DNA from: Candidatus Pacearchaeota archaeon | Lineage (GTDB): Archaea; Nanobdellota; Nanobdellia; Pacearchaeales; GW2011-AR1 | NCBI GenBank assembly: GCA_018304985.1 | Contig: JAGVWP010000001.1 | Location: 3,913 to 67,912, forward strand | Direction of reading: 5' to 3' | DNA: 64,000 nucleotides | Shown here: piece by piece, positions 1 through 64,000 of the stretch | Layout: each line of letters begins with the position of its first letter | How positions within the stretch are numbered: position 1 is the stretch's first letter | The notes under the pieces: generated by a model | Told to the model about the DNA's origin: nothing | Seen by the model: the letters and a program-made list of their open reading frames with translations, nothing else | The model's database searches: none | Made by a program: the position numbers and the translations under genes

Positions 1-932
1 TAAAAAGAGCTAAAAAAGCAGAGTTAACAGGCAGGGATATAAACAAAATCTCAAAAGAAATAGTTGCAGAAGCTGGAGGCATTACAGTTATTCTTGGATT
101 TGTCCTTGGAGTTTTAATATATGTTGCTATAAAAACGTTTTATTTTAAATCTACAGATAATTTAATTGAGATATTTGCCTTAATCTGCACAATAATCCTG
201 GTTTCATTTATAGGAATGATTGATGATATATTAGGTTGGAAAATTGGGCTTGGCAAAAAAACAAGAATTTTTTTAGTTTTATTTGCATCAATTCCATTGA
301 TAGTTATTAATGCAGGAAATCCTGGAATTTCTATTCCTATTCTTGGAAAGATTAATATTGGGATAATTTACCCTCTAATATTAATTCCACTTGGCATTAT
401 AGGCGCTTCAACAACATTTAATTTCTTAGCAGGATATAATGGTCTTGAAGCAGGACAGGGCATAATTCTCTTGTCAACACTTGCAATTTTTTCTGCAGTA
501 ACTGGAACAACATGGCTTAGCTTAATTGCATTATGCATGATTGCTTCATTAGTTGCATTTTTGCATTATAATAAATATCCTGCAAAAATTTTTCCTGGAG
601 ATGTTCTGACTTATTCAGTTGGAGCGCTGATTGCAATAATGGCTATACTTGGAAATTATGAGCTTTTTGTATTATTTATTTTTCTACCTTATATTTTAGA
701 GGTTGGATTAAAGTTAAGAGGAAAGTTAAAAAAGGAATCATTTGCAATGCCTCAAAAAGACGGTTCAATAAAAAATAAATATAATAAATTTTACAGCCTT
801 GTTCATGTTGCAATAAAACTTCTGGAAAAAATCAAAAAAAGCAGAAAGGCTTACGAATGGGAAGTTGTTCTTCTTATCTATCTTTTCCAAATCATTATGG
901 TATTACTGGGTTTTTTTATATTTTTATACTAA
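1..932 (+). CDS. UDP-GlcNAc:dolichyl-phosphate GlcNAc-1-phosphate transferase family (MraY/WecA/AglH-like GT4), 5' partial
   Basis: The reading frame is open from the window start (frame 3) and stops at 932. It is polytopic, and carries the DDxxG and NxxAGxNGLEAGxG motifs typical of polyprenyl-phosphate hexose-1-P transferases. Confidence 0.7.
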   Translation, partial: KRAKKAELTGRDINKISKEIVAEAGGITVILGFVLGVLIYVAIKTFYFKSTDNLIEIFALICTIILVSFIGMIDDILGWKIGLGKKTRIFLVLFASIPLIVINAGNPGISIPILGKINIGIIYPLILIPLGIIGASTTFNFLAGYNGLEAGQGIILLSTLAIFSAVTGTTWLSLIALCMIASLVAFLHYNKYPAKIFPGDVLTYSVGALIAIMAILGNYELFVLFIFLPYILEVGLKLRGKLKKESFAMPQKDGSIKNKYNKFYSLVHVAIKLLEKIKKSRKAYEWEVVLLIYLFQIIMVLLGFFIFLY

Positions 933-980
933 TATGCTAAAAATAAACCTTTTAGAAAGGTTTCCAAACCTTAAAGAAAA

Positions 981-2243
981 ATGACAATAAAACGAATATT
1001 ATCCAATGAGTTGATTAAGGGAAGCATAATTCTTTCTATAATGTTTAATATTTTTAATTTTTTAAACTTCCTTTTTCAGTTTTTTATGGCAAGGCTTTTG
1101 GGTCCTGCAGATTATAGTGTACTTGCCGTTTTGATGGCTTTTCTTTATTTTGTGGCAATTCCTTCTGAAAGCATTCAAACGCTTATGACTAAATATTCAG
1201 CGAAATTTAACTCTCAAAGAAAAATTGGAGAGATAAATTACTTATTAAAAAGGGTTTTTTCAAAGGGATTATTAATTGCACTGGGAGTTTTTATAATTTC
1301 AATACCATTTACATATGCTTTTTCATATTTTCTTGGAATTAATTTTCTTGTTTTTTTACTAACCTCTTTAATGATTTTTTCAATACCTCTTCTTCCAGCT
1401 TCAAGGGGAGTTATGCAAGGAATAAAGAAATTTAATACTCTTGGATTCAATATGGTATCTGAAGCAACAATAAAATTAGCCATATCAATCGGCTTGGTAT
1501 TTATCGGATTTGGGGTGTATGGAGCAATGATAGGAGTAATTCTAGGAACAATTAGCGCTTTTGCCTTATCTTTAATACCATTGAAAAGAATTATCAATTC
1601 AAAAAAAGAGGCTGTTAACACTTCAAAAATATATTCCTACAGCATGCCCATATTATTTTCTCTTTTAGCTGTTTTTCTTGTTCAAAGCATTGACGTAATT
1701 CTTGCAAAAAGATTTTTTGATCCAGTTATAGCAGGGCAATACGCGGTTGTCAATCTTGCTGGAAAAATAATATTTTTTGCAACAGTTGCTATAAGCAAAA
1801 CAATGCTTCCGCTTTCATCTGAGAATTTTGAAAATAATAATGAATATAATACAAAAAAAATATTTTACAGGGCTTTAATAATGGTTGTTGGAATATGCCT
1901 TATTATCTCAGCGATTTATGCTCTTTTTCCTTCAAAAATAATCCAGTTATTATTTGGAAGCCAGTATATTGATGCTTCGCATATTCTTTTAAATATGAGT
2001 CTTGCATTTACCTTTATTTCCTTAGCCAATATTATATTAATTTACGGAATATCCATCAATAAATCAGTCAAGCTTAGCTTTCTTATTATATTTGTAGTTA
2101 TAGAAATAGGCCTATTATGGGGATTTCATCAAAATATTTATATGTATTCTCTTGCAATGATTGCTTCAAGCCTTTTGCTTTTGATTGGAAGTTTATTTGT
2201 TTTACTAAGAAAAAATAGTAATTTTACTATATCTCAGTATTAA
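981..2243 (+). CDS. Wzx-like polysaccharide biosynthesis protein / oligosaccharide flippase (MOP superfamily)
   Basis: 420 aa with about 12-14 predicted TM helices, located inside the glycosyltransferase cluster. Confidence 0.6.
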   Translation: MTIKRILSNELIKGSIILSIMFNIFNFLNFLFQFFMARLLGPADYSVLAVLMAFLYFVAIPSESIQTLMTKYSAKFNSQRKIGEINYLLKRVFSKGLLIALGVFIISIPFTYAFSYFLGINFLVFLLTSLMIFSIPLLPASRGVMQGIKKFNTLGFNMVSEATIKLAISIGLVFIGFGVYGAMIGVILGTISAFALSLIPLKRIINSKKEAVNTSKIYSYSMPILFSLLAVFLVQSIDVILAKRFFDPVIAGQYAVVNLAGKIIFFATVAISKTMLPLSSENFENNNEYNTKKIFYRALIMVVGICLIISAIYALFPSKIIQLLFGSQYIDASHILLNMSLAFTFISLANIILIYGISINKSVKLSFLIIFVVIEIGLLWGFHQNIYMYSLAMIASSLLLLIGSLFVLLRKNSNFTISQY

Positions 2244-2291
2244 CATTTTGAGTATAAAAATGTTTAAATGCCTTTTATACTGCGATAATTC

Positions 2292-3089
2292 ATGCTAAGC
2301 ATAATAATTCCTGCGCATAATGAAGAAAAAAGGATAGGACCAACACTTGAAGTGTATGGAAAATTCTTTTCTGATATAGAAAAAAAACAAGGATTAAGGC
2401 ATGAGATAATTATTGTGTTAAATGCCTGTAAAGACAATACTATTGATATTGTTAAAGAATATTCCAGGAAATACAAGAAAATAAGCTATATTGAGTTTGT
2501 TCAGGGCGGGAAAGGATTTGCGGTAACAGAGGGTTTTAAGCATTCTCTTAGAATAAATAATGAAGCTAGCAATTTAATAGGCTTTGTTGATGCAGATATG
2601 GCAACATCTCCAAGTGATTTTTATCAGCTTGCAGGCAATATTGGCAATTATGATGGAATTATAGCAAGCAGGTGGATGAAAAAATCAGTAATAGACACTC
2701 CGCAAACTTTTTTAAGAAAACTGACAAGCAGAGGATTTAATTTTATTACAAGAGTTTTATTTTTTATGCCATATAAAGACACTCAATGCGGGGCCAAGAT
2801 ATTTAAAAGAAATGTAATAGAAATTATAACTCCAAAAATAAATATAACTCAATGGGCATTTGATATAAATCTTCTCTATTTATGCAAAAGAAATAATTTC
2901 AGAATAAAAGAGCATCCAACAGTATGGAATGACAAATCTGGATCAAAAATAAATCTTGTTCAGACACCTATGAAAATGTTTCTTGGAGTTTTAAGACTAA
3001 GGATTTTATACTCTCCATTAAATTTTATAGTCAGGTTTTATAATAAAATACCTGAAGTGGCTAAGATACATCATAAATTAACTGGATGA
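2292..3089 (+). CDS. family 2 glycosyltransferase (dolichol-phosphate sugar synthase-like)
   Basis: N-terminal IIIPAHNEE motif and a DAD motif, typical GT-A/GT2. Confidence 0.75.
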   Translation: MLSIIIPAHNEEKRIGPTLEVYGKFFSDIEKKQGLRHEIIIVLNACKDNTIDIVKEYSRKYKKISYIEFVQGGKGFAVTEGFKHSLRINNEASNLIGFVDADMATSPSDFYQLAGNIGNYDGIIASRWMKKSVIDTPQTFLRKLTSRGFNFITRVLFFMPYKDTQCGAKIFKRNVIEIITPKINITQWAFDINLLYLCKRNNFRIKEHPTVWNDKSGSKINLVQTPMKMFLGVLRLRILYSPLNFIVRFYNKIPEVAKIHHKLTG

Positions 3090-3101
3090 AGAAAAATAAA
3101 A

Positions 3102-4133
3102 ATGGCAAAAGCAGATATTCTTATAGTGCATTTAAATGGGGAAGATATAATAAAACAGTGTTTAGGCTCTATTAAGAAAAATACAAAGGATGCAGATATT
3201 TATCTTCTTCTTAATAATAGCCAGGACAAGAGTGAAAATATTGTCAGAAAAAAATTTCCAAAAGTAAAAATATACAAAACAGATAAAACAATAGGATTTG
3301 CAGAATCATGCAATATTCTTGCAAAAGAAGCAAAATCCAGATATCTTATTTTTCTTAATAATGATACTATTGTTGGAAAAAACTGGCTTGATGAAATGAT
3401 CAAAACAGTGGAAAAGCATAAGAATTGTGTTGCATGCCAGCCAAAAATAAAATCTTTTTTTCATAAAGAGGATTTTGAATATGCGGGAGCTGCAGGAGGT
3501 TTTATTGATAGATATGGGTATCCATTTTGCAGGGGGAGAATCTTTAATATTATTGAAAAAGATAAAGGACAGTATAATGATGAAATGAGAATATTTTGGG
3601 GTTGTGGGGTTTGTTTACTGGTAAATAGAAATTTTTTTCTAAAATCCGGCGGATTTGATGAAGATTTTTTTATGTATGCTGAAGAACTTGATTTCTGCTG
3701 GAGAACAAATCTTTATAGTAAGGAAATATGGTTTGCTCCAAAATCAGAAATTTATCACATTGGAAGCTATACAACCAAACAATCTAATTTAAGTATTAAA
3801 AATGCAAAAAAAGACTATTTTATAACAAGAAATCATCTGCTTGCACTAATAAAAAATTATTCATTCATAGAATTAACAAAAATATTGCCTTTGAGAATAT
3901 TTTTTGAAATAGTTGCAGCAATAAGATTTGCGCCTATTAGGACGCTTTCATTTGCTAAAATATTTATTTCTATGCCTTGGATTTATATTTCTAAATTCCA
4001 TAAAAAAAGGTCTTTTATTCAGAAAAACAGAAAAGCAAGCGATAATAAATTAAAATCATTAATAAGCAAAAAAAGCATTGTTGTAGAGCATTTTTTAAAA
4101 GGAAAAGATAAATTTAACGAGATTTTCAATTAA
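3102..4133 (+). CDS. family 2 glycosyltransferase
   Basis: GT2-like N-terminal Rossmann region (LNNDTIV, DxD-like); 13 nt from the preceding gene. Confidence 0.7.
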   Translation: MAKADILIVHLNGEDIIKQCLGSIKKNTKDADIYLLLNNSQDKSENIVRKKFPKVKIYKTDKTIGFAESCNILAKEAKSRYLIFLNNDTIVGKNWLDEMIKTVEKHKNCVACQPKIKSFFHKEDFEYAGAAGGFIDRYGYPFCRGRIFNIIEKDKGQYNDEMRIFWGCGVCLLVNRNFFLKSGGFDEDFFMYAEELDFCWRTNLYSKEIWFAPKSEIYHIGSYTTKQSNLSIKNAKKDYFITRNHLLALIKNYSFIELTKILPLRIFFEIVAAIRFAPIRTLSFAKIFISMPWIYISKFHKKRSFIQKNRKASDNKLKSLISKKSIVVEHFLKGKDKFNEIFN

Positions 4134-4134
4134 T

Positions 4135-5145
4135 ATGATAAAAAATAAAATAAGCATTGCAATACCTGTATTAAATGAGGGAAGAAATATTGGAAAATGC
4201 TTAAGCATAATTTATAATCAGAATTATAATAAAAAACTTATAGAAGTAATTATTGTTGATGCGGGTTCAACTGACAGAACCATGGAAATTGTAAAGAAAT
4301 TCAGTAAATATGGAGTTAAAATATTAGATAATAGCCTAAAAAAAGATTATGATACCGGAAAAATGATTGCTTTAAAGAAAGCTGCAGGAGAATTTTTCAT
4401 GTATCTTGATGCAGATATGTTTCTTGATTCAAATAACTGGATTAAAAAAATGATTGTTCCATTTTCCAATAAAAATATAAGTGCCACATTCACGAAATTC
4501 GTAGTTAAGATTAATGATAATGCATTAAACAGGTATTTATCATATGACTCGCTTCAGAGAGATCCGCTTTACAAATTCCTCACTCCTGGAATAGAATCTG
4601 TAATTGTTAAAAAAGAAGATAGTTTTTATTTATGCAAGCTTAGACTTAATAATCCCCCTCCAATAGGGCTTTGTCTTTATAGAACTGAATTATTAAAGAG
4701 ATTTTTTAAGGGGGATAGATTCCAGGATCTTGAGGTTCCCCTTAAATTACTTATTGAGGGTTATGGGTATTTTGCTTACATTCCCAATACTGGAGTGCAT
4801 CACGCTCATGTAAATAATATTAAACACTTGATTAAGAAAAGAATGAGAAATATTAATATTATGAATGATAATACAAGAGGGTATATACCTGATTATGAAA
4901 AAAGGCTTTTCAAATGGGTGGATTTTACAAAGAAATCTAGCATATTAAAGATTGGTTTATGGGTTATTTATGCAAATTTACTTATTCCCCTATTTATTTC
5001 AGGCATTTACAAAATGCTTAAATATAAGGATGGTTGTTTTATGCTTGAACCAGTAGTTGGACTGGCAGTTACTGATTCTGTGCTATGGAGTTTTATTAAA
5101 AACAGGCAAGGGTTAAAGATAATATCTGGGACAAAAAATAAATAG
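4135..5145 (+). CDS. family 2 glycosyltransferase
   Basis: ISIAIPVLNEG...VIIVDAGSTDRT motif; 1-nt spacing from the previous gene. Confidence 0.7.
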   Translation: MIKNKISIAIPVLNEGRNIGKCLSIIYNQNYNKKLIEVIIVDAGSTDRTMEIVKKFSKYGVKILDNSLKKDYDTGKMIALKKAAGEFFMYLDADMFLDSNNWIKKMIVPFSNKNISATFTKFVVKINDNALNRYLSYDSLQRDPLYKFLTPGIESVIVKKEDSFYLCKLRLNNPPPIGLCLYRTELLKRFFKGDRFQDLEVPLKLLIEGYGYFAYIPNTGVHHAHVNNIKHLIKKRMRNINIMNDNTRGYIPDYEKRLFKWVDFTKKSSILKIGLWVIYANLLIPLFISGIYKMLKYKDGCFMLEPVVGLAVTDSVLWSFIKNRQGLKIISGTKNK

Positions 5146-5157
5146 ATATAAAGAAAA

Positions 5158-5796
5158 ATGAAATACGAATATTATGGCAGGGAGAGAATATGCAGGTCTT
5201 TTATAGACACAAAGATAAATGGAAAAACACTTAATATAGGAGCTGGAGAAATGCTTTGGATAGAAAATGATTTGTTTCCAGGAAACCCAAATTTTATCTC
5301 TTCAGATATAAATAAAAGAAACCTTGGCAAACATAATCTTGCTATAAATAAAATAGTGGCAAACGCTGAGAACCTTCCATTAAAAAACAATGAACTTTCT
5401 CAGCTGATAATTTTAGATGTTTTAGAACATATAAAAAATGATGAAAAGGTTATAAGAGAAATTCATAGAGTATTGAATAGTAATGGGAAACTTGTTATTT
5501 GCGTTCCTAATGATACTTTGCTTAGCTTCATAAATCCGATAAGATATGCTCAGCATGAAAGGCATTATACAATCAAACAAATAACCTCGTTGCTTAAGAA
5601 AAACGGTTTTGCAATTGAAAAAGTGCATGCTGGCGGAAGAATCTTGGATTTAGTGGATTTATACTCTCATTTAATCATTAAATACACAACTGGAAAAAAG
5701 ATTAAATTAAGTTTTCTTAATGGTTTGAGAGATAAAGAATATTCAAATCATATAAACAACGGCAATGAAATTACAGTTCTTGCTAGAAAAATATAA
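5158..5796 (+). CDS. class I SAM-dependent methyltransferase
   Basis: GxGxG-like motif I and the LDVLEHI motif (Methyltransf_11-like). Confidence 0.65.
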   Translation: MKYEYYGRERICRSFIDTKINGKTLNIGAGEMLWIENDLFPGNPNFISSDINKRNLGKHNLAINKIVANAENLPLKNNELSQLIILDVLEHIKNDEKVIREIHRVLNSNGKLVICVPNDTLLSFINPIRYAQHERHYTIKQITSLLKKNGFAIEKVHAGGRILDLVDLYSHLIIKYTTGKKIKLSFLNGLRDKEYSNHINNGNEITVLARKI

Positions 5797-5911
5797 CTTA
5801 TTATATTTAATAATTTTTTGAAAACTATACAATCCTAAATTTCTCTTTTATAAGAAATTTAACATTATTTATAATTGATTAAATTAATTAGTTTATTATA
5901 ATTAAGCATCT

Positions 5912-5986
5912 AAAAGGATATGTCATAAAAAGAACCTTAGTATTTTAAGAGGAAGTTATTATAGAAGAAACCTTGGTGTCTTCTAT
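5912..5986 (+). repeat. intergenic bipartite palindromic repeat element (aaaagg..cataaaaagaaccttag + ggaagttattatagaagaaaccttggtgtcttctat), copy A
   Basis: Near-identical copy, inverted, at 12571-12648. Related copies occur at 28996-29035, 47546-47626 and 50473-50520. Confidence 0.8.
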
Positions 5987-7602
5987 TACTTATTAACTTT
6001 ATATATCACCACAGCAGGCTGCTGCTGAATTTGGTCGAAGAAAACTATTTTCTGGGGTGTGAGCATAGAACTTAAATTATTATTTGCATAATTTGCGGAT
6101 TCCTGAGTCTGATGCTCGAATGCATGAATTACAATATAATCTGCTTTTTGTACAGATCCTTGAAGATCAGTTATATTCCATACTTCGTATTTCCTTTCTG
6201 AATAATATATTACATAGGGATCAATTCCATCCCCTAAAATAACTGCATCTTTAGGTGTGTTGTCTTTAATCCATAAAAATGCTTCTTTCATCTGAGAGTA
6301 ACTCTGAGCTTTGTTTTTTATCAAATTATTTCCAAAGCTTACATTTGAATAAAGAGCTGTTAAAATAACTAAAATTAAAAATATAATTGCAATATTCTTT
6401 GAATATTTTTTTATTTTATCATAAGCAAAGAAAATACCTGAAGAAGTCATAACTAATATTGATATAAGCGGAAGAATAACATAACGATCTTCAGCAGCCC
6501 GCAACACAAAAATAAAGAATATGAAAGAGAAAATAAAGATTAGAAGAAAGAATAGATTTGATTCCAGTTTCTTTACTTTTAATATAGAATCAAATCCAAG
6601 TACTGTTTCTATAAATATAATGATAAATCCAATTATGAAAAATATCATTAAATTACTTGATAAAATGTTTGAACTAAATGGGTTTATAAAAAATGGACTA
6701 AATCCGAGATAGGGTTTAGGGCTTCCAAAGGTTGAAGCCTGTGGGCTTATATCGTAGGTTATAAAATCCAGTACATAAATAGCTATAGGCTTTCCTTCTG
6801 TACTTTGGGCATAAAGAGATGATGCTGGCAGCAGGCTTCCATAGTTCATTAAGTTAAATATTAAAAATATAATAATTGGCAATACTCCGATAATTCCCCC
6901 TATCCAAAATTGTTTATTTGCTAAGAATTTATGCTTGTGCTTAAGCAATACAAAAACAAGAAAAACAGCCCCTATAATTCCATAAAAATACCTTGTCATT
7001 ATTGCCAGAGATATAAAAAATATCGCCAAAGCAAATTTTTTGGTATTAAAATTCTCGTATGATTTTATAAAAAAGTAAATTGCTAAAAGAGAGAAAAATA
7101 GAGATGGAATATCTGACATTATTCTCATAGTGTAAAATAAATTAATCCATAAAACTGAAAAGATAAAGGATGATAATAAAGCGGTTCTTTTATCATAAAA
7201 CTCTTTAACTATAAGAAAGACAAGATAAACTGATAATATAGATGGAATTATTTCTAATATTAAAAGTATTCCAATATCTGATATGTTTAATTTAAGTAAA
7301 AAAGCCCACATTAATGAAAATAATGGCGGTCTTAGGGCTAACTCGTGAATTATAAATGGGTCATTAGGCCATAAGCCCATGGTTATCTGCTTGGCAATGC
7401 TTCCAAATGCCAAAGAATCCCACCAGTGTGCCTGATCTTTGACAATTGAGAATAAGTAAATTCTTATAATAACTGCCAGAGTTATAATTCCAAACAAAGC
7501 CAGATTATATTTGTCCCTAAGCCATGTTTCCAGCTTTGATTTTTCACTTTTTACATTGGTTTCTTTGCTAGATTCTTTATTAAGCTCTTTTTTATCTTCC
7601 AT
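5986..7602 (-). CDS. GT-C fold glycosyltransferase (GT39/ArnT/PMT-like membrane mannosyltransferase family)
   Basis: 538 aa with many TM helices; an acidic motif sits in the first extracytoplasmic loop; located in the glycan cluster. Confidence 0.55.
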   Translation of the reverse strand: MEDKKELNKESSKETNVKSEKSKLETWLRDKYNLALFGIITLAVIIRIYLFSIVKDQAHWWDSLAFGSIAKQITMGLWPNDPFIIHELALRPPLFSLMWAFLLKLNISDIGILLILEIIPSILSVYLVFLIVKEFYDKRTALLSSFIFSVLWINLFYTMRIMSDIPSLFFSLLAIYFFIKSYENFNTKKFALAIFFISLAIMTRYFYGIIGAVFLVFVLLKHKHKFLANKQFWIGGIIGVLPIIIFLIFNLMNYGSLLPASSLYAQSTEGKPIAIYVLDFITYDISPQASTFGSPKPYLGFSPFFINPFSSNILSSNLMIFFIIGFIIIFIETVLGFDSILKVKKLESNLFFLLIFIFSFIFFIFVLRAAEDRYVILPLISILVMTSSGIFFAYDKIKKYSKNIAIIFLILVILTALYSNVSFGNNLIKNKAQSYSQMKEAFLWIKDNTPKDAVILGDGIDPYVIYYSERKYEVWNITDLQGSVQKADYIVIHAFEHQTQESANYANNNLSSMLTPQKIVFFDQIQQQPAVVIYKVNK

Positions 7603-7684
7603 TAAAAATAGAATTAAAAAGGGTTTTTATTGTTTTGCGTTTGAGAACAATAAAGTTTATAAAAGATTTTTTAATGGATATATA

Positions 7685-9238
7685 ATGAAAGTTTTATATG
7701 CTCATAAACATCATCCTATAGAACCTTTAGGAGTAGCTTATATATCAAGTTCTATAGCAAGAAGTGGGCATGAATCTAAATTAATGCTTACTCCAAGAAA
7801 TATAGATAAAGCGGTTGAGGAAGTATCAAGAGTTATCGATCAGGAGCATCCAGATATTTTTGCTCAAAGCATAATATTTGGAAGCCACAAATATGCTATT
7901 GACTTAAGTAGAAAAGTTAAAGAAAGATATCCAAAAATTATTAGTTTTCTTGGAGGGCCTGCTCCAACATTTACGCCTGGATTAATTTCAAGGGGATTTG
8001 ATGCTATATGTCGTTATGAAGGAGAAAATCCATTTCTAACTTTCTGTAATAATGTTGAATCTGGAGCAGATGTTGGAAACATCCCAAATATATGGGTTAT
8101 GGAAAATCCAGATTTATATAATACAGAAGTAAGAAAAGTAAAAAAAGTCTTAGATAAAAATGATCTAAATTACAAAAAAGAAAGTGGATATGATCCTCAA
8201 AGAAAAATGTTTGTAAATGATACTGGAGTACTTCTTGAAGATGAAACCTTAGAAAATATTCCATTTCCAGATAGAGAATTATTATATGAACATGAAATGT
8301 ATAGAGATAGTGATATAAAACATTATATGTCTACACGAGGTTGTGCATTTAAATGCTCTTATTGCCACGTACATGTTCAAAATGCTGATAATAAAGGAAA
8401 GGGCAGTCCTGTAAGAAGGAGACAGAATGAATCTGTTGCAGAAGAAGTATTAGCAATTAAGAAAAAATTTGGATCTAAAAATGATTATTTTCAGGATGAT
8501 ATTCATGGAGCTTCTTATAAATTAGAGTTTGCTAAAGAGTATGCAGAAGTTATGGCAGGAGTTTCTCAAAATGGGCACTGCCATGTTAGATTTGATCTTA
8601 TTGCCAAGCATCCAGATATCGCTAAATATCTTGCAAAAGCAGGAATTACTGGAGTTCATGTTGCAATAGAATCTGGGGACGATTATATTAGGAATCATGT
8701 TCATAGAAGAGGAATGACTATAGAAGAAATTCTTAAAGGAGCAAAATATTTACATGATAATGGAATAAAGATGATGACCCAAAATATTTTAGGAGCTGCC
8801 GGAGAAACAAAAGAACAAATGTTGAAAACTTTAGAATTAAACATTGCAGTTAGACCCACCTTTGCTTCTGCATCAATCTTCCAACCGTATCCTGGAACTA
8901 GTGCTTTAGAATATGCAAGAGATCATGGAGTTTTACCTTCAAATAGTGAGGATGAATTAATAGACCTTTTTGGAATGGAAACATTTTATAATAAAACTAT
9001 ACTAATTCAAGATCCTCAACATAAAAGATGGTTAGAACTTTTTCAGAAGTTTTTTGCAATTGCTGTCGCAAATCCTCAAATCTATCAATCTGGAGTTTTA
9101 GATAAAATAATTGCCACTTATCCTAAAGGAGAAGAAGCAAATAAAGAGTTGGAGCATATGTATAGATTACATAGAGCTGAAGCTGATGAAAAACTTTATG
9201 GTGTAAAACTTAAAGAGATAGTTATGGAAGAGAATTAA
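7685..9238 (+). CDS. B12-binding domain radical SAM protein
   Basis: The N-terminal region resembles a cobalamin-binding Rossmann domain. A CAFKCSYC radical-SAM cysteine motif follows. The start is moved to the ATG at 7685 (MKVLYAHK) to remove the overlap with the convergent gene. Confidence 0.75.
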   Translation: MKVLYAHKHHPIEPLGVAYISSSIARSGHESKLMLTPRNIDKAVEEVSRVIDQEHPDIFAQSIIFGSHKYAIDLSRKVKERYPKIISFLGGPAPTFTPGLISRGFDAICRYEGENPFLTFCNNVESGADVGNIPNIWVMENPDLYNTEVRKVKKVLDKNDLNYKKESGYDPQRKMFVNDTGVLLEDETLENIPFPDRELLYEHEMYRDSDIKHYMSTRGCAFKCSYCHVHVQNADNKGKGSPVRRRQNESVAEEVLAIKKKFGSKNDYFQDDIHGASYKLEFAKEYAEVMAGVSQNGHCHVRFDLIAKHPDIAKYLAKAGITGVHVAIESGDDYIRNHVHRRGMTIEEILKGAKYLHDNGIKMMTQNILGAAGETKEQMLKTLELNIAVRPTFASASIFQPYPGTSALEYARDHGVLPSNSEDELIDLFGMETFYNKTILIQDPQHKRWLELFQKFFAIAVANPQIYQSGVLDKIIATYPKGEEANKELEHMYRLHRAEADEKLYGVKLKEIVMEEN

Positions 9239-9249
9239 ATAAAATAATC

Positions 9250-11154
9250 TTACCTTGCAGATTCTATTCTTTCCCAATTATCAACACTTTTAAATTTTTT
9301 AATTTTTGTATTATAAAAAACAAGTATCCACATATATAATCGAGCTAAAATTAATTCCAATGTCCAAAATCCCTCTTTAAATGTAGTTGGATAAGTTATT
9401 ATATGTATAAAACCTTCTAATGTTTCATTTTTAAACGATTTTACTCTAGGAGTAATTTTAGTATCTGCATATTTATCCAGTGTTTCATGAGCTTTAGCAG
9501 TTCTTACTTTTTGTTTTATCCAATCTTTCCAGTTGCTAACATTTTTTACATAAACTCTAGCATTTTCAGCATATCCTATTTTATACCCCTTTTCCCAGAA
9601 ATAATAAGGAATAATTGTGTCCTCCGCAGTATCTAATGGTATCTCTATTTTATTATCTCCCCTAAATGCAAAAAGATATCCAGAACACTCTATAAAAGAA
9701 TTACTTTCAAATGCTTTCATTCTTAACTTATTTGCTGCTTCAAATAAAAAATTGGCCCAATAACCATACTTATCTTTTCTTGATTCTATAGGAACCGGTC
9801 TTCCAGTAACACATCCTATTTCAGGATCTAAGAATAAATTTGTTATTTCTTCAATTACATTATCACTTATAAATACGTCCCCGTCTGTCAATATTAAAAT
9901 ATCCTCTTTTTTTGTATTCTTTATTAACAGATTCAAAGCATACATTTTTCCTTTTCCAGGATCTTTAAATAATTTTATCTCTTTATTATGCTTAGAATAT
10001 TTTTTTGCAATATTCAAAGTTTCCTCGTCAGGAGCAGAGACGAGAATACCATAATCATATTTTGTTTTTTGGTTTAAAGCAGATTCAATTGCTCTGCCGA
10101 TATTTAGTTCTCTAAAAGCAGTTATAATTAATAAAATTTTAAAATTGATCATTTCTTCAATTGATCTAATTATTTCATGTAATGAAATTTTTCCCATGCT
10201 TTTACAATTCCTGCTATAACAGCATAAACAATTTGACTTTGCAATTATTTTTTTACCAAGACCATACATATCTATCTCATGATTTGATGTTGGTCCTATA
10301 AGCACAATTGTTTTCCTTTTCAAGGCAAGAGCAATATGAAGTCCAAGTGTATCCGAGGTTATAAATAAATTGCAAATACTCACTAATGCTGGAAATTCTA
10401 CTAGATCATTTCCACAACCAGTACTAATTATAGGCGCTTTAGCTAATTTAATTACCTCCATATTTCTTGTGGTTTCCTCAGGTCCTCCAAAAAGAAGAAT
10501 TTTTGCATTAAATTTATTATGAATTTCTTCAATTAATTTAACAGTCATTTTTATTGGCAGATCCTTGGGCCATCTTTCCCCAGATCCAGTATTAATACCT
10601 ACAATTAAATCGCTTCTGGACAAATTATGTCTCCTTAAAAAATCATTTGCAATAATTCTTTGGTCAGTATTTAATCTTAAAAATGGTTCATATTTTTCAA
10701 AATCTTTTATATCTATAATTGCAGACATAAGCTGTCTATGGGTCTTAATATTCTCTTTTTTTAAAATATCTGCTTTCTTTTTTCCATATTTACTAATTAA
10801 AGAGGTATTAAACCATTCTTCTGTCTCTGATGTATAAATTATTTTATTGTCTTTATCCAAAAAAGCCCCTAATAACTTTTTTGTATTTAAAAAAGAAACA
10901 AATTTTGCACTATCTTCATCTTCTTCAAGATTAATAACAAGATCAAAATTAATACTTTTCAGTTTTTCTTTATCTTCCTCTGCAACTATTTGATAAACAT
11001 AAGGATTATTAACAAACAAAGAAATTGCTTTTTTACTAGTAACCCAAAAAACCTTGGGGTCTTTATTTTTATACTTATCTTTTAAAGCTTGGGCTAAAAA
11101 ACTTGTTCTTACCACATCTCCCAAAGCTCCTGTCTTTATAATTAATATATTCAT
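9250..11154 (-). CDS. fusion of a GT9 (ADP-heptose:acceptor heptosyltransferase-like) domain and a GT2 domain
   Basis: The N-terminus MNILIIKTGALGDVVRTSFLAQALK matches the RfaC/RfaF family signature. The middle has GGPEE...SGCGNDL...SDTLGLHIA motifs. The C-terminal ~290 aa are GT2-like with DGD. Confidence 0.65.
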   Translation of the reverse strand: MNILIIKTGALGDVVRTSFLAQALKDKYKNKDPKVFWVTSKKAISLFVNNPYVYQIVAEEDKEKLKSINFDLVINLEEDEDSAKFVSFLNTKKLLGAFLDKDNKIIYTSETEEWFNTSLISKYGKKKADILKKENIKTHRQLMSAIIDIKDFEKYEPFLRLNTDQRIIANDFLRRHNLSRSDLIVGINTGSGERWPKDLPIKMTVKLIEEIHNKFNAKILLFGGPEETTRNMEVIKLAKAPIISTGCGNDLVEFPALVSICNLFITSDTLGLHIALALKRKTIVLIGPTSNHEIDMYGLGKKIIAKSNCLCCYSRNCKSMGKISLHEIIRSIEEMINFKILLIITAFRELNIGRAIESALNQKTKYDYGILVSAPDEETLNIAKKYSKHNKEIKLFKDPGKGKMYALNLLIKNTKKEDILILTDGDVFISDNVIEEITNLFLDPEIGCVTGRPVPIESRKDKYGYWANFLFEAANKLRMKAFESNSFIECSGYLFAFRGDNKIEIPLDTAEDTIIPYYFWEKGYKIGYAENARVYVKNVSNWKDWIKQKVRTAKAHETLDKYADTKITPRVKSFKNETLEGFIHIITYPTTFKEGFWTLELILARLYMWILVFYNTKIKKFKSVDNWERIESAR

Positions 11155-11248
11155 AGTAAAAGATGCTTATAGGTATTTAAAAACATTTAGACTCCATAAA
11201 TATGTTATATATAACAATATTTAAATAATTATTTAAAATAAGCTATAA

Positions 11249-11746
11249 ATGATAGAATTAGAAAAAAAACTACTCTCAATAGAAGAAATTAGTGAAATAA
11301 TTAACCCATTAAAAAATATTGGTAAGATAATAGTAACTACTAGCGGAAGTTTTGATATATTGCATTCAGCCCATGTCCATTTTCTTCAAAAAGCTAAAAA
11401 AGAGGGGGATGTGCTTATAGTTTTGCTGAATACTGATAGTTCAATCAAAAGAAATAAAGGAGAAAAAAGACCAATAGTCCCTGAAGATGAAAGAGCTAAA
11501 ATGCTTGTCTCTTTAGAATGTGTTGATTATGTTGTGATTTTTAATGAAGATAAGCCATTAAAATTACTGGAGATGATAAAGCCAAATATACATGTAAAAG
11601 GTGGAAGCTTTATTCCTGAAAGAATTAAAGAAGAAAAAGAACTCTTGGACTCATGGGAAGGAAAATATAAAACCTTTGAATTAGAAGAAGGATATTCCAC
11701 AACAAATATTATTCAAACTATATTAGAAAAATATAACAACATATAA
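11249..11746 (+). CDS. D-glycero-beta-D-manno-heptose-1-phosphate adenylyltransferase-like (HldE domain II / RfaE-II cytidylyltransferase-like)
   Basis: SGSFDILHSAHVHFL...NTDSSIKRNKGEKRPIVPEDER...VDYVVIFNEDKP...VKGG closely parallels the E. coli HldE C-terminal domain. Confidence 0.7.
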   Translation: MIELEKKLLSIEEISEIINPLKNIGKIIVTTSGSFDILHSAHVHFLQKAKKEGDVLIVLLNTDSSIKRNKGEKRPIVPEDERAKMLVSLECVDYVVIFNEDKPLKLLEMIKPNIHVKGGSFIPERIKEEKELLDSWEGKYKTFELEEGYSTTNIIQTILEKYNNI

Positions 11747-11749
11747 AAA

Positions 11750-12421
11750 ATGCCCGAAAAAATGAAAATAAAATTTCATGCAACGGAAAATCAATATAAA
11801 CCCGTAGTGAGATATTTGAGAAATTACAGAAAAAAAGCAAAACTTATTGAAATTGGTGCCGGAGGTAGAACACTGCAAAAATTTCTTCCAGAAAATATCT
11901 CTTATTATAGCCTGGATTTTGACCCAAACTATGGCAAAGCTTTTTTCAAAGCAAAGCATGATTATCATTTTGACTTAGATAAAGGCAAACTTCCAGTTAA
12001 AGACAAATCTTATGATATTATTGTCTGCCTTGAGACTTTAGAGCATGTTATGTATCCCCAGAAAGTTGTGGATGAAATGAAAAGAGTTGCTAAAGACGAT
12101 GCAATCTTCTTTATATCAATTCCCAATGAGTATAATATCCTTCTTAGGTTGTATTATCTTTTTGGAAAAAAGCATAAAATGGATGAGACTTTTATGGTTG
12201 TTGAGAAGCATCTACATATACACAAGCCAAGAGTCAAGGATATTATAGGATTCTATAACAAGAACTTTACTATAAAAAAACTAGATTATATCTGGCAGTC
12301 AAGAAGCAGCATGTATTCAAAAATGGTTTATTTTATAGACAGAATAATTGATATTTTTGCAAAGATATATCCCAGTTTATTTGCAAAGATAATTTTAGTG
12401 AGAGCTGAGAAGAAAATTTAG
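11750..12421 (+). CDS. class I SAM-dependent methyltransferase
   Basis: IEIGAGG and LETLEHV motifs. Confidence 0.6.
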   Translation: MPEKMKIKFHATENQYKPVVRYLRNYRKKAKLIEIGAGGRTLQKFLPENISYYSLDFDPNYGKAFFKAKHDYHFDLDKGKLPVKDKSYDIIVCLETLEHVMYPQKVVDEMKRVAKDDAIFFISIPNEYNILLRLYYLFGKKHKMDETFMVVEKHLHIHKPRVKDIIGFYNKNFTIKKLDYIWQSRSSMYSKMVYFIDRIIDIFAKIYPSLFAKIILVRAEKKI

Positions 12422-12570
12422 TTTTATTGTTATGTATTTGAAAACATGCCATAACTTTACATTATTTATATCTAGTAAGTGTCTGATATTCATTAATATA
12501 ATATGATTAATTATCTAAACATACTTAATAATAACCTAAAAATCAGGGAAAGATATTGCAGTATTTCAAA

Positions 12571-12648
12571 ATAGAAGACACCAATGGTTTCTTCTATAAT
12601 AACTTCCTTTTAGATGCCAAGGTTTCTTTTATGAAGCTTCCTTTTAAA
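12571..12648 (-). repeat. same repeat family, copy B (inverted orientation)
   Basis: Reverse complement reads ggaagttattatagaagaaaccattggtgtcttctat, preceded by aaaaggaagcttcataaaagaaaccttgg. Confidence 0.8.
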
Positions 12649-12669
12649 TTTTATTATTTTTCAAAAATC

Positions 12670-13818
12670 TTAATCTTCATTAAACAAAACAGTTATTTCT
12701 TGTATTATCTTTTTCCAGCTGAATTTTTCAACTGACTTTCTGGCATTTTTTCTTATATTTAATATTTTTCTTTGATTTTTCTTATTTAGAATATAATTTA
12801 TTTTTTCTGCAAGCGCTTTTTCATCTCCTATATTAAATAAAAATCCGTTTTCAGTATCTTGGATTAAGTCTTTAGAAGCAAAATTATTGCTTGCAATAAC
12901 AATTTTTTGCCTTGACATAGCTTCGACAAGAGCCTGAGGCATGCCTTCTGCCTTACTCGGTAAAACAAATATCTTACATGAGTCTATTTTTTTTATTTTC
13001 TCTTTTAAATCATAGATTGGAGATGAAAAAACAACACTTTCTTTTAAGTTTAAATTATTAATCAATAAATCCAATTTCTTTTTATATTCCTCTTCAGCAG
13101 GACCGACAATCTCAATAATTATTTTTTTATCATTAGCATAGACAAGAGATTTTATCAGTGTTTCAAGACTTTTAATGGGCGAGATTCTTCCCAAAAAAAG
13201 AATTTTATTAAATTCATTTTTTTTATTAGATTTGTATTTAAAAAAATCCTCTGGAATTCCATTAGGAATATATGCCATTTGCTCTTTTTTTAATCCCAAC
13301 TCAAGTAAATATGGCTCTTCCCATTTAGTTATTGTTATAACTTTATTAAAATTATTCAGTGTTAATCTACCAATTATATTGTCATAAAACAACACTATTG
13401 TCTCGGATAATAAGCCTCTTGTTCTTGCAAATGGAGCATGAGTAACTAAAAATACCTTGCAATTAATATTTGCTTCTTTTAACTTTTTTGCTAATTTTAA
13501 TGCTTTTGTAGTATGTAAGTGCCTGTAGCTATGGGCAATAATTATATCAGGATGAAAATCAAGTGCTTTCTGCTGCGCATTTTTATCAAACCAATACATA
13601 AAGCTCTCACCGCCAAATTTTCTGAATGGAAATCTTTCTATTTTTACATTTCCAATTTTATCTTCTGCTGAAGCAAGTTCATTTGTTCCTTTAACTGAAT
13701 TTGATGAGAAAACAACAACTTCGTGTCCTTTTTTAGAAAGCAATTCTGACTCCTGTTTCACTCTTTGCCATACTCCACAAATTCCTGCTGAGAAATGGCA
13801 TAATTCTAAGATTTTCAT
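12670..13818 (-). CDS. family 4 glycosyltransferase (GT-B)
   Basis: The C-terminal EGMPQALVEAMSRQKIVIA motif is typical of GT4. Confidence 0.7.
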   Translation of the reverse strand: MKILELCHFSAGICGVWQRVKQESELLSKKGHEVVVFSSNSVKGTNELASAEDKIGNVKIERFPFRKFGGESFMYWFDKNAQQKALDFHPDIIIAHSYRHLHTTKALKLAKKLKEANINCKVFLVTHAPFARTRGLLSETIVLFYDNIIGRLTLNNFNKVITITKWEEPYLLELGLKKEQMAYIPNGIPEDFFKYKSNKKNEFNKILFLGRISPIKSLETLIKSLVYANDKKIIIEIVGPAEEEYKKKLDLLINNLNLKESVVFSSPIYDLKEKIKKIDSCKIFVLPSKAEGMPQALVEAMSRQKIVIASNNFASKDLIQDTENGFLFNIGDEKALAEKINYILNKKNQRKILNIRKNARKSVEKFSWKKIIQEITVLFNED

Positions 13819-13838
13819 ATTAATCTATGTAATTTTAC

Positions 13839-14630
13839 TTAATTTATAAGTTCATTCATCTTGACAAAATCGTGTTTTTTCTTTAAATAACCTACCATAA
13901 AGTCAAAATTCTCTATAACTCGATTGTGTGGGAAATTTCTATCAATTTTGCTTCTTGGAAGAGATATAAAATCCCATGAATGAGCATAGAAAACAGCGTC
14001 TTTATAGATTAATTCAAGCAGTTTAAAATAAATTTTTTGAGCAGATTTAGGAAATACCCTTGGGAGTATTGAAACAAATGGCAAGCCTAAAGAACTTGTA
14101 GGAATCTCAATTAAATTATGTGATTTATGTTTTCTTGGATTTGAGCAAAAGTTCAATAAATTGCTTTTAATTCTTTTTGGGAAAAAAGCCACTTGCAATA
14201 AATTTAACGGGGTTTTTGATGAGTCATATTTAAAACCATGATGAGAAAGTATTTTTGAAGTATTTATATCAACAGAATGCTGAGCAGCCCTAAATCCCAT
14301 TGGATGCTGGTTGAGATATTTTTTAAAAACATGTATTGATTTTTTAATAGATTCTTCTTTCTGCTCTAAATTAAGATCATCAAACCTAACATGTCTGTAT
14401 CCGTGAGAAGCAATTTCATGGCCATTTTTCTTTAAATTCTGAAATATTTTTGGATAATTTTCAATGCAATCAGAGGTTGTAAAAAAGGTTGCTTTTACTT
14501 TATGTTTATCTAAAATAGATAAAATTCTTGGTATTCCTTCTGTTATTCCAATGAATTCTCCCGAATGCAGATCTGGCTCAACATCAAAACTTAGTGAGAT
14601 TCTCATTTTACTATCTCTTTTATTAAACAA
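13839..14630 (-). CDS. polysaccharide deacetylase (NodB homology domain)
   Basis: SFDVEPD, ATFF and HEIASHGYRH motifs. Confidence 0.65.
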   Translation of the reverse strand: MFNKRDSKMRISLSFDVEPDLHSGEFIGITEGIPRILSILDKHKVKATFFTTSDCIENYPKIFQNLKKNGHEIASHGYRHVRFDDLNLEQKEESIKKSIHVFKKYLNQHPMGFRAAQHSVDINTSKILSHHGFKYDSSKTPLNLLQVAFFPKRIKSNLLNFCSNPRKHKSHNLIEIPTSSLGLPFVSILPRVFPKSAQKIYFKLLELIYKDAVFYAHSWDFISLPRSKIDRNFPHNRVIENFDFMVGYLKKKHDFVKMNELIN

Positions 14631-14658
14631 TCAAGTTTATGTATTAAAATATAAAAGA

Positions 14659-16869
14659 TCAATCGACAAAAACCTTTTCTCCATTTTTTATCTTTTCAAT
14701 AATCATTTTGGATATTTCTGGCCTCATAAACCAGTTAGGTAGTTGTTTACCTGATTGAAGTATTTCTCGTGCTTGAGTTCCAGAAATATGAAGTTTATGT
14801 TCTTCAGGATGATCTAAAAATTCTGATTCATGAATATAATCATTTTCAAGATCTGAGTAAAACACTTTATCGAATTTTATTGGTTCTATTCCTAATTCCT
14901 CTTTTGTGAAATTATCAAATATTTTATGTGACATATTGGGATGATAAAAGTTTTCTACACCTGTATGATCTCTACCGATAATAAAATGTGAGCATCCAAA
15001 GTTTTTTCTAGCAAGAGCAGTAAAAACTGCTTCACGAGGACCACAGTATCTAGAGTAAGTTGCAAATGTTCCAAGAATTACTAAGGATTTAGGATAAAAT
15101 TCTTCTATCATCTTCTCGTAAGCATTTATTATTACTTCTGATTCAAAATCTCCTGATTTTTTCTTGCCTATAACTGGATGTACTAGTAATCCATCACACA
15201 ATCCTTTTTTCATACCTTCAAGTTGAATGAATTCATGAGATTTATGAATTACATTTCTTGTATGAAATCCGAGTACTTTAGACCAACCTCTCTCAGCAAA
15301 AATCTTTCTTGTTTGATGAGGAGTTAGTTCATATATTTTATTTTTTGAATTTCTTCTTTTTAGTAATGTAACTTTTCCTCCAAGAAAATTATTTCCTTTA
15401 TCCAAAAACATCCTCACCCCGGGATGAGTTCTATCAGTAGTGCCATATACTTTTTCAGCTATTTTTTCTTTATCTACTGAATATATCTCATCCAAATGCA
15501 TTATTCCATAAACTTCATTATTATAAGATAAAGCAACTTCTTCCCCTTGACTAAGGTTTTTTCTAACATCCTCATCAACCATTAAAACAATAGGGATTGG
15601 CCAGACTAACCCATTAGGTAACTTCATATTATCTGCTACAGAATTTAATTCTTCTTTATTCATAAATCCCTCGAGAGGGCTAAATGCTCCTATCGCAATT
15701 TGTTCTACATCCATTAATGTTTCCTCATCTACCTCTAATTTTTTCTCTGGAATTGGTCCAGGATAATTTGAATCTAAACGATTAATTAATTTACCACCGT
15801 GTGGTTTTGGAAGTAAGTCAGGAGTTTCTAAAGAAAGAGCGTAGTTTAACTCTTCAAGTTTGTCAATAAGATTTTCTTTTTTGCTTTTATCTAAAAATCT
15901 TATTTGATTTAGCAATAATAAAAGAGTGTTAACTGTTTCTACAGGGTATTTTCCTACTGCAGTTTCTTTAGTTAGGGCTATACCTGTTGCTCCATCTAAA
16001 ATCGTGTTAATTATATCATTAACTTCCCCCTTACTTGGTTTTAAAGCAAAGGCCATTTGTTCTAAAGTATTTGTTGCTACAAAAACTTCTTTTCCTAAAT
16101 CTCTTACTTTTTTGATAATTAATTTTTGAATAAATGGAATTTTTTCTAGAGGAACTTGACTGCTTAAATCTCCTCTATCTATTAGTATTCCATCAGAAAC
16201 TTGGGCTATTTTTTCGAAGTTCTCCAGACCTTTTTTTGATTCTATTTTAGAATACAATGTAACTTCAGGATAATTTTCTCTGAATTTTATAACACTCTCT
16301 GGGTTTTCCATGAATGATAAAGTAAAATGCTTGATATTATACTTTTTAGCAAGAGCTACTGCAGCATAATCTTTTTTACTAAAAGGGGGTAGATTAAATG
16401 TAGGACTATCTATTTGTACTGCTTTTTTCCCCCCGATTAATCCTCCAATAACTACTTTACATAAAATATACCCATTATCTCTTTCAGAAGTATCGAAAAT
16501 ACGTAGTAACACTGAATTAAAATCAATAGAAATTAGATCCCCTTCTTGTAATTTTTTAAATACTCCTTCAGGTTTTAAAAATAAATTTTGAGCATCACAT
16601 TCTATTTTATTTCCAAAGATTTTAACCATCCCTGATTCCTGAAATGTTATTTCCTTTATATTTCCAGATCTTATTTGTGACCCTTCTGTATCTAGAATAA
16701 TTGGCACTCCATAACCTAAAAGGTCTTTTATTCTCTGTTCTATATCTTTCTCTTCTGTATGAGATAGATTAATCCTGAAAAAATTAACTCCTCTGTCTTT
16801 AAGCTTCACTAATACCTCTTCTTTATTTGATGAGGGGCCAATAGTACAAATTATTTTATGATTTACCAT
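14659..16869 (-). CDS. sat: bifunctional fusion: pyruvate-kinase-like barrel domain (N-terminal) + sulfate adenylyltransferase / ATP sulfurylase (C-terminal)
   Basis: N-terminus: KIICTIGPSS...NFFRINLSHT...ILDTEGSQIRSG and DRGDLSSQVP...ATNTLEQM...DGATGIALTKETAVGKYP are PK catalytic motifs. C-terminus: HGGKLINR...AFSPLEGFM, GFHTRNVIHKSHE and ISGTQAREILQSG are ATP-sulfurylase motifs. Confidence 0.75.
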   Translation of the reverse strand: MVNHKIICTIGPSSNKEEVLVKLKDRGVNFFRINLSHTEEKDIEQRIKDLLGYGVPIILDTEGSQIRSGNIKEITFQESGMVKIFGNKIECDAQNLFLKPEGVFKKLQEGDLISIDFNSVLLRIFDTSERDNGYILCKVVIGGLIGGKKAVQIDSPTFNLPPFSKKDYAAVALAKKYNIKHFTLSFMENPESVIKFRENYPEVTLYSKIESKKGLENFEKIAQVSDGILIDRGDLSSQVPLEKIPFIQKLIIKKVRDLGKEVFVATNTLEQMAFALKPSKGEVNDIINTILDGATGIALTKETAVGKYPVETVNTLLLLLNQIRFLDKSKKENLIDKLEELNYALSLETPDLLPKPHGGKLINRLDSNYPGPIPEKKLEVDEETLMDVEQIAIGAFSPLEGFMNKEELNSVADNMKLPNGLVWPIPIVLMVDEDVRKNLSQGEEVALSYNNEVYGIMHLDEIYSVDKEKIAEKVYGTTDRTHPGVRMFLDKGNNFLGGKVTLLKRRNSKNKIYELTPHQTRKIFAERGWSKVLGFHTRNVIHKSHEFIQLEGMKKGLCDGLLVHPVIGKKKSGDFESEVIINAYEKMIEEFYPKSLVILGTFATYSRYCGPREAVFTALARKNFGCSHFIIGRDHTGVENFYHPNMSHKIFDNFTKEELGIEPIKFDKVFYSDLENDYIHESEFLDHPEEHKLHISGTQAREILQSGKQLPNWFMRPEISKMIIEKIKNGEKVFVD

Positions 16870-16927
16870 CTTTTCATTAAAAATCTCTGATGTAAAAGTA
16901 TTTAAACGTTTTTGTTATACCTCAATT

Positions 16928-17842
16928 ATGGGCTCTAATAACTCAAGTGTTGATTTTGTGGGAATTGGTGTTGGAAGATCTGGAACAATTTGGATTTTAA
17001 ATGCTTTAGCAGAACATAAAGGAATTTGGTTTCCTTATACTAAAGAATTAAACTATTTTTCAAACCCCCATGGTGGAGAAGTAAGCGAGTATGACAAAAG
17101 AGGGATAAATGGGTACTTAGATTTGTTTAAAGAGTGTCCTAAAAATAAGATTAAGGGCGAATTTAGTTCACATTATATGCCTGATCCAAAGGTGCCAAAA
17201 ATATTGAAGAAGCATTTTCCAAATGTGAAAATATGGGCCATATTAAGAGATCCTGTTGAAAGAGCATTTTCAGATTATGTTAGAGGAAAGGAGTTCCATC
17301 TGAAAGAGAAAGATAGTTTTGAAGAAGCATTTTTCGCTGAAAAAAACATATTGTATAAAAAGGGTGACGGATATCAAGAACGAGGGTATTATTATAAACA
17401 TTTAAAGAGATATTTTGAACTATTTTCTAGAGAAAATATTAAGATAATTCTATATGATGATTTTAAAAAGGATAATGAAAAAGTAATAAAAGAACTCTAT
17501 GAATTTCTAGGAGTAGATCCTCTTTTCAAACCATCAATTATTGGGAAAAGGATAAATGAGCGTACTGGAACAAAGTTTAGAGGAATTAAGAAAGTAATAA
17601 CTTTCTTAGCAAAAATTTCGCATAAATTGGAAGAGGGTATGATAGGTAAGTTGATTTATACAATTAAAAGAAAAACAGGAATAAACAGATTTTTTAATCA
17701 GCTAAATGAACTAAACACAAAGAAAGAGGTTGAAAAGGAGAAATTAGATCCAGAATTAAGAGATAAATTAAAAGTAGTTTATTTAGATGATATAACAAAA
17801 CTTGAGAAGCTTATAGGAAGGGATTTAAGTGAATGGAAATAA
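16928..17842 (+). CDS. sulfotransferase
   Basis: 5'-PSB-like GRSGTIW motif and 3'-PB-like ILRDPVERAFSDY motif. Confidence 0.75.
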   Translation: MGSNNSSVDFVGIGVGRSGTIWILNALAEHKGIWFPYTKELNYFSNPHGGEVSEYDKRGINGYLDLFKECPKNKIKGEFSSHYMPDPKVPKILKKHFPNVKIWAILRDPVERAFSDYVRGKEFHLKEKDSFEEAFFAEKNILYKKGDGYQERGYYYKHLKRYFELFSRENIKIILYDDFKKDNEKVIKELYEFLGVDPLFKPSIIGKRINERTGTKFRGIKKVITFLAKISHKLEEGMIGKLIYTIKRKTGINRFFNQLNELNTKKEVEKEKLDPELRDKLKVVYLDDITKLEKLIGRDLSEWK

Positions 17843-17900
17843 AGCATAATTTTTTATGAATAAATATTTAAATAGGTTTGATAATAATTTTTAGGTTAAA

Positions 17901-19061
17901 ATGATAAAAAATATTGGTATTGTTGCTACTCCAAATATTTCTACAGGAGGGGGTTTTCCAAGAGTTGTCAGAGATTTAATAGCTTCATTAAATGAATTAA
18001 ATTATAAAGTTAGTTTAATGACTCCTTTTACATTAGATTATGAAAAAATAAAGGAGTTATACGGTCCAATAAAACTTGAAAAAGTGCATTATCCAAGCGG
18101 TTTTAAGAAGAAATTCTGCAAAGAAGACAGTATAACAAGAAGGTTAATGAAATCAGAATTCTTAAAAATGTTTAATGAAAATGATTTGGTAATCGATATG
18201 GATGGGAAAATTTTGGATAAGTATCTTAGTACTGAAGAAAAAAAGCGGTATATTATATGGAGAGTTTCTTGCGCTTATTCAGATACTAAAAAATTTCCGG
18301 AGATGAGGAGAGGGTTGAGCAGAAAAGGGAAAGAAATTCTTAAAGATTTATTAAACACAAAATCTACAAGACCTGGAAAAGATATTAAAATATATTCATT
18401 AGATGAATGGACTGCTAAAGAACTTAAATATTATTGGAATTTAAATTCTGCTGGTTTTTTAAATCCAGAAATACAGGTAGAACATATAAAATACAAAGGA
18501 CAAAAAAAGAAAAATCAAATAGCTGTTTTAGGAAGAATAGCCAGAAATAAAAAAATACATGATTCAATAGAAATATTTTCTAAAGGAACTAGCAAATTTA
18601 AAGATTATAAATTAGTCATTCTTGGAGGAGCAACTCCTGATTCTGATTTATATATTAAAGAATTAAGTAACCAAATTGAAAGATTAAATATTAAAGAAAG
18701 AGTTGAGATGATTCCAAATCCTTCATTTGAGAAGATTAAGGAAATTTTGCTTAATTCAAAAATACTTATTGATTCACAACAAGGAGTTAGTTTGACAATG
18801 ACTGCAATTGAAGCTATGGCTGCTGGTTGTATTGTTTTAGCAACAAAAAATGGGGGAACATATTTAGAAGTTTTAGGCAAAGGTAAATATGGTTTTGGTT
18901 TTGATAATATTAAAGAAGGTGGAAATAAGTTAGAACAGATAATACTTGAATTAAATAGCAAAAAACTTAACTACCATAAATTTATTAAAGGAGCTGATAA
19001 ATTCTCTCATAAAAATTTTATTAAAAGGCTAAAAGAGATTATAAATAATATAAACGTTTAA
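17901..19061 (+). CDS. family 4 glycosyltransferase (GT-B)
   Basis: C-terminal GVSLTMTAIEAMAAGCIVLAT motif. Confidence 0.6.
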   Translation: MIKNIGIVATPNISTGGGFPRVVRDLIASLNELNYKVSLMTPFTLDYEKIKELYGPIKLEKVHYPSGFKKKFCKEDSITRRLMKSEFLKMFNENDLVIDMDGKILDKYLSTEEKKRYIIWRVSCAYSDTKKFPEMRRGLSRKGKEILKDLLNTKSTRPGKDIKIYSLDEWTAKELKYYWNLNSAGFLNPEIQVEHIKYKGQKKKNQIAVLGRIARNKKIHDSIEIFSKGTSKFKDYKLVILGGATPDSDLYIKELSNQIERLNIKERVEMIPNPSFEKIKEILLNSKILIDSQQGVSLTMTAIEAMAAGCIVLATKNGGTYLEVLGKGKYGFGFDNIKEGGNKLEQIILELNSKKLNYHKFIKGADKFSHKNFIKRLKEIINNINV

Positions 19062-19090
19062 ATATACAAAATAGGATAAATTAAAGTAAA

Positions 19091-19852
19091 ATGGCAGAAA
19101 AAGCTTTTGATATGGATTATGCAAAGTATTATGATATTTTTAATCAGGGAAAAAATTACGAGCAAGAAGCAGAATTTTTAGACCGGGTATTTAAGAAATA
19201 TTCAAAAAATCAAATTAAAACAATTCTTAATCTTGGATGCGGGACAGGAATGCATGATATAGAATTAAGCAAAGAAGGATATTCAGTTATGGGATTGGAT
19301 CTTTCTGCAGATATGATAGAAATTGCAAAATCAAGAAATATTCCTAATACTGAATTTGTTGTTGGAAATATGTCTAATTTTTCTCTTAATAATAAATTTG
19401 GCGCATGCATAAGCATGTTTGCGACATTTGGATACCAGCTTGAGAATAAAGATATAAAATCTTCATTTGAATGTATTAAAAATCATCTGCTTCCTGGAGG
19501 ATTAGTAATTATTGAAGTATGGAATGGACTTGGAGTTTTAAGAGAATTGCCAAGCAGCAGAAAAAAAGAAATAATCCATGGAGATATTTTAATAAAAAGA
19601 CAGAGTTTCCCAGTTTTTGATGCATTTAATCATAAAGTTGATATTAATTTTAAAGTTGATATATTCAAAAATAATGAATCTGTTGAAAGTTATGAAGAAA
19701 TGCATAAAATGAGATTTTTCTTCCCGCAAGAGTTCATAAAATATGTAGAAGATGCGGGATTTGAGGTTCTTGAAATATGTGATACTTTCAAGCTTGGAAG
19801 CAAAGTTAATGAGAACAACTGGAATATGGTTTTGATCGCTAGGTTAAAATGA
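19091..19852 (+). CDS. class I SAM-dependent methyltransferase
   Basis: ILNLGCGTGMH motif I and DLSADMIE. Confidence 0.65.
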   Translation: MAEKAFDMDYAKYYDIFNQGKNYEQEAEFLDRVFKKYSKNQIKTILNLGCGTGMHDIELSKEGYSVMGLDLSADMIEIAKSRNIPNTEFVVGNMSNFSLNNKFGACISMFATFGYQLENKDIKSSFECIKNHLLPGGLVIIEVWNGLGVLRELPSSRKKEIIHGDILIKRQSFPVFDAFNHKVDINFKVDIFKNNESVESYEEMHKMRFFFPQEFIKYVEDAGFEVLEICDTFKLGSKVNENNWNMVLIARLK

Positions 19853-19906
19853 TAACTAGTATAATATTATAATAAAGCTTAAAAGAGATTTATTCTTAGT
19901 GTTTTT

Positions 19907-21034
19907 ATGAAAAAAGCTCTAATAACAGGAATTACTGGACAGGATGGAAGCTATCTTGCAGAATTCCTACTTGAAAAGGGATATGAAGTTCATGGGATAA
20001 TAAGGAGAAGTAGCACTATAAACAGAGAAAGAATAGATCACTTAACAAAGCCAGAAATCCCTGCAGGACATACTGGAAAAGAAAAGGGAAGCTTTATTCT
20101 TCATTATGGAGATTTAACTGATTCAAGCTCTGTTGAAAAAATAATAAAAGAAGTTATGCCTGATGAAGTTTATAACCTTGGAGCACAGAGTCATGTAAGA
20201 GTTAGTTTTGACATACCTGAAAATACAACAAATGTTGTTGCTTTGGGAACATTAAGAATTTTAGAAGCTATAAAAAATGTATGTCCAAAGGCCAGATTTT
20301 ACCAGGCTTCTTCATCTGAAATGTTTGGGCAAGTAGCTGAGGTACCTCAAAAAGAAACAACTCCTTTTCATCCAAGAAGCCCTTATGGATGCGCTAAAGT
20401 GTATGCATATCATATAACAAGAAATTTCAGAGAGTCTTATGGAATTTTTGCATGTAATGGAATCTTGTTTAATCATGAGTCTGAAAGAAGAGGAGAGAAT
20501 TTTGTAACAAGAAAAATAACTCAATCATTATCGAGAATTAAAATGGGGCTTCAAACAGAAGTTTATCTTGGTAATTTAGATGCTGAAAGAGATTGGGGGC
20601 ATGCTAAGGATTATGTTGAAGCAATGTGGCTGATTTTGCAGCAAAATGAACCTGAAGATTATGTTATTGGTACTGGAGAAAAATATAGTGTAAGACAATT
20701 TCTGGAAGAGTCTGCAAAAACTCTTGGCATGAATATAAAATCTAATGGGAAAAGAGGAGTTGAAGAAGAATATTTAAATGAAAATGGGCAAGCAATTGTT
20801 AAAGTTCATCCAAGGTATTTCAGACCAGCTGAAGTTGATCTACTTTTATCAGACCCAACTAAAGCAAGAACTAAATTAGGGTGGATTCCAAAAATAACAT
20901 TTAAAGAACTAGTAAGGCTAATGTGTGATCATGATTTGAAACTTGCTGAAAAAGAATATTATCTTAAAAATAAAGTCAAGGTTGTTGATGATATTATAAA
21001 TATATTAAAAGATCAGAATAATAAATTTACTTAA
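19907..21034 (+). CDS. gmd: GDP-mannose 4,6-dehydratase
   Basis: [36 protein letters not shown] and downstream GMD-specific blocks ([24 protein letters not shown]). Confidence 0.9.
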
Positions 21035-21042
21035 ATAAAAAT

Positions 21043-22101
21043 ATGGAATATAAATATCCGGTTTCAAAGCCTTCTTTGAAAGGCAAAGAATTAGAGTATG
21101 TAACAAAAGCAATAAATGATGGATGGATTTCTTCTCAAGGACCTTATGTTCAAGAATTTGAAAAAGCCTTTGCAGAATTTAATGGAGTTAAACATGGAGT
21201 TGCTTGTTCTTCTGGAACAGCTGCGCTTACAATTGCTTTACGGGCATTAAATATAGGTCCTGGTGATGAAGTAATTGTGCCCGAATTTACAATGATTGCA
21301 AGTGCATGGGCAGTTACTTATACTGGAGCAAAACCTGTATTTGTTGATTGCAAAGATGATTTAACAATTGACGCAGATTTAATAGAAGAAAAAATAACTT
21401 CTAGAACACGAGCTATAATGCCAGTCCATATTTACGGAAGGCAGTGCGATATGGAAAAAATTATGGATATAGCTTATAATTATAACTTAAAAGTTATTGA
21501 AGATTCTGCAGAAGCCCATGGTGTGAAACCTACTGGAGATATGGCTTGTTTTTCGCTTTTTGCAAATAAAATAATATCTGCTGGCGAGGGGGGAGTGTGT
21601 GTTACAAATGACGACCATTTAGCGAAGCAGATGGTTCATTTAAGAGCAATGGCGTTTACTCCAGAACATAATTTTATCCATAAAAAAATAGCATATAATT
21701 TCAGGATGACTAATCTCCAGGCAGGAGTTGCTCTTGCGCAACTTGAAAGAATTGAGGAAATGCTTGCAAAAAGAAAAAAAATTGAAGATATTTATGATGA
21801 AAAACTAAAAAATATTAAACAAATAAAAGTAATGCCAAAAAGAAATGTTTTATGGATGTATGATCTTCTTGCAGAAAATAAACACGCCTTGCAAAAACAT
21901 CTCGAGGGATGTGGTATAGAAACAAGGCAGTTTTTCAAGCCAATGAGCCAGCAACCTATGTACTATGATCCTAATTGGAAAACTCTTAATGCGGCTAAAT
22001 TTGGGCACAGTGGCATTTATCTTCCAACATATGCTGACTTAACAGAAGAAGACCAGGAATATATTGTGAGCAAAATAAAAGAGTTCTATGATAAAATTTG
22101 A
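21043..22101 (+). CDS. DegT/DnrJ/EryC1/StrS-family PLP-dependent sugar aminotransferase (GDP-perosamine synthase-like)
   Basis: GDEVIVPEFTMIASAWAV, SLFANKIIS (the lysine region) and YNFRMTNLQAGVALAQLERI motifs. Confidence 0.8.
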   Translation: MEYKYPVSKPSLKGKELEYVTKAINDGWISSQGPYVQEFEKAFAEFNGVKHGVACSSGTAALTIALRALNIGPGDEVIVPEFTMIASAWAVTYTGAKPVFVDCKDDLTIDADLIEEKITSRTRAIMPVHIYGRQCDMEKIMDIAYNYNLKVIEDSAEAHGVKPTGDMACFSLFANKIISAGEGGVCVTNDDHLAKQMVHLRAMAFTPEHNFIHKKIAYNFRMTNLQAGVALAQLERIEEMLAKRKKIEDIYDEKLKNIKQIKVMPKRNVLWMYDLLAENKHALQKHLEGCGIETRQFFKPMSQQPMYYDPNWKTLNAAKFGHSGIYLPTYADLTEEDQEYIVSKIKEFYDKI

Positions 22102-22124
22102 TAAAATTTAGAGAATAGAGTAAA

Positions 22125-22919
22125 ATGAAAGATAAATTAAAAAAGCAAAGGTATTCTATATGCCTAACAACTTATTTTGATAAAAATTTCAGTGAAATGG
22201 GTGAAATAAGCTTGAAATCCATAAGAGAATATGCTGATAAGTTTAATATTGATGTAAAATTGCTGAACAATATAAATTCTAACAGACCTCCTGCTTGGAA
22301 TAAGATATTAATTGTAAAAAAACTTCTAGAAAATTATGATTTTGTTTTTTGGATTGATGCAGATGCATTATTTGTTAGATTTAATGAAGATATAAGAAAT
22401 GAAATAGAAAATGGAAAAGATTTCTATCTTGTAAAACATTATATAAAAGAAAGATGGGTTCCAAACAGCGGAAGTTTTTTAATCAGAAATAGTGATTGGG
22501 GCAAGAAATTCTTAGATGATGTATGGAATAAAAAAGAGTATATTTATCATAATTACTGGGAGAATGCTGCGATAATTGATCTGCTTGGATATAAAGAGGT
22601 AATGTACTTTAATAAATATAAAATGCTTGCTAACAAAATATTCTATAAATTAAAAATAAAAAAACAAGCTGTAAAAGCCTTTAACCTGTCTAAGAAAATA
22701 TTATTTTTTAATAAATCAAGAAAAGATGATAATGCAATTGTAAAAAATGTTAAATATCCTGAAAACCCTGAAATTATTAAAAAAGTCAAATGGATTGACT
22801 TAAAATGGAATAATCTTCCTGGCGTGGCAGAGACAAAAAATCCTATTATAAATCACTATCCTGCCAAACCTTATGAAGAAAGACTTAAAAAAATGCGTAT
22901 AGATTCAATTAAAATATAA
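22125..22919 (+). CDS. putative GT-A nucleotide-diphospho-sugar transferase (GT34/GMA12-like)
   Basis: PPAWNKILIVKKLLENYDFVFWIDADALF resembles the GMA12/MNN10 galactosyl/xylosyl-transferase block. Confidence 0.4.
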   Translation: MKDKLKKQRYSICLTTYFDKNFSEMGEISLKSIREYADKFNIDVKLLNNINSNRPPAWNKILIVKKLLENYDFVFWIDADALFVRFNEDIRNEIENGKDFYLVKHYIKERWVPNSGSFLIRNSDWGKKFLDDVWNKKEYIYHNYWENAAIIDLLGYKEVMYFNKYKMLANKIFYKLKIKKQAVKAFNLSKKILFFNKSRKDDNAIVKNVKYPENPEIIKKVKWIDLKWNNLPGVAETKNPIINHYPAKPYEERLKKMRIDSIKI

Positions 22920-22921
22920 AA

Positions 22922-23470
22922 ATGGAAAAATTAAATTTAGGATCTGGAATGGATTATCGGCAAGGATTTGTCAATGTAGATATTGACAAAAATGCGAAAC
23001 CAGATTTTGCCATAGATATTGAAAAGGGATTAAAAAAATTCAAAGACAATACTTTTGATTATGTATATTCTAGGCATGTTTTAGAGCATCTTGATCCAAG
23101 AAAATTAAAATTTGTAATGGATGAAATCTCCAGAGTATCTAAAAATGGAGCAATAGTTGATGTTTATGTTCCTCATTTTAGCTGTGGAAAAACCTATCAA
23201 TCGTATGATCATTTAAACAGCATGAGTTTTTTCACTTTTTCTGTTAAGGATTTTAAAACCTTCAAAATTTTAAAAAGACATTTGAGTTTTATGAGAGATG
23301 AATTGCCTTATACTGGCAATCCCAAACTAAATAATTTAGCTAAAATAATAAATCCTATTTTTTCATTTATACCTAATAAAATCCCGTTTATTTATGAAAG
23401 ATTCTTTTGCTGGATTTACCCTATGGAAGAAATTCATTTTAGATTTAAAATAATAAAAGATCAAATTTAA
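22922..23470 (+). CDS. class I SAM-dependent methyltransferase
   Basis: LGSG...YSRHVLEHLDP; 2 nt from the preceding gene. Confidence 0.6.
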   Translation: MEKLNLGSGMDYRQGFVNVDIDKNAKPDFAIDIEKGLKKFKDNTFDYVYSRHVLEHLDPRKLKFVMDEISRVSKNGAIVDVYVPHFSCGKTYQSYDHLNSMSFFTFSVKDFKTFKILKRHLSFMRDELPYTGNPKLNNLAKIINPIFSFIPNKIPFIYERFFCWIYPMEEIHFRFKIIKDQI

Positions 23471-23657
23471 AACTATTTAACCTATAAAGATTAATATCTC
23501 AAACTTAATATCATGTTAAATTTATCCTAGATGAAAAATTTAGTATTACATTACTTTCAAAACTTATTTTGAAATTATACACTATCTCTGCTTAATTTTA
23601 TTATAATAAGTTATTGATATTTATCAATTAAAAAGTAAAAACTTTAGGTCTTATTAG

Positions 23658-25220
23658 TTATATCTTAACCTTTGTTTTAATAAAATAATCTTTTATTTTT
23701 TCTATAGCCAACTTTAGTATAAAGTAATCAGTGCTGTCCAGACCTTTTAGCATCATTAAAGCTAATATATAAACAGTTGCTCCTGAAGAAACTAAAAGAA
23801 TTCCGTTGAATAAATTTATATCGCCAAATAAGACCTTTAGCACATATATTGATATTACCATAATAATTGAGGCAGATAATGGCTTTATAATAATGCCCCA
23901 TTTTATTCTCACTCCTAGTCTTTTTCTTGCTAAAACAGTCATGCCTATGCAATAAACAAGCCAGGTAAATGTTGTTGCTATTGCCGCCCCTGTAATTGCC
24001 AAAACATCTGAATATTTTGATAAGAAATAAACAAGACCTGCATTAAGTATTATATCTATTATTATGATTAATAAAATTAAATTAAAGTAATCTTTTGGCT
24101 TTTCTCTTGATGAAAAAAGCTCGGTTATAAGGCTAACCTGTGCTGCCAAAAATATAAACATAGCTAAAAAGTAAAGAGGGAATGCTCCTTCAATATATTC
24201 GTATCCGTAAATTAATACAATAAAGTAACTTCCTAGAGAAGCCAATCCAAAAGCTATTGGAAAAGACAACATCATTGAATATCTAAGAGATTTATTAAAA
24301 ATATACTCAAGTTTTTGTTTTTTAGCTTCAATAAATACTGGAAGCAATACCTGGCCAAATCCCAGTAACCCCGAGATGCTTGACATTAAAACAAATGCTG
24401 CTTGGTAAATTCCAATGTATTTTGCATCCTCAAGAATAACTCCAAGAGTTATTGTATCCACATTTCCAATAATAACTGTTGCTATAGAAGCTATTGTAAG
24501 GTAATATGCAAATTTAAGTACTCTGCTTTTTTCTTTTAAAGATAATTCACCTCTTAACTTAAAAATTCCCGGCTGAACCTTATTAATATTATAAATACTT
24601 ATTGCTATAGCTAAAAATGAAGAGGCAATTAGTATTAAAAACGCCTGGTAAGCTGTTGGATTTTTAATTAAAAATACCAGAAATAAAAGAGATAAAGAAA
24701 TTTTTAACAATTGAAAAATCAATTCTTTTACAGCAATATATTTAACTTTTTTTACACTAAAGAAAAAAGAAGCGAGAAACTGGTCTAATGAAAGAAAGAA
24801 CATGTAAAATATCACTAAAAAAAGAGGAAAAACCATTTCAGGCTTTTTAAAAATGTATACTGATAAAGGATATAAGAATATGCCAAGCATTAATGAAAGG
24901 AAGGCTAATATAGATAACTTAATTTTCAAAGTGTATGTAAAATAATCTTTTGCTTTTTTTTCATTTCCTTTCTTTAGTGAATTAGAAAAATAGTAAATAA
25001 GTGATTTATCTATTCCCACTTGTGATAACATAAAAAATATAAGGCCTACTGAAACTGCCAAATTAAATATACCAAATCCTTCTGGAAGAAGATAACGGGC
25101 AATTATTACTGTAAAAATCAATCCTCCAATCCTTTGAATTGCTGCAGCTATGCTGCTCCATATAGATCCGCTAAGAACCTGAGAGGTTGTACTTTGTTTG
25201 CTTTTTTCTATGTTTTTCAT
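23658..25220 (-). CDS. Wzx-like polysaccharide flippase (MOP superfamily)
   Basis: 520 aa with about 14 TM helices in the glycan cluster. Confidence 0.65.
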   Translation of the reverse strand: MKNIEKSKQSTTSQVLSGSIWSSIAAAIQRIGGLIFTVIIARYLLPEGFGIFNLAVSVGLIFFMLSQVGIDKSLIYYFSNSLKKGNEKKAKDYFTYTLKIKLSILAFLSLMLGIFLYPLSVYIFKKPEMVFPLFLVIFYMFFLSLDQFLASFFFSVKKVKYIAVKELIFQLLKISLSLLFLVFLIKNPTAYQAFLILIASSFLAIAISIYNINKVQPGIFKLRGELSLKEKSRVLKFAYYLTIASIATVIIGNVDTITLGVILEDAKYIGIYQAAFVLMSSISGLLGFGQVLLPVFIEAKKQKLEYIFNKSLRYSMMLSFPIAFGLASLGSYFIVLIYGYEYIEGAFPLYFLAMFIFLAAQVSLITELFSSREKPKDYFNLILLIIIIDIILNAGLVYFLSKYSDVLAITGAAIATTFTWLVYCIGMTVLARKRLGVRIKWGIIIKPLSASIIMVISIYVLKVLFGDINLFNGILLVSSGATVYILALMMLKGLDSTDYFILKLAIEKIKDYFIKTKVKI

Positions 25221-25311
25221 TCATCTGATAATTCATCGGGGTTTTTAAAATATTCCCGTTGTAACATAGGAATAATTATAAAGTAAAATTATATCATTAG
25301 ATTGCGATAAA

Positions 25312-27207
25312 ATGGAAGATGAAAAAAATAAAATAAGTGTTGTTGATAAATCTATAAATAAAGGAGTAAGCCTTCTTTTTTCCAATAGTAATTCTATGAC
25401 TTATCTTGGTTTAATATTAATATTCGGCTTTGTGTTAAGGATTATTGCTGCAATTAATTTAAATGTTGTTGCAGATGATATGGTCCATACAATTCATGCT
25501 ATTGGTTTTTTTAATTCTGGAAAACTTGTTGATTACAGCCAATCTGCATCATTATGGTTTTATATAACTGATATTTTTTACAGGGCTTTTGGAGTGAGTC
25601 AGTTATCCTCAAGAATGGCTGCATTATTATTTGGGACTTTTTCAATAATTGCCATGTATCTTCTTGGCAAAGAATTATTTAATGAGAAAATTGGCTTGCT
25701 AAGCGCATTTATCTTAGCTGTGTCTCCATATCACATAAAAAATACTGTTGGAGAGATGGATGTTACAGTAATGTTTTTTATTCTTCTTGGATCAATCTTT
25801 TTTATACGTTCTTTAAAAATCAATAAAAAAATTAATTTTATTCTAAGCGGAATTTTTATAGGTCTTGCAGTAATGATCAAGGTTTATGCTCTCTTATTCC
25901 TGCCTTCTTTAATTCTCTTTTATATATACAAGAAATATAAAAAAGATAAAAAGATTATGGATAAAAATTCTTTAAAAATAATTATATTATTTTTATTTGT
26001 AATATTTATATTTACAATACCTACACTGACACATAACTATCTTCTTTACAAAGATAAGGGAATAACTGACTTTATATTTGCTAACACATTAGGCATAATA
26101 AATAATCAAACTGAACAGCTTTATTCTTTTGATCTTGGATGGAAAGCACAACATGACTGGATGGGATTTATATTTGGGGGAAATAAAAGCTATCAATACC
26201 CATTGGCAATAGAAGGTTTAAATTTTATCTTATTTGGCGATCCTTTAATTTTTATTTTTGGAATACTTGGTTTGGTCTATGGATTGTATAAAAAAGATGA
26301 AAGTTCCATATTCTTGTTTTTAATGATATTATTTATATTTCCGTATTTGGCAACAATTATACTTCTTCCCAAGCATTACACATTTATGCCTATTTTGCTA
26401 ACTCCTCTTGCGGCCAGTTTTATAATAAATATTTGTGAAAATTATAACCGAAAGAAAAGAAATCAAGAAAATAAAAATAGTCTTAGACTAAGGTATCTGG
26501 CAATTGCAATTCTTATTTTTAGTGTAATCTACCTTGGTTTTGCCCCCGAAAGCACAATGCAGCATGTTTATGGAAAAAGCTCAACAGTGCAATTTATAGA
26601 TTTTAAAAACAATAATATTAATAATGCAGATTTAATTGTTTTAGACTCAAGGATTTATAGAGGAAGAATTAACTGGATGGCTTACGGCAAGCCATATCTG
26701 GAAGGAATTGATTTTATAGAAATTGTGAATAATCAGGATCAGATTCCTGGAAACTATATTCCTATAAAAGTCTATTATGTAGAATGTGTTGTTGATGATT
26801 GTGGTTGGGGAACTGTAAAAGATCAGCCAGAATTTAATCAGTCTATGGAGCAGTTAACTGAATTTTTTAGAACAAATGGCAGTCTTATTAAAAGCATTGA
26901 AGAGCCTTATAAAAAAATGCCTTATTACCCAATTATCTATGAAAATAATAGAGTTAATGACATAAACATATATTATAAAATAATCTATCTAAAACCTCAA
27001 ACACTGCTTTTAGCTGTTCAGCCAAAAAACTGGTTTCATTATAATATAGGCCACTTTCCTAAAGGAGGAGAATTTGATGATTATTCTGTTCGCAGCCTTT
27101 TTGACAGAATTTTGGATAAATTTGCACACTTGATTATATATATTTCAATCATACTAGCATTTTTAAGCGTGATATTTTTGATTTATTTGTTATTCAAAAA
27201 AAAATGA
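25312..27207 (+). CDS. GT-C fold glycosyltransferase (GT39/ArnT-like)
   Basis: 631 aa polytopic protein with an ADDM acidic motif in the first loop. Confidence 0.55.
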   Translation: MEDEKNKISVVDKSINKGVSLLFSNSNSMTYLGLILIFGFVLRIIAAINLNVVADDMVHTIHAIGFFNSGKLVDYSQSASLWFYITDIFYRAFGVSQLSSRMAALLFGTFSIIAMYLLGKELFNEKIGLLSAFILAVSPYHIKNTVGEMDVTVMFFILLGSIFFIRSLKINKKINFILSGIFIGLAVMIKVYALLFLPSLILFYIYKKYKKDKKIMDKNSLKIIILFLFVIFIFTIPTLTHNYLLYKDKGITDFIFANTLGIINNQTEQLYSFDLGWKAQHDWMGFIFGGNKSYQYPLAIEGLNFILFGDPLIFIFGILGLVYGLYKKDESSIFLFLMILFIFPYLATIILLPKHYTFMPILLTPLAASFIINICENYNRKKRNQENKNSLRLRYLAIAILIFSVIYLGFAPESTMQHVYGKSSTVQFIDFKNNNINNADLIVLDSRIYRGRINWMAYGKPYLEGIDFIEIVNNQDQIPGNYIPIKVYYVECVVDDCGWGTVKDQPEFNQSMEQLTEFFRTNGSLIKSIEEPYKKMPYYPIIYENNRVNDINIYYKIIYLKPQTLLLAVQPKNWFHYNIGHFPKGGEFDDYSVRSLFDRILDKFAHLIIYISIILAFLSVIFLIYLLFKKK

Positions 27208-27917
27208 AAGTTCTGTCTGTGATTATTCCAGCATATAATGAAGAAGAAACTATATCCAATTTATTGGAAAGGGTTTTAGCTGCAAAAATTAGTTTGAAAA
27301 AAGAGATAATAATCATTAATGATGGATCAACAGATAATACTAAAACAGAAGCAAAGAAAACTCTTGATAAATTAATAAAAATATACAAAAATGATTCTTT
27401 ATTGATAATTAGCAAGAAAAATGGTGGCAAGGGCTCTGCAGTCAAGCTTGGCTTTGAAAAAGCAAGTGGAGATATAATTATTATTCAGGATGCGGATTTA
27501 GAGTATAATCCTGATGAATATCAAACCCTTATAAATCCAATAATAGATAATCAATATAAAGTAGTATATGGTTCCAGAAGGCTTAATAAGAATAATAAAG
27601 GGTATTCTAACCTTTCATTTTTTATCGGAGGCATAATTGTAACAAAATTAACCAATTTACTATTTAATTCCAAATTAACAGATGAACCTACATGCTATAA
27701 AGTTTTTGAAGCAAATTTAATAAAAAATATCCGAATTATTGGAAATGGTTTTGAGTGGGAGCCGGAAGTAACTGCAAAAATATTGAAAAAGAAAATAAAA
27801 ATACACGAGATTCCAATTTCATATAATCCTAGGAAGAAAAATGAAGGAAAGAAGATAAACTGGAAAGATGGTATGAAAGCTATATGGACTTTATTTTACT
27901 GGAGATTTAAAAATTAA
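27204..27917 (+). CDS. family 2 glycosyltransferase (dolichyl-phosphate sugar synthase-like)
   Basis: VIIPAYNEE and IIQDADLEY motifs; 4-nt overlap with the upstream gene. Confidence 0.75.
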   Translation: MKVLSVIIPAYNEEETISNLLERVLAAKISLKKEIIIINDGSTDNTKTEAKKTLDKLIKIYKNDSLLIISKKNGGKGSAVKLGFEKASGDIIIIQDADLEYNPDEYQTLINPIIDNQYKVVYGSRRLNKNNKGYSNLSFFIGGIIVTKLTNLLFNSKLTDEPTCYKVFEANLIKNIRIIGNGFEWEPEVTAKILKKKIKIHEIPISYNPRKKNEGKKINWKDGMKAIWTLFYWRFKN

Positions 27918-27994
27918 TAATATATAATTTTATATACCTTAAAAATTTTCTGTAATATTAAAAAAGATGAAATGAAATATAAATTGGTTGTTAG

Positions 27995-28303
27995 ATGCAT
28001 AGAAACCCGCTGGAGGTTTTTATAATGACTGACTGGATAAATAATGCTATAGATCATAATGGAATCCCCTTAATTGTAAAAAGCCTGCATGTAGGAGATT
28101 TTATTGAGGTTATTTATGCTAATTCGGATGAAAGACTTATTGGAGGTTATGTAACAACTCTGACTTCAAATTCTCCCAAATCTGACAAAGGAACAAATAA
28201 AGTTTATTTTCTGGGAATAAGCGCAGAACACCCGAATAATAATGAGGATGAAAAAATGCTTTGGGTTACCAAAATAAAATTATTCAGAGTGGTACATAAA
28301 TAA
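27995..28303 (+). CDS. hypothetical protein
   Basis: ORF only. Confidence 0.3.
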   Translation: MHRNPLEVFIMTDWINNAIDHNGIPLIVKSLHVGDFIEVIYANSDERLIGGYVTTLTSNSPKSDKGTNKVYFLGISAEHPNNNEDEKMLWVTKIKLFRVVHK

Positions 28304-28316
28304 GATTAAGGGATAA

Positions 28317-28348
28317 ACGCCCCCGTGATTACTTAATCTAAGGATTAA
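28317..28348. repeat. 32-bp perfect direct repeat, copy 1 (acgcccccgtgattacttaatctaaggattaa)
   Basis: Identical 32-mer found again at 28759-28790. Confidence 0.9.
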
Positions 28349-28384
28349 CTCCCAAACTTTTTCCTTTAAAGTTTAGAAAATTAA

Positions 28385-28684
28385 TTAATCATTAATAAAT
28401 AAACTATGCAAAGGAACAAAAAGGATAGTAAGCAAACCTACAAAAATTGAAAAATAGACCAAAACTGAGCGTTCTTTGTTTTTTGTAACAGAGATTATTC
28501 CAGTAATAAAAGCAGCCATTTCAATGAGGAATGAAACAGGTACAATTACATCCCACCAATGATCATCAAAATTAAGTATTTTAAGCACTAAGACTGAAAT
28601 AACAGAGACACTAATTATTATTATAAACAAGATATTCAGTCCTGCAGACCATTTTCCTAATTTTGTTTTGGGTTTTATTATCAT
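28385..28684 (-). CDS. small membrane protein (3 TM)
   Basis: ORF with hydrophobic helices, lying between the two 32-bp direct repeats. Confidence 0.3.
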   Translation of the reverse strand: MIIKPKTKLGKWSAGLNILFIIIISVSVISVLVLKILNFDDHWWDVIVPVSFLIEMAAFITGIISVTKNKERSVLVYFSIFVGLLTILFVPLHSLFIND

Positions 28685-28758
28685 ATCATTCTTAATATAA
28701 GCAGTGTTATAAATCTTATTGCAATTTGTATAATAACATATGTAACAAAAAGTATTAC

Positions 28759-28790
28759 ACGCCCCCGTGATTACTTAATCTAAGGATTAA
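28759..28790. repeat. 32-bp perfect direct repeat, copy 2
   Basis: Identical to 28317-28348. Confidence 0.9.
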
Positions 28791-28839
28791 TGTCCCCACG
28801 AGATAATTAACTTATTAGATAAAGAAATAAATAAAAAAA

Positions 28840-28952
<113 letters not shown>

Positions 28953-28995
28953 AATACACATATAAGAGTATTTTTAAACCTTTTGATATTGCTAT

Positions 28996-29035
28996 TTTAA
29001 GGAAGTTATTATAGAAGAAATGTAGTGTCTTCTAT
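28996..29035 (+). repeat. same family half-element (ggaagttattatagaagaaa..gtcttctat hairpin) abutting the 5' end of tRNA-Leu
   Basis: 33 of 40 nt identical to copy A positions 5947-5986. Confidence 0.7.
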
Positions 29036-29119
29036 GCGGAGATGCCGGAGTGGTCAAACGGATCACGTTTAGGCCGTGATGGCTTAGTGCCTACGAAGGT
29101 TCGAATCCTTCTCTCCGCA
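29036..29119 (+). tRNA. tRNA-Leu (anticodon TAG), class II with long variable arm
   Basis: Acceptor GCGGAGA/TCTCCGC, anticodon stem TCACG/CGTGA with loop TTTAGGC, T arm GAAGGTTCGAATCCTTC. Confidence 0.85.
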
Positions 29120-29168
29120 TTTTTTTACATACATTTTTAAAACTCTTTTATCCTTGTAATTCTAGTAT

Positions 29169-29247
29169 GCGCCTGTAGCTCAGCCTGGAATCAAAGAGCA
29201 GGTCCGTCCTAAGGACAAGGTCGTAGGTTCAAATCCTACCAGGCGCA
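29169..29247 (+). tRNA. tRNA-Arg (anticodon CCT) with an unusually long D region (about 5 extra nt)
   Basis: Acceptor GCGCCTG/CAGGCGC, anticodon loop GTCCTAA, T arm GTAGGTTCAAATCCTAC. The D loop is 14 nt instead of 7-11. Confidence 0.6.
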
Positions 29248-29295
29248 TTTTTAAAATAATAACATTTAAAACCAATATAAAATAGATATCAATAT

Positions 29296-29367
29296 GCGCC
29301 GGTAGTATAATGGTTCGTATATTTGGCTTCCAACCAAATGATCCGGGTTCGATTCCCGGCTGGCGCA
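29296..29367 (+). tRNA. tRNA-Gly (anticodon TCC)
   Basis: Acceptor GCGCCGG/CTGGCGC, anticodon stem TTTGG/CCAAA with loop CTTCCAA, T arm CCGGGTTCGATTCCCGG. Confidence 0.85.
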
Positions 29368-29411
29368 TTTTAAATCATTTAATTTAAATACCCATATTTT
29401 ATAGATTTTAA

Positions 29412-30476
29412 ATGAAAGAAAAACAAGAAGTTAAAGAGAGTAAAGTAAGCAGTAAAAGAAGCTTAAGTGAAATGTATGACAAGTATTACAAAATAGCTTT
29501 AATTATCCCTATTATTATTCTTATCTTAAGTATTGGTTACTTATTTAATTTTGCACAGCAAAATGGAGATATAATTAAAAAAGACATATCTTTAACAGGA
29601 GGAACATCTATACAAGTTAATGCTAAAGCAGATATTAATGAGTTAAAATCTGCTTTAAATAATAAATTTAATGATGTTTCAATAAGTTATATTTCAGATA
29701 TTCTTACAGGAGAGCAAGTTGCAGTTATAATTGAAACTAGAGCACAACCAGATGAAATAGTTCCGGAAATTGAAAAATATTTTGGATTTAAATTAGACTC
29801 TAAAAACAGCAGCATAGAATTTACTGGATCTACAATAGGAGAGGGGTTCTATCAGCAGCTTATGCTTGCAGTGTTCTTCGCATTCTTATTCATGGGAACT
29901 GTTGTATTTTTTATTTTTTCAAGCAATAAAAAAATAAAATACTTGCTCATCTTACTATCACTTATTCCTCCAATTTTATTCTTTTTCACAAAATCAATTT
30001 CTTTAACACAGGCATTTATTCTTTCTGGAATTGTTCTCTTAATAAGTATTTATTTTTATATAAGATACAGTATCCCGAGTATGGCTGTTGTTTTTGCAGC
30101 ATTTGCTGATATTGTAATGACTGTTACACTTGTTGATCTTATGGGCATGGAGGTTTCAACAGCAGGAATAGTTGCTTTCTTAATGTTAATTGGATATAGT
30201 GTTGATACAGATATATTGCTGACAACCAGAGTATTAAAACATAAGGGAGAAAGTGTTAATAGAAGGATTTTGAGTTCTTTTAAGACAGGAATAACAATGA
30301 CTTTAACTGCTTTAGCTGTTGTTGTTATTGGCTTAATTCTAACTTCCTCATTCTCAGATGTTTTAAGCCAGATTTTTACTATTTTAACTATTGGATTATT
30401 ATTTGATATACCTAATACATGGCTTACAAATGCTTCAATGGTTAAATGGTATGTCACTCATAAAAAACTAGATTAA
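29412..30476 (+). CDS. secF: protein-export membrane protein SecF
   Basis: 354 aa. One TM is followed by a ~100-aa periplasmic domain and then GSTIGEGFYQQLMLAVFFAFLFM plus 5 TM helices. Adjacent to SecD. Confidence 0.65.
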   Translation: MKEKQEVKESKVSSKRSLSEMYDKYYKIALIIPIIILILSIGYLFNFAQQNGDIIKKDISLTGGTSIQVNAKADINELKSALNNKFNDVSISYISDILTGEQVAVIIETRAQPDEIVPEIEKYFGFKLDSKNSSIEFTGSTIGEGFYQQLMLAVFFAFLFMGTVVFFIFSSNKKIKYLLILLSLIPPILFFFTKSISLTQAFILSGIVLLISIYFYIRYSIPSMAVVFAAFADIVMTVTLVDLMGMEVSTAGIVAFLMLIGYSVDTDILLTTRVLKHKGESVNRRILSSFKTGITMTLTALAVVVIGLILTSSFSDVLSQIFTILTIGLLFDIPNTWLTNASMVKWYVTHKKLD

Positions 30477-30557
30477 AATGAACCTTTGAAAAGACAAGCA
30501 AAAAACCTATCGGTTTTAAAGGTTCCCAAAACTAATAAAAATTAAATAAAAAACAAA

Positions 30558-32105
30558 ATGATAAAATTAACATGGAGAATATGGGCTTTGGTAATATTGC
30601 TAGCCTTATCTATATTATCTATTTTTAGCTTTCCTCCTTTGTTCTTTTCAAAAGGAGTTATTGTAAAAAGTGTTGAAGTTAACTCTACTGCATTTAATGA
30701 AGGATTAAAGCAAGGAGAAATTATAAAATCAATTAATAATCAGCCTATAAATAATTTTGATGAATATTCAAATATAGTTTCTCCATTAAATAATAAAACT
30801 AATGAGAGTATTAAATGGGTTATTACCACAAATAAGAATACATATTCATTTTTTAATCAAGGTTCTTTACAAATAGTTGTTAGTAATATCCCTAAAACAA
30901 CTTTAAAAACTGGTCTGGATCTTCAGGGAGGAGCAAGAGCGTTAGTTTCTCCGGAAAAACAATTAACAACTAATGAAATGCAGGATTTAATAGCAGTTAG
31001 CAATGAAAGATTAAATGTTTATGGTATAAGCGATGTTGTAATAAAACAAGTTAGTGACTTGACAGGAAATAATTATATGTTGGTTGAAATTGCTGGAGCA
31101 ACTCCAAAGGATTTAGAGTCTTTAATAGGGCAGCAAGGCAAATTTGAGGCAAAAATAGGAAATGAAACAGTATTTGTTGGAGGCAATAAGGATATAACTT
31201 ATGTTTGTAGGGATGATGCAAGTTGCGCAGGCATTGAAGCATGTAATCCTATTCAAGGCGGAGAGATATGTAATTATAGGTTTGTTATCCATTTAAGCGA
31301 AGAGGCTGCAAAAAGACATGCAGATATTACAAGTAAACTTTCTGTAAATTCTTCATCACCTACTGCGGGAGATAGATATCTTGAAAAACAAATTGATTTC
31401 TTTGTAGACGATAAACTATCAACCTCTCTTTATATTTCTGAAGATCTAAAAGGGCAGGTAACAACACAAATACAGATTCAGGGAAGTGGAACAGGCGCTG
31501 ATAGAAACTCTGCAATTCAAAGTGCGGAAGATTCAATGAAGAAAATGCAGACTATCCTTATTACAGGAAGCTTGCCGTATAAATTAAGTATTGTCAAGTT
31601 GGATACAATTTCTCCAGTACTTGGAGAGAGATTTAATTATTTAATCTTACTGACTGGACTGGCAGGCTTGATTGCAGTAGCAATTATAATTTTTGTTAGA
31701 TATAGAAATTTTAAGGCTTCTATGGCTTTGCTTTTCACAAGCTTTGCAGAAGTAGTAATTATTTTAGGAGTAGCTTCATTAATTAAATGGAATTTAGATC
31801 TGCCAAGTATTGTAGGGATACTTGTCACAATTGGAACAGGGGTTGACCAGCAGATAGTTATTCTTGATGAATTCAAATCAAAAAGAATTGAAAGTTTAAG
31901 AGAAAAATTAAAAAGCGCTTTATTCATTGTTGTTTCAGCTTTTTTTACAGCAGTAGTTTCACTTCTTCCTTTATTCTGGGCAGGAGCAGGACTCTTAAAG
32001 GGATTTGCAGTTACAACAATCATTGGACTAACAATTGGAGTTTTAATCTCAAGACCAGCATTTGCAGATATGCTTAAATTTTTAGGGGAAAGACATACGC
32101 AGTAA
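30558..32105 (+). CDS. secD: protein-export membrane protein SecD
   Basis: 515 aa. An N-terminal TM is followed by a large extracytoplasmic domain and a C-terminal 6-TM bundle with a TIGTGVDQQIVI motif. Confidence 0.65.
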   Translation: MIKLTWRIWALVILLALSILSIFSFPPLFFSKGVIVKSVEVNSTAFNEGLKQGEIIKSINNQPINNFDEYSNIVSPLNNKTNESIKWVITTNKNTYSFFNQGSLQIVVSNIPKTTLKTGLDLQGGARALVSPEKQLTTNEMQDLIAVSNERLNVYGISDVVIKQVSDLTGNNYMLVEIAGATPKDLESLIGQQGKFEAKIGNETVFVGGNKDITYVCRDDASCAGIEACNPIQGGEICNYRFVIHLSEEAAKRHADITSKLSVNSSSPTAGDRYLEKQIDFFVDDKLSTSLYISEDLKGQVTTQIQIQGSGTGADRNSAIQSAEDSMKKMQTILITGSLPYKLSIVKLDTISPVLGERFNYLILLTGLAGLIAVAIIIFVRYRNFKASMALLFTSFAEVVIILGVASLIKWNLDLPSIVGILVTIGTGVDQQIVILDEFKSKRIESLREKLKSALFIVVSAFFTAVVSLLPLFWAGAGLLKGFAVTTIIGLTIGVLISRPAFADMLKFLGERHTQ

Positions 32106-32106
32106 A

Positions 32107-32553
32107 ATGCTTCCTAAAATCCATATTCTTCTAGGCATAATTTTCTCTTTAAGTTTCTGGTATCTTTTTCCACAAATCGGTTTTCTTGGCTTTGCAATAA
32201 TTTTTGCTTCTTCAGTATTAATTGATGTTGACCATTACTTATTTTATGCTTATACAAGGAAGGACTGGAATTATTTTCATGCTAAGAAATGGTTTATGGA
32301 TAAGACAATGGAATTTAGAAAAATGCCAAAAGGCAAGAGAAAAAAATTGGCAAGAGCGATTCCGTGCATTTTTCATGGAATTGAAGCTATAATTATCCTG
32401 CTTTTTTTATCATTGTTTTCAAATATTTTCTTTTTTATCCTTATAGGTTTTTTATTTCACGAATTTCTTGATTTAATTGGCATTATATATTGGGGCTATG
32501 ACTTGAATCATATACTTTCTCAAACGCGGAATATTTTACGATATAAAAAATAA
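32107..32553 (+). CDS. membrane protein, possibly YdjM/DUF457-like metal-dependent hydrolase
   Basis: Hydrophobic, with a DVDHYLFY motif; 1-nt spacing from secD. Confidence 0.3.
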   Translation: MLPKIHILLGIIFSLSFWYLFPQIGFLGFAIIFASSVLIDVDHYLFYAYTRKDWNYFHAKKWFMDKTMEFRKMPKGKRKKLARAIPCIFHGIEAIIILLFLSLFSNIFFFILIGFLFHEFLDLIGIIYWGYDLNHILSQTRNILRYKK

Positions 32554-32680
32554 GATCAAATGTAACCCTTACAGAAATGTTCTGAAAACATGCTATATCT
32601 CTTTTTAATTTATGCTTAAGCTACTGATGTTTATATTTAATTAGATAAAGTAAAATTTATTAATAAGCTATAAACCATGC

Positions 32681-32705
32681 AAAATTTCTCTCAATGAGAA
32701 ATTTT
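32681..32705. repeat. 9-bp stem hairpin aaatttctc-N5-gagaaattt (terminator-like) between convergent genes
   Basis: Same hairpin at 53254-53279; the flanks (ttctgaaaaYatKSYAtaWCT) are also shared. Confidence 0.7.
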
Positions 32706-32738
32706 ATAATGTAATGATTCAAACCTGTTTTAAAGATT

Positions 32739-32936
32739 TTAGAATTTTTTGAACTTAGTTGTTAATTCCAAAAGATCAACCTGTCCTAGAAAAGCTGCTC
32801 TGCAGCAATATCTTTCCAATCCCAGCTCATCCATTACTTTTCCAGGCTCTTCGCCAGATTCTACACGCTTTTTAAAATCGTCGTGCAAATGTGCTATCGG
32901 ACGACCGCAACTCATACACCTTATGGGACAAATCAT
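32739..32936 (-). CDS. rpoN: DNA-directed RNA polymerase subunit N (Rpb10 homologue)
   Basis: MICPIRCMSCGRPIA...LERYCCRAAFLGQVDLLE has the CxxC...CC zinc motif and Rpb10 length (65 aa from the internal ATG; the track ORF starts at an upstream GTG). Confidence 0.85.
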   Translation of the reverse strand: MICPIRCMSCGRPIAHLHDDFKKRVESGEEPGKVMDELGLERYCCRAAFLGQVDLLELTTKFKKF

Positions 32937-32951
32937 TGTATATTTATCCAC

Positions 32952-33896
32952 TTAAGGATATTTATAAAGCTTTTGATTCATAGTTTCTAAATTTTTAGTA
33001 CATGAATTCACAATATTCAAAAAAGATTTAATTTCTTCCTGCTTTCCTAAATTAAGAACCCAAATAGGTTTACGTTTATCTCCTGGAGGATATTTTCTTA
33101 AATTCAACCTTGGATGGAATCCAAGCCCCTCGATTAATTGTTTAGTTAATTGAATAGTGTTTTCTTCACAACTTACAATTATTAATATAAGATAGCTTCT
33201 ATTATATCTTTTATCATGATTTATGCTCAAACATCCTTCACTTTCATGTATGCCTTTTAAAAAATAAATTGGATAATCTAAGGCGATTTTTCTTATATCT
33301 TCTATAGTCAGGTTATTAAACCAATTATAAAATAACTTTGATGAAGCAATAGTTCTCCAATATTTTTTCTTTTGAAAAATATTTGGATTTAGACCTATCT
33401 TTTTTAAGGTGTCATAAAAACACTTACAAAAATTATAATCCAAAACATCTAATCCTATGAAAGAGTTATTTTTGTATTTATATGTCCAAGCATCACCAAG
33501 TAGAACTCCCAAGATATAAGATATATCGGGTGAGGAAGAAAGATTTGGATTTAGAGTGTTTCCAGGATCCCTCCATTTCAAAAATGAAGTTGATTTTCTT
33601 AATTTAATATTATTTTTTAAAAGATTTTCTCTTATTGTCCATTGTGAGCAATTATATTTTTTTGCTATATCCTTAAAAGATAAATTTTTATTTTCATAAA
33701 AATCTACTAAATCGTCTTTTTTAATATTTATCTTTATTTCATAAAGCCTTCTTTTTATTTTATACTCTATAAGCCTTCTTCTAATTGTTTCTGGGTTACA
33801 TCTATATATTTTAGAAATATCGCTTGTGGATTTTCTTTTTTTCAAATAAAGTCCCTTAAGTTTGCTTCTTGGGATTGTTATTTTTTCATTTTTCAT
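32952..33896 (-). CDS. free-standing LAGLIDADG-family homing-endonuclease-like protein with two N-terminal HTH modules
   Basis: Two LAGLIDADG-type motifs, YILGVLLGDAW and YFLKGIHESEGCL, about 90 aa apart. The N-terminus carries two resolvase-like HTH repeats. Confidence 0.6.
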   Translation of the reverse strand: MKNEKITIPRSKLKGLYLKKRKSTSDISKIYRCNPETIRRRLIEYKIKRRLYEIKINIKKDDLVDFYENKNLSFKDIAKKYNCSQWTIRENLLKNNIKLRKSTSFLKWRDPGNTLNPNLSSSPDISYILGVLLGDAWTYKYKNNSFIGLDVLDYNFCKCFYDTLKKIGLNPNIFQKKKYWRTIASSKLFYNWFNNLTIEDIRKIALDYPIYFLKGIHESEGCLSINHDKRYNRSYLILIIVSCEENTIQLTKQLIEGLGFHPRLNLRKYPPGDKRKPIWVLNLGKQEEIKSFLNIVNSCTKNLETMNQKLYKYP

Positions 33897-33961
33897 TAAT
33901 CTTTAGATCTCAAAATGGAGTCGAGGCATCACAGAATAAAAATAAAGGTATAAAAATATAA

Positions 33962-34795
33962 TTATAATCTGCTAAATAATCCTAATACCTCTTCAAGTTT
34001 TGAAGCAGGTAGTTCTCCTGTTCTGACACCTTCAACAATTTTTTTATGTTCTTCAATTTCTTGAGGAGTGTATTTTTTCACGTTTTCAGTTTCAGTAGTT
34101 TTAGAAACTTTTTGTGAAGCGCCTTCGGCGCTTACTTCACGCACCCCACGAACCCTATCGCCGCTATGAAGGTCCCTGCTGCCGCCATTAAGCACAGACC
34201 TGCTGTCAAGCCTGCTGAACCACAGCTGTCTAGCAAAAGGATAATTTTGTTTATTAACATAATCTTTATCAACTGCCCAAACAGGCATTTTCATTATTTC
34301 TGGTTCTCCATTTCTTAACCAATTTCCATAGGCCTGTGCTTTATCTGAATCTCCTGCTCCAAAAGCCCAGATAGTTAACGCTTCTTCATTAAACCTATTT
34401 GTTGGAATTCCTATATTATGCAAAGGAAAGTCAACAGAATCTGCTAAAGCTTTTTCAATAGCTTCTTTAGAAGGATAAAATTCTTTAATATCCCTATGTG
34501 CCTGTGTTGCTTCTTCAGCTGAATATAAAATTGGAGAATTTCTAACTAATTTAGTTCCTTTTCTAGGAATGTAAAGAACTCCTTCTCTTACATAATTTCC
34601 CTTTGTAGAAACATTATGCTGTTTACCTTGAATCATTCTTTGCTCAACATTTACAGGCAAAGAAATAATATCATAATTTTCACTTTCTAATTCTGCTTGA
34701 GCTAAATCAAAAGGAGCATAAACTATTCCAGATTGAAGTTTACTTGGAACTATATCCACATTTACTTCATACTTTGTTTGAGTTGCTGTTGCCAT
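33962..34795 (-). CDS. hypothetical protein (no TM, locally GC-rich coding patch)
   Basis: 277-aa ORF whose composition is unlike its neighbours. About 160 bp of ~50% GC at 34095-34260. A TATA-like element lies upstream. Confidence 0.45.
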   Translation of the reverse strand: MATATQTKYEVNVDIVPSKLQSGIVYAPFDLAQAELESENYDIISLPVNVEQRMIQGKQHNVSTKGNYVREGVLYIPRKGTKLVRNSPILYSAEEATQAHRDIKEFYPSKEAIEKALADSVDFPLHNIGIPTNRFNEEALTIWAFGAGDSDKAQAYGNWLRNGEPEIMKMPVWAVDKDYVNKQNYPFARQLWFSRLDSRSVLNGGSRDLHSGDRVRGVREVSAEGASQKVSKTTETENVKKYTPQEIEEHKKIVEGVRTGELPASKLEEVLGLFSRL

Positions 34796-34912
34796 ATTTT
34801 TTCTAGAAAAGTAGACTATTTAAACTTTTCTATTAATATTAATTTATTAGTAGTAACAATAAAAAGGTTTATAAGTAATTATTTATACTAATTAAAATAA
34901 GAGTAAGTAAAA

Positions 34913-35626
34913 ATGAAACACGAAATAGAACTGAAGAATGTAACAAAGTATTATTATATGGGTGAGAATATAGTGAAAGCTTTGGATGGAATTAGCATTA
35001 ATATTGAAACGGGAGATTTTGTTGCAATAATGGGGCCTAGTGGAAGTGGAAAATCAACAGGCATGAATCTTACAGGAAGTTTGGATTATGCAACAAAAGG
35101 AGAAATATACTTAAATGGAATGAATATTGAAGAACTTTCAGAATCTGAATTAGCCCAAGTAAGGGGGAAGAAAATCGGATTCATATTTCAGGGTTTTAAT
35201 TTAATTCCTAATTTAACCGCGTTGGAAAATGTAATGCTTCCAATGACTTTTCAAGGATTAGATAAAGATGAGAGAAGAGAAAGAGCTGAGAAGCTTCTTG
35301 AAAAAGTTGAATTAAAAGAAAGGGAAGATCACTATCCTAATCAGCTTTCAGGCGGGCAACAGCAAAGAGTTGCAATTGCAAGAGCATTGGCAAATAATCC
35401 TGAAATAATTCTTGCAGACGAGCCGACTGGAAATTTAGATACAAGAACCGGAGAGATTGTTATTGAATTTCTTGAAAAACTAAATAGTGAAGGCAAAACA
35501 ATAATTATGGTTACTCATGATCCTAATCTGGCACAAAAACATGCCAGAACAGTTTACTGGCTGAAAGATGGAAAAGTGGAGAAAGTTACTAAGAAAGTTA
35601 AGGGAAAGTGGGTAGTTGTAAAATGA
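34913..35626 (+). CDS. ABC transporter ATP-binding protein (MacB/LolD/FtsE-type)
   Basis: Walker [10 protein letters not shown], signature [15 protein letters not shown], Walker B ILADEPT, H-loop. Confidence 0.85.
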
Positions 35627-35757
35627 TTAAAATTTAGAGCAACATATTATAAGGATATACCAACAAGTTGTTACAGTTAGTAGAAATTCCTCTCGATTGA
35701 TATTTTTTATATGTAAATATTTAAGAATACTATGAATTTCTTGGTGTATAAGTTTGA

Positions 35758-36606
35758 TTAATAGTTCGAGATCGTTAGTCTGATTTTTGGATATTCGTTA
35801 TAGTAAACGTCTAGTCTTGGAAAGTTATTATTATCGGATTTAGAATACTCCATGCTTTGATCTTGATTCAAGAAATATTCTAAGCCAAGGTTATCCCAAG
35901 GAAATCTCCAATTGTTTTTAGTTAAGTATGAATGATGTTTTATGTATGTTTCGTTTAGTGGATAGACCGAATTATATTCACAAATTAAGTTGTAATATTT
36001 TGTTCCCCATGTGTCTGTTTTTACCTCGTATTTTATGGTTTCACATTCACCGTTGTTAGAATATATAGGTATATCTTCAAGATAATTTGAAAATTGTCTT
36101 TTATAAGAAAAGTAATTTGAGTTGTAAGCTACTAAAGATATTCCGACTACTATAAGCAATACAACTATTGACAAAATAATAATGTTTTTACGAAGGCTTT
36201 CTTTTTCTTTAACTTTAAAAAGTCCAATTATTCCAATTATGACTCCAATTGCGTAGATAATTCCCAGAACTGGACCACCAAAGATTATTGTAAATATAAG
36301 TACATAACCTACTTCCCCCCATCCAAAGAAAATGTAAGAAACTAGTGCAGCTCCTATAAGGGTAATTATTCCAAGTAAAATAGTAGCTATTAACACCTTT
36401 TTAGCTTTGTTATTTAGTGAGTTTTGTTCTGAATATGATAAAATAATCAAAATAGGTATATTTAATAAGAGTATAATAGAAACCAGATAAATAAATTGAT
36501 AAGCTTGACCTAAGGCGTCTGAATTCAAAATTACCAAGAAATAACGGGAGAAATACAACAATACTGACAAGACTAATAACCCCCAAAGAACTTTTTTCTC
36601 TACCAT
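35758..36606 (-). CDS. hypothetical membrane protein
   Basis: N-terminal multi-TM region followed by a soluble C-terminal domain. Confidence 0.4.
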   Translation of the reverse strand: MVEKKVLWGLLVLSVLLYFSRYFLVILNSDALGQAYQFIYLVSIILLLNIPILIILSYSEQNSLNNKAKKVLIATILLGIITLIGAALVSYIFFGWGEVGYVLIFTIIFGGPVLGIIYAIGVIIGIIGLFKVKEKESLRKNIIILSIVVLLIVVGISLVAYNSNYFSYKRQFSNYLEDIPIYSNNGECETIKYEVKTDTWGTKYYNLICEYNSVYPLNETYIKHHSYLTKNNWRFPWDNLGLEYFLNQDQSMEYSKSDNNNFPRLDVYYNEYPKIRLTISNY

Positions 36607-36760
36607 TTACATATTTATGTTTAATTAGATTTAAAAACTTTGTCTTATCCAGAAATAATGTTCATTCGACAAATAAGAATAGAAAAGTTCAATAAAGCTA
36701 AACTTAAAACACCTACATTTACATATTTTATTTAATTTCTTAATATATTCTACTTTAATT

Positions 36761-37420
36761 TTATTTTTTAGCATTTTTATCAATTTGCTTATTTAACAAA
36801 TTCCAAAGCTTATCTAAAACATATTCAGGAATAACCACTTTATTTTTATTTGTTAAATTTTCAAATGTTGTTCTAAGTTCTAAAATAGCTCTTTCACTTC
36901 CTAAATTAACCTGATTTTCAGCTTCATTAATTATCAAATCCCAATTTATTTTTGAATTATTTATTATATTCAATATATCCAGTTCGTCTTTCTCTCTTCC
37001 AGTAACTGCTTTCATTATGATTAGATCATGAATATCTGCAATTTTTATTATTAAATTATCATTAAATTGCCGAATAGTATCCTCGGATCTTTTTTGCATC
37101 TGCTTTGAAAAAGTCGAGGTTATAACTTTTAACAAAAATAAATCAATCCTTGCATCATCTAACTTAATTAAAATAGGTTTATTGCTTCTATCTCCGTAAA
37201 CTACCTTTGCATCCATTTCACCATACCCTAAAGATTCTGCAGCTTTCTTAAAAGCCTGCCTGTCTTTATCGTTTGTGAAAATTAAATCTATGTCTAATGA
37301 ATTTGCTTTTAATCCAAGAAACATAAGCGCTGTCCCGCCTATTGCATATATTGTAATTTTTTTGTCAAGTCTCTTCGCTATTGATGTAAATAAATTTGTT
37401 TGATCTACTAAAGATATCAT
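36761..37420 (-). CDS. Pol-beta-superfamily nucleotidyltransferase (AbiEii-like toxin candidate)
   Basis: AIGGTALMFLGLKANSLDIDL fits the GG-x12-DhD minimal NTase motif; 4-nt overlap with the upstream wHTH gene. Confidence 0.5.
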   Translation of the reverse strand: MISLVDQTNLFTSIAKRLDKKITIYAIGGTALMFLGLKANSLDIDLIFTNDKDRQAFKKAAESLGYGEMDAKVVYGDRSNKPILIKLDDARIDLFLLKVITSTFSKQMQKRSEDTIRQFNDNLIIKIADIHDLIIMKAVTGREKDELDILNIINNSKINWDLIINEAENQVNLGSERAILELRTTFENLTNKNKVVIPEYVLDKLWNLLNKQIDKNAKK

Positions 37421-38016
37421 AATTCATATTCCTCCAAATCGGCAGTATTTAACGGAATATAAACTTTCCATTTTTTTTCAAGGTCGGTAAAACTTTTAGA
37501 ACTAAATCCTTCAATAAAATACTTGTATTTATCAGATTTTTTTGGTGTTGCAAGAGTCTTGAATCTTTTAGGCATTCTTCTTATCTTTGGAATTACAAGC
37601 CTTGCAATATCATACAATATTGCTACTTCTCTTACCAAATCTTCTTTTTTAGCAAGTTTGTATAAACTGCTCCAGTCTTTTAATCCCCTAAATAAAGAAA
37701 GCGAGGCGATAAGAAACCTTACATCTCTGCGATTTATTGCATAAATCAGGGTTTCTTCTATACTGGGAATTTTGCCATAAATAATATGATTTCCATAGTC
37801 AGCTAATTTTATTCCAGCTGTAGGAGCATATTTATTTATAATATCTATATAACTTATGCCTTTAGCCGGATTTGTAACATAAATATAATACACTCTCATT
37901 TTGCTAGAAGTGTATTTAGTTTTAACATATCCTTTCTTTCGTAATTTATACACAATATAAACTGCTCTAGCCCTGTCTATATCTAACTGGTCTTGGATTG
38001 TCTGAATTGTGTGCAT
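37417..38016 (-). CDS. winged-HTH transcriptional regulator (AbiEi-like antitoxin candidate)
   Basis: Taking the internal ATG at 38016 (MHTIQ...) gives a 200-aa wHTH protein. It is translationally coupled to the NTase gene. Confidence 0.45.
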   Translation of the reverse strand: MHTIQTIQDQLDIDRARAVYIVYKLRKKGYVKTKYTSSKMRVYYIYVTNPAKGISYIDIINKYAPTAGIKLADYGNHIIYGKIPSIEETLIYAINRRDVRFLIASLSLFRGLKDWSSLYKLAKKEDLVREVAILYDIARLVIPKIRRMPKRFKTLATPKKSDKYKYFIEGFSSKSFTDLEKKWKVYIPLNTADLEEYEL

Positions 38017-38060
38017 TCCTTCTAATTTTTTAGCTAATTCGAATAATTTGGTTTTTATAA

Positions 38061-38143
38061 TTAAATGTATGCGAACTAATATATAAACTTTTCTATTATT
38101 TAAGCTAAATGTTAAATGTATGAGCAATAATATATAAATAAAG
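38061..38143. repeat. tandem direct repeat (2 x ~28 bp: ttaaatgtatgMgaaMtaatatataaa) in the divergent promoter region
   Basis: Copies at 38061-38088 and 38112-38143. Confidence 0.7.
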
Positions 38144-38271
38144 TCTTTATTTATATTATATCATTTGAATAAGCTTTTTTAGGATTAAAGATAGATATTT
38201 TAACTTCTTAATGGTAACAATAAAAAGGTTTATAAACTTAGATTTATGGTGATTTTAAGGAGAAAAATGAA

Positions 38272-38652
38272 ATGGAAAGCAGAACAAATGAAGAAAGTGA
38301 AATTGAAAGCGCAATAGAAAGTTATAGAAAGTCAACTTCTAAAAAAAGGTTTATGTTGAAACCTGAAGAAGTCCCGCAATTAATTAGAACTTTTCTTGAT
38401 ATGTTCTATCCTGATGAAGAAACTGATGAATGGTTAAGAACGAAAAATAAAGTATATGGCGGTAAAACTGGCTTAGAGATATTTAGTGAGTTAGATCCTA
38501 AAAAATTAAAGGGCTATATTCATAAATTTCATGATGGTGTATATAAGGTTCTTGCCTTTACTACAGTTCCTGAAGTAATTCCTGTTGAAAGATTTTATTC
38601 AGCAGTTAGAGAAGCGCAATATAAACAACTAAAAGAAATAGGTTTGATTTAA
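38272..38652 (+). CDS. hypothetical acidic protein, first gene of a 9-gene operon
   Basis: ORF; an aaaaggtttataa BRE/TATA box lies about 40 nt upstream. Confidence 0.4.
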   Translation: MESRTNEESEIESAIESYRKSTSKKRFMLKPEEVPQLIRTFLDMFYPDEETDEWLRTKNKVYGGKTGLEIFSELDPKKLKGYIHKFHDGVYKVLAFTTVPEVIPVERFYSAVREAQYKQLKEIGLI

Positions 38653-38653
38653 A

Positions 38654-39199
38654 ATGGAAAACGGAAAAGCTAAATTAGGAAAATTAGAAATTGGTTTAGA
38701 TCAACTTGCAAAGTTTATAGTTAAAGCTAAAAAAAATTGTTATGCTGGAAATGGTCAAGAAGAAAGATTAAGAGATGGCTCTAAAGTTCTGACTTTTCAA
38801 GATGGAGATTTTCATTATACTGATAATTATGCTGGTTTCTACCAAGCTCCCGGAACAGAAATTGTGAGATGGCAAAAAGCTGACGGGCAAAGGTTATGGC
38901 AGATGTCTTATCATGGAAGAATGTTGCCTGAATTTCGGGAAAATGAAGAATTTGCAAAACTAACTTTTAGATTTTTAAAATTAGCATTATCTGAAGCATC
39001 ACAAGACAAACCATTTAGAGGCCCTGAATGGGATAATGGATTTAGAATAGATGACTGGAGATTTAGTAATTGGTTGTATAAAACAAAGACTGAAGGCAAC
39101 CTAACAAACTTCAGAGGAAAAGAAAGAATATTCAATGAATTAGGAAATGAAGTATTTTCACAAGATTATATAGGAGGTTTAGTTATTCCTAAAGATTAA
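38654..39199 (+). CDS. hypothetical protein (possibly DUF5680-like)
   Basis: Motifs YAGNG, DGDFHYTDNYAGF, FRGPEWDNG and YIGGLV. The family assignment is from memory only. Confidence 0.35.
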   Translation: MENGKAKLGKLEIGLDQLAKFIVKAKKNCYAGNGQEERLRDGSKVLTFQDGDFHYTDNYAGFYQAPGTEIVRWQKADGQRLWQMSYHGRMLPEFRENEEFAKLTFRFLKLALSEASQDKPFRGPEWDNGFRIDDWRFSNWLYKTKTEGNLTNFRGKERIFNELGNEVFSQDYIGGLVIPKD

Positions 39200-39200
39200 A

Positions 39201-39458
39201 ATGAAAAGCAGACAAGAATCACATTTAAAGAATATCACAAGAAATATTGATAATTCTATAGCTAACCTAATTTCTCCAAATAGAGAAAGTAATATTTACT
39301 GTAATCTTAGTCTTTTTGAAAATGTAGTAATTGGGGGGTTATTAACTGGAGGAACAGCTAATGCTATAAAAGCAGGAAATGAAATCGGAATAATAAATGC
39401 AGGTATTCTAGCTATTTATTTAAGACATGTTTATTTAGCGAAAAGTTATGATAATTAA
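39201..39458 (+). CDS. small Gly-rich hypothetical protein
   Basis: ORF, 1 nt after the previous gene. Confidence 0.3.
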   Translation: MKSRQESHLKNITRNIDNSIANLISPNRESNIYCNLSLFENVVIGGLLTGGTANAIKAGNEIGIINAGILAIYLRHVYLAKSYDN

Positions 39459-39459
39459 A

Positions 39460-40353
39460 ATGGAAAATAAAAAAACATTTCAAGTTTTGGTATTAACATT
39501 TTTACTTAGCTTGGCTCTTGTTATTACCTTAAGTTCAGTTGCATCTGCAATAACTGTAAGCTCTTTAACTCAAGGAAAGCTTTATCCTGGAGAACAGGCA
39601 ACAATAAGCCTAAGTATAAAAAATACTCTAAATCAGGATGTTGAAGATGTTTCTATGAATTTGCTTTTAGAGGAAACTAAGTTTATTTCAGTAGGTGGAA
39701 GCGAGGAAAGTATTGATGAAATAAGAGAAGATAAAGACAAAAGTTTTGATTTTACACTTAAAGCTTCGCAAGATATTGCTCCTGGAGATTATAATATCCC
39801 TTATGTAATTAGTTATACTGATCCAAATCCTAGTTCTGATGGAAAAAAAATTGAGAAAAAAGGAAGTATTGGAGTTACTGTAAGCGCTAGAACAGAGCTT
39901 GATTATATTGCATCTGCTGAGAACCCTGTAATAGGCCAGCAAGGAAAAGTAAGCCTGAAAATTGTAAACAGAGGATTTGGAGATGTTAAATTTGTTTCTG
40001 TTAAAATAAAACCACAAGGTTTTACATTGCTGTCAAGTGAAGATGTTTATATTGGAAATGTTGATTCAGATGATTTTGAAACAGCAACTTATGATGTTTT
40101 ATTCAAAGATCAAACTGCTAGATTAAAAGCAAGTGTTGAATATAGAGATTTTGACAATAAAAAGCTAGTTGAAGAAATAGACCTTCCATTAAATGTTTAT
40201 ACAAGAGAAAAAGCTTTAGAACTTGGGATAATCCAGAAGAATAATACATGGATGTATGGAATTATTGTTGTATTTGTTGTTATTGCTTGGTTTGTTTATA
40301 GAACAATAAAAAAAAGAATGAAAAGAAATAAAAAAAGAGATGATGGGAAGTAA
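39460..40353 (+). CDS. secreted cell-surface protein (COG1361/CARDB-like beta-sandwich) with C-terminal TM anchor and basic tail
   Basis: Signal peptide (LVLTFLLSLALVITLSSVASA) and a C-terminal WMYGIIVVFVVIAWFVY-RTIKKRMKRNKKR segment. Confidence 0.5.
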   Translation: MENKKTFQVLVLTFLLSLALVITLSSVASAITVSSLTQGKLYPGEQATISLSIKNTLNQDVEDVSMNLLLEETKFISVGGSEESIDEIREDKDKSFDFTLKASQDIAPGDYNIPYVISYTDPNPSSDGKKIEKKGSIGVTVSARTELDYIASAENPVIGQQGKVSLKIVNRGFGDVKFVSVKIKPQGFTLLSSEDVYIGNVDSDDFETATYDVLFKDQTARLKASVEYRDFDNKKLVEEIDLPLNVYTREKALELGIIQKNNTWMYGIIVVFVVIAWFVYRTIKKRMKRNKKRDDGK

Positions 40354-40354
40354 A

Positions 40355-40657
40355 ATGAAACCTATTAACGAAAGGGAAAAAAGAAAAATTATAAAAGGAT
40401 TGTTAAGTATGTTAAAAGTAGAAGAAACTAGATTAACCCAAGCTGTTTCGGAGCATAATTCTAATAGTGTTTTGTATATAAATAAACAAATGGAAAGACT
40501 AGCAAATGAAATTAGTAAGAGGTATATTGATCCTCTTGAAATTAACAACTCTCATAGTCAAGCGTTTTATGAAAAAGTTGATAATGTTTTAATAAGATGT
40601 GGTATTAGAAAGGGGTATTATAGAAAACAAAGAGCTCAGAGGAAGGAAGATGAGTGA
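40355..40657 (+). CDS. small basic hypothetical protein
   Basis: ORF; the start at MKPINE is 1 nt after the upstream stop. Confidence 0.3.
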   Translation: MKPINEREKRKIIKGLLSMLKVEETRLTQAVSEHNSNSVLYINKQMERLANEISKRYIDPLEINNSHSQAFYEKVDNVLIRCGIRKGYYRKQRAQRKEDE

Positions 40658-40994
40658 AGAAAGAGAAGAAGATAGCCCTGTTTATGTTACAAGAATTGTT
40701 AGAGATAAAATGGGAGTAGAGAGTTTATTAAGTTTCTTAGGTTGCACATTTGAATGTGTTCAAAGAATTCCTGAGTCTACGAGTATAATAATCTACCTTG
40801 TTTCTCAATGCGGGGTAGATTATGAAAGAATAGAATATGAAATATTTGATCATGAATATAAAAAGTTAAAAAAGATATCTGAAGAAAATAGGTCTATGAG
40901 TTTGGTCCAAGATCTAGCATTACAAATAGATACTGCATTGGAAAAGGAAGAAAGACAATTTAGAAAAATAGAAAGAAGAAATCAGGAGGCATAA
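40650..40994 (+). CDS. hypothetical protein
   Basis: ORF starting at MSEEREED, overlapping the upstream stop (ATGAGTGA). Confidence 0.3.
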   Translation: MSEEREEDSPVYVTRIVRDKMGVESLLSFLGCTFECVQRIPESTSIIIYLVSQCGVDYERIEYEIFDHEYKKLKKISEENRSMSLVQDLALQIDTALEKEERQFRKIERRNQEA

Positions 40995-40999
40995 CCTCC

Positions 41000-42214
41000 A
41001 TGATAATTGATTATCTTGTTCTGGCATTAAAAAGTCTAAAACATAGAGGGCTGAGAACATGGCTTACAATGCTTGGGATTTTTATTGGAATTGCAGCTGT
41101 TGTTTCACTGATTTCACTTGGTAGCGGATTGCAAAGCGCAATTACAGGCCAATTTGGAGGATTATCTATTGATACATTAACAATTTCTAATGCTGCAACA
41201 GCTTTCGGGCCTCCTGGAAGCACTTCTGTAAAAAAATTAAATGATCATGATTTAGATATTGTTAAAAATACAGATGGAGTGAAACTAGTTGTTACAAGGC
41301 TTATTAGAATTATTAAATTTGAATATAATGATAATACTGCCTTTATCTATATTGCAGACCTTCCTGAAGAAAAAGAGCAAATGGATTTTGTTTACAAGGT
41401 TGCTAATTTCAAATCTGAAAAAGGCAGGATTCTAAATAGCAATGATCATGGAAAAGTGCTGCTTGGAAGCGATTTTCTAACTGACAGGTTTGGAAAAACA
41501 ATTGAGCCAGGAAGCAAAGTAAAAATTAATGGAAAAGATTTTGAAGTTGTTGGAATTTCAAAGAAAACAAGCAATTTCATATTTAATGGCGCGATAATTA
41601 TGTTAAATGATGATATGGAAAATCTTCTAGATATCCACGATAATATTGACTTAATTGTTGCCCAAGTAGAAGATCAAAATAAAATAAATGATGTTGCTAA
41701 TGAAATTGAAAGGAAACTTAGAAAAGACAGGAATAAAAGAATAGGAGAGGAAGATTTTTCTGTGCAGACGCCTTTAGAATCACTTTCAGCAGTCAGCACT
41801 GTATTAAATATTGTTAATTTAATTGTTATTGGCATTGCAGCAATTTCACTTTTAGTTGGAGGAATAGGAATTACCAATACAATGTATACTTCAACATTAG
41901 AAAGAACAAAAGAAATTGGAATAATGAAAGCTGTTGGAGCGAAGAATAAAGATATTTTATTTATCTTTTTAATTGAATCTGGTTTACTTGGATTAGTGGG
42001 GGGAATTATAGGAGCTGCTCTCGGATTAAGATTAGCATTCGCTGCTTCAAGTGTTGCTGGAAGCTTCTTAGGAGGCATTGATTTACAAGTTCAAGTATCA
42101 TGGCCTCTGCTAATCGGCTCTGTTGCATTTTCATTTTTGCTTGGAATTTTCTCAGGTTTGCTTCCTGCGTTACAGGCATCTAAGCTAAAACCAGTGGAGG
42201 CGCTGAGGAAATGA
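41000..42214 (+). CDS. ABC transporter permease, FtsX/MacB type
   Basis: N-terminal TM, a ~250-aa extracytoplasmic domain, 3 C-terminal TM helices, and the conserved TNTMYTSTLERTKEIGIMKAVGA block. Confidence 0.8.
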   Translation: MIIDYLVLALKSLKHRGLRTWLTMLGIFIGIAAVVSLISLGSGLQSAITGQFGGLSIDTLTISNAATAFGPPGSTSVKKLNDHDLDIVKNTDGVKLVVTRLIRIIKFEYNDNTAFIYIADLPEEKEQMDFVYKVANFKSEKGRILNSNDHGKVLLGSDFLTDRFGKTIEPGSKVKINGKDFEVVGISKKTSNFIFNGAIIMLNDDMENLLDIHDNIDLIVAQVEDQNKINDVANEIERKLRKDRNKRIGEEDFSVQTPLESLSAVSTVLNIVNLIVIGIAAISLLVGGIGITNTMYTSTLERTKEIGIMKAVGAKNKDILFIFLIESGLLGLVGGIIGAALGLRLAFAASSVAGSFLGGIDLQVQVSWPLLIGSVAFSFLLGIFSGLLPALQASKLKPVEALRK

Positions 42215-42744
42215 GAAAAATTAAAGGATATATTTGCGCAGCAAGAATTGAAGAAATTATTTATCCAAATATAAGAGAATATGTTTTATTTGGTAAAAAA
42301 CAAGATGCAAAGATTATAGGAAATCACGAAGCTTTAGCAACAAATAATCTAACTGCTTATGAAAATCTACCTGACGCGGAATTGGGCCTGCAAGATTTAG
42401 CAAAAATGGATGAATTTGATAGAGTTGAAGTAAGAAAATTAGAAATGTGGGTTGCAGAAAATGCTGAAGAACTTTATTCTTTTGAAAAAGAAAATTCTTT
42501 AGTTGTTATTTGGGATAATTTTATGGGAAAGCAAATAATAGGAGTATATACGGGCGGTAGGGGGTTGAGTACCTTACCTGGAGATTATATAATACGTAAT
42601 GGATTTAAGCCATTTAATAACTTTGAAAGAGCTAATTGGGCTAGAAGTGAAGCAAGCAGACAAAGCGGCAGTTCTCCTGCAACTTTGGCAAAATTCAAAA
42701 TTTCTAAACCTTTAAGAGTAATTGGAAGAAGAGGTGGAAAATGA
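42211..42744 (+). CDS. hypothetical protein between the two permease genes
   Basis: ATGA overlaps at both ends. Confidence 0.35.
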   Translation: MRKIKGYICAARIEEIIYPNIREYVLFGKKQDAKIIGNHEALATNNLTAYENLPDAELGLQDLAKMDEFDRVEVRKLEMWVAENAEELYSFEKENSLVVIWDNFMGKQIIGVYTGGRGLSTLPGDYIIRNGFKPFNNFERANWARSEASRQSGSSPATLAKFKISKPLRVIGRRGGK

Positions 42745-43952
42745 TCACAGACTACTTTAACATTGCGTGGAAGAACTTAAGAAAAAGAAAATTGAGATCC
42801 TGGCTGACAATAGTTGGAATTGTAATCTCGGTTGCAACAATATTTACACTTATCAGCTTGTCAATTGGACTGCAAAATGCTGTGAAAGAGCAATTTGAAA
42901 CGCTTGGAGGGGATAAATTTTTTATCCAGCCTAAAGGCCAGCTAGGCCCGCCACAAGCAGGGGGAGCTGTTCAGCTTACAATTAATGATATAGATGTTAT
43001 TGATAAAGTAACTGGGGTAAAAAGAACAGCTTATTTTACAATTGGAAATGCGCAAATTGAATTTGAAAAAGAAAAAAGATTCTTTTCAGTTTATGGTTTG
43101 CCTCCTGAATTCATGAATCTTTATATAGAAACAGGATCTTTTGAAATTGATGAGGGGAGAGTTTTAAAAAATGGGGATAGGAATAAGGTAATTATTGGAA
43201 ATCATTACAAAACAAGAAATATTTTCAGTACAAATGTAAAAGCTGGAGATAAATTTATAATTAATGATAAAGAGTTTGAGGTTGTTGGTATTTTTAAAGC
43301 AATAGGAAATCCGGATGATGATAGAAGTATAATAATGCCTAGAGATGATTTTATTGAAATGTTTAATTCTGGAGGCAGGGTTGATGCAATAATGGTTCAG
43401 GTAGATGAAGGAGCAGATGTTAAAGCTGTTGCTGAGGTTGTTGAAAAGAAATTACGTAAGTTTAGAAATGTTGATGAAAAAAATCAGGATTTTACAATTT
43501 TAACTCCTGAAGAAATTCTGGCTATTTTTGGAACAGTACTTGGAATAATAACCGCTTTTCTTGGAGCAATTGCTGCAATTTCATTATTAGTTGGAGCAAT
43601 TGGCATTACAAACACAATGTATACTTCTGTATTGGAAAGAACAAAAGAAATTGGAATTATGAAAGCAGTAGGAGTGAAGAATAAAGATATTTTATTTATC
43701 TTTTTAATTGAATCTGGTTTAATTGGTTTGGTTGGAGGGGTTATTGGAGTGGGATTAGGTTATTCGGTAAGCAAGACAATAGAATTAATTGCAACACAAT
43801 CTCTTGGAACAAATCTTTTACAAGCTGCTGCTCCATTATACTTAATTCTTGGCTGCTTGGCATTTGCATTCTTAATAGGAAGTGCTTCAGGAACATGGCC
43901 TGCATGGAGAGCTAGCAAGATAAAAGTTGTTGATGCGTTGAGGTATGAGTAA
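42741..43952 (+). CDS. ABC transporter permease, FtsX/MacB type (paralogue)
   Basis: Same architecture, with the TNTMYTSVLERTKEIGIMKAVG block. Confidence 0.8.
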   Translation: MITDYFNIAWKNLRKRKLRSWLTIVGIVISVATIFTLISLSIGLQNAVKEQFETLGGDKFFIQPKGQLGPPQAGGAVQLTINDIDVIDKVTGVKRTAYFTIGNAQIEFEKEKRFFSVYGLPPEFMNLYIETGSFEIDEGRVLKNGDRNKVIIGNHYKTRNIFSTNVKAGDKFIINDKEFEVVGIFKAIGNPDDDRSIIMPRDDFIEMFNSGGRVDAIMVQVDEGADVKAVAEVVEKKLRKFRNVDEKNQDFTILTPEEILAIFGTVLGIITAFLGAIAAISLLVGAIGITNTMYTSVLERTKEIGIMKAVGVKNKDILFIFLIESGLIGLVGGVIGVGLGYSVSKTIELIATQSLGTNLLQAAAPLYLILGCLAFAFLIGSASGTWPAWRASKIKVVDALRYE

Positions 43953-44368
43953 AAATTAGTAAATTTCTTAAATAAATTAGGCGAAATTATTTTATAAGTC
44001 GCGGACGGACAACATTCTCTAATCTTCCAGAACAAGAAGCAAGAAACTTTCTATCTTCATCACAAGCATCAAGAAATTTAGAAGTTGGTACCGCTTGATC
44101 AACAATATCCCACATTTCATGAGCAACTTCCCTAGTAGTTTTAGAAGAATTATATTCTGAAGCATTAATATCTGGATAATTATTCATCTATATACAGTCT
44201 ATTTCAAATATATAAAAATTTATATTTTCAATTGAAATAGTCATTTAAACCTCTTCTGCACAATAAATAAGTTTAAAAACATGGCTTTGTATTTTATTAA
44301 TCTGGTGATTGAAATAGATAAAACAAGGTAAAATAAAATAATAAAAAAGAGGAAAATAAAGAAAAGAG

Positions 44369-44542
44369 ATGAAAAAATGTATTTATTGCAAGGCTGAAAT
44401 TCCAAGTGAAAGTGTAATTGATTTCTGTGAGAGATGTGGAGTTGGTGTGTGGGGACCAAAAATGTTTAATACAATCAAAAAAAGCATGGAAGAAGCTAGA
44501 GATAAAGGTAATTTAGACCAGGGATTAATAAGCATGAAGTAA
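44369..44542 (+). CDS. small zinc-ribbon protein (57 aa, CxxC...CxxC)
   Basis: MKKCIYCKAEIPSESVIDFCERCGVGVW...; below the ORF-track size cutoff. Preferred over the low-complexity antisense ORF 44241-44459. Confidence 0.4.
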   Translation: MKKCIYCKAEIPSESVIDFCERCGVGVWGPKMFNTIKKSMEEARDKGNLDQGLISMK

Positions 44543-44856
44543 GGAAATTCTATTAAGGATATTAATTAAAACTCAGTATTTCAAGTGTAAAAATCATGGA
44601 AAGTTATTGTGATATTAACTAAACATACAATATTAAATTTCTTGTTTATAGAAATTTATGCCTTATTTAACATTATTTATATTAAAAGTAAATATTTAGT
44701 ATCTCTTAATTAACAATTAATTCTCTTAGTAATCCAAAGGTTTTTAGCCCTAAAAACCTTTAAAAAGCCACTATTTATAGATAATTAATAAAGGAAACCA
44801 AGGTTTACCCTTATCAACCCTTCCTTTTAATAGAACTAAATTACATATTTGGAAAA

Positions 44857-45141
44857 ATGCCGGGAAAAAGAAAACGAATTAAGGAACGTGGAAAAATAAG
44901 ATTTAGTGAATACTTCAAGGAATTAAAAACTGGAGATAAAGTGGCATTAAAACGGGAACAATCTGTTATGGAAGTTGGATTTCATAAAAGGATGCAAGGC
45001 AGAACAGGAGTCGTTGTCGGCAAGCAAGGAAGAAGTTATATTGTAAAAGTAAAAGATATTAATAAAGAAAAGACTCTTATACTTCCAGCAATTCATTTAA
45101 AAAGAATAGAAAATAAATCTATAAAGAAAGGAGAGAAATAA
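44857..45141 (+). CDS. rpl21e: 50S ribosomal protein L21e
   Basis: MPGKRKR...GDKV...YHGRTGVV pattern, and the conserved archaeal L21e-RpoF-DUF655 neighbourhood. Confidence 0.75.
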   Translation: MPGKRKRIKERGKIRFSEYFKELKTGDKVALKREQSVMEVGFHKRMQGRTGVVVGKQGRSYIVKVKDINKEKTLILPAIHLKRIENKSIKKGEK

Positions 45142-45142
45142 A

Positions 45143-45445
45143 ATGATACGAGAAATGAAACCATTAAGTTTGGCAGAAACAGAACATATTGTAAAAGAAA
45201 ATAAAGGAAAGGAAGAGTTAGGGTCATATTTCAAGAAATTTGTAGTTTTAAAATTAAAAGATGCCTTAGAACTAAGAAAAGAACTTGAGGCACTTGGAAA
45301 TCATAAAATAAAGCAAGAGTATGTTGTAAAAATAATTGACTTACTGCCAGAAGATGCATCTGATGTTCATAAAATTTTTATTGATGTTGGTTTAGATGAA
45401 AATGAAGTTAAACAAATACTTGACATTGTGTCAAAATATAAGTAA
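45143..45445 (+). CDS. rpoF: DNA-directed RNA polymerase subunit F (Rpb4 homologue)
   Basis: About 100-aa helical protein between L21e and DUF655, as in other archaea. Confidence 0.5.
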   Translation: MIREMKPLSLAETEHIVKENKGKEELGSYFKKFVVLKLKDALELRKELEALGNHKIKQEYVVKIIDLLPEDASDVHKIFIDVGLDENEVKQILDIVSKYK

Positions 45446-45447
45446 AA

Positions 45448-45990
45448 ATGACAAAGAAAGAAGAAAATGCAATAATACTAGAATACCTTCCTTATGGATA
45501 TCCATTGGAAGGAAAAATGATGCCTATAGCTCAGGCTATAGGAGAGGAAAACTTCACTCTTCTTCAGCTTATTCCTAGAAAGGGAGTAACACTTCAATTA
45601 AAGGAAAGGGTTTATATAGGAGACGGCAAGAGAGATAAGATATATTACATCCTAGGAAGACTGCCTGCTGAAAAATTGACAGAAAATGCAAAAATTCAGC
45701 TAGAAGAGTTTATTGCTAATGTTGTTGAAGAAAAAGAAAAACAGTTTGTAGAGTTTTTCAATAAAGCAACAGCGATTAACACAAGAATACATCAAATAGA
45801 ATTGCTGCCAGGGTATGGAAAAAAACACATGAAAGAAATACTTAAAACTAGAGAAGAAAAAGAATTTGAAGGTTTTGACGATATGAAAAAAAGAATTCCC
45901 AGCTTGCCAGACCCTAAAACTGCAGTTCAGAAAAGAATAATTAAAGAATTAACAGGAGACGAAAGACATAGGTTGTTTGTTCTTTCATAA
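45448..45990 (+). CDS. DUF655 family archaeal RNA-binding protein
   Basis: N-terminal EENAIILEYLPYGYP signature. Confidence 0.65.
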   Translation: MTKKEENAIILEYLPYGYPLEGKMMPIAQAIGEENFTLLQLIPRKGVTLQLKERVYIGDGKRDKIYYILGRLPAEKLTENAKIQLEEFIANVVEEKEKQFVEFFNKATAINTRIHQIELLPGYGKKHMKEILKTREEKEFEGFDDMKKRIPSLPDPKTAVQKRIIKELTGDERHRLFVLS

Positions 45991-46038
45991 AAACCCGCTG
46001 GTGGTTTTTATGACTCCTGCAACCACAATAATTAAAAA

Positions 46039-46572
46039 ATGAAACAAGAAACAGGACAATTACAAGTAAAGAAACAAGATAAAGCTGAAAAGCCTGAAAA
46101 ATATGAGAGAAAAGAAGAAAGCCATGAAATGCTAATTAGAATTCTTTCAACAGACATTCCTGGAAGCAGGAAAGTCAATATAGGCTTGACTTATATAAAA
46201 GGAATTTCATTTTCAATGTCAAACGCCGTGTGTTATATATTAAAAATGGATAAAAATAAGAAAATTGGAGAATTAAGCAAGGAAGAAATTGAAAGAATAA
46301 CTGCTGAAATTAAGAACCCTAAAGTTCCAGATTATTTTAAAAATAGAAGGAATGATTTTGATACAGGAGAAACCAGGCATTTAGTAACAACTGAATTAGA
46401 CTTAAAAAAGGAATTTGATATTAAAAGAATGAAAAAAATACACTCTTACAAAGGTGTAAGACATTCTCGCGGGTTGCCAGTAAGGGGTCAGAGAACAAAG
46501 AGCCATTTCAGAAAGAAAGGCAAGAATAGAGTTGTTGGAGTCAGTAAAAAACCTACAGGAAAAAAAGGCTAA
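46039..46572 (+). CDS. rps13: 30S ribosomal protein S13
   Basis: IRILSTDIPGSRKV...GISFSMSNAV...GVRHSRGLPVRGQRTKS. Confidence 0.85.
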   Translation: MKQETGQLQVKKQDKAEKPEKYERKEESHEMLIRILSTDIPGSRKVNIGLTYIKGISFSMSNAVCYILKMDKNKKIGELSKEEIERITAEIKNPKVPDYFKNRRNDFDTGETRHLVTTELDLKKEFDIKRMKKIHSYKGVRHSRGLPVRGQRTKSHFRKKGKNRVVGVSKKPTGKKG

Positions 46573-46622
46573 TTATGAACCTTTAAAAAAAGTTCCCAAA
46601 AATATAAAAATAAATAAACAAA

Positions 46623-47165
46623 ATGATCAGAAAACATAAAAAATTCAGCAAACCAAGAACAAGATTCGATTCAACAAGAATTGAGGAAGAAGATAAAATT
46701 GTTGAAAGATATGGATTGAAGAATAAGAGAGAAATATGGAAAGCAAAAGGTAAACTGGAGAGAATAAGAAATATTGCAAAAAAGTTAATAGATTCCAGCC
46801 AGGAAGAACAGGAAAAATTCCTGGTTAAGTTAAAAAAACAGGGATTTGATGTCAAAACAACTGTTGATGTTCTTGCTTTAACTGAAGAAGAAATTTTAAA
46901 GAGAAGGCTTCAAACAATTGTGTACAATAAAAAGCTTTCAACAACTCCAAAAGGAGCAAGGCAATTGATAACTCATAAAAATATATTAGTTAATGGAAGA
47001 ATTGTCAATATTCCTTCATACATGGTTGAAGTTGATGAAGAAAATATGGTAAAATTAGCTCATAAAAAAAGAATTGTAAAACCTGTTTCTCAAGAAATTC
47101 CAGAAGAGATTATTGTTGAAAATAAAGAAGAAATTATTCAAATTGGAGAGATAGAAAATGGCTAA
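46623..47165 (+). CDS. rps4: 30S ribosomal protein S4
   Basis: RRLQTIVY...GARQLITHKNILVNGRIVNIPSYMV S4 domain. Confidence 0.85.
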   Translation: MIRKHKKFSKPRTRFDSTRIEEEDKIVERYGLKNKREIWKAKGKLERIRNIAKKLIDSSQEEQEKFLVKLKKQGFDVKTTVDVLALTEEEILKRRLQTIVYNKKLSTTPKGARQLITHKNILVNGRIVNIPSYMVEVDEENMVKLAHKKRIVKPVSQEIPEEIIVENKEEIIQIGEIENG

Positions 47166-47547
47166 AGATGAAAAAGATCATACTGGAATTGCATATGTTT
47201 ATGCTACATTCAATAATACAATTGTACATATAACTGATTTATCCGGAAATACAATTGCAAGATGCTCTGGAGGCATGGTTACAAAGCAGGACAGGCTGAA
47301 AGCAAATCCAACAACAGCAATGTTTATAGCTAAAAAAATCGGGGAAGAGATAAAAGAGCTAGGAGTAAACAGTTTATATGTAAGAATGAGGGGAAAAACT
47401 GGAAGCACTGGACTGGGTCCTGGAGCACATAGCGTTGTTAAAACATTATCAAAAGACGGATTTAAAATATTGAGCATCTCTGAAACTACAAGAGTTCCAA
47501 GAGGCGGACCAAAGGCAAAGGGTGGAAGGAGAGGAAGAAGAGTATAA
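47158..47547 (+). CDS. rps11: 30S ribosomal protein S11
   Basis: GIAYVYATFNNTIVHITDLSGNTIARCSGG. Confidence 0.9.
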   Translation: MAKDEKDHTGIAYVYATFNNTIVHITDLSGNTIARCSGGMVTKQDRLKANPTTAMFIAKKIGEEIKELGVNSLYVRMRGKTGSTGLGPGAHSVVKTLSKDGFKILSISETTRVPRGGPKAKGGRRGRRV

Positions 47548-47626
47548 AGACAACCAATGGTTTTCTTTATGAAACTTTCCTTTTAGATGGACCAAGGTTT
47601 TCATTATGGGTTTTCCCTTAAGAAAG
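47546..47626 (-). repeat. same repeat family, copy between rps11 and rpoD
   Basis: agacaaccaatggttttctttatgaaactttcctttt + ccaaggtttt. Confidence 0.65.
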
Positions 47627-47667
47627 CAAATAATAAATTTAAATACCAAAAATAACTTAAATTTAAA

Positions 47668-48438
47668 ATGAAAAACGAACAAAAAGAAAAAAACAAAGCA
47701 AGTTTTATAATTGACGGAGATGAAACATTAGCAAATGCTATAAGAAGAAGTTCTAATGAAATAACAATTGCAGCAATTGATGAAGTTGAATTTCGTAAAA
47801 ATGATTCAGCGCTTTATGATGAAATTCTATCCCATAGACTTGGATTAATTCCACTAAAAGAGAATAGAAAATTAAATGAAATAGACAAATGCAGCTGTGA
47901 TGGCAAAGGGTGCAATAAATGCCAGGTTCAAGTTTCCTTAAAAGCTAAAGGACCATGCACTGTTTATTCTGGAAGTTTAAAGGGAGATGTTGAAGTAATT
48001 TATGGAAAAATGCCAATTACCTTGTTAGAAAAAGATCAGGAATTAGAATTTGTGGCTTTTGTAAGGCTTGGCAAGACTGTAAAGCACGCAAAGTTTTCCC
48101 CAGGATTGGTTTTTTACAGGCATATTTCTGAAATAACTGTAAAAAATGCGGATCAGGCAGAGAAGATATTTGAAAAATTAAAGGCAAGCATATTAAATCC
48201 TCCAAAAGGAAAGATAAAAAATGGAGAAACTTATCAATGCAGTGAAGATGTGGATTATATTGAGACATTTATTGAATCTGCTGAAAATAAAAGTAAACTA
48301 ATAGAAGTTAAATATGGTGAAGAGCTTGTATTTATTATTGAATCTTGGGGCCAGTTAGAACCTAAGGAAATTTTTACAGAATCTGTTAAGGCGCTTGAAT
48401 CAAACCTTAAAGAAGTTTTAAAAACCATTAAGAAATAA
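47668..48438 (+). CDS. rpoD: DNA-directed RNA polymerase subunit D
   Basis: FIIDGDETLANAIRR...HRLGLIPL, plus the CSCDGKGCNKCQ Fe-S cysteine cluster. Confidence 0.85.
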   Translation: MKNEQKEKNKASFIIDGDETLANAIRRSSNEITIAAIDEVEFRKNDSALYDEILSHRLGLIPLKENRKLNEIDKCSCDGKGCNKCQVQVSLKAKGPCTVYSGSLKGDVEVIYGKMPITLLEKDQELEFVAFVRLGKTVKHAKFSPGLVFYRHISEITVKNADQAEKIFEKLKASILNPPKGKIKNGETYQCSEDVDYIETFIESAENKSKLIEVKYGEELVFIIESWGQLEPKEIFTESVKALESNLKEVLKTIKK

Positions 48439-48447
48439 TCAGTGTAT

Positions 48448-48531
48448 GCGGGAATGTCAGAGCGGTCAAATGAACCACGTTAAGGCCGTGGTGGCTTAGT
48501 GCCTGCGAAGGTTCGAATCCTTCTTTCCGCA
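48448..48531 (+). tRNA. tRNA-Leu, class II; anticodon reads AAG by position (atypical A34)
   Basis: Acceptor GCGGGAA/TTTCCGC, anticodon stem CCACG/CGTGG with loop TTAAGGC, long variable arm, T arm GAAGGTTCGAATCCTTC. Confidence 0.75.
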
Positions 48532-48563
48532 TACATAAATATCTCAATAAAATAATAAATTAA

Positions 48564-48947
48564 TTGAAGATGAACGGAATAAAAAAAGCAAAAGTTGAGA
48601 AGAAATTAAGAAGAAAAACAAATCCAGAGCTAGTTGAGACTATAATTGCTGCTAAAAAAAATCCTAAATGGCTGGAAATTGCAAACTTAATTTCAAGGCC
48701 AAAAAGAAAACAGATTTCTGTTAATCTTGATCAGATAAATGAAAAAGTGAAAGATGGTGAAAGAGTTATTGTTCCTGGCAAGATTTTAGGTGAGGGACAA
48801 TTAAATAAGAAAATTGCTTTAGTTGGATTTTCATTTTCACAAAGCGCAAAGGAAAAATTAAAGAAAAACAAGATTGAAACATTAGAACTTTTAAATGAAA
48901 TAAAGAAAAATCCTGAAGCTAAAAATATTAAAATAATAAGAGAATAA
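48564..48947 (+). CDS. rpl18e: 50S ribosomal protein L18e
   Basis: Sequence pattern and its position upstream of L13-S9. Confidence 0.75.
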   Translation: MKMNGIKKAKVEKKLRRKTNPELVETIIAAKKNPKWLEIANLISRPKRKQISVNLDQINEKVKDGERVIVPGKILGEGQLNKKIALVGFSFSQSAKEKLKKNKIETLELLNEIKKNPEAKNIKIIRE

Positions 48948-48988
48948 TAAAATGAACCTTTAAAAAAGGTTCCCAAAATCATATAAAG

Positions 48989-49396
48989 ATGACGAATGAA
49001 ATTATTATTGATGGCAAAAATGCAACAATGGGAAGATTAGCAAGCTATAGCGCTAAACAGGCTTTGCTTGGAAAGAAAGTTGCTATTGTAAATTCAGAGG
49101 AGGTTGTAATAATTGGAGATAAAAGAAATATTGCTGAAAAATATGCAAGATTAGTTAAAAAGGGCGGTAGCAGCCAGAAAGGGCCAAAAATAATAAGAAC
49201 CCCTGAAAGAATTTTGAAGAGAGTTATAAGAGGGATGTTGCCCCATGATAAAGGCAGAGGAGAGGAAGCATTAGACAGAATAAGATGCTATAATCAAATA
49301 CCTGAAGAGTATAAAGAAACTAAAAAAATTCATGCAGGCAAGGAGAAAAGAGGAAAGTTTATCACATTAAAAGAGCTTGTATCCCTAATAAAATAA
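48989..49396 (+). CDS. rpl13: 50S ribosomal protein L13
   Basis: IIDGKNATMGRLASYSAKQALLGKKVAIVN. Confidence 0.85.
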   Translation: MTNEIIIDGKNATMGRLASYSAKQALLGKKVAIVNSEEVVIIGDKRNIAEKYARLVKKGGSSQKGPKIIRTPERILKRVIRGMLPHDKGRGEEALDRIRCYNQIPEEYKETKKIHAGKEKRGKFITLKELVSLIK

Positions 49397-49575
49397 AAAA
49401 TAATTTAAAACAAAATCAAGATAAGAATATGAAGATGAGTAAATTAAACATAAAAAACCATGTAAAAGTATTGCAGTATTTTCAGAATAAAAGTTTAGCT
49501 AAACACACAATATCTTTACCTAATTTAAATGAGAAAGCTACTGATATTTTATGTAGTGTAAACTAAATAATAAAA

Positions 49576-49983
49576 ATGACAGAAAAATTAATTATTGTGA
49601 GTGGAAAAAGAAAAAGAAGCATAGCTAAAGCAATAATTTCTAGTGGAACTGGAAAAATAACTGTAAATAATATTCCATACCAAAATCTTTATCATATACA
49701 TAGATTAACAATTGAAGAGCCTATAAGAATTGCAAAAAAAACACTTAAAGATTTTAATTATGATATAAAAGTTAAAGCAAAAGGCGGCGGAAGAGAAGGG
49801 CAAATGGATGCTGCAAGGCTTGCAATTTCAAAAGCTCTTGTTGCTAAAACAAAATCTGAAACATTAAGAAAAGCTTTCTTAAAATATGACAAACATCTTC
49901 TTGTTGCAGATGTAAGAAGAAAAGAGGCTTATAAGCCTGGAGATTCTAAGGCAAGAGCAAAGAGACAGAAGAGTTATAGATAA
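49576..49983 (+). CDS. rps9: 30S ribosomal protein S9
   Basis: SGKRKRSIAKA...GGG..GQ..A.RLAI..AL...SYR C-terminus. Confidence 0.85.
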   Translation: MTEKLIIVSGKRKRSIAKAIISSGTGKITVNNIPYQNLYHIHRLTIEEPIRIAKKTLKDFNYDIKVKAKGGGREGQMDAARLAISKALVAKTKSETLRKAFLKYDKHLLVADVRRKEAYKPGDSKARAKRQKSYR

Positions 49984-50025
49984 TGATCATTTTCTAAGTT
50001 AATTATCTCGTGGCATGTTACCTCA

Positions 50026-50472
50026 TCAAATCCCCAACTTTCTCTTAATTAAACCCAAGTCTATTTGAATATCTCTAATTTCTTTTTCAGCTTTTCTATT
50101 GACAGCATAATCGTATTCTGCTCTTAATCTATCACGCTCAGCTTCTCTAACCTGGCTCATTAATATTATTGGCGCTTGAATTGCAGCAATGCATGACAAA
50201 ATAAGATTTAATAGAATAAATGGGTAAGGGTCAAATGGATTTTTATTAGTCTGTATTAAAAAATAAATATTTGTAGAAATCCATAATACTAAGAATAAAA
50301 CAAATAGCAGGATAAACGGCCAGCTTCCTGCAAACTTCGTCATCATATCTGATGTTTTTTGCGAGAAAGTTAAGTGTTTTCTGCTGAAAAGCCGGTTAAA
50401 ATGCTCTTGAGAAAGAATATTTTTGTTAATAGGATAAGATTTCAAACTGCCAAAATCGCTCTCTTTTTGCAT
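50026..50472 (-). CDS. DUF1003 family membrane protein
   Basis: FDPYPFILLNLILS...QAPIILMSQ..ERDR..AE.D..VN.KAE.EI. Confidence 0.6.
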   Translation of the reverse strand: MQKESDFGSLKSYPINKNILSQEHFNRLFSRKHLTFSQKTSDMMTKFAGSWPFILLFVLFLVLWISTNIYFLIQTNKNPFDPYPFILLNLILSCIAAIQAPIILMSQVREAERDRLRAEYDYAVNRKAEKEIRDIQIDLGLIKRKLGI

Positions 50473-50520
50473 ATAAAGACAACCAAGGTTTTCTTTATTA
50501 AACTTTCCTTTAACAAATAG
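50473..50520 (-). repeat. same repeat family, single unit upstream of the DUF1003 gene
   Basis: agacaaccaaggttttctttattaaactttccttt. Confidence 0.6.
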
Positions 50521-50533
50521 ATTGAATGTATAT

Positions 50534-51040
50534 TTAAGATTTGCTCCATTTGCATCCTATTTTATTTTGTATTGCAAATTGCTCTGCTTCCTGGATCTCT
50601 TTTCTGTATTTTGTGTTATCCTCTCCTTCAAATCTTGCAATACAATACCCTTCTCTAACCATTTTCACATTTATATTTTCTTCATTTAGAAAAATATACC
50701 TTAATAGCCTTTTATACTGGTCTTTATCCTCTTTTCCGCTTTCTAAAATAACTTCCTTTCCGAGCAACAACTCATCAATCCTATTTTTTGCAATAGTATA
50801 ACATTCTCTTCCACGCTCGTCACAATCAATTCCAAGCAATCTAACATTTTCTCCCCCACTAACAATAACTGTATCTCCATCAATTATTTTTGTTACAATT
50901 CGTTCTTCTGTTTTTATCTTTCCATCACCAATTTTTATAATATCTCCAAGGATGCCTGAATTAGCATAATTTAAAAATAAATAATCTATTGCCAAAAGTA
51001 ATAAGATTAATATCAGGATAAGAATTTTTCCTCTTTTCAT
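50534..51040 (-). CDS. secreted thermonuclease (staphylococcal-nuclease-like)
   Basis: Signal peptide, then IDGDTV...VRLLGIDCDE SNase motifs. Confidence 0.65.
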   Translation of the reverse strand: MKRGKILILILILLLLAIDYLFLNYANSGILGDIIKIGDGKIKTEERIVTKIIDGDTVIVSGGENVRLLGIDCDERGRECYTIAKNRIDELLLGKEVILESGKEDKDQYKRLLRYIFLNEENINVKMVREGYCIARFEGEDNTKYRKEIQEAEQFAIQNKIGCKWSKS

Positions 51041-51070
51041 ATTTATTATTAGGCAAATTAGTATAAAAGC

Positions 51071-52228
51071 CTAACGATTCTCCACGCCAATTGCTTCTGA
51101 AATATCCTTATATCCGTCGCGTTTTAATAATTTTGTCAGGTCTTGATTTATTTCAGATATTGTTTGAGGTCCTTCAAATACCATTCCCGTAATTAATTGA
51201 ATTAATGAAGCTCCTAGCTTGATTTTTTTATAAGCATCTTCTGCTGAAAAAACTCCCCCAACCCCAATTATTATAAATTTTCCTTTTGTTTTTTTGTAGA
51301 TATAAGAAATATTTTTATTTGCAAGCTCTTCAACAACCTTTCCGCTAATGCCTCCATTTTCTGGCAGATTTTCATCTAAGATTTTATTCTTAATATTAAG
51401 ATTTTCTCTGTCTTTTGTTAAATTAGTGCAGACAAAACCATTAATTTTATATTTTTCAGCTATCTTTATTATATCATCAAGCTGTTTTTCTGATAAATCT
51501 GGGGCTATTTTAAGAAAAATTGGTTTTTTTGAAGGTATTTTTCTAATTTTAGATAACAATAGATTGAGATTTTTAGCATTGTGAAATGGTTGTCCTCCGT
51601 AAGCATTTGGGCAGCTTAAATTAATTGTTGTGTAATCTCCAATTTCTGCAAATGCTTTGTAAGCTTTCACATAATCTTTAATTCCGGCTTCAGTAGATGC
51701 TGTCAATTTGGAATTTGTTTTTGCAACACTTATTCCAATTGGTATTTTACATTTCTTAATGTTAAATTTTTCTTTAAGCCTTTTCGCGACTGCTTCACAT
51801 CCTTCGCTTTTTAATCCATAGTAAACAACTAGAGCTTTTGATTTTTTCAGTCTCCAGAGTCTTGGCTTGGGATTTCCATCGCATCTCTCTCCAGTAACTG
51901 AGCCAACTTCTTCAAAACCAAATCCAGTGCTTGGAATGATATCAATTAAATATCCGTCTTTGTCAAAGCCTGCAGATAATCCTATTGGATTCTTGAATTT
52001 AATACTTAAAATTTTCTGCTCAAGAATTTTATTTGAATAAGAAAAACAAGCTCTTGTTGCAAGCCTTGTTATGGGATTTGAACCTAAAATTTTTCCCAGC
52101 CTTAAGGTATTATCATGAACTTTTTCAGGATCAATTTTAAAAAATATCTGCTTAATTATTCCTTTGTATATTCCTCTTATTCCCTTGTTTCTTAGATAAA
52201 TAATTGCTTCTTTCATTTTTCTTATCAA
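51071..52228 (-). CDS. pyrD: dihydroorotate dehydrogenase, class 2-like
   Basis: FKNPIGLSAGFDKDG...GFGFEEVGSVTGE...GNPKPRLWRL blocks. Confidence 0.75.
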   Translation of the reverse strand: MIRKMKEAIIYLRNKGIRGIYKGIIKQIFFKIDPEKVHDNTLRLGKILGSNPITRLATRACFSYSNKILEQKILSIKFKNPIGLSAGFDKDGYLIDIIPSTGFGFEEVGSVTGERCDGNPKPRLWRLKKSKALVVYYGLKSEGCEAVAKRLKEKFNIKKCKIPIGISVAKTNSKLTASTEAGIKDYVKAYKAFAEIGDYTTINLSCPNAYGGQPFHNAKNLNLLLSKIRKIPSKKPIFLKIAPDLSEKQLDDIIKIAEKYKINGFVCTNLTKDRENLNIKNKILDENLPENGGISGKVVEELANKNISYIYKKTKGKFIIIGVGGVFSAEDAYKKIKLGASLIQLITGMVFEGPQTISEINQDLTKLLKRDGYKDISEAIGVENR

Positions 52229-52298
52229 AATTAACAGGTTTTTAATGGTTTCTATAAAATTAGAGAATATTTAAATAGTAATAATCTTATAATAAAAT

Positions 52299-52661
52299 AT
52301 GGATAAAAACCGAATTGCTGGAATTTACTCGCTAGTGATTTCTATTATTGGAATGGTATTAAGTCTAGCTTATTTTCTTTATCTCATTCAGATTTATGGA
52401 GGAATAATTAACAAAGAGGGGGCTGGAGCAATATTTATATTAGTTATAATTCCTCTTTTTTTCATATCTTTATTATTGCTTTTTTCGTCTTTTGGAATTA
52501 TGAAAAATAAAATGTGGGGAAAAATTGTTTCTTTGATAATATATATTATTATAATACTCCCTTTTTCATTCTCTATTTTTAGTTTTACTTTTTGGGTTTT
52601 ATCTTTAATTAGTCTAATTGGAATAATTCTTATAATATTAAGTTTAAAGCAAAAGAAATAA
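52299..52661 (+). CDS. small membrane protein
   Basis: Hydrophobic ORF. Confidence 0.35.
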   Translation: MDKNRIAGIYSLVISIIGMVLSLAYFLYLIQIYGGIINKEGAGAIFILVIIPLFFISLLLLFSSFGIMKNKMWGKIVSLIIYIIIILPFSFSIFSFTFWVLSLISLIGIILIILSLKQKK

Positions 52662-52673
52662 ATTATTTTTATT

Positions 52674-53195
52674 ATGAAAAAAGAAATGAATGGATTTAAT
52701 CTTATTTTATTTATTCTTTTTATAGTTATTTTAATCATTTTAGCAATTATTTATGTGTTTTTTATTAATTTTAAACAGCAAACACCTGTTCAAACAGCTG
52801 AAAATATTAAACAGGTGTGTTTTAAACAGGTAGATTTACCAATAAATAAGTGTTTTAGTGTTGAGGTTGCGCAAACAGCTGTTGAAAGAGAAAAAGGTTT
52901 GATGTTTAGAGAAGAATTAGGCCAAGATAAAGGGATGTTATTTATATTTCCAAAGGCAGAAAAATATGGATTTTGGATGAAGAATACGCTTATTCCATTA
53001 GATATAATCTGGATTGATGAAAATAAAACAGTAGTTGATATTAAAAAAGATGTTCAGCCGTGCAGGGCAAATAATTCAGATAATTGTCCTGTTTATGTTC
53101 CTGATAAAGAAGCAATTTATGTATTGGAAATAAATTCTGGTTTATCTGAGGAGAATAATTTAAGTGTTGAAGATGAAGTTAATCTTATAAGTTGA
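52674..53195 (+). CDS. DUF192 (COG1430) family protein
   Basis: N-terminal TM, then REKGLMFR...GMLFIF...FWMKNTLIPLDIIWID. Confidence 0.6.
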   Translation: MKKEMNGFNLILFILFIVILIILAIIYVFFINFKQQTPVQTAENIKQVCFKQVDLPINKCFSVEVAQTAVEREKGLMFREELGQDKGMLFIFPKAEKYGFWMKNTLIPLDIIWIDENKTVVDIKKDVQPCRANNSDNCPVYVPDKEAIYVLEINSGLSEENNLSVEDEVNLIS

Positions 53196-53253
53196 AAATT
53201 ATAAACAGAAATGAATAAATTTAAAATTAATTAAAATAACTAATAAATTATGT

Positions 53254-53279
53254 TAAATTTCTCCCAAATGAGAAATTTA
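53254..53279. repeat. second copy of the aaatttctc/gagaaattt hairpin
   Basis: See 32681-32705. Confidence 0.7.
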
Positions 53280-53384
53280 GTATGATATGGATTCAAGATT
53301 CTGAAAATATTGCAATAACTTTACCTAATTTATAAGTTCAATTAGTAGGTATTAGATTAATTGTAAGTATCTTATTTATCAGAA

Positions 53385-54014
53385 TTAAATTCTTATTCCA
53401 AAAACTCTCAACCTTTCTAAAAGCTGAAGATAATTATGAAATAAAATATATTTCATGCCAACTTTCTTAGCAGGAATTAAATTCCAGTCTCTATCGTCTA
53501 TAAATAGACATTTTTCTGGATGAAGTTTTAATCTTTTGGCAGTTAATTTATATATTTCAGGATTTGGTTTCCTAATTCCTTCTTTTTGAGACCAAACAGC
53601 AGTATTTACTCGCTTGTTTAGTTTGAATTTTTCATAAGCTTCGTAAGACATTCTTGTCTGGTCTGATAAAATGGCTACTTTGTATTTATTTTTCCTTAAT
53701 TTTTTAACAAGCTTAAACATTTTTCTGTCTTTTTTAAAATGTTTTTTAAATGCTTTAACAAACCATTTGTCTAATCTGCTTCTGGAAATATGAAAATGCT
53801 TGGCAATTTGATTTAAATGATGTTCTGTTGTGAATTCTTCTTTAACCATATCCTCCCAATAAGGATTAATAGCATCAAACCACTCTTCAAAACCTATGTG
53901 TAGTTTTTTAGCCATATATTCATGAATTGATCTTCCGTGACCTTTTAATAAAACTCCGTTAACATCAAATATTATTGCTTTGATCTCGGTTTGTTTTTTT
54001 GCTTGTTTTTTCAT
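53385..54014 (-). CDS. HAD-superfamily hydrolase
   Basis: IIFDVNGVL motif I and C-terminal LFIDDRDWN motif. Confidence 0.6.
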   Translation of the reverse strand: MKKQAKKQTEIKAIIFDVNGVLLKGHGRSIHEYMAKKLHIGFEEWFDAINPYWEDMVKEEFTTEHHLNQIAKHFHISRSRLDKWFVKAFKKHFKKDRKMFKLVKKLRKNKYKVAILSDQTRMSYEAYEKFKLNKRVNTAVWSQKEGIRKPNPEIYKLTAKRLKLHPEKCLFIDDRDWNLIPAKKVGMKYILFHNYLQLLERLRVFGIRI

Positions 54015-54018
54015 GTTT

Positions 54019-54846
54019 TTATAATCTATCTAAAGGAGATTTGACTTTTTTAATTTGACTGCTTGAAATATGAGTATATAATTCGGTAGTAGAAATATTG
54101 GCATGACCGAGCATTTCTTGAATAATCCTTATATCTGTTCCACTTTCTAATAAGTGGGTTGCGAATGAATGTCTAAGAGTATGGGGAGTCACTTTTTTGT
54201 TTATTCCTGCTTTCAGCGCTGTTTTCTTAATTAAAAGTTGTATGTTTCTGGTTGTTAAAGGCTTGTCCTTTGAAAAAATGAATTTATTTTCGGGATTGCT
54301 AGTTATCTGTTTTTCCAGTTGCTTTGAAATTGAATCTGCTAATCTAAATATTCTATCTTTTTTCCCTTTTCCTCTCCTGACCCAACCAATACTTTGTTTA
54401 AAATCTAAGTCTTTAGGAGTAAGGTTAACTAGTTCTGAAACTCTTAAGCCAGAGCTGTAGAGAAGCTGGATTAAAAGTTTTGATTTTTTGAAATTGGCTG
54501 AATCTATTAAAGATCTAACTTCTTCAACAGAAAGCACTTCTGGAAGCTTTCTCTCCCTTTTTGGGACTTCTAACTTAACAAATATATCTGGCCTGTCAAG
54601 AACTCTTTTAAAAAAGAATCTTAAACTTGAGACAGCCAAAGCCCTAGATTTATTGCTATATCTGTCAATTAAACTAGCTAGATAGGATTTAACTTCATCA
54701 AGACTTGTTTTTTCAGCAGAGTCTATTTTTTCTAAAAATGGTCTGAGAAAGAAAATGTAAATGTTAATTGTATTTTTACTATAATCTCTTAATCTTAATT
54801 CAGTCTTCACTTTATCCAAGTATTTTTCTATTTCCTCTTTTTGCAT
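54019..54846 (-). CDS. xerA: tyrosine site-specific recombinase (XerA/XerC/XerD-like)
   Basis: C-terminal catalytic box LRHSFATHLLESGTDIRIIQEMLGHANISTTELYTH, plus R and K box residues. Confidence 0.8.
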   Translation of the reverse strand: MQKEEIEKYLDKVKTELRLRDYSKNTINIYIFFLRPFLEKIDSAEKTSLDEVKSYLASLIDRYSNKSRALAVSSLRFFFKRVLDRPDIFVKLEVPKRERKLPEVLSVEEVRSLIDSANFKKSKLLIQLLYSSGLRVSELVNLTPKDLDFKQSIGWVRRGKGKKDRIFRLADSISKQLEKQITSNPENKFIFSKDKPLTTRNIQLLIKKTALKAGINKKVTPHTLRHSFATHLLESGTDIRIIQEMLGHANISTTELYTHISSSQIKKVKSPLDRL

Positions 54847-54991
54847 AATTAATTATATTAAACGAAGTTTTTAAATACTTCTTTTAGTGCTGATTAGGCG
54901 AAGTTCTTACACATAAAAATGGTTTTTGGTATGGTTTTTTAAGAATTTTACTTATGCAGAAAGTTTTAAGCTTTGATAAGAAGTTCTATTG

Positions 54992-55378
54992 TCATAATCC
55001 ATGTGATTTATAAGACCCTGAAGCGGGATCTGAATATTTTCCCATCATATTTCTTGAATCTCTAGGTTGTTTAGCTACTTCTTTTTCAAGTTTTGATAAA
55101 ACCCATCTTAATTGATCATTTACATGAATTCCATATTGTTTTAGATCTCTAGAATGCTTTAAATCTCCGATAAAAATATAACCTTTAACTTCTTCTTTTC
55201 TCATGAGTAATCTAGGGGTTCTATCTAATTCAAAAAAAGGATTTCCTTCAGTATCATATTCACCTGTAAAAATCATAAAGGTTGTAATGTTAGGATTAAG
55301 ATACACTCCCCCTTTTTCCAATGGCTGGTTACGATTATCATTTACATTATAATTTGACATTATTCTTTTAAAAAACAC
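54992..55378 (-). CDS. hypothetical protein
   Basis: ORF. Confidence 0.35.
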   Translation of the reverse strand: MFFKRIMSNYNVNDNRNQPLEKGGVYLNPNITTFMIFTGEYDTEGNPFFELDRTPRLLMRKEEVKGYIFIGDLKHSRDLKQYGIHVNDQLRWVLSKLEKEVAKQPRDSRNMMGKYSDPASGSYKSHGL

Positions 55379-55829
55379 TTATTTTTAATCATTTCTATAC
55401 TATTTTCACTGGTTTTTTAGCATTTTACACATGCTAAAACTTCTTGCTTTTGATTAAAGGTTTTAGCTGAATAGACTAAGAGTTAAGAATTAAGAATTAA
55501 AAACTAAAGGATATTCTAAGTTAAACTACATATCAATAACTTGACCTAATACTTGCAATAATCCTATTAAAATAAGATAAATACCTATGGCATAGTTTAA
55601 GATTTTAGGCCAGATAAGAATGAGAATCCCCACTATAATTGCGAGCAGACCAGAAATTAAAACTATTGATATATACACCATTATCTTATTTATTTAATCA
55701 TATTAATATAAATACACTAGCAGTCACATAAATACAAATTATACTAATTGCTAAGTTTGTTATTTTAACAATTTATATTACTACATTACCAATCTGTGCT
55801 TTGGTATAGGTTAATATTATAGTTATGAC

Positions 55830-56060
55830 TTATTTTCTCTTATTGCCTAGTTTGTAATTTCTTGCTAGCTTGCCAATACCTATTGCTAAGACGCCAATTG
55901 CTATAAGCCATGCTAGATATCCTTCAGTAGCTGTACCTAACTGATTAACACCTATTAGCGGCAGTAGCAAAAGTACTCCCAAGATAGTTACCAGCCATGC
56001 TGTTAGTTTTGCCATTTTTCCTCTTTTTGTTTTTGTTTCCTTTTTAGTGAACCTAATCAT
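55830..56060 (-). CDS. small membrane protein
   Basis: ORF with two TM helices. Confidence 0.3.
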   Translation of the reverse strand: MIRFTKKETKTKRGKMAKLTAWLVTILGVLLLLPLIGVNQLGTATEGYLAWLIAIGVLAIGIGKLARNYKLGNKRK

Positions 56061-56261
56061 AGAAGATCATCTTTTCAGCCCATACTGAATAATGCTGATG
56101 ATATTAGTATCAGCGAGACAATCGATCTTTAACTAATGGCTCTGTTAGTTAATGCCGTCTTTAACTCTTTTTAGTTGAAAGGTAAAGGGTTTTTAGCTAT
56201 TTAAAGGTTTAGAAAATAAGGTTGAATATATGCTAAAACATGTTATCTTTGCTTAAATGTT

Positions 56262-56447
56262 TTAAGCAATATCTGGTAAATATGAATGTCTAATTTTGCT
56301 TAAAACTCCTAAATATCCCTGCGAAATTGGATCAAAATCTGGATCAAAATCTCCCCTATCTAATTCTTCTAGTGAAAGAGTTCTAGAAACTTTTTCTTCA
56401 AGTCTAATAACTTTAATTGTTGGATTAGACTTATAATAATCCGGCAT
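56262..56447 (-). CDS. hypothetical small protein
   Basis: ORF. Confidence 0.25.
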   Translation of the reverse strand: MPDYYKSNPTIKVIRLEEKVSRTLSLEELDRGDFDPDFDPISQGYLGVLSKIRHSYLPDIA

Positions 56448-56534
56448 AATATAAAATAGTAAATTTGGTTTTTAAATTAAATGGTTAGAAGTTATAGGGA
56501 TATTTTTAATAGGCAAAATAGGTTCTTTATAAAT

Positions 56535-57085
56535 GAAATATAGCTGTTTATCGGGATTTTTGCTATGGGATTTTTATCGACGTAGTTTAGGTGTTTATTG
56601 GTGTTTAAACAGCTGTTTATTGTAAAATTAGTGCTGTTTAAAGTGTTAAAATAGCTGTTTATGGGTGTTTTTTATAAGTTTTTATAGTATTTTTTGCTGA
56701 AAAAACAAAACATTTAAATACCTCTTCCGTATATAAATTATAGAATGTTTAACTGGCTATTTAATCATAAGAAAAAAGAGGAGATGGAAGAGGTAAAAAA
56801 GGAAGTAAGAGGCTCTTTTGATCATGTTAAATCTGATATTGAAAGAATTAGCAAGTGGGTTAACCATCTAAACAACCAGGATATTTCTTTAAACAGCTGT
56901 TTAGATGATGTTAAACAGGATATATCGACGATAAAAAATGATCTTGAACAGGTTAAAGAAGTTATTTCTATGTTAAATGATGAGGTATCTAAACAGGTGT
57001 TTAAAACAACTAAGCCTGTTTATCGTAAACAAACAGCTGTTGAAGGTGTCCAAACAGCTGTCCAAACAGCTGTCCAAACAGGCAA
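56535..57085. repeat. array of at least 9 copies of the palindromic motif AAACAGCTGTTTA / CTGTTTA spanning the promoter and 5' part of the downstream HTH gene
   Basis: Copies near 56541, 56608 (perfect taaacagctgttta), 56632, 56653, 56890 (perfect), 56993, 57015 and 57030. A 3 x 12-bp tandem gtccaaacagct lies at 57049-57084. Confidence 0.8.
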
Positions 57086-57380
57086 AAATAATGATTTTTT
57101 AGGAATCTCAAATTTATCTGTAACTGAAAAAGCAATTCTTTGGGTTTTAATAAATAATGAATTAAAATTAAGTTATGATGATTTAGCTGCAATGCTTGGA
57201 AAAACTAGATCAACAATAAGAGGTCAGATAAATAGTATAAAACAGAAAAGTGATGGATTAATTGAAGAATATGTTGAAAGTAATGGTAAAAAAAGGGTTT
57301 ATATTCCTAGTGAAATAAAGGAAAAAATACTAAAAAATGTGAAAGTGAGAATTGATAAGAAGATTAAAAGAAAGGGATAA
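56745..57380 (+). CDS. coiled-coil / C-terminal winged-HTH DNA-binding protein with a TAVQ low-complexity linker
   Basis: N-terminal heptad-like region, (TAVQ)3 repeat, and a C-terminal LSVTEKAILWVL...STIRGQINSIKQK HTH. Confidence 0.5.
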   Translation: MFNWLFNHKKKEEMEEVKKEVRGSFDHVKSDIERISKWVNHLNNQDISLNSCLDDVKQDISTIKNDLEQVKEVISMLNDEVSKQVFKTTKPVYRKQTAVEGVQTAVQTAVQTGKNNDFLGISNLSVTEKAILWVLINNELKLSYDDLAAMLGKTRSTIRGQINSIKQKSDGLIEEYVESNGKKRVYIPSEIKEKILKNVKVRIDKKIKRKG

Positions 57381-57832
57381 GGTAGTGGATAATAGATTAA
57401 TTAAAGTTGTATAAGGGGGGTTTGTAGGACCTAAAATAACTCTAAAAAACGAAAAGTGAGAGTTCAAATATCCTAAAAACCTAAGGAAAATAGGGAAAAA
57501 GGTAAGTAAATAGGCAAAACAAAAAATAAATAGGTAAAAGTGAGGATAAAAATACTAAAAAATTTTAATATTGATTAAATAAAAAATTCAGAATGTAGTA
57601 AAGTGAGAAGAGAATAAGAAAAAATAAAAATAACTTGGTAAAAATATATTAAAAAATAAAGGAAAATGAGAAAAATGTAGGGGGTAAAAAGAGAAAAAGG
57701 AGGTGTAAATGTAGGGGATAAATAATAAGTGAGATAAAATAAAGGAAAACATTAAAAAAAATAAACTGGGAAATTAGAAGGTTAGTAGACTTGTTCGGTA
57801 TACCCATTAACTAGAAGTTTATATTTATGAAT
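57381..57832 (+). other. 450-bp non-coding polypurine (A/G >85% on the + strand) spacer with short internal repeats
   Basis: No ORF on either strand. Motifs such as aaataggYaaaa, aaagtgag and gtagggg recur. Confidence 0.6.
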
Positions 57833-58510
57833 TTATATCTCTCTAAGCTTGATTAAAGTGTCTAAAGAGGCTAATTTTTTGAGATTTTGAGATATGTGGA
57901 GGAGAACTTTCTTGTTATTAATCTTTTCTTTCTCAAGGGAGATACCCTTGGCAATTATCCTTTGAATATAGTCTCTAATTGAGCTTTCAGAAAGATTTAG
58001 CTTGGAAGATAATAAGGGATAATCGACGAGAAAGCCCTGATCTTCAAGCTGGTAAATAAGAGAAAAAACAAGCATTTCCTGGTTAGTAAGATGTTTAAAT
58101 TGAATGATAGTCTCTTTTTTAAGAGCATCCAATTGGTCTAAAATTAGGGAAGTATTAGGTAAATAACCCTGTCTGTCTGTCTGTTGGTTTGTCTGTCTGT
58201 CTGTCGAAACCCCCTTATTTCCTATGGAATTTAAGGTATTTTGACTTTTTAAGCCTTGAAATTGGTATTTATCTGTCGAAGTGTCTGTCGAATTGCTGGA
58301 ATGTGTTGGATTTATCTGTCGAAGTGTCTGTCGGTTTGTCTGTTTGAAATTAGGGTTTTTTTCTAAAATATTTGAGTTAGTTTTAACAGAAAAAAGAACT
58401 AGAATTGAATTTTGGATTTCATCAAGTTCTTTATGAATACTTGAAATTTCCTGCTTAAGAAGAGTTATATCTTCTTTTACTTTTTGAAAAGCTTCTTTTA
58501 CCTGATCCAT
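57833..58510 (-). CDS. coiled-coil / C-terminal HTH protein, paralogue of 56745-57380, with (GTCT)n-encoded TDRQ low-complexity region
   Basis: Same architecture as 56745-57380; C-terminal LTNQEMLVFSLI...SSIRDYIQRIIAKG HTH; tetranucleotide tracts at 58170-58204. Confidence 0.5.
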   Translation of the reverse strand: MDQVKEAFQKVKEDITLLKQEISSIHKELDEIQNSILVLFSVKTNSNILEKNPNFKQTNRQTLRQINPTHSSNSTDTSTDKYQFQGLKSQNTLNSIGNKGVSTDRQTNQQTDRQGYLPNTSLILDQLDALKKETIIQFKHLTNQEMLVFSLIYQLEDQGFLVDYPLLSSKLNLSESSIRDYIQRIIAKGISLEKEKINNKKVLLHISQNLKKLASLDTLIKLREI

Positions 58511-58576
58511 GTTTTAGGAATTAACTAGAATTTTATAAAGATTTGTATTATTTCATCTTATGTATTCTAAAGAGTT

Positions 58577-58846
58577 TCATTTGGTATGGTTAGAATAAGC
58601 TTCCTGGGCTTTATTTGATAATCTCCATCTAAGTCTTCTTAGGTATTTAGTTCCCTTTGAATTCTTATTTATAGGGATAACAATACCTTTTTTCTCTAAT
58701 TCCTGAATTAGAGTTTTTGTAAATTCTTCATCCCTAGCTATTTCATGGGCTATTTGAGAAGTAAATAGTGGTTTTGGGAATTGATCATAAAGAACTGAAA
58801 GAATATGTTCTGTTATTTTTTCCCTCTTTTTATCTGAAATTTTCAT
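58577..58846 (-). CDS. small winged-helix protein
   Basis: ORF with a helical pattern. Confidence 0.3.
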   Translation of the reverse strand: MKISDKKREKITEHILSVLYDQFPKPLFTSQIAHEIARDEEFTKTLIQELEKKGIVIPINKNSKGTKYLRRLRWRLSNKAQEAYSNHTK

Positions 58847-58907
58847 AAAAAGAGTTGGAAAAGTAGGTTTATAGTTTTTATTATCAAGATATCATCAAGA
58901 AAGACTT

Positions 58908-59312
58908 TTATGGTTTAACAACTCTTGGAAGGGGGATGTGTGGTGGAAGATTAAGGTCCTCTTCCAGCTGCAAGGCACGTAAGTTACATTTTGTAAAGAT
59001 AGCATTAATTACCTCGGCTTTTATATCTTCAGAGATTTTTTTGTCCTTCCAGTCTTTTAATATCTTTTTAGAAATTTCATTATTATCAACTAGAACAAAA
59101 ATAGTCCCTTCCATTAGTAAATTGGCAAAGTTTGGCTCGTAATCCACTTTAAATTCGTAATCAAACATTAAAGTGTCCTGGTTTTTGAATATTTCAGCTG
59201 TCTTTTTCTCAATATTCTTCACCTCAGCATTAAGATTTATATTAAGGCCTTTAGCAGAATCGCCTTTTCTTTCTACAGTAATTTTCTTAAAATTAAATCC
59301 AACAATCTTCAT
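58908..59312 (-). CDS. hypothetical protein
   Basis: ORF. Confidence 0.35.
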   Translation of the reverse strand: MKIVGFNFKKITVERKGDSAKGLNINLNAEVKNIEKKTAEIFKNQDTLMFDYEFKVDYEPNFANLLMEGTIFVLVDNNEISKKILKDWKDKKISEDIKAEVINAIFTKCNLRALQLEEDLNLPPHIPLPRVVKP

Positions 59313-59363
59313 TTTAATGAATTATTCTCTAAATTTTATAAAGTTTATTAATATCAAAAATAA

Positions 59364-59624
59364 TTATCTTAAATCTTCTTCAGAAACAACTACAAAATCC
59401 CCTATAGCCATGATAGAATTGTGAGGAATAAGCAATTCCCCTTGATTTGTTCTTTCAAGATTAAGGTTTTGAGAGTAAACTGTCGGGTTTTTAATAACTA
59501 ATTGTATTAATTCGCCACTTCTTGTTTCAAAAGTAATGTCCTGAATAAAACCTATTCTCTTACCTTCTTTTGTAACAACTAATTTTCCGGCAAGTTCCCT
59601 TAACGCTCTTTTTTCGTCTGACAT
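59364..59624 (-). CDS. PRC-barrel domain protein
   Basis: GKRIGFIQDITFETRSGELIQLVI pattern. Start taken at the ATG (MSDEKR), with an aaaagtttaaata BRE/TATA about 30 nt upstream. Confidence 0.5.
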   Translation of the reverse strand: MSDEKRALRELAGKLVVTKEGKRIGFIQDITFETRSGELIQLVIKNPTVYSQNLNLERTNQGELLIPHNSIMAIGDFVVVSEEDLR

Positions 59625-59830
59625 ATTAGGTAAAAATAGACTCAATATTTAAACTTTTCTATTATTTGTTAATGAGTATTCAATGATTAGTGTTATTAAA
59701 ATTAATTATAATAGATTTTGAATAGATTAATTCTAACAGAGTTGATTGTAAGGTTTTTGAATGGTTATAGTTTAAAAAGGGAAAGTAATGATTTGAAATA
59801 CCCTTAAAGGGTGGCATTGCACAAACTTGA

Positions 59831-59995
59831 CTCCACCCTGACCCCCTGGTTTCGTATAGAAATGTTTAAAAAGAAAATTGAAATTTTGCTTTTCTTTCTC
59901 TTCTTTTCTTTTTTAAATATATATATTATATATTATATATATTATATTATTATATATAGTAATATATATACTAAAATATATATGTTGATGAGAAT
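59831..59995. promoter_or_regulatory. oriC: predicted chromosomal replication origin region: ORB-like box (ctccaccctgaccccctggtttcg, 59831-59854) plus AT-rich DUE with (TA)n/(TATAT)n tracts (59906-59985)
   Basis: Immediately upstream of orc1/cdc6, in the canonical archaeal oriC-cdc6-polD arrangement. A pyrimidine run precedes an almost pure A/T repeat. Confidence 0.45.
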
Positions 59996-60254
59996 TTGTT
60001 AAAAGATTCTAAAATAAGTTATAAGAAATTATAAACTAAGTTATGGGAATTTTAAAGGGAATTCTGGCTATTTCAAAGGAGGAAAAAAGATATATTTCGA
60101 GGGTAAAGTTTTATTTTTAATGTATTTAATTCTCCATAAGAAACAGAGGTGTGAGTATAAAATAATTAAGATTTAAATTAAAGAAATAACCTATTATACA
60201 AAAGTTTATAAGAAATAAGATTATCTGATTTTGTAAAAAGAGGAAAAAGAGGAA

Positions 60255-61577
60255 ATGCCCAATATATTGCCAATATCAAAGACACCTAATTCAAAAATAC
60301 CTAATACCTTAAATAATTCAAATAAGTCTCAGGAGGGGATGAATAAAATTTTTGATTCTTTTATGCAGAATAGTATTTTTGAAAATAAAGCGGTTTTACA
60401 GACAAGTTATACTCCTGAAACTATCCCACATAGGGATGAACAAATAGGGCAGATTGCCAGTATATTAGCTCCTGCATTGAGGGGTGAGAGAACAAGCAAT
60501 TTATTTGTTTATGGCAAAACTGGGAGTGGGAAGACTATTTCTGTCCAGTGTGTTAGGGATGAATTGTTAAAAAGACAAGCAACAAACAAAAATAAATTAA
60601 TTATACAATATATTAACTGCAAGCTAAAAAAGGTTTCAGATACAGAATATAGGATTTTAGCCGAGTTAATAAAAAAGCTCGGAGGAAATGTTCCTGCTAC
60701 TGGTCTTCCGACAGACCAGGTTTATAATAAATTTTTAGAATTAATTGACAATGAAAAGAAATTAGTTATTCTTATTTTTGATGAGATTGACCATGCAGTT
60801 AATAAAATTTCAGATAATTTCCTTTATAACTTAACTAGATTAAATTCCGAGCTTTCTAAAAGCCAGATAAGTGTTGTTGGAATAAGCAATAATCTGACTT
60901 TCTTAGATGATCTTGATCCTAGAGTTAGGAGTTCTCTAAGTGAAGAAGAGGTTGTTTTTCCACCCTATAATGCTTTAGAGTTACAAGATATTTTAAAAAA
61001 AAGAGCAGATATGGCCTTTAAAAAAGGAGTTTTAGAAGAAGGAGTTATAGCAAAATGTGCTGCATTCGCTGCAAGAGAGCATGGAGATGCAAGAAGAGCT
61101 TTAGATTTATTAAGAATAGCTGGTGAAATTGCTGAAAGAAATAATCTCCTTAAAGTAAGTTTGAAAGACATAGATAATGCCAATGAGAAAATAGAGAAAG
61201 ACAAAATTTTAGATATTGTTAAAACAGAGCCAAAGCAATTTCAGCTTGTTCTTCTTGGAATTATGGAAATTCTTGAAAAAAAGGAAAAAAGCGAAAAAAC
61301 TTTGTTTGATAGCGAAAAAACAAAGCAAAGTGAGGTTTTTACAGGAGATATTTATAATGCTTACCAGATATTATGCGAGAAAACAAAAACAGAAGTGTTA
61401 ACTCAAAGAAGGGTTTCAGATATCTTGTCTGAATTTGACATGATGGGAATAATCAACAGCACTGTGATCTCCAAAGGAAGACAGGGAAGAACCAAAAAAA
61501 TAAAATTAGCTGTCCCGAAGAATCTTACAGGAAAAGTGAAGACTATTTTATATGATTCACTTGAATTAACTGCTTAA
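60255..61577 (+). CDS. orc1: Orc1/Cdc6 replication initiator (AAA+ with C-terminal winged helix)
   Basis: Walker A GKTGSGKT, Walker B ILIFDEID, sensor and arginine regions, winged-helix C-terminus. Confidence 0.9.
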   Translation: MPNILPISKTPNSKIPNTLNNSNKSQEGMNKIFDSFMQNSIFENKAVLQTSYTPETIPHRDEQIGQIASILAPALRGERTSNLFVYGKTGSGKTISVQCVRDELLKRQATNKNKLIIQYINCKLKKVSDTEYRILAELIKKLGGNVPATGLPTDQVYNKFLELIDNEKKLVILIFDEIDHAVNKISDNFLYNLTRLNSELSKSQISVVGISNNLTFLDDLDPRVRSSLSEEEVVFPPYNALELQDILKKRADMAFKKGVLEEGVIAKCAAFAAREHGDARRALDLLRIAGEIAERNNLLKVSLKDIDNANEKIEKDKILDIVKTEPKQFQLVLLGIMEILEKKEKSEKTLFDSEKTKQSEVFTGDIYNAYQILCEKTKTEVLTQRRVSDILSEFDMMGIINSTVISKGRQGRTKKIKLAVPKNLTGKVKTILYDSLELTA

Positions 61578-61647
61578 TTTGAAAGTTTAATTTAAATTAT
61601 GGAAATTAAAAAAGAAGTTACATCAGTAAATAAAAATAATTTTAACA

Positions 61648-63264
61648 ATGAAGCAGGAAATGCTAGATTTTTGCAGGCAAAGAGGCATTTTAATAGATAG
61701 GAGCATATTAGAACTGCTTGGAGATTTGCAGGATTTGGAGATTGCTAAGAATTTAATAGAAAGAATTGAATACCAATATAAACAAAAAATAATCACAAAG
61801 GCTTTCTTTTACAATAATCTCAATAAGGTTTCTGAAATTTTGATGAATTATAGTGGAGAGGATAAAAGAGCTATAGAAGATTTTTTAGAGAAGTTAGGTT
61901 TAGACTTAAAAATACTAGTTTTTGATGAGAAACTGCCTCAAAACAACAAAAAAGAAGAGTTTTTTTTAAATAGAAACAATCATGGAATAAATCTGCTTAA
62001 GATTTACCAAAATCAGCCAAAGAAAATTGAGGTAAATGATTTCGTTAAGAATTTTAGAAATAGATTTAATACTTTAAAAAATTTCTTGCAGGAGAGAACA
62101 GAACTGGAAAATTTAGCTTCTATTTCTAGAATTGAGAATAATAAAATTTTTTCACTAATTGCAATAGTTTATGACAAAAAAGTTACTAAAAATGATAATA
62201 TTCTTCTTGAATTAGAAGATTTAACAGGCAAGGTAACAGCAATAGTCAATAAAAATAGGCTTGATGTTTATGAAAAATCCAAGGAAATAATTTTAGATGA
62301 AGTTATTGGGTTAAAGTGCAGCGGCAGCAGAGATATGGTTTTTGTTAATGATATTGTATTTCCAGATATAAAATTACTTGAAAAGAAAAAATCAAATAAA
62401 GAAGAGCTTGTTGCTTTTACTTCAGATGTACATGTTGGAAGCGACAAGTTTCTTGAAAAAAATTTCCTGAAATTTATTAGCTGGTTGAATGGTAAGGAAG
62501 GCAGTGAAAAACAAAAAGAAGAAGCATTGAAAGTCAAATATCTTTTTATTACTGGAGATTCTGTTGATGGAGTTGGAGTTTATCCCGGGCAGGAAACTCA
62601 GCTCGATATAATAGATGTAAGAGACCAGTATAAAAAACTTGCAGAACTGCTTTTAATGATACGAAATGATGTGAAAATAATTTTATGTCCTGGGCAGCAT
62701 GATGCTGTTAGAGTTGCAGAACCACAACCAATTATTGGAGAAACTTATGGCGGGGCTTTGTATAATTTAGATAATTTATACCTTGTTACAAATCCCTCTC
62801 TTATTGAAGTTGGAACTGATGTAAAATTCAAGGTTTTAATGTATCATGGGGCAAGCATGCACGGAATTATAAACAGCATTGATAACTTAAGAATGAATAG
62901 GGCTCATGATTATCCAACACAAATTGTTAAATATATGCTGAAGAAAAGACATCTAGCTCCAACACACTCACTTGTAACTTATACTCCATTGGAAAACGAA
63001 GATGCCTTATTAATTAAAGAGATTCCAGATATTGTTGCAACAGGGGATCTTCATCGCCCGGAGATATCAGATTATAATGGAATATTATTATTTTCTGGAA
63101 GCTGCTGGCAATCTATAACTCCATTTGAAGAGAAAGTTGGCAATAACCCAGATCCATGCAAAGTTCCAATTTTAAATTTGCAAACAAGAGAAGTAAAAAT
63201 GCTTGATTTTTCAGATGTAAATGAATTAGATAATAAAGAAAATGAATTAGGGGGAGAGATTTAA
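61648..63264 (+). CDS. DNA polymerase II (PolD) small subunit DP1
   Basis: Calcineurin-like phosphoesterase motifs DVHVGSDKF, GDSVDGVGVYPGQ, CPGQHDA and GDLHRP; located next to cdc6. Confidence 0.85.
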   Translation: MKQEMLDFCRQRGILIDRSILELLGDLQDLEIAKNLIERIEYQYKQKIITKAFFYNNLNKVSEILMNYSGEDKRAIEDFLEKLGLDLKILVFDEKLPQNNKKEEFFLNRNNHGINLLKIYQNQPKKIEVNDFVKNFRNRFNTLKNFLQERTELENLASISRIENNKIFSLIAIVYDKKVTKNDNILLELEDLTGKVTAIVNKNRLDVYEKSKEIILDEVIGLKCSGSRDMVFVNDIVFPDIKLLEKKKSNKEELVAFTSDVHVGSDKFLEKNFLKFISWLNGKEGSEKQKEEALKVKYLFITGDSVDGVGVYPGQETQLDIIDVRDQYKKLAELLLMIRNDVKIILCPGQHDAVRVAEPQPIIGETYGGALYNLDNLYLVTNPSLIEVGTDVKFKVLMYHGASMHGIINSIDNLRMNRAHDYPTQIVKYMLKKRHLAPTHSLVTYTPLENEDALLIKEIPDIVATGDLHRPEISDYNGILLFSGSCWQSITPFEEKVGNNPDPCKVPILNLQTREVKMLDFSDVNELDNKENELGGEI

Positions 63265-63266
63265 GA

Positions 63267-64000
63267 ATGATAGCAGATGATAAAGTTTATGGTAGAGAAC
63301 AAGTAGAGGATCCTTTATTAGTGGAGCTTATTAATTCTCCAGAATTAATAAGGCTAAAAAGTATTTCTCAATATGGGTTGCCTCCAGAACTTTATCACAA
63401 AGAGGGGTTTTCCAGATATGAACATTCTGTAGGGGTATTAATTCTTTTAAGGAGATTAGGAGCTGATTTAAAAGAACGGGCTGCAGGATTAGTGCATGAT
63501 GCTTCCCATACGGCTTTTTCTCATGTTGTTGATTGGGTTGTAGGGGATCCTGCTAGAGAGGATTATCAGGACCGCACTTTTTTAGAGTTTCTAAAAAAAT
63601 CAAGCCTTAAAGGGATTTTTGATAGATATAGTATTAATTATAAAGAGATTGGTAATCTGGGCAATTTTTCCTTATTGGAAAGAGAGCTTCCAGAATTATG
63701 TGCCGATAGATTTGATTATACTGTGAGGGAAATGTTAGGTTTTGAAAGTAGAGATGTGATTGAAAGAATTGTTGGAAATGTTCAGAATGAGAATGGGTTA
63801 ATGGTTTTTAAATCTAGAGGGGTTGCAGAATTATTTTCTGCAGGATTTATGGAGTGTCAGGAAGAACATTGGGGAGGAGATGAAGCAAAAGCGAGGTATC
63901 ATATTTTTTCAGAAGCTATTAGATTAGCAATAAGAAGGAGATATATCTGTTTTGAAGATTTAATGGGAACCGATATGGAAGTTGTTGCAAAGCTAGAAGC
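63267..64000 (+). CDS. HD-domain phosphohydrolase, 3' partial (runs off the window)
   Basis: The frame is open to the window end; it carries an H...HD...H motif (RYEHSVGV...LVHDASHTAFSH). Confidence 0.55.
   Translation, partial: MIADDKVYGREQVEDPLLVELINSPELIRLKSISQYGLPPELYHKEGFSRYEHSVGVLILLRRLGADLKERAAGLVHDASHTAFSHVVDWVVGDPAREDYQDRTFLEFLKKSSLKGIFDRYSINYKEIGNLGNFSLLERELPELCADRFDYTVREMLGFESRDVIERIVGNVQNENGLMVFKSRGVAELFSAGFMECQEEHWGGDEAKARYHIFSEAIRLAIRRRYICFEDLMGTDMEVVAKLE

Follow-up and report, generated by a model that had tools for sequence, protein, structure and literature searches.

Much is known of free-standing homing endonucleases in phages and organelles; in cellular archaeal chromosomes they have, to our knowledge, hardly been described. 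I-DmoI, a monomeric LAGLIDADG enzyme of archaeal origin, is encoded in the 23S rRNA intron of Desulfurococcus mobilis, has no extra DNA-binding domain and is tied to rDNA. The bacterial transcription factor WhiA joins a double LAGLIDADG scaffold to an HTH DNA-binding domain; it has lost the catalytic acids, carries its HTH at the C-terminus and occurs almost throughout its lineage. Free-standing endonucleases are intergenic, lie between conserved genes, and move with co-conversion of their flanks (PMC2988022). The Seg and Mob enzymes of T4-like phages, the agents of 'intronless homing', occupy such positions and show presence/absence polymorphism in close relatives (PMC2988022); their nuclease domains are fused to HTH-type modules, a conversion-like tract flanks them, and the essential gene downstream keeps its promoter.

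The locus described here lies in a 64-kb stretch of DNA (the window) from the ~30% GC genome of a member of the Pacearchaeota (DPANN), and it resembles the Seg and Mob loci in position, in presence/absence polymorphism and in domain fusion, and probably also in the flanking conversion-like tract and the preserved promoter. Whereas those enzymes are of the GIY-YIG or HNH type and reside in virus genomes, the window enzyme is a LAGLIDADG protein encoded on a cellular archaeal chromosome, for which we infer homing, and its clade has been kept at one locus over at least three DPANN lineages. We suggest, with a probability of roughly 55%, that the 314-residue gene is a free-standing homing endonuclease that homes to the 5' flank of rpoN. 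The features concerned are as follows.

32739 to 32936, minus strand: rpoN, RNA polymerase subunit N/Rpb10, 65 residues (Pfam RNA_pol_N, 6e-23).
32901 to 32936, minus strand: divergent first 36 nt of rpoN, a candidate co-conversion tract or immunity changes.
32952 to 33896, minus strand: predicted free-standing HTH-HTH-LAGLIDADG endonuclease gene, 314 residues (ORF, weak Pfam LAGLIDADG_3 and HTH matches, AF2 model).
32960 to 32973, minus strand: candidate rpoN BRE/TATA-like element AAAGCTTTATAAAT, within the last codons of the endonuclease ORF.
33009 to 33530, minus strand: double LAGLIDADG core, residues 123-296 (two alpha-beta-beta-alpha-beta-beta-alpha halves in the AF2 model).
33615 to 33719, minus strand: HTH module 2, residues 60-94 (three AF2 helices; conserved motif CSQWTIRxNL).
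33765 to 33869, minus strand: HTH module 1, residues 10-44 (three AF2 helices; family-conserved motif CNxETIRRRL).

An earlier note, made from the sequence of the window, had read the 314-residue product as a double-motif LAGLIDADG protein with tandem HTH modules that resides in neither an intron nor an intein. The AF2 helices and the Pfam and PHROG matches bear out the domain structure, and an ORF and Pfam scan of the window found neither a Hint/intein domain nor an interrupted host ORF around the gene. The AF2 model (pLDDT 87.8) has I-DmoI as its best solved-structure match (Foldseek E 1.7e-9, TMt 0.63-0.71), with I-Tsp061I and PI-PfuI also among the top PDB matches by structure, and I-DmoI is again the top PDB match by profile (E 1.7e-8). 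The profile alignment places D135 of motif 1 (YILGVLLGDAW, codon 33492-33494) on D21 of I-DmoI and E220 of motif 2 (FLKGIHESEGC, codon 33237-33239) on E117. Of 20 family members, 19 keep D135 and all keep E220, so the motifs do retain their catalytic acids, a point that the earlier note had proposed to check. The modelled fold and the acidic residues are those expected of a monomeric double-motif LAGLIDADG endonuclease, and we predict that the protein cleaves DNA. Enzymes of this class cut long sites of 14-40 bp, specifically in alleles without the endonuclease gene. Core fold, core size and archaeal origin are shared with I-DmoI; the two proteins are only ~22% identical, and the window protein is free-standing, carries ~110 extra N-terminal residues that form the two HTH modules, and is linked through its gene to the 5' flank of a protein-coding gene. 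Since its ORF stands alone between other genes, the enzyme would be classed as 'F-' (free-standing) rather than I- or PI-. The HTH modules, 41% identical to each other, match as a tandem pair the DNA-binding part of phage HNH endonuclease PHROGs and probably extend DNA recognition by the enzyme. Viral PHROG 4645, 'endonuclease', matches the protein over its full length (9.6e-15), viral LAGLIDADG proteins rank top in a BFVD search, and there is a weak Pfam LAGLIDADG_WhiA match. In contrast to WhiA, the window family has conserved acids, HTHs that are N-terminal and tandem, and a sporadic distribution; with its acids retained and the gene absent from the closest relatives, it has neither the degenerate active site nor the lineage-wide conservation of a WhiA-type domesticated regulator.

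The endonuclease gene ends with a TAA at 32952-32954, which a GTG at 32951 abuts, as the earlier note had described; the spacer from this stop to the ATG at 32936 is 15 nt, not the 12 nt given there. The ATG is the true start of rpoN: translation from it gives back the canonical N-terminus MI.P.RC..CG, in which the first Cys pair of the zinc site lies. The annotation is therefore to be corrected to a protein of 65 residues rather than 58, the same length as in all relatives. The element AAAGCTTTATAAAT lies ~28 nt upstream of the ATG and aligns to AAAGCTTTTTAAAC, at equal distance from rpoN in L032, the nearest relative that lacks the endonuclease; a similar BRE/TATA-like element, CTTTTATAAAT, is present in the 3' extension of the L015 endonuclease. 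Its position suggests that AAAGCTTTATAAAT may serve as the rpoN promoter.

The linkage to rpoN is strict. Where the contig has room, family members of at least 41% identity (14 further distinct loci) lie directly upstream of rpoN on the same strand, with rpoN -4 to +62 nt downstream. L038 is the sole exception to adjacency, and we rejected it as a counterexample: there, an rve-type transposase gene has inserted 10 nt past the stop codon of the endonuclease gene. At or below 36% identity, relatives never adjoin rpoN. The pair occurs in at least three upstream contexts (S9, an ABC-transporter gene and other genes): in Woese- and Nanoarchaeota the endonuclease is between S9 and rpoN inside the canonical operon, and in Pacearchaeota it is beside the ABC-transporter gene. 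The earlier note had named a shared gene order in relatives as evidence that would speak against an insertion; the order is shared for the endonuclease-rpoN pair and not for the three-gene block that includes the 277-residue neighbour. The family is small, with ~20 clusters found against at least 655 RpoN clusters, and only ~6 representatives at 50% identity. Viral carriage of the tight clade was considered and rejected, as the clade is absent from IMG/VR, which has only relatives of ~30% identity.

The neighbour upstream of the endonuclease gene encodes a variable protein of a diversity-generating retroelement (DGR), with an element like those for the initiation of mutagenic homing (IMH), and comprises the following features.

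33962 to 34795, minus strand: AvpA-like DGR variable protein, 277 residues, C-type lectin fold with a C-terminal two-helix tail (AF2 pLDDT 91).
34117 to 34133, minus strand: hairpin AAGCGCC-GAA-GGCGCTT, a perfect 7-bp stem just 3' of the variable region.
34134 to 34237, minus strand: DGR variable region, residues ~187-221, with an IMH-like GC-rich end, GGGTTCGTGGGGTGCG, at 34140-34155.

The earlier note had seen a ~50% GC patch and an odd amino-acid composition in this gene, and had suggested that it belongs to a mobile or foreign insertion. Both observations hold: in a window with a mean GC of 29.7% (SD 5.5%), 34076-34260 is the sole spot with any 120-nt stretch at 50% GC (maximum 59%), and the F+Y+M+I+N+K content of the protein is the lowest among 58 ORFs (z = -2.4). 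The conclusion does not follow. In GC3 both this gene (z = -0.8) and the LAGLIDADG gene are typical of the window, so that on codon usage neither has the look of a recent foreign arrival; the GC richness is confined to the variable-region patch, and a foreign origin by composition is ruled out. The family, moreover, has more than 160 DPANN homologues.

The 'hypothetical' protein of 277 residues is a DGR variable protein similar to AvpA of Nanoarchaeota (PDB 5IOO). 5ioo_A is its only PDB match at E <= 0.001 (E 1.1e-8, TMt 0.67), and the two proteins share the C-type lectin fold, an internal variable region (~residues 185-215), a two-helix C-terminal extension of ~45 residues and a coding-sequence hairpin in a disordered linker. 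In AvpA a hairpin/cruciform is located inside the coding region of the disordered linker (PMC5006420); the window hairpin lies within coding sequence for SAEGAS, a segment of low pLDDT. As with AvpA, members of the family adjoin a reverse transcriptase and a template repeat, and the homologues P0037 and P0041 (53-57% identity) are directly upstream of RVT_1 reverse transcriptases. The two proteins differ in that they are only ~15% identical and that the window gene has no reverse transcriptase or template repeat within the 64 kb: blastn of the GC patch against the window returned only the patch itself, and no RT-like ORF with a YxDD motif was found there. The variable region is 85% identical in nucleotides to the patch of an L032 paralogue whose protein is 35-37% identical overall, with 7, 8 and 1 mismatches at codon positions 1, 2 and 3, and it shares homology with the VR/TR pair of L120, where the adenine-to-N pattern is seen. 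The gene thus has what marks a DGR target: the C-type lectin fold, and variable-region differences at template-adenine positions (codon positions 1-2 of AAY codons), followed by the IMH-like element and the hairpin. The variable region, the IMH-like element and the hairpin explain the GC patch without foreign DNA, and a known RNA is ruled out there, the patch having no Rfam match at the gathering threshold. Population hypervariation was not seen: every public contig that carries the gene has one and the same variable region, and cluster members differ only outside it, although the exact-protein look-up is biased against variants. The family is absent from IMG/VR. With an invariant variable region, and neither reverse transcriptase nor template repeat in the window, the gene may be a remote or currently inactive DGR target. 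It is functionally unrelated to the endonuclease and not part of the endonuclease element.

Six distinct loci have rpoN without the endonuclease (L032/33, L034, L035, the right arm of L016, L122 and L123). L016 had appeared to be a 'double rpoN' locus and was rejected as such, since its contig is a chimera in which two genomes (73% identical) meet at a 5S rRNA gene. In the closest relatives the ABC-transporter gene and rpoN are 58 to 95 bp apart with nothing between, and a maximally sensitive hmmsearch of the six-frame translations found no endonuclease remnants in the empty sites. Relative to L032, which is 91% identical in nucleotides in the flanks, the LAGLIDADG gene and the 277-residue gene are an insertion. 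By RpoN similarity, lineages with and without the endonuclease interleave. A fixed intergenic site with presence/absence polymorphism is the pattern that a free-standing homing endonuclease would leave, and we take the direction of the event to have been gain rather than loss.

The 5' end of rpoN carries a sharp break in identity. Its first 36 nt differ from L032 at 16 of 36 positions (56% identity) and the rest of the gene at 15 of 162 (91%; Fisher p = 2.8e-6, in one close pair); the divergent tract includes codon-family switches of Ser (AGT/TCT) and Arg (AGG/CGT). The break at nucleotide ~36 looks like the end of a gene-conversion tract. No donor was found for the tract, the best match being 67%. 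A search of the rpoN 5' end for diagnostic substitutions found no base change that consistently splits the endonuclease-bearing alleles from the endonuclease-less ones.

We propose that the enzyme moves by intronless homing. It would cut endonuclease-less chromosomes in or beside the conserved 5' end of rpoN, and the break would be repaired from a copy that bears the endonuclease. The gene would thereby be copied in with a short flank, which in the window would take in the rpoN promoter and ~36 nt of coding sequence from the start of the gene, and the converted sequence would leave the new allele immune to further cutting. The genes of the clade are always inserted just 5' of the start codon and predicted core promoter of rpoN, be it after S9 or beside the ABC-transporter gene. 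The essential rpoN would stay expressed because its own BRE/TATA is kept, now in the last codons of the endonuclease ORF. The points that we weighed against homing are the lack of an allele-splitting base change, of degenerate copies and of a donor, the co-divergence of the two genes, and the restriction of the identity break to a single close pair. The 277-residue gene is also within the inserted block, so the event was not a clean single-gene insertion, which counts against homing.

The earlier note had suggested that a mobile or foreign insertion of the LAGLIDADG and 277-residue genes relocated or captured rpoN from an L13-S9-rpoN operon. It was right that rpoN stands apart: the S11-rpoD-tRNA-L18e-L13-S9 operon at 47158-49983 (plus strand) is followed by a convergent gene rather than by rpoN. 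That both genes are inserted relative to L032, and that the endonuclease-rpoN pair is found in several contexts, also fits capture. Comparison with relatives lacking the insertion, which the note had recommended, upholds the insertion of the two genes and contradicts the relocation. Eight distinct Pacearchaeota genomes, some carrying the endonuclease and others lacking it (L032, L034, L035, L123 and the right arm of L016), all have rpoN beside the same ABC-transporter gene; the insertion did not move rpoN, whose placement there is a lineage trait. The canonical S9-rpoN site hosts the endonuclease too, therefore the endonuclease follows rpoN and not the reverse. Beyond its 5' end the window rpoN is 91% identical to that of the endonuclease-less relative (92% for the whole protein), which makes it resident and not cargo; both inserted genes have native GC3, and a homologue of the 277-residue gene with a homologous promoter lies 4 kb away in L032. 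We give capture almost no credence. It is also improbable that the endonuclease and rpoN form one mobile two-gene cassette, in which the linked rpoN allele is driven and the whole gene replaced (marker exclusion or gene drive). The two genes co-diverge and are tightly linked, and free-standing endonucleases typically co-convert neighbouring markers (PMC2988022); against this, only the first ~36 nt of the window rpoN differ from the resident type. Here the putative conversion tract stopped within rpoN instead of replacing the whole gene.

The rival to homing that we take most seriously, while thinking it somewhat unlikely, is domestication: the LAGLIDADG protein would bind specific DNA sequences in a host role tied to rpoN, and might still act as a nuclease or nickase. 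It could regulate rpoN or neighbouring promoters, or act as an operon partner, and the linkage would then reflect co-expression, not homing. All 15 distinct endonuclease ORFs are intact and dN/dS is 0.06-0.25, indicative of strong purifying selection maintained over deep divergence. A purely selfish element would be expected to leave some degenerate copies; none was seen among the 15 loci, where retrieval relied on intact motifs and so was biased against pseudogenes. The divergence of the endonucleases is correlated with that of RpoN (Mantel r = 0.71, p = 2e-4), which implies long co-inheritance and also fits a host function. The pair stays joined through rearrangements of the upstream context, the endonuclease ORF reaches up to or into the rpoN promoter or start (-4 to +62 nt), and WhiA is a precedent for LAGLIDADG regulators with HTHs. 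However, the gene is not needed for rpoN function, since the closest relatives and most DPANN rpoN loci lack it; both catalytic acids are kept, unlike in WhiA; the closest full-length profile relatives are viral endonucleases; and domestication does not predict the sharp identity break at the rpoN 5' end. These points lead us to favour the homing endonuclease.

We found no published account of an rpoN-associated LAGLIDADG lineage in a literature search. The analysis corrects two annotations, the rpoN start and the identity of the 277-residue protein, and disposes of the view that foreign DNA captured rpoN. If homing is true, the clade would give a naturally occurring set of filled and empty sites, all at a single essential gene in DPANN archaea, suited to the study of how such an element persists, spares an essential promoter and shuffles alleles of a core transcription gene, and the enzymes would serve as new, compact meganuclease scaffolds that carry a tandem-HTH reader as an addition. 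More speculatively, and with considerable doubt, the clade could be a long-lived element dedicated to rpoN and not merely selfish, either a gene drive for linked RNA-polymerase-subunit alleles in DPANN or a nuclease-retaining regulator or insulator of the rpoN promoter. Were this so, it would represent an intermediate stage of homing-endonuclease domestication in cellular archaeal chromosomes.

The window is DPANN archaeal sequence (~30% GC), in which three consecutive genes and a distant ribosomal operon concern us.

33962-34795 (-), gene for a 277-aa protein
32952-33896 (-), gene for a 314-aa protein, the endonuclease
32739-32936 (-), rpoN (Pfam RNA_pol_N, 6e-23)
47158-49983 (+), operon S11-rpoD-tRNA(Leu)-L18e-L13-S9, not followed by rpoN

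The endonuclease ORF ends with TAA at 32952-32954 and a GTG follows at 32951. Starting from the ATG at 32936, rpoN encodes 65 residues, as in all homologues, with the canonical N-terminus MICPIRCMSCG that contains Cys7 and Cys10. The earlier note had located both start codons, including the GTG abutting the stop, but the spacer to the ATG is 15 nt and not 12. Public gene calls (for the window gene and L001-L006) begin at Met13 and give a 58-aa product that is too short and drops the zinc-site residues Cys7 and Cys10. The note had also recognised that rpoN lies outside its L13-S9 operon, and indeed the S9 end has no rpoN after it. The L13-S9 spacer of the window (49397-49575) is 180 bp with an ORF of ~45 codons, whereas the two genes abut or overlap in loci L012 and L017. 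Elsewhere in the window, a tRNA at 29169-29247 (+), scoring 53.9 bits in Rfam but not called by ARAGORN, sits between tRNA-Leu and tRNA-Gly and adjoins the 5S rRNA gene (28839-28951). Genes for a DUF6036 nucleotidyltransferase (219 aa) and a TrmB-like HTH protein (236 aa) overlap by 4 nt at 36761-38127 (-) and could together make up a toxin-antitoxin-like module; L032, the nearest endonuclease-less relative, has the two genes in rearranged form.

Pfam matches the 314-aa protein weakly to LAGLIDADG_3 and several HTH families. Its AF2 model (pLDDT 87.8) has three-helix HTH modules at residues 10-44 and 60-94, 41% identical to each other, followed by a double alpha-beta-beta-alpha-beta-beta-alpha core (residues 123-296). 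All the best solved-structure matches are to I-DmoI (E 1.7e-9, TMt 0.63-0.71), followed by further archaeal LAGLIDADG enzymes from introns or inteins, and the family profile also matches I-DmoI (E 1.7e-8). In that profile match, motif 1 (YILGVLLGDAW) and motif 2 (FLKGIHESEGC) line up with those of I-DmoI, which pairs D135 and E220 with its catalytic D21 and E117; E220 is found in 20 of 20 aligned family members and D135 in 19, and the catalytic acids, which the note had wished to see checked, are thus kept. The whole protein is covered by a match to PHROG 4645 ('endonuclease', 9.6e-15), its HTH pair matches the region of phage HNH endonuclease PHROGs outside the catalytic domain, and viral LAGLIDADG proteins head the BFVD search. 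With this fold, these acids and its phage kin, the protein has all the features that one would look for in a modular homing endonuclease with predicted cleavage activity. One family member already carries the generic NCBI label 'LAGLIDADG family homing endonuclease'. Several other proteins (among them P0272, P0273, P0277 and P0286) are 700-1100 aa long with six to nine tandem copies of the N-terminal HTH module.

Only 24 homologous clusters were found among 5.8 billion proteins, and an exhaustive profile search yielded a tight clade of only about six 50%-identity representatives, nested in a broad HTH-LAGLIDADG superfamily (464 representatives at E <= 1e-30). Loci were drawn from public contigs, GTDB genomes and JGI metagenomes, rpoN was scored by an RpoN HMM, and linkage was counted where the contig has room downstream of the endonuclease. 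In all loci but L038, members of at least 41% identity are followed by an rpoN of the same orientation, at a distance of -4 to +62 nt from the end of the match.

Endonuclease loci linked to rpoN: L036, L037, L039, L009, L041/L015, L042, L043, L045/48, L047, L049, L017, L012/18/50, L054

L038 is not a counterexample, as an rve-type (IS481/IS3-like) transposase gene (2076-2957), 10 nt after the endonuclease stop, splits the pair. No relative of 36% identity or less adjoins rpoN; a single HTH is common among them, and some were found on viral contigs of IMG/VR, beside capsid-like genes. Upstream of the endonuclease stands S9, the canonical operon position, in L012, L017, L046 and L047, a divergently transcribed ABC-transporter ATPase in L039, L041 and L042, and unrelated genes in L009 and L045/48; the window has the 277-aa gene in addition, next to the endonuclease. 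Other, unrelated free-standing LAGLIDADG genes occur a few kb from rpoN on DPANN contigs (L009 5916-6578; L015 9127-9981, directly upstream of SecD/F; L123 6810-7679), and intergenic genes of this kind may be common in DPANN genomes.

The nearest RpoN relatives (L032/L033, 92% identity; L035, 82%; L034, 80%), which supply the comparison with insertion-free genomes that the note had proposed, have 58 to 95 bp between the ABC-transporter gene and rpoN and neither the endonuclease nor the 277-aa gene. L123 has a small unrelated ORF at this site and L122 a P-type ATPase before rpoN, both without the endonuclease. L016 (ANAN16-1_SAMN03202998 scaffold_3460, 5948-6730), considered as an inverted duplication with two rpoN genes, is instead a chimeric assembly of endonuclease-bearing and endonuclease-less Pacearchaeota genomes (73% nt identity) joined at the 5S rRNA gene downstream of rpoN; its right arm is a further empty site with rpoN next to the ABC-transporter gene. 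No endonuclease remnants were detected in the empty sites. By blastn, the window and L032 are 91% identical through the ABC gene to 34910 and again from 32900 to the rpoN stop; between these points the window has ~2 kb comprising the 277-aa gene with its promoter and then the endonuclease. Identity drops to 56% over the first 36 nt of rpoN (16 mismatches, against 15 in the remaining 162 nt; Fisher p = 2.8e-6), with changes that include the family switches Ser AGT/TCT and Arg AGG/CGT. In our comparison of the printed sequences the L032 segment is closer than that of the window to other endonuclease-less alleles, a weak sign that the imported segment is that of the window. The BRE/TATA-like element of rpoN, AAAGCTTTATAAAT (32960-32973), aligns with AAAGCTTTTTAAAC of L032 and now lies inside the C-terminal extension of the endonuclease ORF, as it does in L015. 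The insertion thus falls immediately upstream of the rpoN core promoter, and rpoN is probably still transcribed from its own start site, almost without a leader.

We suggest, with a probability of about 0.55, that the gene is a free-standing endonuclease engaged in intronless homing at the rpoN 5' flank. Five observations agree with what is predicted for such homing (PMC2988022): the intact active site, DNA-binding modules of the phage-endonuclease type, an insertion site that stays fixed while the genomic context changes, a sporadic distribution with clean empty sites, and an abrupt conversion-like tract in the conserved gene alongside. The main alternative, a domesticated DNA-binding protein linked to rpoN, is a serious one that we consider rather unlikely. 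It would account for the absence of decayed copies (15 of 15 distinct ORFs are intact), the strong constraint (pN far below pS; dN/dS 0.06-0.25, synonymous sites near saturation) and the co-divergence of endonuclease and RpoN, whose pairwise identities rise and fall together (Mantel r = 0.71, p = 2e-4) and so point to co-inheritance for long periods. It fits poorly with retained catalytic residues and with a gene that is missing from the closest relatives. The RpoN of the window is 92% identical to an endonuclease-less allele and at most 69% to any endonuclease-linked one, that of L041 is equally close to the empty L016 arm and to its nearest endonuclease-linked relative, and lineages with and without the endonuclease interleave by RpoN similarity, a pattern that requires repeated gain or loss.

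Movement of endonuclease and rpoN as one cassette is improbable, since the 3' four-fifths of the window rpoN is of the resident type. Less credible still is the proposal in the earlier note that a mobile or foreign insertion captured or relocated rpoN, which the empty sites contradict: rpoN apart from S9 is an arrangement that Pacearchaeota share independently of the endonuclease, and in Woese- and Nanoarchaeota the endonuclease lies between S9 and rpoN. It is the endonuclease that follows rpoN, and rpoN was not moved by it. An insertion as such is borne out by the ~2 kb, with both genes, that L032 lacks; foreign codon usage is not, because GC3 is ordinary in both genes (z about -0.8).

The 277-aa protein (identical to NCBI MBS3091816.1, Candidatus Pacearchaeota archaeon, locus tag J4466_00195; public contigs up to 167 kb) has no Pfam match, but its homologues in Pace-, Woese- and Nanoarchaeota number more than 160. 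Both oddities reported for its gene are real: its product is the poorest in F+Y+M+I+N+K among 58 ORFs (z = -2.4), and nowhere in the 64 kb except at 34076-34260 does a 120-nt segment attain 50% GC (maximum 59%, mean 29.7%, SD 5.5%). The sole significant PDB match of its AF2 model (pLDDT 91) is AvpA (5IOO; E 1.1e-8, TMt 0.67), a Nanoarchaeota variable protein of a diversity-generating retroelement (DGR) with a C-type lectin fold. AvpA has an internal variable region followed by two helices, and a hairpin in the coding sequence of a disordered linker (PMC5006420). Likewise, the variable region here is internal, followed by ~45 residues forming two helices, and a hairpin, AAGCGCC-GAA-GGCGCTT (34117-34133), lies inside the linker coding sequence, where it encodes SAEGAS with pLDDT <50 just after. 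Two homologues (P0037, 57%; P0041, 53%) are directly upstream of RVT_1 reverse transcriptases. The patch is homologous to the variable/template repeat pair of contig L120 (6539-6620 and 6954-7035), which differs mostly at template adenines in our reading of the printed pair. Against the L032 paralogue it is 85% identical in DNA, the proteins being 37% (alignment A3) or 35% (tblastn) identical, and the mismatches fall 7/8/1 on codon positions 1/2/3. AvpA fold, repeat homology, mismatch pattern and hairpin together identify the compositionally odd patch as the variable region of a DGR target, complete with hairpin and an end that resembles an initiation-of-mutagenic-homing (IMH) element. No template repeat or reverse transcriptase was found within the 64-kb window, and the variable region is invariant in the public contigs carrying the gene. 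This copy may therefore be a remote target, or one that is idle at present.

At the DNA level this gene aligns with its L032 homologue in two places only, the promoter/5' end at 76% and the variable region at 85% (34763-34877 and 34117-34235 with 1093-1207 and 1774-1894), beside a flanking ABC gene at 91%; the L032 copy has two 1-nt indels and then stops within the patch. The pattern points either to paralogues that draw on similar template repeats or to mosaic recombination. On L120 a CDC48/AAA gene (8155-11811) whose intein carries a LAGLIDADG_3 domain adjoins the DGR reverse transcriptase. Among the retrieved endonuclease loci the 277-aa gene stands beside the endonuclease in this lineage only, and they lend no support to a functional link.

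DGR targets of this type are already published. For the endonuclease, literature searches found no published account. The novelty lies in recognising that, across DPANN archaea, one small clade of free-standing LAGLIDADG genes is dedicated to the 5' flank of rpoN, and in the filled sites, empty sites and candidate conversion tract that go with it.

Follow-up and report, generated by a model that had tools for sequence, protein, structure and literature searches.

The conserved ABC module and its form in the window

The type VII ABC systems (MacB, LolCDE and FtsEX) offer, by analogy, a model for how the locus analysed here would work. Based on the comparison of 80 DPANN species genomes, the conserved unit of this kind consists of an ATPase gene, the gene of a CARDB-domain protein and one or two FtsX-type permease genes, and this order, ATPase>CARDB>FtsX(>FtsX), is contiguous in 61 of the 80. 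Alternative orders are rare (CARDB>FtsX>FtsX>ATPase in five genomes, ATPase>FtsX>FtsX in four). The CARDB gene adjoins an FtsX gene in 76 of 88 loci, and L009, the closest GTDB representative, has a compact four-gene operon. In the window (the whole 64,000-nucleotide stretch of a Pacearchaeota genome that was analysed), the locus is, with a probability of about 0.72, a rearranged form of this four-gene DPANN module, in which an insertion has split an ABC core interleaved with hitchhiking, mostly lineage-specific small ORFs, and a promoter has been duplicated (Table 1). On this reading it is a common archaeal MacB/FtsX-type module, rearranged, and not a new nine-part machine.

Table 1. Genes and promoter elements of the ABC locus (positions in the window)
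Feature	Position	Strand	Length (aa)	Description
14-mer copy	34822-34835	-		Putative BRE/TATA for a divergently oriented gene of 277 aa (33962-34795)
22-mer copy	34853-34874	+		Operon-type promoter, presumably the derived copy; ends 39 nt before the ATG of the ATPase gene
ATPase	34913-35626	+	237	ABC ATPase, MJ0796/LolD/MacB-type (ABC_tran, E = 1.2e-34)
Block gene 1	35758-36606	-	282	Polytopic membrane protein
Block gene 2	36761-37420	-	219	DUF6036 nucleotidyltransferase (PF19502, E = 1e-5, 25.8 bits, above cut-off)
Block gene 3	37417-38016	-	236/199 by start	Winged-helix protein; weak TrmB/MarR-type HTH matches
14-mer copy	38085-38098	-		Putative BRE/TATA of the divergent 236/199-aa gene
22-mer copy	38214-38235	+		Operon promoter, presumably ancestral; end 37 nt upstream of the o1 ATG
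o1	38272-38652	+	126	
o2	38654-39199	+	181	DUF5680 protein
o3	39201-39458	+	85	Orphan ORF
o4	39460-40353	+	297	CARDB-domain protein
o5	40355-40657	+	100	Basic orphan ORF, junction cassette
o6	40650-40994	+	114	Orphan ORF
o7	41000-42214	+	404	FtsX/MacB permease a (FtsXa)
o8	42211-42744	+	177	Cytoplasmic protein
o9	42741-43952	+	403	FtsX/MacB permease b

The core genes were assigned by Pfam, NCBIfam and PDB comparisons. The best solved relative of the ATPase is MJ0796 (E = 1e-77), and a tblastn search found no second ABC ATPase in the window; the other 237-aa ORF is a GT2 glycosyltransferase. The ATPase is 95% identical to that of the closest relative, L007, whose copy sits directly before the CARDB gene. 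Because the orthologue stands directly upstream of the CARDB gene in those 61 relatives, the unlinked ATPase is very probably the partner of the window permeases. The o4 product (301 aa if the alternative ATG at 39448 is used) matches CARDB (1.4e-6), NPCBM_assoc (2.2e-6) and DUF11 (6.8e-4), and has hydrophobic segments at residues 4-37 and 261-285. It is predicted to lie on the surface as an Ig-like beta-sandwich protein, with a signal peptide, a C-terminal TM anchor and a basic tail; it is a conserved core component with a dN/dS of 0.14, and its identity to the L007 protein is 84-86%. Both permeases match MacB_PCD and FtsX (E = 1e-21 to 1e-26) and are paralogues with 44% identity, most likely forming a LolC/LolE-style heterodimer. 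FtsXa has four TM segments and an extracytoplasmic MacB_PCD domain, and is 86% identical to its L007 counterpart (dN/dS 0.14).

By analogy with type VII systems, an ATPase dimer would make the large extracytoplasmic domains of the permeases change shape. These movements would affect an external partner or substrate, a role for which the CARDB protein encoded alongside is the natural choice. Such a core would work with neither a transmembrane channel nor a tripartite conduit. No membrane-fusion or outer-membrane component exists, and the tripartite-like exporter of the original prediction therefore lacks its parts.

Layout of the operon and coding status of the small ORFs

With start codons chosen from gene calls on identical contigs and relatives, the successive junctions of o1 to o9 are +1, +1, +1, +1, -8, +5, -4 and -4 nt, of the TAAnATG or ATGA type, and the nine genes are a tightly coupled unit that is probably co-transcribed. 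The small ORFs have in-frame codon scores of +0.22 to +0.43 and negative off-frame scores, and an open frame of 85-126 codons would arise by chance in DNA of the same composition with a probability of only 3e-4 to 6e-6; because of this, they are real genes. None of the six small proteins (o1, o2, o3, o5, o6 and o8) has a TM-like segment. Much of what had been predicted from the letters alone is thus borne out: nine closely spaced forward-strand coding ORFs, two paralogous MacB/FtsX-type permeases, a DUF5680-like protein, an anchored beta-sandwich protein that carries a signal peptide, and a sole MacB-type ATPase. The small ORFs are without promoters of their own, and their translation would be coupled stop to start, at TAAnATG or ATGA junctions or through an SD followed by ATG.

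The DUF5680 and 177-aa proteins

The o2 product matches PF18931 (DUF5680; E = 3.9e-16), is cytoplasmic, and has a confident AF2 model (pLDDT 92.8) with no significant PDB match and no solved relative; its dN/dS against L095 is 0.26. DUF5680 is found in 69 DPANN clusters. Its upstream neighbours in 61 loci include L18e (nine), S11 (five) and ABC ATPases (six), and its downstream neighbours in 43 loci L13 (10), RpoD (four), CARDB (four) and ABC ATPases (two). The commonest site is the L18e/L13 junction of the ribosomal-protein operon. In about 10 distinct contigs the gene lies within the ABC operon or next to it, either before the ATPase or between ATPase and CARDB. Judged from its neighbours, DUF5680 appears to be a DPANN gene that is mobile within this neighbourhood and resides more often in the ribosomal operon.

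The o8 family is narrow (five clusters, all Pacearchaeota), with an invariant RQSxSSPATLA motif in the alignment. In four of five contexts (the window, L007, L175 and L177) the gene follows FtsXa, in L007 after one further ORF, and the o8 identity of 47-69% tracks the FtsXa identity of 58-86%. The dN/dS of 0.43 indicates purifying selection. Of the six small proteins only o8 recurs between two permeases, and it alone is a plausible clade-specific accessory factor. One might go further and regard o8 above all, and possibly DUF5680, as cytoplasmic proteins, specific to the clade, that regulate the ABC system or act as its adaptors, binding for example the ATPase or the cytoplasmic face of a permease, with the other small proteins as passengers. 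The kept position, the motif and selection on o8, and the ABC-associated copies of DUF5680 speak for this; however, plain vertical inheritance in a small clade could account for the position, the L008 homologue follows a PD-(D/E)XK nuclease instead, o8 is missing from most genomes with the same core and has no fold match, and neither a fold nor a family gives a functional hint, so that we consider such a role unlikely. The kept position of o8 and the occurrence of DUF5680 in or beside the ABC operon nevertheless mean that some small proteins could be functionally tied to the transporter.

Insertion between the ATPase and the operon, and the shared promoter

The ATPase is parted from the remaining core by about 2.6 kb carrying three opposite-strand genes. 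The first has no family match; the second also matches AbiEii weakly (E = 0.0028) and overlaps the upstream winged-helix gene by 4 nt, and these two genes resemble a toxin-antitoxin (TA) pair. The ORF of the winged-helix gene can be extended to a TTG at 38127, but the ATG at 38016 is favoured because a TATA-like block (38080-38087) falls downstream of that TTG. Among 174 related loci the three genes are confined to same-species contigs, and in L007 the CARDB gene follows the ATPase after 75 nt with no block between them. This comparison indicates that the block entered the operon in this Pacearchaeota lineage and so parted the ATPase from the other core genes.

The 22-mer GTAACAATAAAAAGGTTTATAA, which comprises a BRE/TATA and 8 nt upstream of it, occurs exactly twice in the window, before the ATPase and before o1. 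The original prediction had recognized this identity, its coordinates deviating by 1 nt at one site and 2 nt at the other. Two matches occurred in none of 100 shuffles, and the likeness around the two sites extends over 76 nt at 71% identity. Because the 13-nt BRE/TATA core is exact at these two sites only and its looser matches (26, against 19 ± 3.9 expected) are at chance level, the sharing does not reflect a generic consensus. The L007 ATPase/CARDB intergenic region is orthologous to window 38197-38271 and contains the 22-mer with one mismatch, and in L095 the orthologous sequence, a 21-mer, stands before DUF5680>CARDB. The region upstream of the L007 ATPase orthologue differs from that of the window, and the likeness of the two window promoters stops immediately past the TATA box. 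From these two relatives we infer that an ancestral internal promoter before CARDB was duplicated before the ATPase, whose upstream neighbourhood also seems to have been rearranged. The two units now share one BRE/TATA sequence together with the 8 bases before it, at essentially the same distance from the start codon, and since they share a specific duplicated promoter, their co-regulation, as originally predicted, is a reasonable assumption; matched promoters would keep ATPase and permease expression even.

The identical 22-mer could instead be a shared operator bound by a dedicated transcription factor, and it fits this that L007 and L095 conserve, in their orthologous promoters, the 8 nt that precede the BRE as well as some 20 other bases. 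Such conservation is compatible with duplication, the two not being exclusive, but no regulator gene is linked, and the likeness ends right after the TATA box as expected of a recombination breakpoint; we regard an operator as distinctly improbable and retain the historical duplication.

A shorter block, the 14-mer AAACTTTTCTATTA, had also been assigned to both units, at 34822 and 38084. It is shared, at 34822 and 38085, with a third exact copy at 59651 (0.42 expected). All three copies read AGAAAAGTTTA(A/T)ATA on the minus strand; two precede the start codon of a minus-strand gene by about 25-30 nt, and the one at 38085 lies about 65 nt upstream of 38016, the first in-frame ATG of the 236-aa ORF. 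In L095 an m277-like(-)/promoter arrangement is colinear with the region of the first copy. The 14-mers appear to be BRE/TATA elements of divergent genes, outside the plus-strand promoter.

Small ORFs gained at the core-gene junctions

Compared with its relatives, the operon has gained small ORFs at every junction of the core genes. Homologues of o3 were sought in the 174 related loci and the 90% clusters, and those of o5 in the same sets and in viral contigs. In the related loci o3 (codon score +0.42) is found in same-species contigs only and is absent from L095, L120, L121 and L126; its 90% cluster has one member. L091 has an ORF of equal length (85 aa) in this position, which was rejected as a homologue for want of detectable similarity (E = 0.74). 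For o5, whose codon score (+0.22) is the lowest of the set, no homologue was found in the related loci or viral contigs, and a 101-aa ORF at the same position of L007 was rejected (E = 19). No homologue of o6 was found in the related loci or by a word-index search of 5.8 billion clusters. Only its first six or so and last three or so codons, which carry SD and start signals, are shared with the gene that L007 (122 aa) and L106 (129 aa) have in its place; the latter two genes are homologous to each other, and thus the window ORF would be the replaced one.

In L007, unrelated ORFs occupy the o5 and o6 positions, and the SD/start linkers between them are kept. Four-fold sites of the flanking genes are 67-74% identical between the window and L007, whereas the o5 and o6 bodies are 40-48% identical to the ORFs at the same place. 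Because the latter value is near what unrelated AT-rich DNA yields when its alignment is forced (0.29 expected per site at random), the bodies seem to have been replaced and not to have drifted. This bears on the idea that o3, o5 and o6 are kept open only to carry ribosomes to the downstream permease genes, their protein sequence being unconstrained. The conserved linkers with unconserved bodies, the lowest coding scores in o5 and o6, and the missing homologues agree with such a relay; however, neutral DNA would still be alignable at the divergence seen from L007 (pS 0.42-0.44, with about 30% of four-fold sites different), compact operons such as that of L009 run without a spacer, and all three ORFs show frame-specific codon usage, which makes a mere relay very improbable.

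The first ORF, o1, is likewise absent from the 174 related loci. Its homologues among representatives number 21 at E ≤ 1e-3 and eight at E ≤ 1e-10, and this small family was not seen beside ABC genes in the loci examined. It weakly resembles the Xre/MbcA/ParS C-terminal (DUF2384) domain, PF09722 being matched, again weakly, by three members out of 19. In L095, which has no o1, the same 5'UTR leads directly to DUF5680, and o1 appears to have been inserted between this promoter and DUF5680.

Since o3, o5 and o6 are orphans, the o1 family is not found elsewhere beside ABC genes in the loci examined, and DUF5680 is commoner in the ribosomal operon, the small ORFs are probably hitchhikers and not subunits, o8 excepted. 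Accordingly, the view of the small ORFs as accessory parts is not supported, and among relatives it is the core order that is kept, with o8 alone of the small proteins keeping its place across a small clade. That all nine products join with the ATPase in a single atypical machine for export or surface remodelling, with dedicated cytoplasmic accessory subunits, as the tight coupling, the common promoter and the recurrence of o8 and DUF5680 in or near the operon of some relatives might suggest, is largely refuted by the lack of conservation and scarcely credible, for four small ORFs are missing from every other genome examined, the closest relative has unrelated ORFs at two of their positions, the 61 relatives have the same core without such ORFs, DUF5680 lies chiefly in ribosomal operons, and TA genes and a HAD hydrolase fill the same junctions elsewhere. 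These foreign inserts are ParE and DUF7557 in L010; in L026 and L030 the same NTP_transf_2 (MNT-type nucleotidyltransferase) gene, at different junctions, followed by a second conserved gene that is HEPN-like by eye with no family match; and in L120 and L126 the HAD hydrolase.

Gene content of the operon

The locus comes from a Candidatus Pacearchaeota (DPANN) genome of about 30% GC, and identical contigs were found in Rifle-type groundwater metagenomes and in a GenBank MAG, in which all six of the small ORFs are labeled 'hypothetical protein'. Contigs of the same species are at least 99.9% identical, too alike for polymorphism-based selection tests. The nine tightly packed ORFs (o1 to o9) of the original prediction are present, with junctions of +1, +1, +1, +1, -8, +5, -4 and -4 nt, the start codons being taken as supported by gene calls on the identical contigs and by relatives. 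Two of the ORFs, o7 (FtsXa, permease a) and o9 (FtsXb, permease b), encode paralogues that are 44% identical, carry MacB_PCD (residues 20-238) and FtsX (276-398) domains in Pfam, and have four hydrophobic segments each by hydropathy, that is, the four-TM architecture with an extracytoplasmic domain. The 297-aa product of o4 is a CARDB/NPCBM_assoc protein (Pfam) with one N-terminal and one C-terminal hydrophobic segment. No TM-like segments were recognized by hydropathy in the six small proteins (o1, o2, o3, o5, o6 and o8).

As had been predicted, the MacB-type ATPase is the only ABC ATPase within the window. It matches ABC_tran with an E-value of 1.2e-34, possesses the Walker A, signature motif, Walker B and H-loop (VTHD is visible in the sequence) of the LolD/MacB/FtsE clade of nucleotide-binding domains (NBDs), and has its best matches in MacB, LolD and MJ0796.

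A 182-nt stretch of the two permease genes is 87% identical at the DNA level, against 44% for the proteins overall, which suggests local gene conversion or unusually strong constraint. Contig L005, from the same population in another sample, lacks 221 nt of the end of o6 and the start of o7, and this gap is either a deletion variant or an assembly artefact.

Coordinates of the features of the locus and of related loci (positions without a contig label are those of the window)
Feature	Position	Strand	Remark
Operon o1 to o9	38272-43952	+	
ABC ATPase gene	34913-35626	+	237 aa
22-mer, copy before ATPase	34853-34874		
22-mer, copy before o1	38214-38235		
14-mer, copy near operon	38085	-	its gene has the first in-frame ATG at 38016, about 65 nt downstream
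14-mer, third copy	59651-59664	-	exact; about 25 nt upstream of the ATG of the 93-aa ORF
93-aa ORF	59364-59624	-	
27-nt tandem repeat	38061-38087, 38112-38138		89% identical
17-nt palindrome	38127-38161		
314-aa protein gene	32952-33896	-	between rpoN and the 277-aa gene
277-aa protein gene	33962-34795	-	no family match
277-aa homologue	L010:4451-5059	+	between ATPase and CARDB genes
277-aa homologue	L106:729-1031	+	between ATPase and CARDB genes
277-aa homologue	L095:1-108	-	divergent from operon promoter, as in the window
Polytopic membrane protein gene		-	2.6-kb gap
DUF6036 nucleotidyltransferase gene		-	2.6-kb gap; E = 1e-5
Winged-helix protein gene		-	2.6-kb gap; overlaps the DUF6036 gene
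182-nt stretch shared by o7 and o9	41834-42014, 43569-43749		TM2-TM3
Segment absent from L005	40979-41199		end of o6 and first 67 codons of o7, TM1 included
ATPase gene with intein	L015:5547-7787	+	Nanoarchaeota MAG; single 747-codon ORF
DUF5680 gene in relatives	L096:679-1200, L106:8001-8513, L093:5001-5546		
Second junction family	L007:9600-10004, L010:9615-10004, L175:781-1203		129-140 aa

Conservation of the core module

A common archaeal branch of the type VII ABC superfamily is represented here in rearranged form, with hitchhiker ORFs added: a four-gene core is conserved, an insertion accompanied by promoter duplication has separated its ATPase, and the ORFs at its junctions turn over. 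The sequence observations of the original prediction stand and its interpretation is supported in part, for the locus is a core transporter with hitchhikers and not one nine-part machine.

With permease b as the query and each species represented by one genome, 80 DPANN loci were retrieved. The order ATPase>CARDB>FtsX(>FtsX) was found in 61 of them, CARDB>FtsX>FtsX>ATPase in five and ATPase>FtsX>FtsX in four, so that the core is a four-gene, at times a three-gene, module. When all of the window proteins were used in tblastn against 88 loci, 72 contained the ATPase, 76 the CARDB protein and 87 FtsX. The ATPase and permease orthologues are adjacent in 70 of the 80 relatives, and this adjacency supports a partnership of the two, which would work as an NBD2:TMD2 complex with ATP-driven mechanotransmission. 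Every part of the module is present in the window. The window ATPase is displaced by 2.6 kb of inserted DNA, yet it is orthologous to the adjacent ATPase of contig L007, the closest relative with an ATPase and most of the operon (ATPase 95%, CARDB protein 84-86% and FtsXa 86% identical).

MacB, Lol and FtsEX have in this core a very common archaeal relative. In DPANN it is constantly paired with an anchored CARDB protein, which suggests a role at the cell surface of host-attached organisms. To this picture the present locus contributes nothing unusual: neither the split with its promoter copy, nor the swapping of junction ORFs, nor the persistence of o8, nor the context of DUF5680 alters what the transporter is.

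In one relative (L015) the orthologous ATPase carries an intein of about 510 aa directly after the Walker A motif (GPSGSGK|C...IIIHN|S), with a region that is LAGLIDADG homing endonuclease-like by eye.

Relation to characterized ABC systems

The module sits in the type VII ABC superfamily, outside every characterized family there, and every NCBIfam equivalog model (MacB, LolCDE, FtsEX and DevC) falls short of its cut-off by far. The best solved relative of the window ATPase is MJ0796 of Methanocaldococcus jannaschii, a LolD/MacB-family NBD (E = 1e-77, full length), which is likely representative of the MacB-family NBDs according to a review (PMC8277102). The closest solved relatives of the permeases are MacB, a pneumococcal MacB-like permease, YtrF and LolC. 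The neighbours of the MJ0796 gene presumably encode an FtsX-type permease and a COG1361 protein, an arrangement that would amount to the same module; unlike that locus, the window has two permease paralogues, an unlinked ATPase and interleaved extra ORFs. To our knowledge, no function has been established for the archaeal module, and no functional account was found in the literature on DUF5680, COG1361, MJ0795/MJ0797 and DPANN FtsX.

The resemblance to MacAB-TolC lies in the MacB_PCD domain between TM1 and TM2, the FtsX C-terminal domain and an NBD of the same family, and MacB chains are the best solved relatives of permease b (E = 1.6e-32). However, in the window system the NBD is a separate polypeptide, the extracytoplasmic partner is the CARDB protein, whose fold class is other than that of an HlyD/MFP adaptor or an outer-membrane factor, and there is no membrane-fusion protein, outer-membrane channel or outer membrane. 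The NCBIfam MacB model reached 131 bits against a cut-off of 966, and no HlyD, MFP or OEP domains were recognized in the ORFs from 32952 to 44542. With no adaptor or outer-membrane component encoded nearby, the predicted 'tripartite-like' exporter has to be abandoned; the module is not a tripartite pump.

As in LolCDE, there are two paralogous 4-TM permeases and a LolD-like ATPase, which argues for a heterodimeric type VII ABC arrangement, but the lolCE (TIGR02212) and LolD (TIGR02211) models gave 68-72 bits against 362 and 242 against 308, respectively. The Lol pathway, with LolA/LolB and an outer membrane, belongs to diderm bacteria. In FtsEX, YtrEF and BceAB-type systems of monoderm bacteria, an FtsX-fold permease signals to an extracytoplasmic partner rather than forming a channel, and these systems offer the best functional analogy for the pairing of an ABC system with CARDB in a cell bounded by one membrane. 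The solved relatives include YtrF (E = 3.6e-18). The FtsX models scored 39-53 bits against 225-255, FtsE scored 221 against 265, and the window partner is a membrane-anchored Ig-like protein rather than a hydrolase activator or sensor kinase.

By analogy with MacB, LolCDE and FtsEX, the ATPase dimer would drive movements of the extracytoplasmic domains of an FtsXa/FtsXb heterodimer, and through these movements affect an extracytoplasmic partner, for which the CARDB protein with its C-terminal anchor is the most plausible candidate. Both transcription units would be co-expressed through their identical BRE/TATA elements, and the small ORFs would be translated by termination-reinitiation or by Shine-Dalgarno-dependent coupling on the operon mRNA.

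Separation of the ATPase gene and duplication of the promoter

The predicted 22-mer, GTAACAATAAAAAGGTTTATAA, occurs exactly before both the ATPase gene and o1; no further site was found even at three mismatches (0 of 100 shuffles). Similarity around the two copies covers 76 nt at 71% identity. The original prediction had allowed that such identity might reflect a generic BRE/TATA consensus, and variants of the 13-nt BRE/TATA core with two mismatches do occur (26, versus 19 +/- 3.9 by chance). Because these variants are at chance level and the exact core is confined to the two 22-mer sites, the identity is specific and this explanation was not borne out. The copies end 37-39 nt before the start codon, which, by sequence, fits an archaeal TATA box at about -26 and a short leader.

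In L007, the CARDB gene begins 75 nt after the ATPase gene, and the intergenic region, which is orthologous to window positions 38197-38271, contains the 22-mer with one mismatch. In L095 (CARDB protein 83% identical), the element lies before DUF5680>CARDB, beside a divergent gene resembling that of the 277-aa protein, as at window positions 34795-34874. Judged from these two relatives, the copy before o1 is the ancestral internal promoter, and the one before the ATPase is derived, the sequence upstream of the ATPase gene being different in L007. The likeness of the two window copies stops immediately downstream of the TATA box. Three genes occupy the 2.6-kb gap that separates the ATPase from the operon; among the related loci searched they occur in this species only, and two of them, for the winged-helix and DUF6036 proteins, form a toxin-antitoxin (TA)-like pair. 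The locus thus offers a clean natural example of an operon that was split while its promoter was copied, and testable evidence for selection on matched ATPase/permease expression.

The 14-mer, proposed as another block shared by co-regulated units, did not hold as a plus-strand regulatory element: it is the BRE/TATA of divergent minus-strand genes, and all three copies read AGAAAAGTTTA(A/T)ATA on the minus strand. For two copies, a minus-strand start codon follows about 25-30 nt downstream. One of these two, the exact copy of AAACTTTTCTATTA before a 93-aa ORF (listed as the third copy in the table), shows that the motif is a strong BRE/TATA variant of minus-strand genes. Between the divergent gene and the operon promoter, a tandem 27-nt repeat and a 17-nt palindrome together bring the spacing of these two elements, the 14-mer and the 22-mer, to 115 nt instead of 17.

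Two further minus-strand genes lie on the other side of the ATPase. The 314-aa protein, found in this species only among the loci examined, has N-terminal HTH motifs and a LAGLIDADG_3-like domain and resembles a free-standing homing endonuclease. The 277-aa gene recurs in relatives and, given its varied positions, is another gene mobile within the neighbourhood; no relatives of its product were found in viral contigs.

The small ORFs

Frame-specific codon usage was recognized in all six of the small ORFs, most weakly in o5 and o6, and chance open frames of such lengths at this composition are very improbable (3e-4 to 4e-8), so that these ORFs represent maintained reading frames.

The o1 protein belongs to a real family (21 representative homologues, eight at E<=1e-10) with invariant W, S and Q, and is faintly like the Xre/MbcA/ParS C-terminal (DUF2384-like) domain (Xre_ParS E = 0.049; PF09722 matches in 3 of 19 family members, E>=0.0025). 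L095 lacks it, the same 5'UTR and first two codons there leading straight into DUF5680, and in all other loci DUF5680 likewise stands without o1. In one 840-aa homologue (P0089), the o1-type domain forms the N-terminus of a protein that has a P-loop (GKWGSGKTS) and by eye resembles a KAP NTPase, so that in conflict-type proteins the domain may act as an adaptor or a sensor.

The 181-aa o2 protein is a DUF5680 protein (Pfam E = 3.9e-16; PF18931 59.8 bits, cut-off 25, profile positions 1-104 of 104), with a confident predicted model (pLDDT 92.8) and no solved structural relative. DUF5680 is widespread in DPANN (69 clusters). It lies in or beside the ABC operon, at varying positions, in about ten distinct contigs, and ABC components are a minority among its neighbours: in 80 metagenome loci the commonest were L18e upstream (9/61) and L13 downstream (10/43), followed by S11 and RpoD. 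Its commonest DPANN site is in the S13-S9 ribosomal/RNA-polymerase operon, between L18e/L13 or S11/RpoD (L096-L160), and one genome has it flanked by S3Ae and an ORF that is L44e-like by eye. Such a location hints at a link to translation rather than transport and is the first contextual lead for this DUF. Since the ABC operon adjoins the ribosomal cluster in these genomes, the association of DUF5680 with it looks regional, not functional.

Among the six small proteins, o8 is the exception by its positional persistence. It is known from five clusters, has an invariant RQSxSSPATLA motif and a dN/dS of 0.43, and follows FtsXa in four of five contexts: the window, L007 (with one further ORF between), L175 and L177. 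In L008 its homologue adjoins a PD-(D/E)XK nuclease.

Turnover at the operon junctions

No homologue of o3, o5 or o6 was found in 174 related loci, nor of o6 in a word-index search of 5.8 billion clusters, nor of o5 in viral contigs. In L007 the CARDB/FtsXa junction is occupied by two ORFs, of 101 and 122 aa, that show no relationship to o5 and o6 (BLASTP E = 19 and 0.7). That o5 and o6 are fast-diverged orthologues of these ORFs is ruled out by four-fold degenerate sites in the flanking genes, which are 67-74% identical between the window and L007 (dS 0.6-0.7), whereas the bodies of o5 and o6 reach only 40-48% in forced alignment, near the level of unrelated AT-rich DNA (random per-site 0.29). 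The bodies were thus replaced, not diverged. The 122-aa ORF of L007 and a 129-aa ORF of L106 are mutually homologous, so that they represent the older occupant and o6 the replacement. The Shine-Dalgarno/start linkers are kept across the window, L007, L106 and L010, namely GGAAGTAA(A/G)ATGAA, CAGGAGG(A/C)AGGAAGATGA and CAGGAGGCATA(A/G)CC..ATG. A hairpin before permease a, GGAGGCATAACCTCC, was discarded as a regulatory element, its complementarity being lost in L007 and L010.

Inserts of more than 200 nt were found at 20 CARDB/FtsX or FtsX/FtsX junctions in the loci examined, encoding 55 singletons versus 14 small clusters. The identifiable ones are selfish or unrelated genes: ParE with DUF7557 in L010; the same NTP_transf_2 (MNT-type) gene in both L026 and L030, though not at the same junction, each time followed by a conserved gene without a family match that by eye is HEPN-like; and a HAD hydrolase in L120 and L126. 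The ParE and NTP_transf_2 inserts, like the winged-helix and DUF6036 pair of the window, resemble TA or selfish modules carried in operons. Unlike such TA/defence modules, the six small ORFs match no such family significantly, o1 being faintly DUF2384-like; for o1/o2 and o5/o6 as type II TA pairs, no significant Pfam, NCBIfam or PADLOC match was obtained, and the small and inserted proteins, scanned against PADLOC and PHROGs, yielded nothing beyond a weak AbiEii match of the DUF6036 protein. An integron cassette array likewise places promoter-less ORFs of unrelated function, varying between close relatives, behind one promoter, but the window gaps of 1-5 nt or overlaps are too small for attC, the boundaries are translation-coupling signals, and no integrase domain was recognized among the neighbouring ORFs.

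The ABC operon was also considered as a unique insertion hot spot and rejected, since ribosomal-operon junctions are occupied too, mainly by DUF5680, in a sample that was selected for DUF5680. Junction colonization therefore seems a general habit of these genomes, not a property of the transporter. That unrelated coupled small ORFs turn over between close relatives is a caution against taking tight coupling as evidence for shared function.

A more far-reaching explanation, which we consider unlikely, is that operon stop-start junctions of Pacearchaeota and their DPANN relatives are landing sites at which promoter-less ORFs are gained, swapped and lost by recombination between the SD-ATG(A) linkers. 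Such exchange would then have left its footprint in the window, L007/L106 and L010, where conserved linkers enclose unrelated bodies, and o8 would be a cassette fixed as a transporter accessory. If landing sites of this kind exist, a minimal genome could try out new small proteins, orphans like o3, o5 and o6 included, while expressing them as strongly as a housekeeping operon.

A second junction family without a family match lies between the permeases in L007, L010 and L175, preceding o8 in L007 but following its homologue in L175; its members start with M-I-x-K-[RK]-[IV]-[LF]-[VI]-[IL]-[ED]-[DK].

Follow-up and report, generated by a model that had tools for sequence, protein, structure and literature searches.

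Some archaeal winged-helix (wHTH) regulators that control their own genes, such as Ss-LrpB and members of the Lrs14/Sta1 families, have several palindromic boxes at regular intervals in the control region of the gene. Arrays of binding sites also belong to partition systems, such as parC-ParR of plasmid R1, in which the iterons flank the par promoter, ParB-parS, with parS inside spo0J, and the SegB sites of Sulfolobus. In phage lambda, the sites bound by the replication initiator O are inside the O gene itself, in the part coding for the inter-domain region (PMC7466680); these iterons are dyad-symmetric 19-bp units beside an AT-rich tract, they constitute the origin, and their number and sequence dictate amino acids of the protein. 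The archaeal ORB has a TTCCAnnGGAAA core and then a G-string, with the consensus CTTCCAGTGGAAACGAAAGGGGT (PMC4153887; for the consensus also PMC1904270), and it is found outside core origins too: Pyrococcus has an ORB cluster inside the dp1 gene (PMC1904270) and Haloarcula hispanica an ORB-rich region, oriC2D, that titrates Cdc6E (PMC3936714).

We analysed a 64-kb stretch of a Pacearchaeota (DPANN) chromosome (the window) together with about 8-20 kb per relative. The heptamer CTGTTTA (motif A) occurs 27 times on the two strands of the window, against 12.4 +/- 3.3 in shuffled sequences, and 10 of the 27 copies of CTGTTTA/TAAACAG fall within 56544-57022, while only about 0.1 would be expected for 551 bp; the original prediction of an array far above chance was therefore correct. 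The other 17 copies are at about chance level. With the relaxed half-site [CG]TGTT[TC] we counted 19 sites in 56544-57081, 8 of them upstream of the gene of a 211-aa protein (56544-56671) and 11 inside it (56890-57081). A scan in 150-bp windows across the whole stretch, with a threshold of at least 4 relaxed sites, gave 3 clusters only, starting at 56537 (8 sites), 56882 (8) and 52753 (10); the Poisson probability of at least 8 sites per 150-bp window is about 3e-9. Over the window and the flanks of the relatives, then, the motif is not frequent, and we rejected a restriction or methylation palindrome over-represented genome-wide, since there is no cluster outside 52.75-52.88 and 56.54-57.08 kb and the relatives' flanks are at background.

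The upstream array (56544-56671) is made of 8 half-sites [CG]TGTTT[AT], with successive spacings of 47, 10, 5, 7, 21, 21 and 10 bp, and its core is GTGTTTAAACAGCTGTTTA at 56601-56619. The perfect 14-bp palindrome TAAACAGCTGTTTA is present at 56606-56619 and, inside the gene, at 56890-56903; the original prediction had seen both, at 56605 and 56887, positions that deviate by 1 and 3 bp. The array stops at 56671, leaving 42 bp up to the TATA box (TTTAAATA at 56713); no copy of the motif is present in the promoter or in the gene's first ~145 bp, which form a gap between the arrays. Hence the array once described as lying over the promoter and the 5′ coding region does extend into the latter, but it leaves the core promoter free. 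The putative BRE/TATA element (CAAAACATTTAAATA, 56706-56720, + strand), placed by archaeal promoter rules, is 32 bp before the ATG (in relatives, 27-30 bp from TATA start to ATG, with quartiles at 28-30), and its position implies that the mRNA would be leaderless or near-leaderless.

Within the gene, the palindrome and a half-site TAAACAG at 56912-56918 (together 56890-56918) are clade-specific; they code LNSCL and VKQ, amino acids without conservation across the family. The in-gene array at 56990-57081 codes residues 83-113 (KQVFKT...KQTAVEGVQTAVQTAVQT) and includes the predicted in-frame 3 x 12-bp tandem, which we found at 57047-57081 (2.9 copies, 100% identical) and which codes (VQTA)n. The third cluster, absent from the original prediction, occupies 52755-52878, with 10 relaxed half-sites in the 5′ part of a DUF192 gene (52674-53195); there it follows the part coding for the TM helix, precedes that for the DUF192 domain, and codes FKQQTPVQTAENIKQVCFKQ...AQTAV. 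The same array was found in DUF192 orthologues of related genomes, and in two related genomes the HTH gene follows the DUF192 gene at a distance of 4-8 kb.

The family of the 211-aa protein covers 453 GTDB species, and relatives do carry the locus: of 73 other species, 72 keep the upstream array before the orthologous gene, as a cluster of 3 or more strict half-sites located 14-334 bp ahead of the ATG. In relatives it consists of about 7-9 half-sites G[CG]TGTTT[AG], about 10.5 bp apart, and lies about 120-210 bp before the start codon. Across 79 species loci we observed a background density, over +/-4 kb, of 0.02-0.03 sites per 100 bp and strand; by contrast, a locus has about 5.3 sites in the interval -300..-100 and about 2.9 in +100..+300. 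Same-strand half-site spacings peak at 10, 20-23, 30-33 and 42-43 bp, inverted pairs have a fixed offset of 6-7 bp (95 and 34 cases) and direct repeats follow multiples of about 10.5 bp, the usual layout being GTGTTT-AAACAG-CTGTTTA together with direct repeats at intervals of one helical turn. Such a half-site/dyad structure would suit a dimeric winged-helix protein. An unbiased metagenome scan with the 19-mer core returned 120 loci, 91 of which have the orthologous gene adjoining on the same strand; the others mostly have no room for the gene or are isolated matches in unrelated GC-rich organisms. At the level of sequence comparison, these data demonstrate purifying selection on the arrays, at the upstream and the in-gene position, in at least 72 species of Pacearchaeota/Nanoarchaeota.

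The 211-aa protein (gene at 56745-57380, + strand) is predicted to begin with a long helix and to end with a wHTH domain, the two being joined by a disordered linker, in agreement with the coiled-coil/wHTH protein originally proposed. Precisely, residues 3-81 form one predicted helix with coiled-coil matches, residues 82-116 have pLDDT < 50, and residues 126-201 are modelled at pLDDT ~90 with a MarR/Lrs14/SmtB-like fold. Foldseek gave E = 2e-5 to MepR and 1e-4 to AbfR2 (6cmv). The scores against curated families were below the cut-offs, both for Pfam HTH_11 (23.7 bits, cut-off 25) and for the NCBIfam models Sta1 (23.4, cut-off 80) and Lrs14 (16.5, cut-off 90), and a PDB sequence search returned only coiled-coil noise and a weak sigma region-4 match. 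On the predicted structure, the likeness to MarR/Lrs14/Sta1 is one of fold only.

We consider as the best reading, with a probability of roughly 0.55, that motif A is the site of a sequence-specific DNA-binding protein and that the arrays are putative operators of the local 211-aa wHTH protein, which would autoregulate its gene by looping or roadblock. We infer the binder to be this protein, encoded on the spot. Its long N-terminal helix may give dimers or higher oligomers, and the flexible linkers would allow the winged-helix domains to sit on phased half-sites along the same side of the double helix. The two arrays are about 400 bp apart; a complex on the upstream one could bridge to a complex on the in-gene one, so that the promoter and the gene's 5′ half are looped out, and/or the complexes could obstruct RNA polymerase during elongation, with negative autoregulation as the result. 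Such a complex would probably also mark or organise the origin-proximal region, because the arrays are essentially confined to a few kb beside oriC and are partly in the coding DNA of another gene.

Autoregulatory operators were among the original suggestions, and they have the best support, with the array in front of the orthologue in nearly every species and almost exclusive to this locus; the part that has to be amended is their placement, since the sites flank the core promoter and do not overlap it. In fact, the upstream array overlaps neither BRE/TATA nor the TSS, as classical archaeal repression would have it. In relatives the proximal array edge is at a median of 123 bp from the ATG and the TATA box at -29, the array ending about 90 bp before the TATA box, so that simple occlusion is excluded and activation is as possible as repression. 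Other observations weigh against the operators as well. Besides the 211-aa protein, two further HTH proteins are encoded within 2 kb and are equally conserved, the 225-aa protein and an 89-aa HTH_69 protein, and either could be the binder; the recognition helix and motif A are both nearly invariant across the family, so that no covariation signal names it. In a few genomes the array is parted from the gene by an inserted small gene (1.5 kb in locus L144, 0.6 kb in L137) or is 3.8 kb off (L117), which a strictly promoter-bound role does not explain, and the coding DNA of DUF192 is an unexpected place for a transcription-factor operator.

The locus shares with the Ss-LrpB, Lrs14 and Sta1 systems the palindromic boxes upstream of the regulator's own gene, cooperative or phased, and the winged-helix fold, AbfR2 being among the best structural matches. 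It differs from them in the 80-residue N-terminal helix and 35-residue linker of the protein, whose family matches are far below the cut-offs, and in its sites, which are many more (~9 + 8), are about 90 bp or more from the TATA box and continue into the coding region.

The surroundings of the arrays are conserved as well. The gene order is the array gene, a convergent 225-aa gene, the HTH_69 gene, a PRC-barrel gene, orc1 and PolD; within the 4-kb flanks of 80 species loci, the convergent gene was present in 80/80 and orc1 in 43/80. The 225-aa gene (57833-58510, - strand) codes for an N-terminal helix, a long low-complexity linker and a C-terminal HTH; BLASTP between the 211-aa and 225-aa proteins was not significant (E = 0.057), thus the two have a common architecture without demonstrable homology. 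The linker-coding part of the 225-aa gene contains, at 58169-58229 on the - strand, a perfect ORB, TTCCATAGGAAATAAGGGGGT (58209-58229), and then (ACAG)n coding (TDRQ)n. A probable oriC at 59841-60152, directly upstream of orc1/cdc6 (60255-61577), consists of a degenerate ORB on the - strand (59841-59861), (AT)n at 59917-59983 and a degenerate ORB on the + strand (60132-60152). These three are the ORB-like sites of the window, with 0, 2 and 3 mismatches in order of position, against 0.28 expected. The HTH gene had been placed about 3 kb from oriC, and this ORB/(AT)n/ORB origin is indeed 2.8-3.3 kb away. GC skew gave no usable inflection over the window, where gene strand dominates the signal, and a literature search for origins or ORBs of Pacearchaeota or DPANN found nothing relevant. 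Motif A itself was rejected as an ORB, as it is without the TTCC..GGAAA core and the G-string. Because the ORB pair and (AT)n are at 59841-60152 and motif A is unlike ORB, the arrays appear to be separate from the core origin.

Two other motifs accompany the arrays. Motif B is found upstream as TTTATCGACGTAG (56574-56586), a degenerate form of the palindrome TTATCG-N-CGATAA, and in the gene as ATATCGACGATAA (56921-56933), where it codes I-S-T-I-K; in relatives the in-gene peptide is L-S-S-I-K, with the rare TCG codon in 65/72 and 47/52 cases (background 0.12), and over 79 species loci TCGNCGA is enriched at -300..0 and +100..+200 and is about 0 elsewhere. Motif C, AAGTGAG, is a strand-specific context element distinct from motif A (57343-57733, + strand): the copy at 57343 is in the gene and codes KVR, and those at 57454, 57538, 57601 and 57727 are in the spacer (57381-57832), which is rich in purines. 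Relatives show enrichment of motif C at +400..+900 only and on the + strand only, and its codons are conserved, with V201 as GTG in 77/79 and S169 as AGT in 71/73.

A possible, though clearly less probable, alternative to the operators is that the arrays are a landmark of the origin domain, either centromere-like or replication-control sites, with dense loading or titration near oriC and autoregulation as a side effect. In that case, the role of the coiled-coil wHTH protein would be to bridge or condense the DNA near the origin, or else to modulate initiation, the analogues being parS/ParB, parC/ParR and the ORB-rich titration regions. The conserved synteny with orc1/PolD, the distance from the origin given above and the even shorter one (1.1 kb) from the perfect ORB in the convergent neighbour all fit, and so does the finding of only 3-4 clusters, all on the same side of orc1, in the window and two 20-kb related stretches. 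The sites are tolerated and maintained inside the coding DNA of two genes, the array-promoter distance varies in some genomes, and phased arrays go together with a protein of bridging-type architecture.

As in partition systems, phased arrays flank the promoter of the gene of the (here presumed) binder, so that one complex could serve both autoregulation and structure, and the sites are tolerated in coding DNA, origin-proximal and limited to few loci, as judged in the window and the 8-20-kb stretches of relatives. Unlike in those systems, the cluster has no partner NTPase gene and the protein is coiled-coil plus wHTH, a generic wHTH fold and not RHH or ParB; neither the cluster nor the window codes for a ParA/MinD/SegA-type ATPase, and the deviant Walker-A KGGxGK[ST] is found nowhere in the window. 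Moreover, a transcriptional role accounts no less well for the position before the gene in 72 of 73 species. Archaeal precedents are the Pyrococcus dp1 cluster (PMC1904270) and the Cdc6E-titrating region of Haloarcula (PMC3936714): there too, initiator or accessory sites are in or beside genes near orc1 and PolD, with a titration or regulatory role proposed, and the window has its own ORB embedded in the 225-aa gene. Motif A, however, is unrelated to ORB and is presumably bound by a different protein. Accessory origin elements, as suggested originally, or a wider role of the arrays in organising the origin region are possible.

We also advance, as a tentative proposal only, that an ~8-kb 'cis-element island' lies by oriC in Pacearchaeota and related DPANN, with motif A (211-aa gene and DUF192), ORB and (ACAG)n (225-aa gene) and motifs B and C placed in the DNA coding for the disordered linkers of at least 3 unrelated genes. 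On it, coiled-coil wHTH proteins might assemble an origin-proximal complex that couples initiation with chromosome organisation or segregation, ParA-less and centromere-like; the most conserved peptides of the proteins would be by-products of translating the DNA code.

Whatever their role, the in-gene copies are selected as DNA. Pairwise synonymous diversity is 0.059 in residues 84-112 and 0.399 elsewhere in the gene (Mann-Whitney P = 2e-8), about 7-fold lower, and the synonymous sites of the array are nearly invariant across 80 species. Here Q84 is CAG in 38/39 (CAG background 0.39), V85 is GTG in 42/42 (0.23), L85 is CTG in 20/23 (0.06), Ala is GCT in 181/181 (0.36), Gly is GGT in 84/86 (0.26) and Pro is always CCT. 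The only amino-acid variation in the array is Ala/Gly/Pro, that is GCT/GGT/CCT, a set that corresponds to the degeneracy seen among the upstream sites; CGT does not occur. In fact, the central dinucleotide of AACA-NN-TGTT is GC 62, GG 33, CC 3 and CG 0 times upstream, and GC 108, GG 68, CC 20 and CG 0 times in the gene. The flanking preferences of the half-sites are identical in the two positions and absent from control DNA, and a 1-bp-spaced variant tends to co-occur upstream and in-gene per genome (Fisher P = 0.007, a value that ignores phylogeny). Selection on DNA is shown, as far as codons can tell, by the near-invariance of the synonymous positions and by the Ala/Gly/Pro variation that follows the upstream degeneracy; therefore the conserved linker peptide KQ[VL]FKT..KQTAV..(VQTx)3 looks like being largely its by-product.

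Since synonymous constraint alone cannot tell DNA from RNA, and the in-gene palindromes would form hairpins, we also considered an RNA-level element, in which mRNA hairpins would affect translation or stability. We regard it as very improbable: the densest array is upstream of the TATA box and thus outside the predicted transcript, the sites are in both orientations with the ~10.5-bp phasing typical of duplex-DNA binding, the same motif is in another gene (DUF192), and Rfam at the gathering threshold had no match at the locus or at 4 related loci, the only hits being 5S rRNA and tRNAs far off. ARAGORN found no tRNA adjoining the arrays in 7 relatives.

Even less credible, and effectively refuted as an objection to selection on DNA, is that the in-gene copies are the DNA shadow of a conserved peptide, (VQTA)n/KQLFKT, under AT-rich codon bias, with the upstream copies as the only real sites or due to chance too. 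The peptide is invariant across the family, and CAA, ACA and GTT are preferred codons in these genomes. However, the non-preferred codons CTG, GTG, CAG, GCT and GGT are fixed in the array, whereas the invariant HTH-domain residues K141, L142, T157, R159 and K183 vary freely at synonymous sites; CGT is absent as CG is upstream, and the coded region falls in the linker predicted to be disordered. Motif A is read in three frames, as LNSCL, KQVFK and QTAV, and the same peptide recurs in the unrelated DUF192 protein at the place where its gene contains the motif.

The least credible explanation is that the arrays are iterons of an integrated plasmid or virus replicon, with the 211-aa protein as its Rep-like protein, inserted by the XerA-like integrase: the arrays do look iteron-like, the recombinase gene 1.9 kb upstream (54019-54846) was confirmed (Pfam Phage_integrase, E = 1e-45), and sites within the linker region of a gene recall lambda (PMC7466680), but the family is in 453 species with flanks conserved on both sides and synteny up to 80/80 species, there are no homologues in 2.9 M IMG/VR viral contigs or 72,556 PLSDB plasmids, no Rep/initiator match was obtained in Pfam, NCBIfam, PDB or PLSDB, the recombinase gene is of the standard XerA type and is present in this neighbourhood in 23/80 relatives, no AT-rich unwinding tract is beside the arrays (the only (AT)n, 59917-59983, is 2.8 kb away), a canonical orc1-linked origin is 3 kb away, and instead of the ~17-22-bp one-orientation direct repeats of iterons there are 6-7-bp half-sites in both orientations with 10-13/20-23-bp spacings. 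An att-bounded island was likewise rejected, given the conserved neighbourhood in relatives, and with it the plasmid-type iterons of the original prediction.

The comparison with lambda O is informative at another level. As there, the sites are inside the gene of their (presumed) binder, they are dyad-symmetric and their number and sequence dictate its amino acids; here, though, the half-sites are phased at ~10.5 bp, a second array precedes the promoter, there is no AT-rich tract alongside, the ORB/orc1 origin is elsewhere and the 211-aa protein is without an initiator signature.

Our literature searches found nothing experimental on replication-origin architecture or gene regulation in Pacearchaeota, and this locus offers a precise, testable system, with a defined site (GTGTTTAAACAGCTGTTTA), 3 candidate binders within 2 kb and a mapped ORB/(AT)n/ORB origin. 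Overlapping codes are, moreover, seen here in an unusually clean natural form: a tiny genome has putative protein-binding arrays and an Orc1 ORB inside the coding DNA of disordered linkers. Amino acids dictated by the arrays would then be kept across hundreds of species, and one and the same peptide would arise in unrelated proteins. For annotation, the consequence is that a strongly conserved 'motif' in a disordered region can be a signal in the DNA and not a functional peptide.

We confirmed the repeat array described at 56535-57085, whose half-sites TGTTTA/AAACAG we call motif A: the 64-kb window holds 27 copies of CTGTTTA/TAAACAG, against 12.4 ± 3.3 in shuffled sequences, and 10 of these are between 56544 and 57022. 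Both perfect 14-bp palindromes were located, at 56606-56619 and 56890-56903, and the 12-bp tandem is at 57047-57081 (2.9 copies, 100% identity). With the relaxed half-site [CG]TGTT[TC], 8 sites were found upstream of the gene for the 211-aa coiled-coil/winged-helix (wHTH) protein (56544-56671) and 11 inside it (56890-57081; gene at 56745-57380, + strand, hereafter the HTH gene). When the window was scanned in segments of 150 bp, only three clusters with at least four sites were obtained, two being the upstream and in-gene arrays and the third (10 sites, 52753-52903) lying inside a DUF192 gene. Motif A is read in three frames within the window, as LNSCL, KQVFK and QTAV. The original prediction placed the array over the promoter. 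Precisely, the upstream array ends 42 bp before the TATA box (TTTAAATA at 56713, 32 bp before the ATG at 56745) and flanks the core promoter instead.

For the conservation of the array we considered 73 species loci with sufficient upstream DNA, and positional averages were calculated over 79 loci. A cluster of [CG]TGTTTA/TAAACA[CG] precedes the orthologue in nearly all of the 73, with a typical core GGTGTTTAAACAG[CG]TGTTTA; at least three strict half-sites were present upstream in 72/73 loci (median 7), the array having a median span of 81 bp and a median distance of 123 bp between its proximal edge and the ATG. Over a background of 0.02-0.03 copies per 100 bp per strand within ±4 kb, motif A rises to about 5.3 copies per locus at -300 to -100 and about 2.9 at +100 to +300. 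Same-strand spacings peak at 10, 20-23, 30-33 and 42-43 bp, hence helical phasing of the motif, and inverted pairs occur at fixed offsets of 6-7 bp. In nearly all species the distance from the TATA box to the ATG is fixed at 27-30 bp, which implies a leaderless or near-leaderless mRNA of the HTH gene. In one subclade (loci L034, L038, L041, L053, L061, L069, L070 and L079, from related genomes or metagenomes) a palindromic element, (T)GTGCACTAAGGTTAnCTTAGT, is found directly upstream of the array, some 200-260 bp before the ATG; the window lacks this element, which gave no tRNA or Rfam match and may be a XerA/dif-type or other protein site.

Within the HTH gene, the stretches KQ[VL]FKT and KQTAV..VQTxVQTxVQT are the best conserved of the protein alignment, though they are in a disordered linker. 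In the codon alignment of 80 sequences the synonymous positions of this linker are near-invariant, non-preferred codons included: Q84 is CAG in 38/39, V85 is GTG in 42/42, L85 is CTG in 20/23 (background 0.06), Ala is GCT in 181/181 (background 0.36), Gly is GGT in 84/86, Pro is always CCT and Thr is ACA in about 98% (background 0.49). Pairwise synonymous diversity was 0.059 for residues 84-112 versus 0.399 elsewhere in the gene (Mann-Whitney P = 2e-8). These codon statistics ignore kinship, most of which is controlled by comparison with columns of equal conservation in that alignment: at the invariant HTH-domain residues K141, L142, T157, R159 and K183 synonymous sites vary freely, so that these sites are saturated in this sample. 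The sole amino-acid variation in the repeats, A/G/P, corresponds to GCT/GGT/CCT and therefore to AACA-[GC][CG]-TGTT, with the same spectrum as in the upstream sites; the two central bases are GC, GG, CC and CG in 62, 33, 3 and 0 cases upstream and in 108, 68, 20 and 0 cases in the gene. Flanking-base preferences are also alike in the two arrays and missing from control DNA.

The unrelated DUF192 protein, in the window as in related genomes, has KQQT[AP]VQTA exactly at the motif-A site of its gene (52674-53195), where the array (52755-52878) occupies the sequence encoding the stretch that joins the TM helix to the DUF192 domain, and the array peptide KQQT[AP]VQTA..KQVCFKQ resembles the linker of the HTH protein. 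This array is present in closer relatives only (L207, 10009-10160; L208, at about 5200), and in two related genomes the DUF192 gene was located 4-8 kb upstream of the HTH gene. Motif A arrays thus prove to be selected DNA sites, phased, upstream of and within one gene and also in DUF192, and we conclude, from sequence comparison, that the coding copies are predicted binding sites which a tolerant protein segment has had to accommodate.

As to the distribution of the motif, the genomic DNA covered was the 64-kb window plus 8-20 kb from each relative. Of a related 856-kb contig, 20 kb were scanned, and the clusters there were confined to three places: DUF192, the region upstream of the HTH gene and the HTH gene itself. 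When metagenomes were scanned for GTGTTTAAACAGSTGTTTA, 120 loci were obtained, and in 91 of them the HTH gene was beside the match on the same strand. Most others had too little room for the gene, came from unrelated GC-rich organisms as lone hits, or were chance codings of FKQVF/FKQLF; Pacearchaeota-like exceptions were an array before an UppP-like gene (L146), one 3.8 kb from the HTH gene (L117) and two with a small inserted gene between array and HTH gene (L144, L137).

The gene order of the window around the locus is conserved in relatives. Among 80 loci, with counts bounded by a 4-kb flank, we found the convergent 225-aa gene (57833-58510, - strand) in 80, the HTH_69 gene in 74, the 134-aa gene in 60, the PRC-barrel gene in 58, orc1/cdc6 in 43 and an upstream XerA-type recombinase in 23. 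An operon convergent with the HTH gene, syntenic in most species, consists of the genes for a PRC-barrel protein (59364-59645), an uncharacterised 134-aa protein (58908-59312) and a small HTH_69 winged-helix protein (58577-58846), followed by the 225-aa gene. PRC-barrel proteins are linked to archaeal cell division. The reading of the locus as an integrated replicon or island is contradicted by this conserved chromosomal neighbourhood and by a search of viral contigs and plasmids, which gave no relatives of the 211-aa protein; its setting is an origin neighbourhood.

Archaeal Orc1 origin-recognition sites (ORBs) have a published consensus, CTTCCAGTGGAAACGAAAGGGGT, with Methanomassiliicoccales variants such as GTTCCAGTGGAAATAA-AGGGGT (PMC4153887), and are described in Pyrococcus (PMC1904270). 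A search with the consensus gave three matches in 64 kb versus 0.28 expected: 58209-58229 (- strand, 0 mismatches), 59841-59861 (- strand, 2 mismatches) and 60132-60152 (+ strand, 3 mismatches). An (AT)n tract (59917-59983) separates the latter two, which are degenerate ORB-like sites in inverted orientation just upstream of orc1, and such an ORB-(AT)n-ORB arrangement is the classical origin layout; 59841-60152 is the probable oriC, followed by orc1/cdc6 (60255-61577) and the PolD small subunit. The perfect ORB, TTCCATAGGAAATAAGGGGGT, is followed by (ACAG)n coding (TDRQ)n (58169-58229, - strand) within the stretch of the 225-aa gene that encodes the linker. This block does not vary among 57 species, synonymous sites included (TCC 57/57, GGA 57/57, GGG 57/57, GAC 56/56, CAG 56/56), and 63/79 loci have a strict ORB plus G-string match here, invariably on one strand. 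The array thus has, 1.1 kb away, an independent second example of a DNA code in a disordered linker.

Other motifs are embedded in the locus. Motif B, the palindrome TTATCG-N-CGATAA, occurs upstream of the HTH gene and at its codons 60-64 (56574-56586 and 56921-56933; -300 to 0 and +100 to +200 in relatives), and these codons include a fixed rare codon, TCG (65/72); in distant relatives it is often immediately before BRE/TATA. Motif C, AAGTGAG, on the + strand only (57343, 57454, 57538, 57601 and 57727), is fixed in codons 168-170 and 200-202 of the HTH gene and recurs in the convergent-gene spacer, three spacings (84, 63 and 126 bp) being multiples of 21; it could be a DNA site, a 3′-UTR element or a terminator. 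This spacer (57381-57832) is purine-rich (+ strand of relatives: A 48%, G 20%, C 7%) and also contains two TGTAGGGG(G)[TA] elements (57677 and 57709). A conserved imperfect inverted repeat, TTATTCGGT-nn-ACCGA (about 57786-57802), comes immediately beyond the 3′ end of the 225-aa gene and in most species is at the end of the spacer adjoining the stop of that gene.

A hypothetical protein of Candidatus Pacearchaeota matches the 211-aa product exactly; 2386 homologues are in the protein database, and relatives occur in 453 GTDB species. Every family match was under its curated cut-off, and no solved structure is close to it by sequence. In the AlphaFold model, a long single helix (residues 3-81) and a disordered stretch (82-116, pLDDT < 50) precede a confident winged-helix domain (126-201), whose fold is akin to MarR/MepR, Lrs14-type AbfR2 and SmtB. 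The candidate binders of motif A are three local HTH proteins, and we infer that the locally encoded coiled-coil wHTH protein is the one that binds the arrays. The upstream and in-gene arrays, about 400 bp apart, could then be bridged and the promoter and 5′ half of the gene looped out; alternatively, the in-gene array could act as a roadblock. Either would result in negative autoregulation.

The locus fits the autoregulatory operator array of the original prediction except in one feature, since its sites flank the core promoter. The nearest analogues are the archaeal wHTH regulators, multi-box and autoregulated, the ori iterons inside the lambda O gene (PMC7466680), ORB clusters in or near genes (PMC1904270, PMC3936714) and the promoter-flanking centromere/operator arrays of partition systems. 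The lack of any ParA-type gene in the conserved cluster or the 64-kb window counts against a classical partition system. Plasmid iterons, ORBs and ParABS, tried as a class for the locus, were rejected on their defining tests. We found no literature on such a locus, and its overlapping-code aspect is unusually clear. The sites are about 90 bp or more from the TATA box, also occupy the coding sequence of a second gene, are separated from the promoter in a few loci and, in the DNA covered, are confined to the orc1 neighbourhood, which suggests for the motif-A complex a structural or replication-related role in the origin-proximal region.
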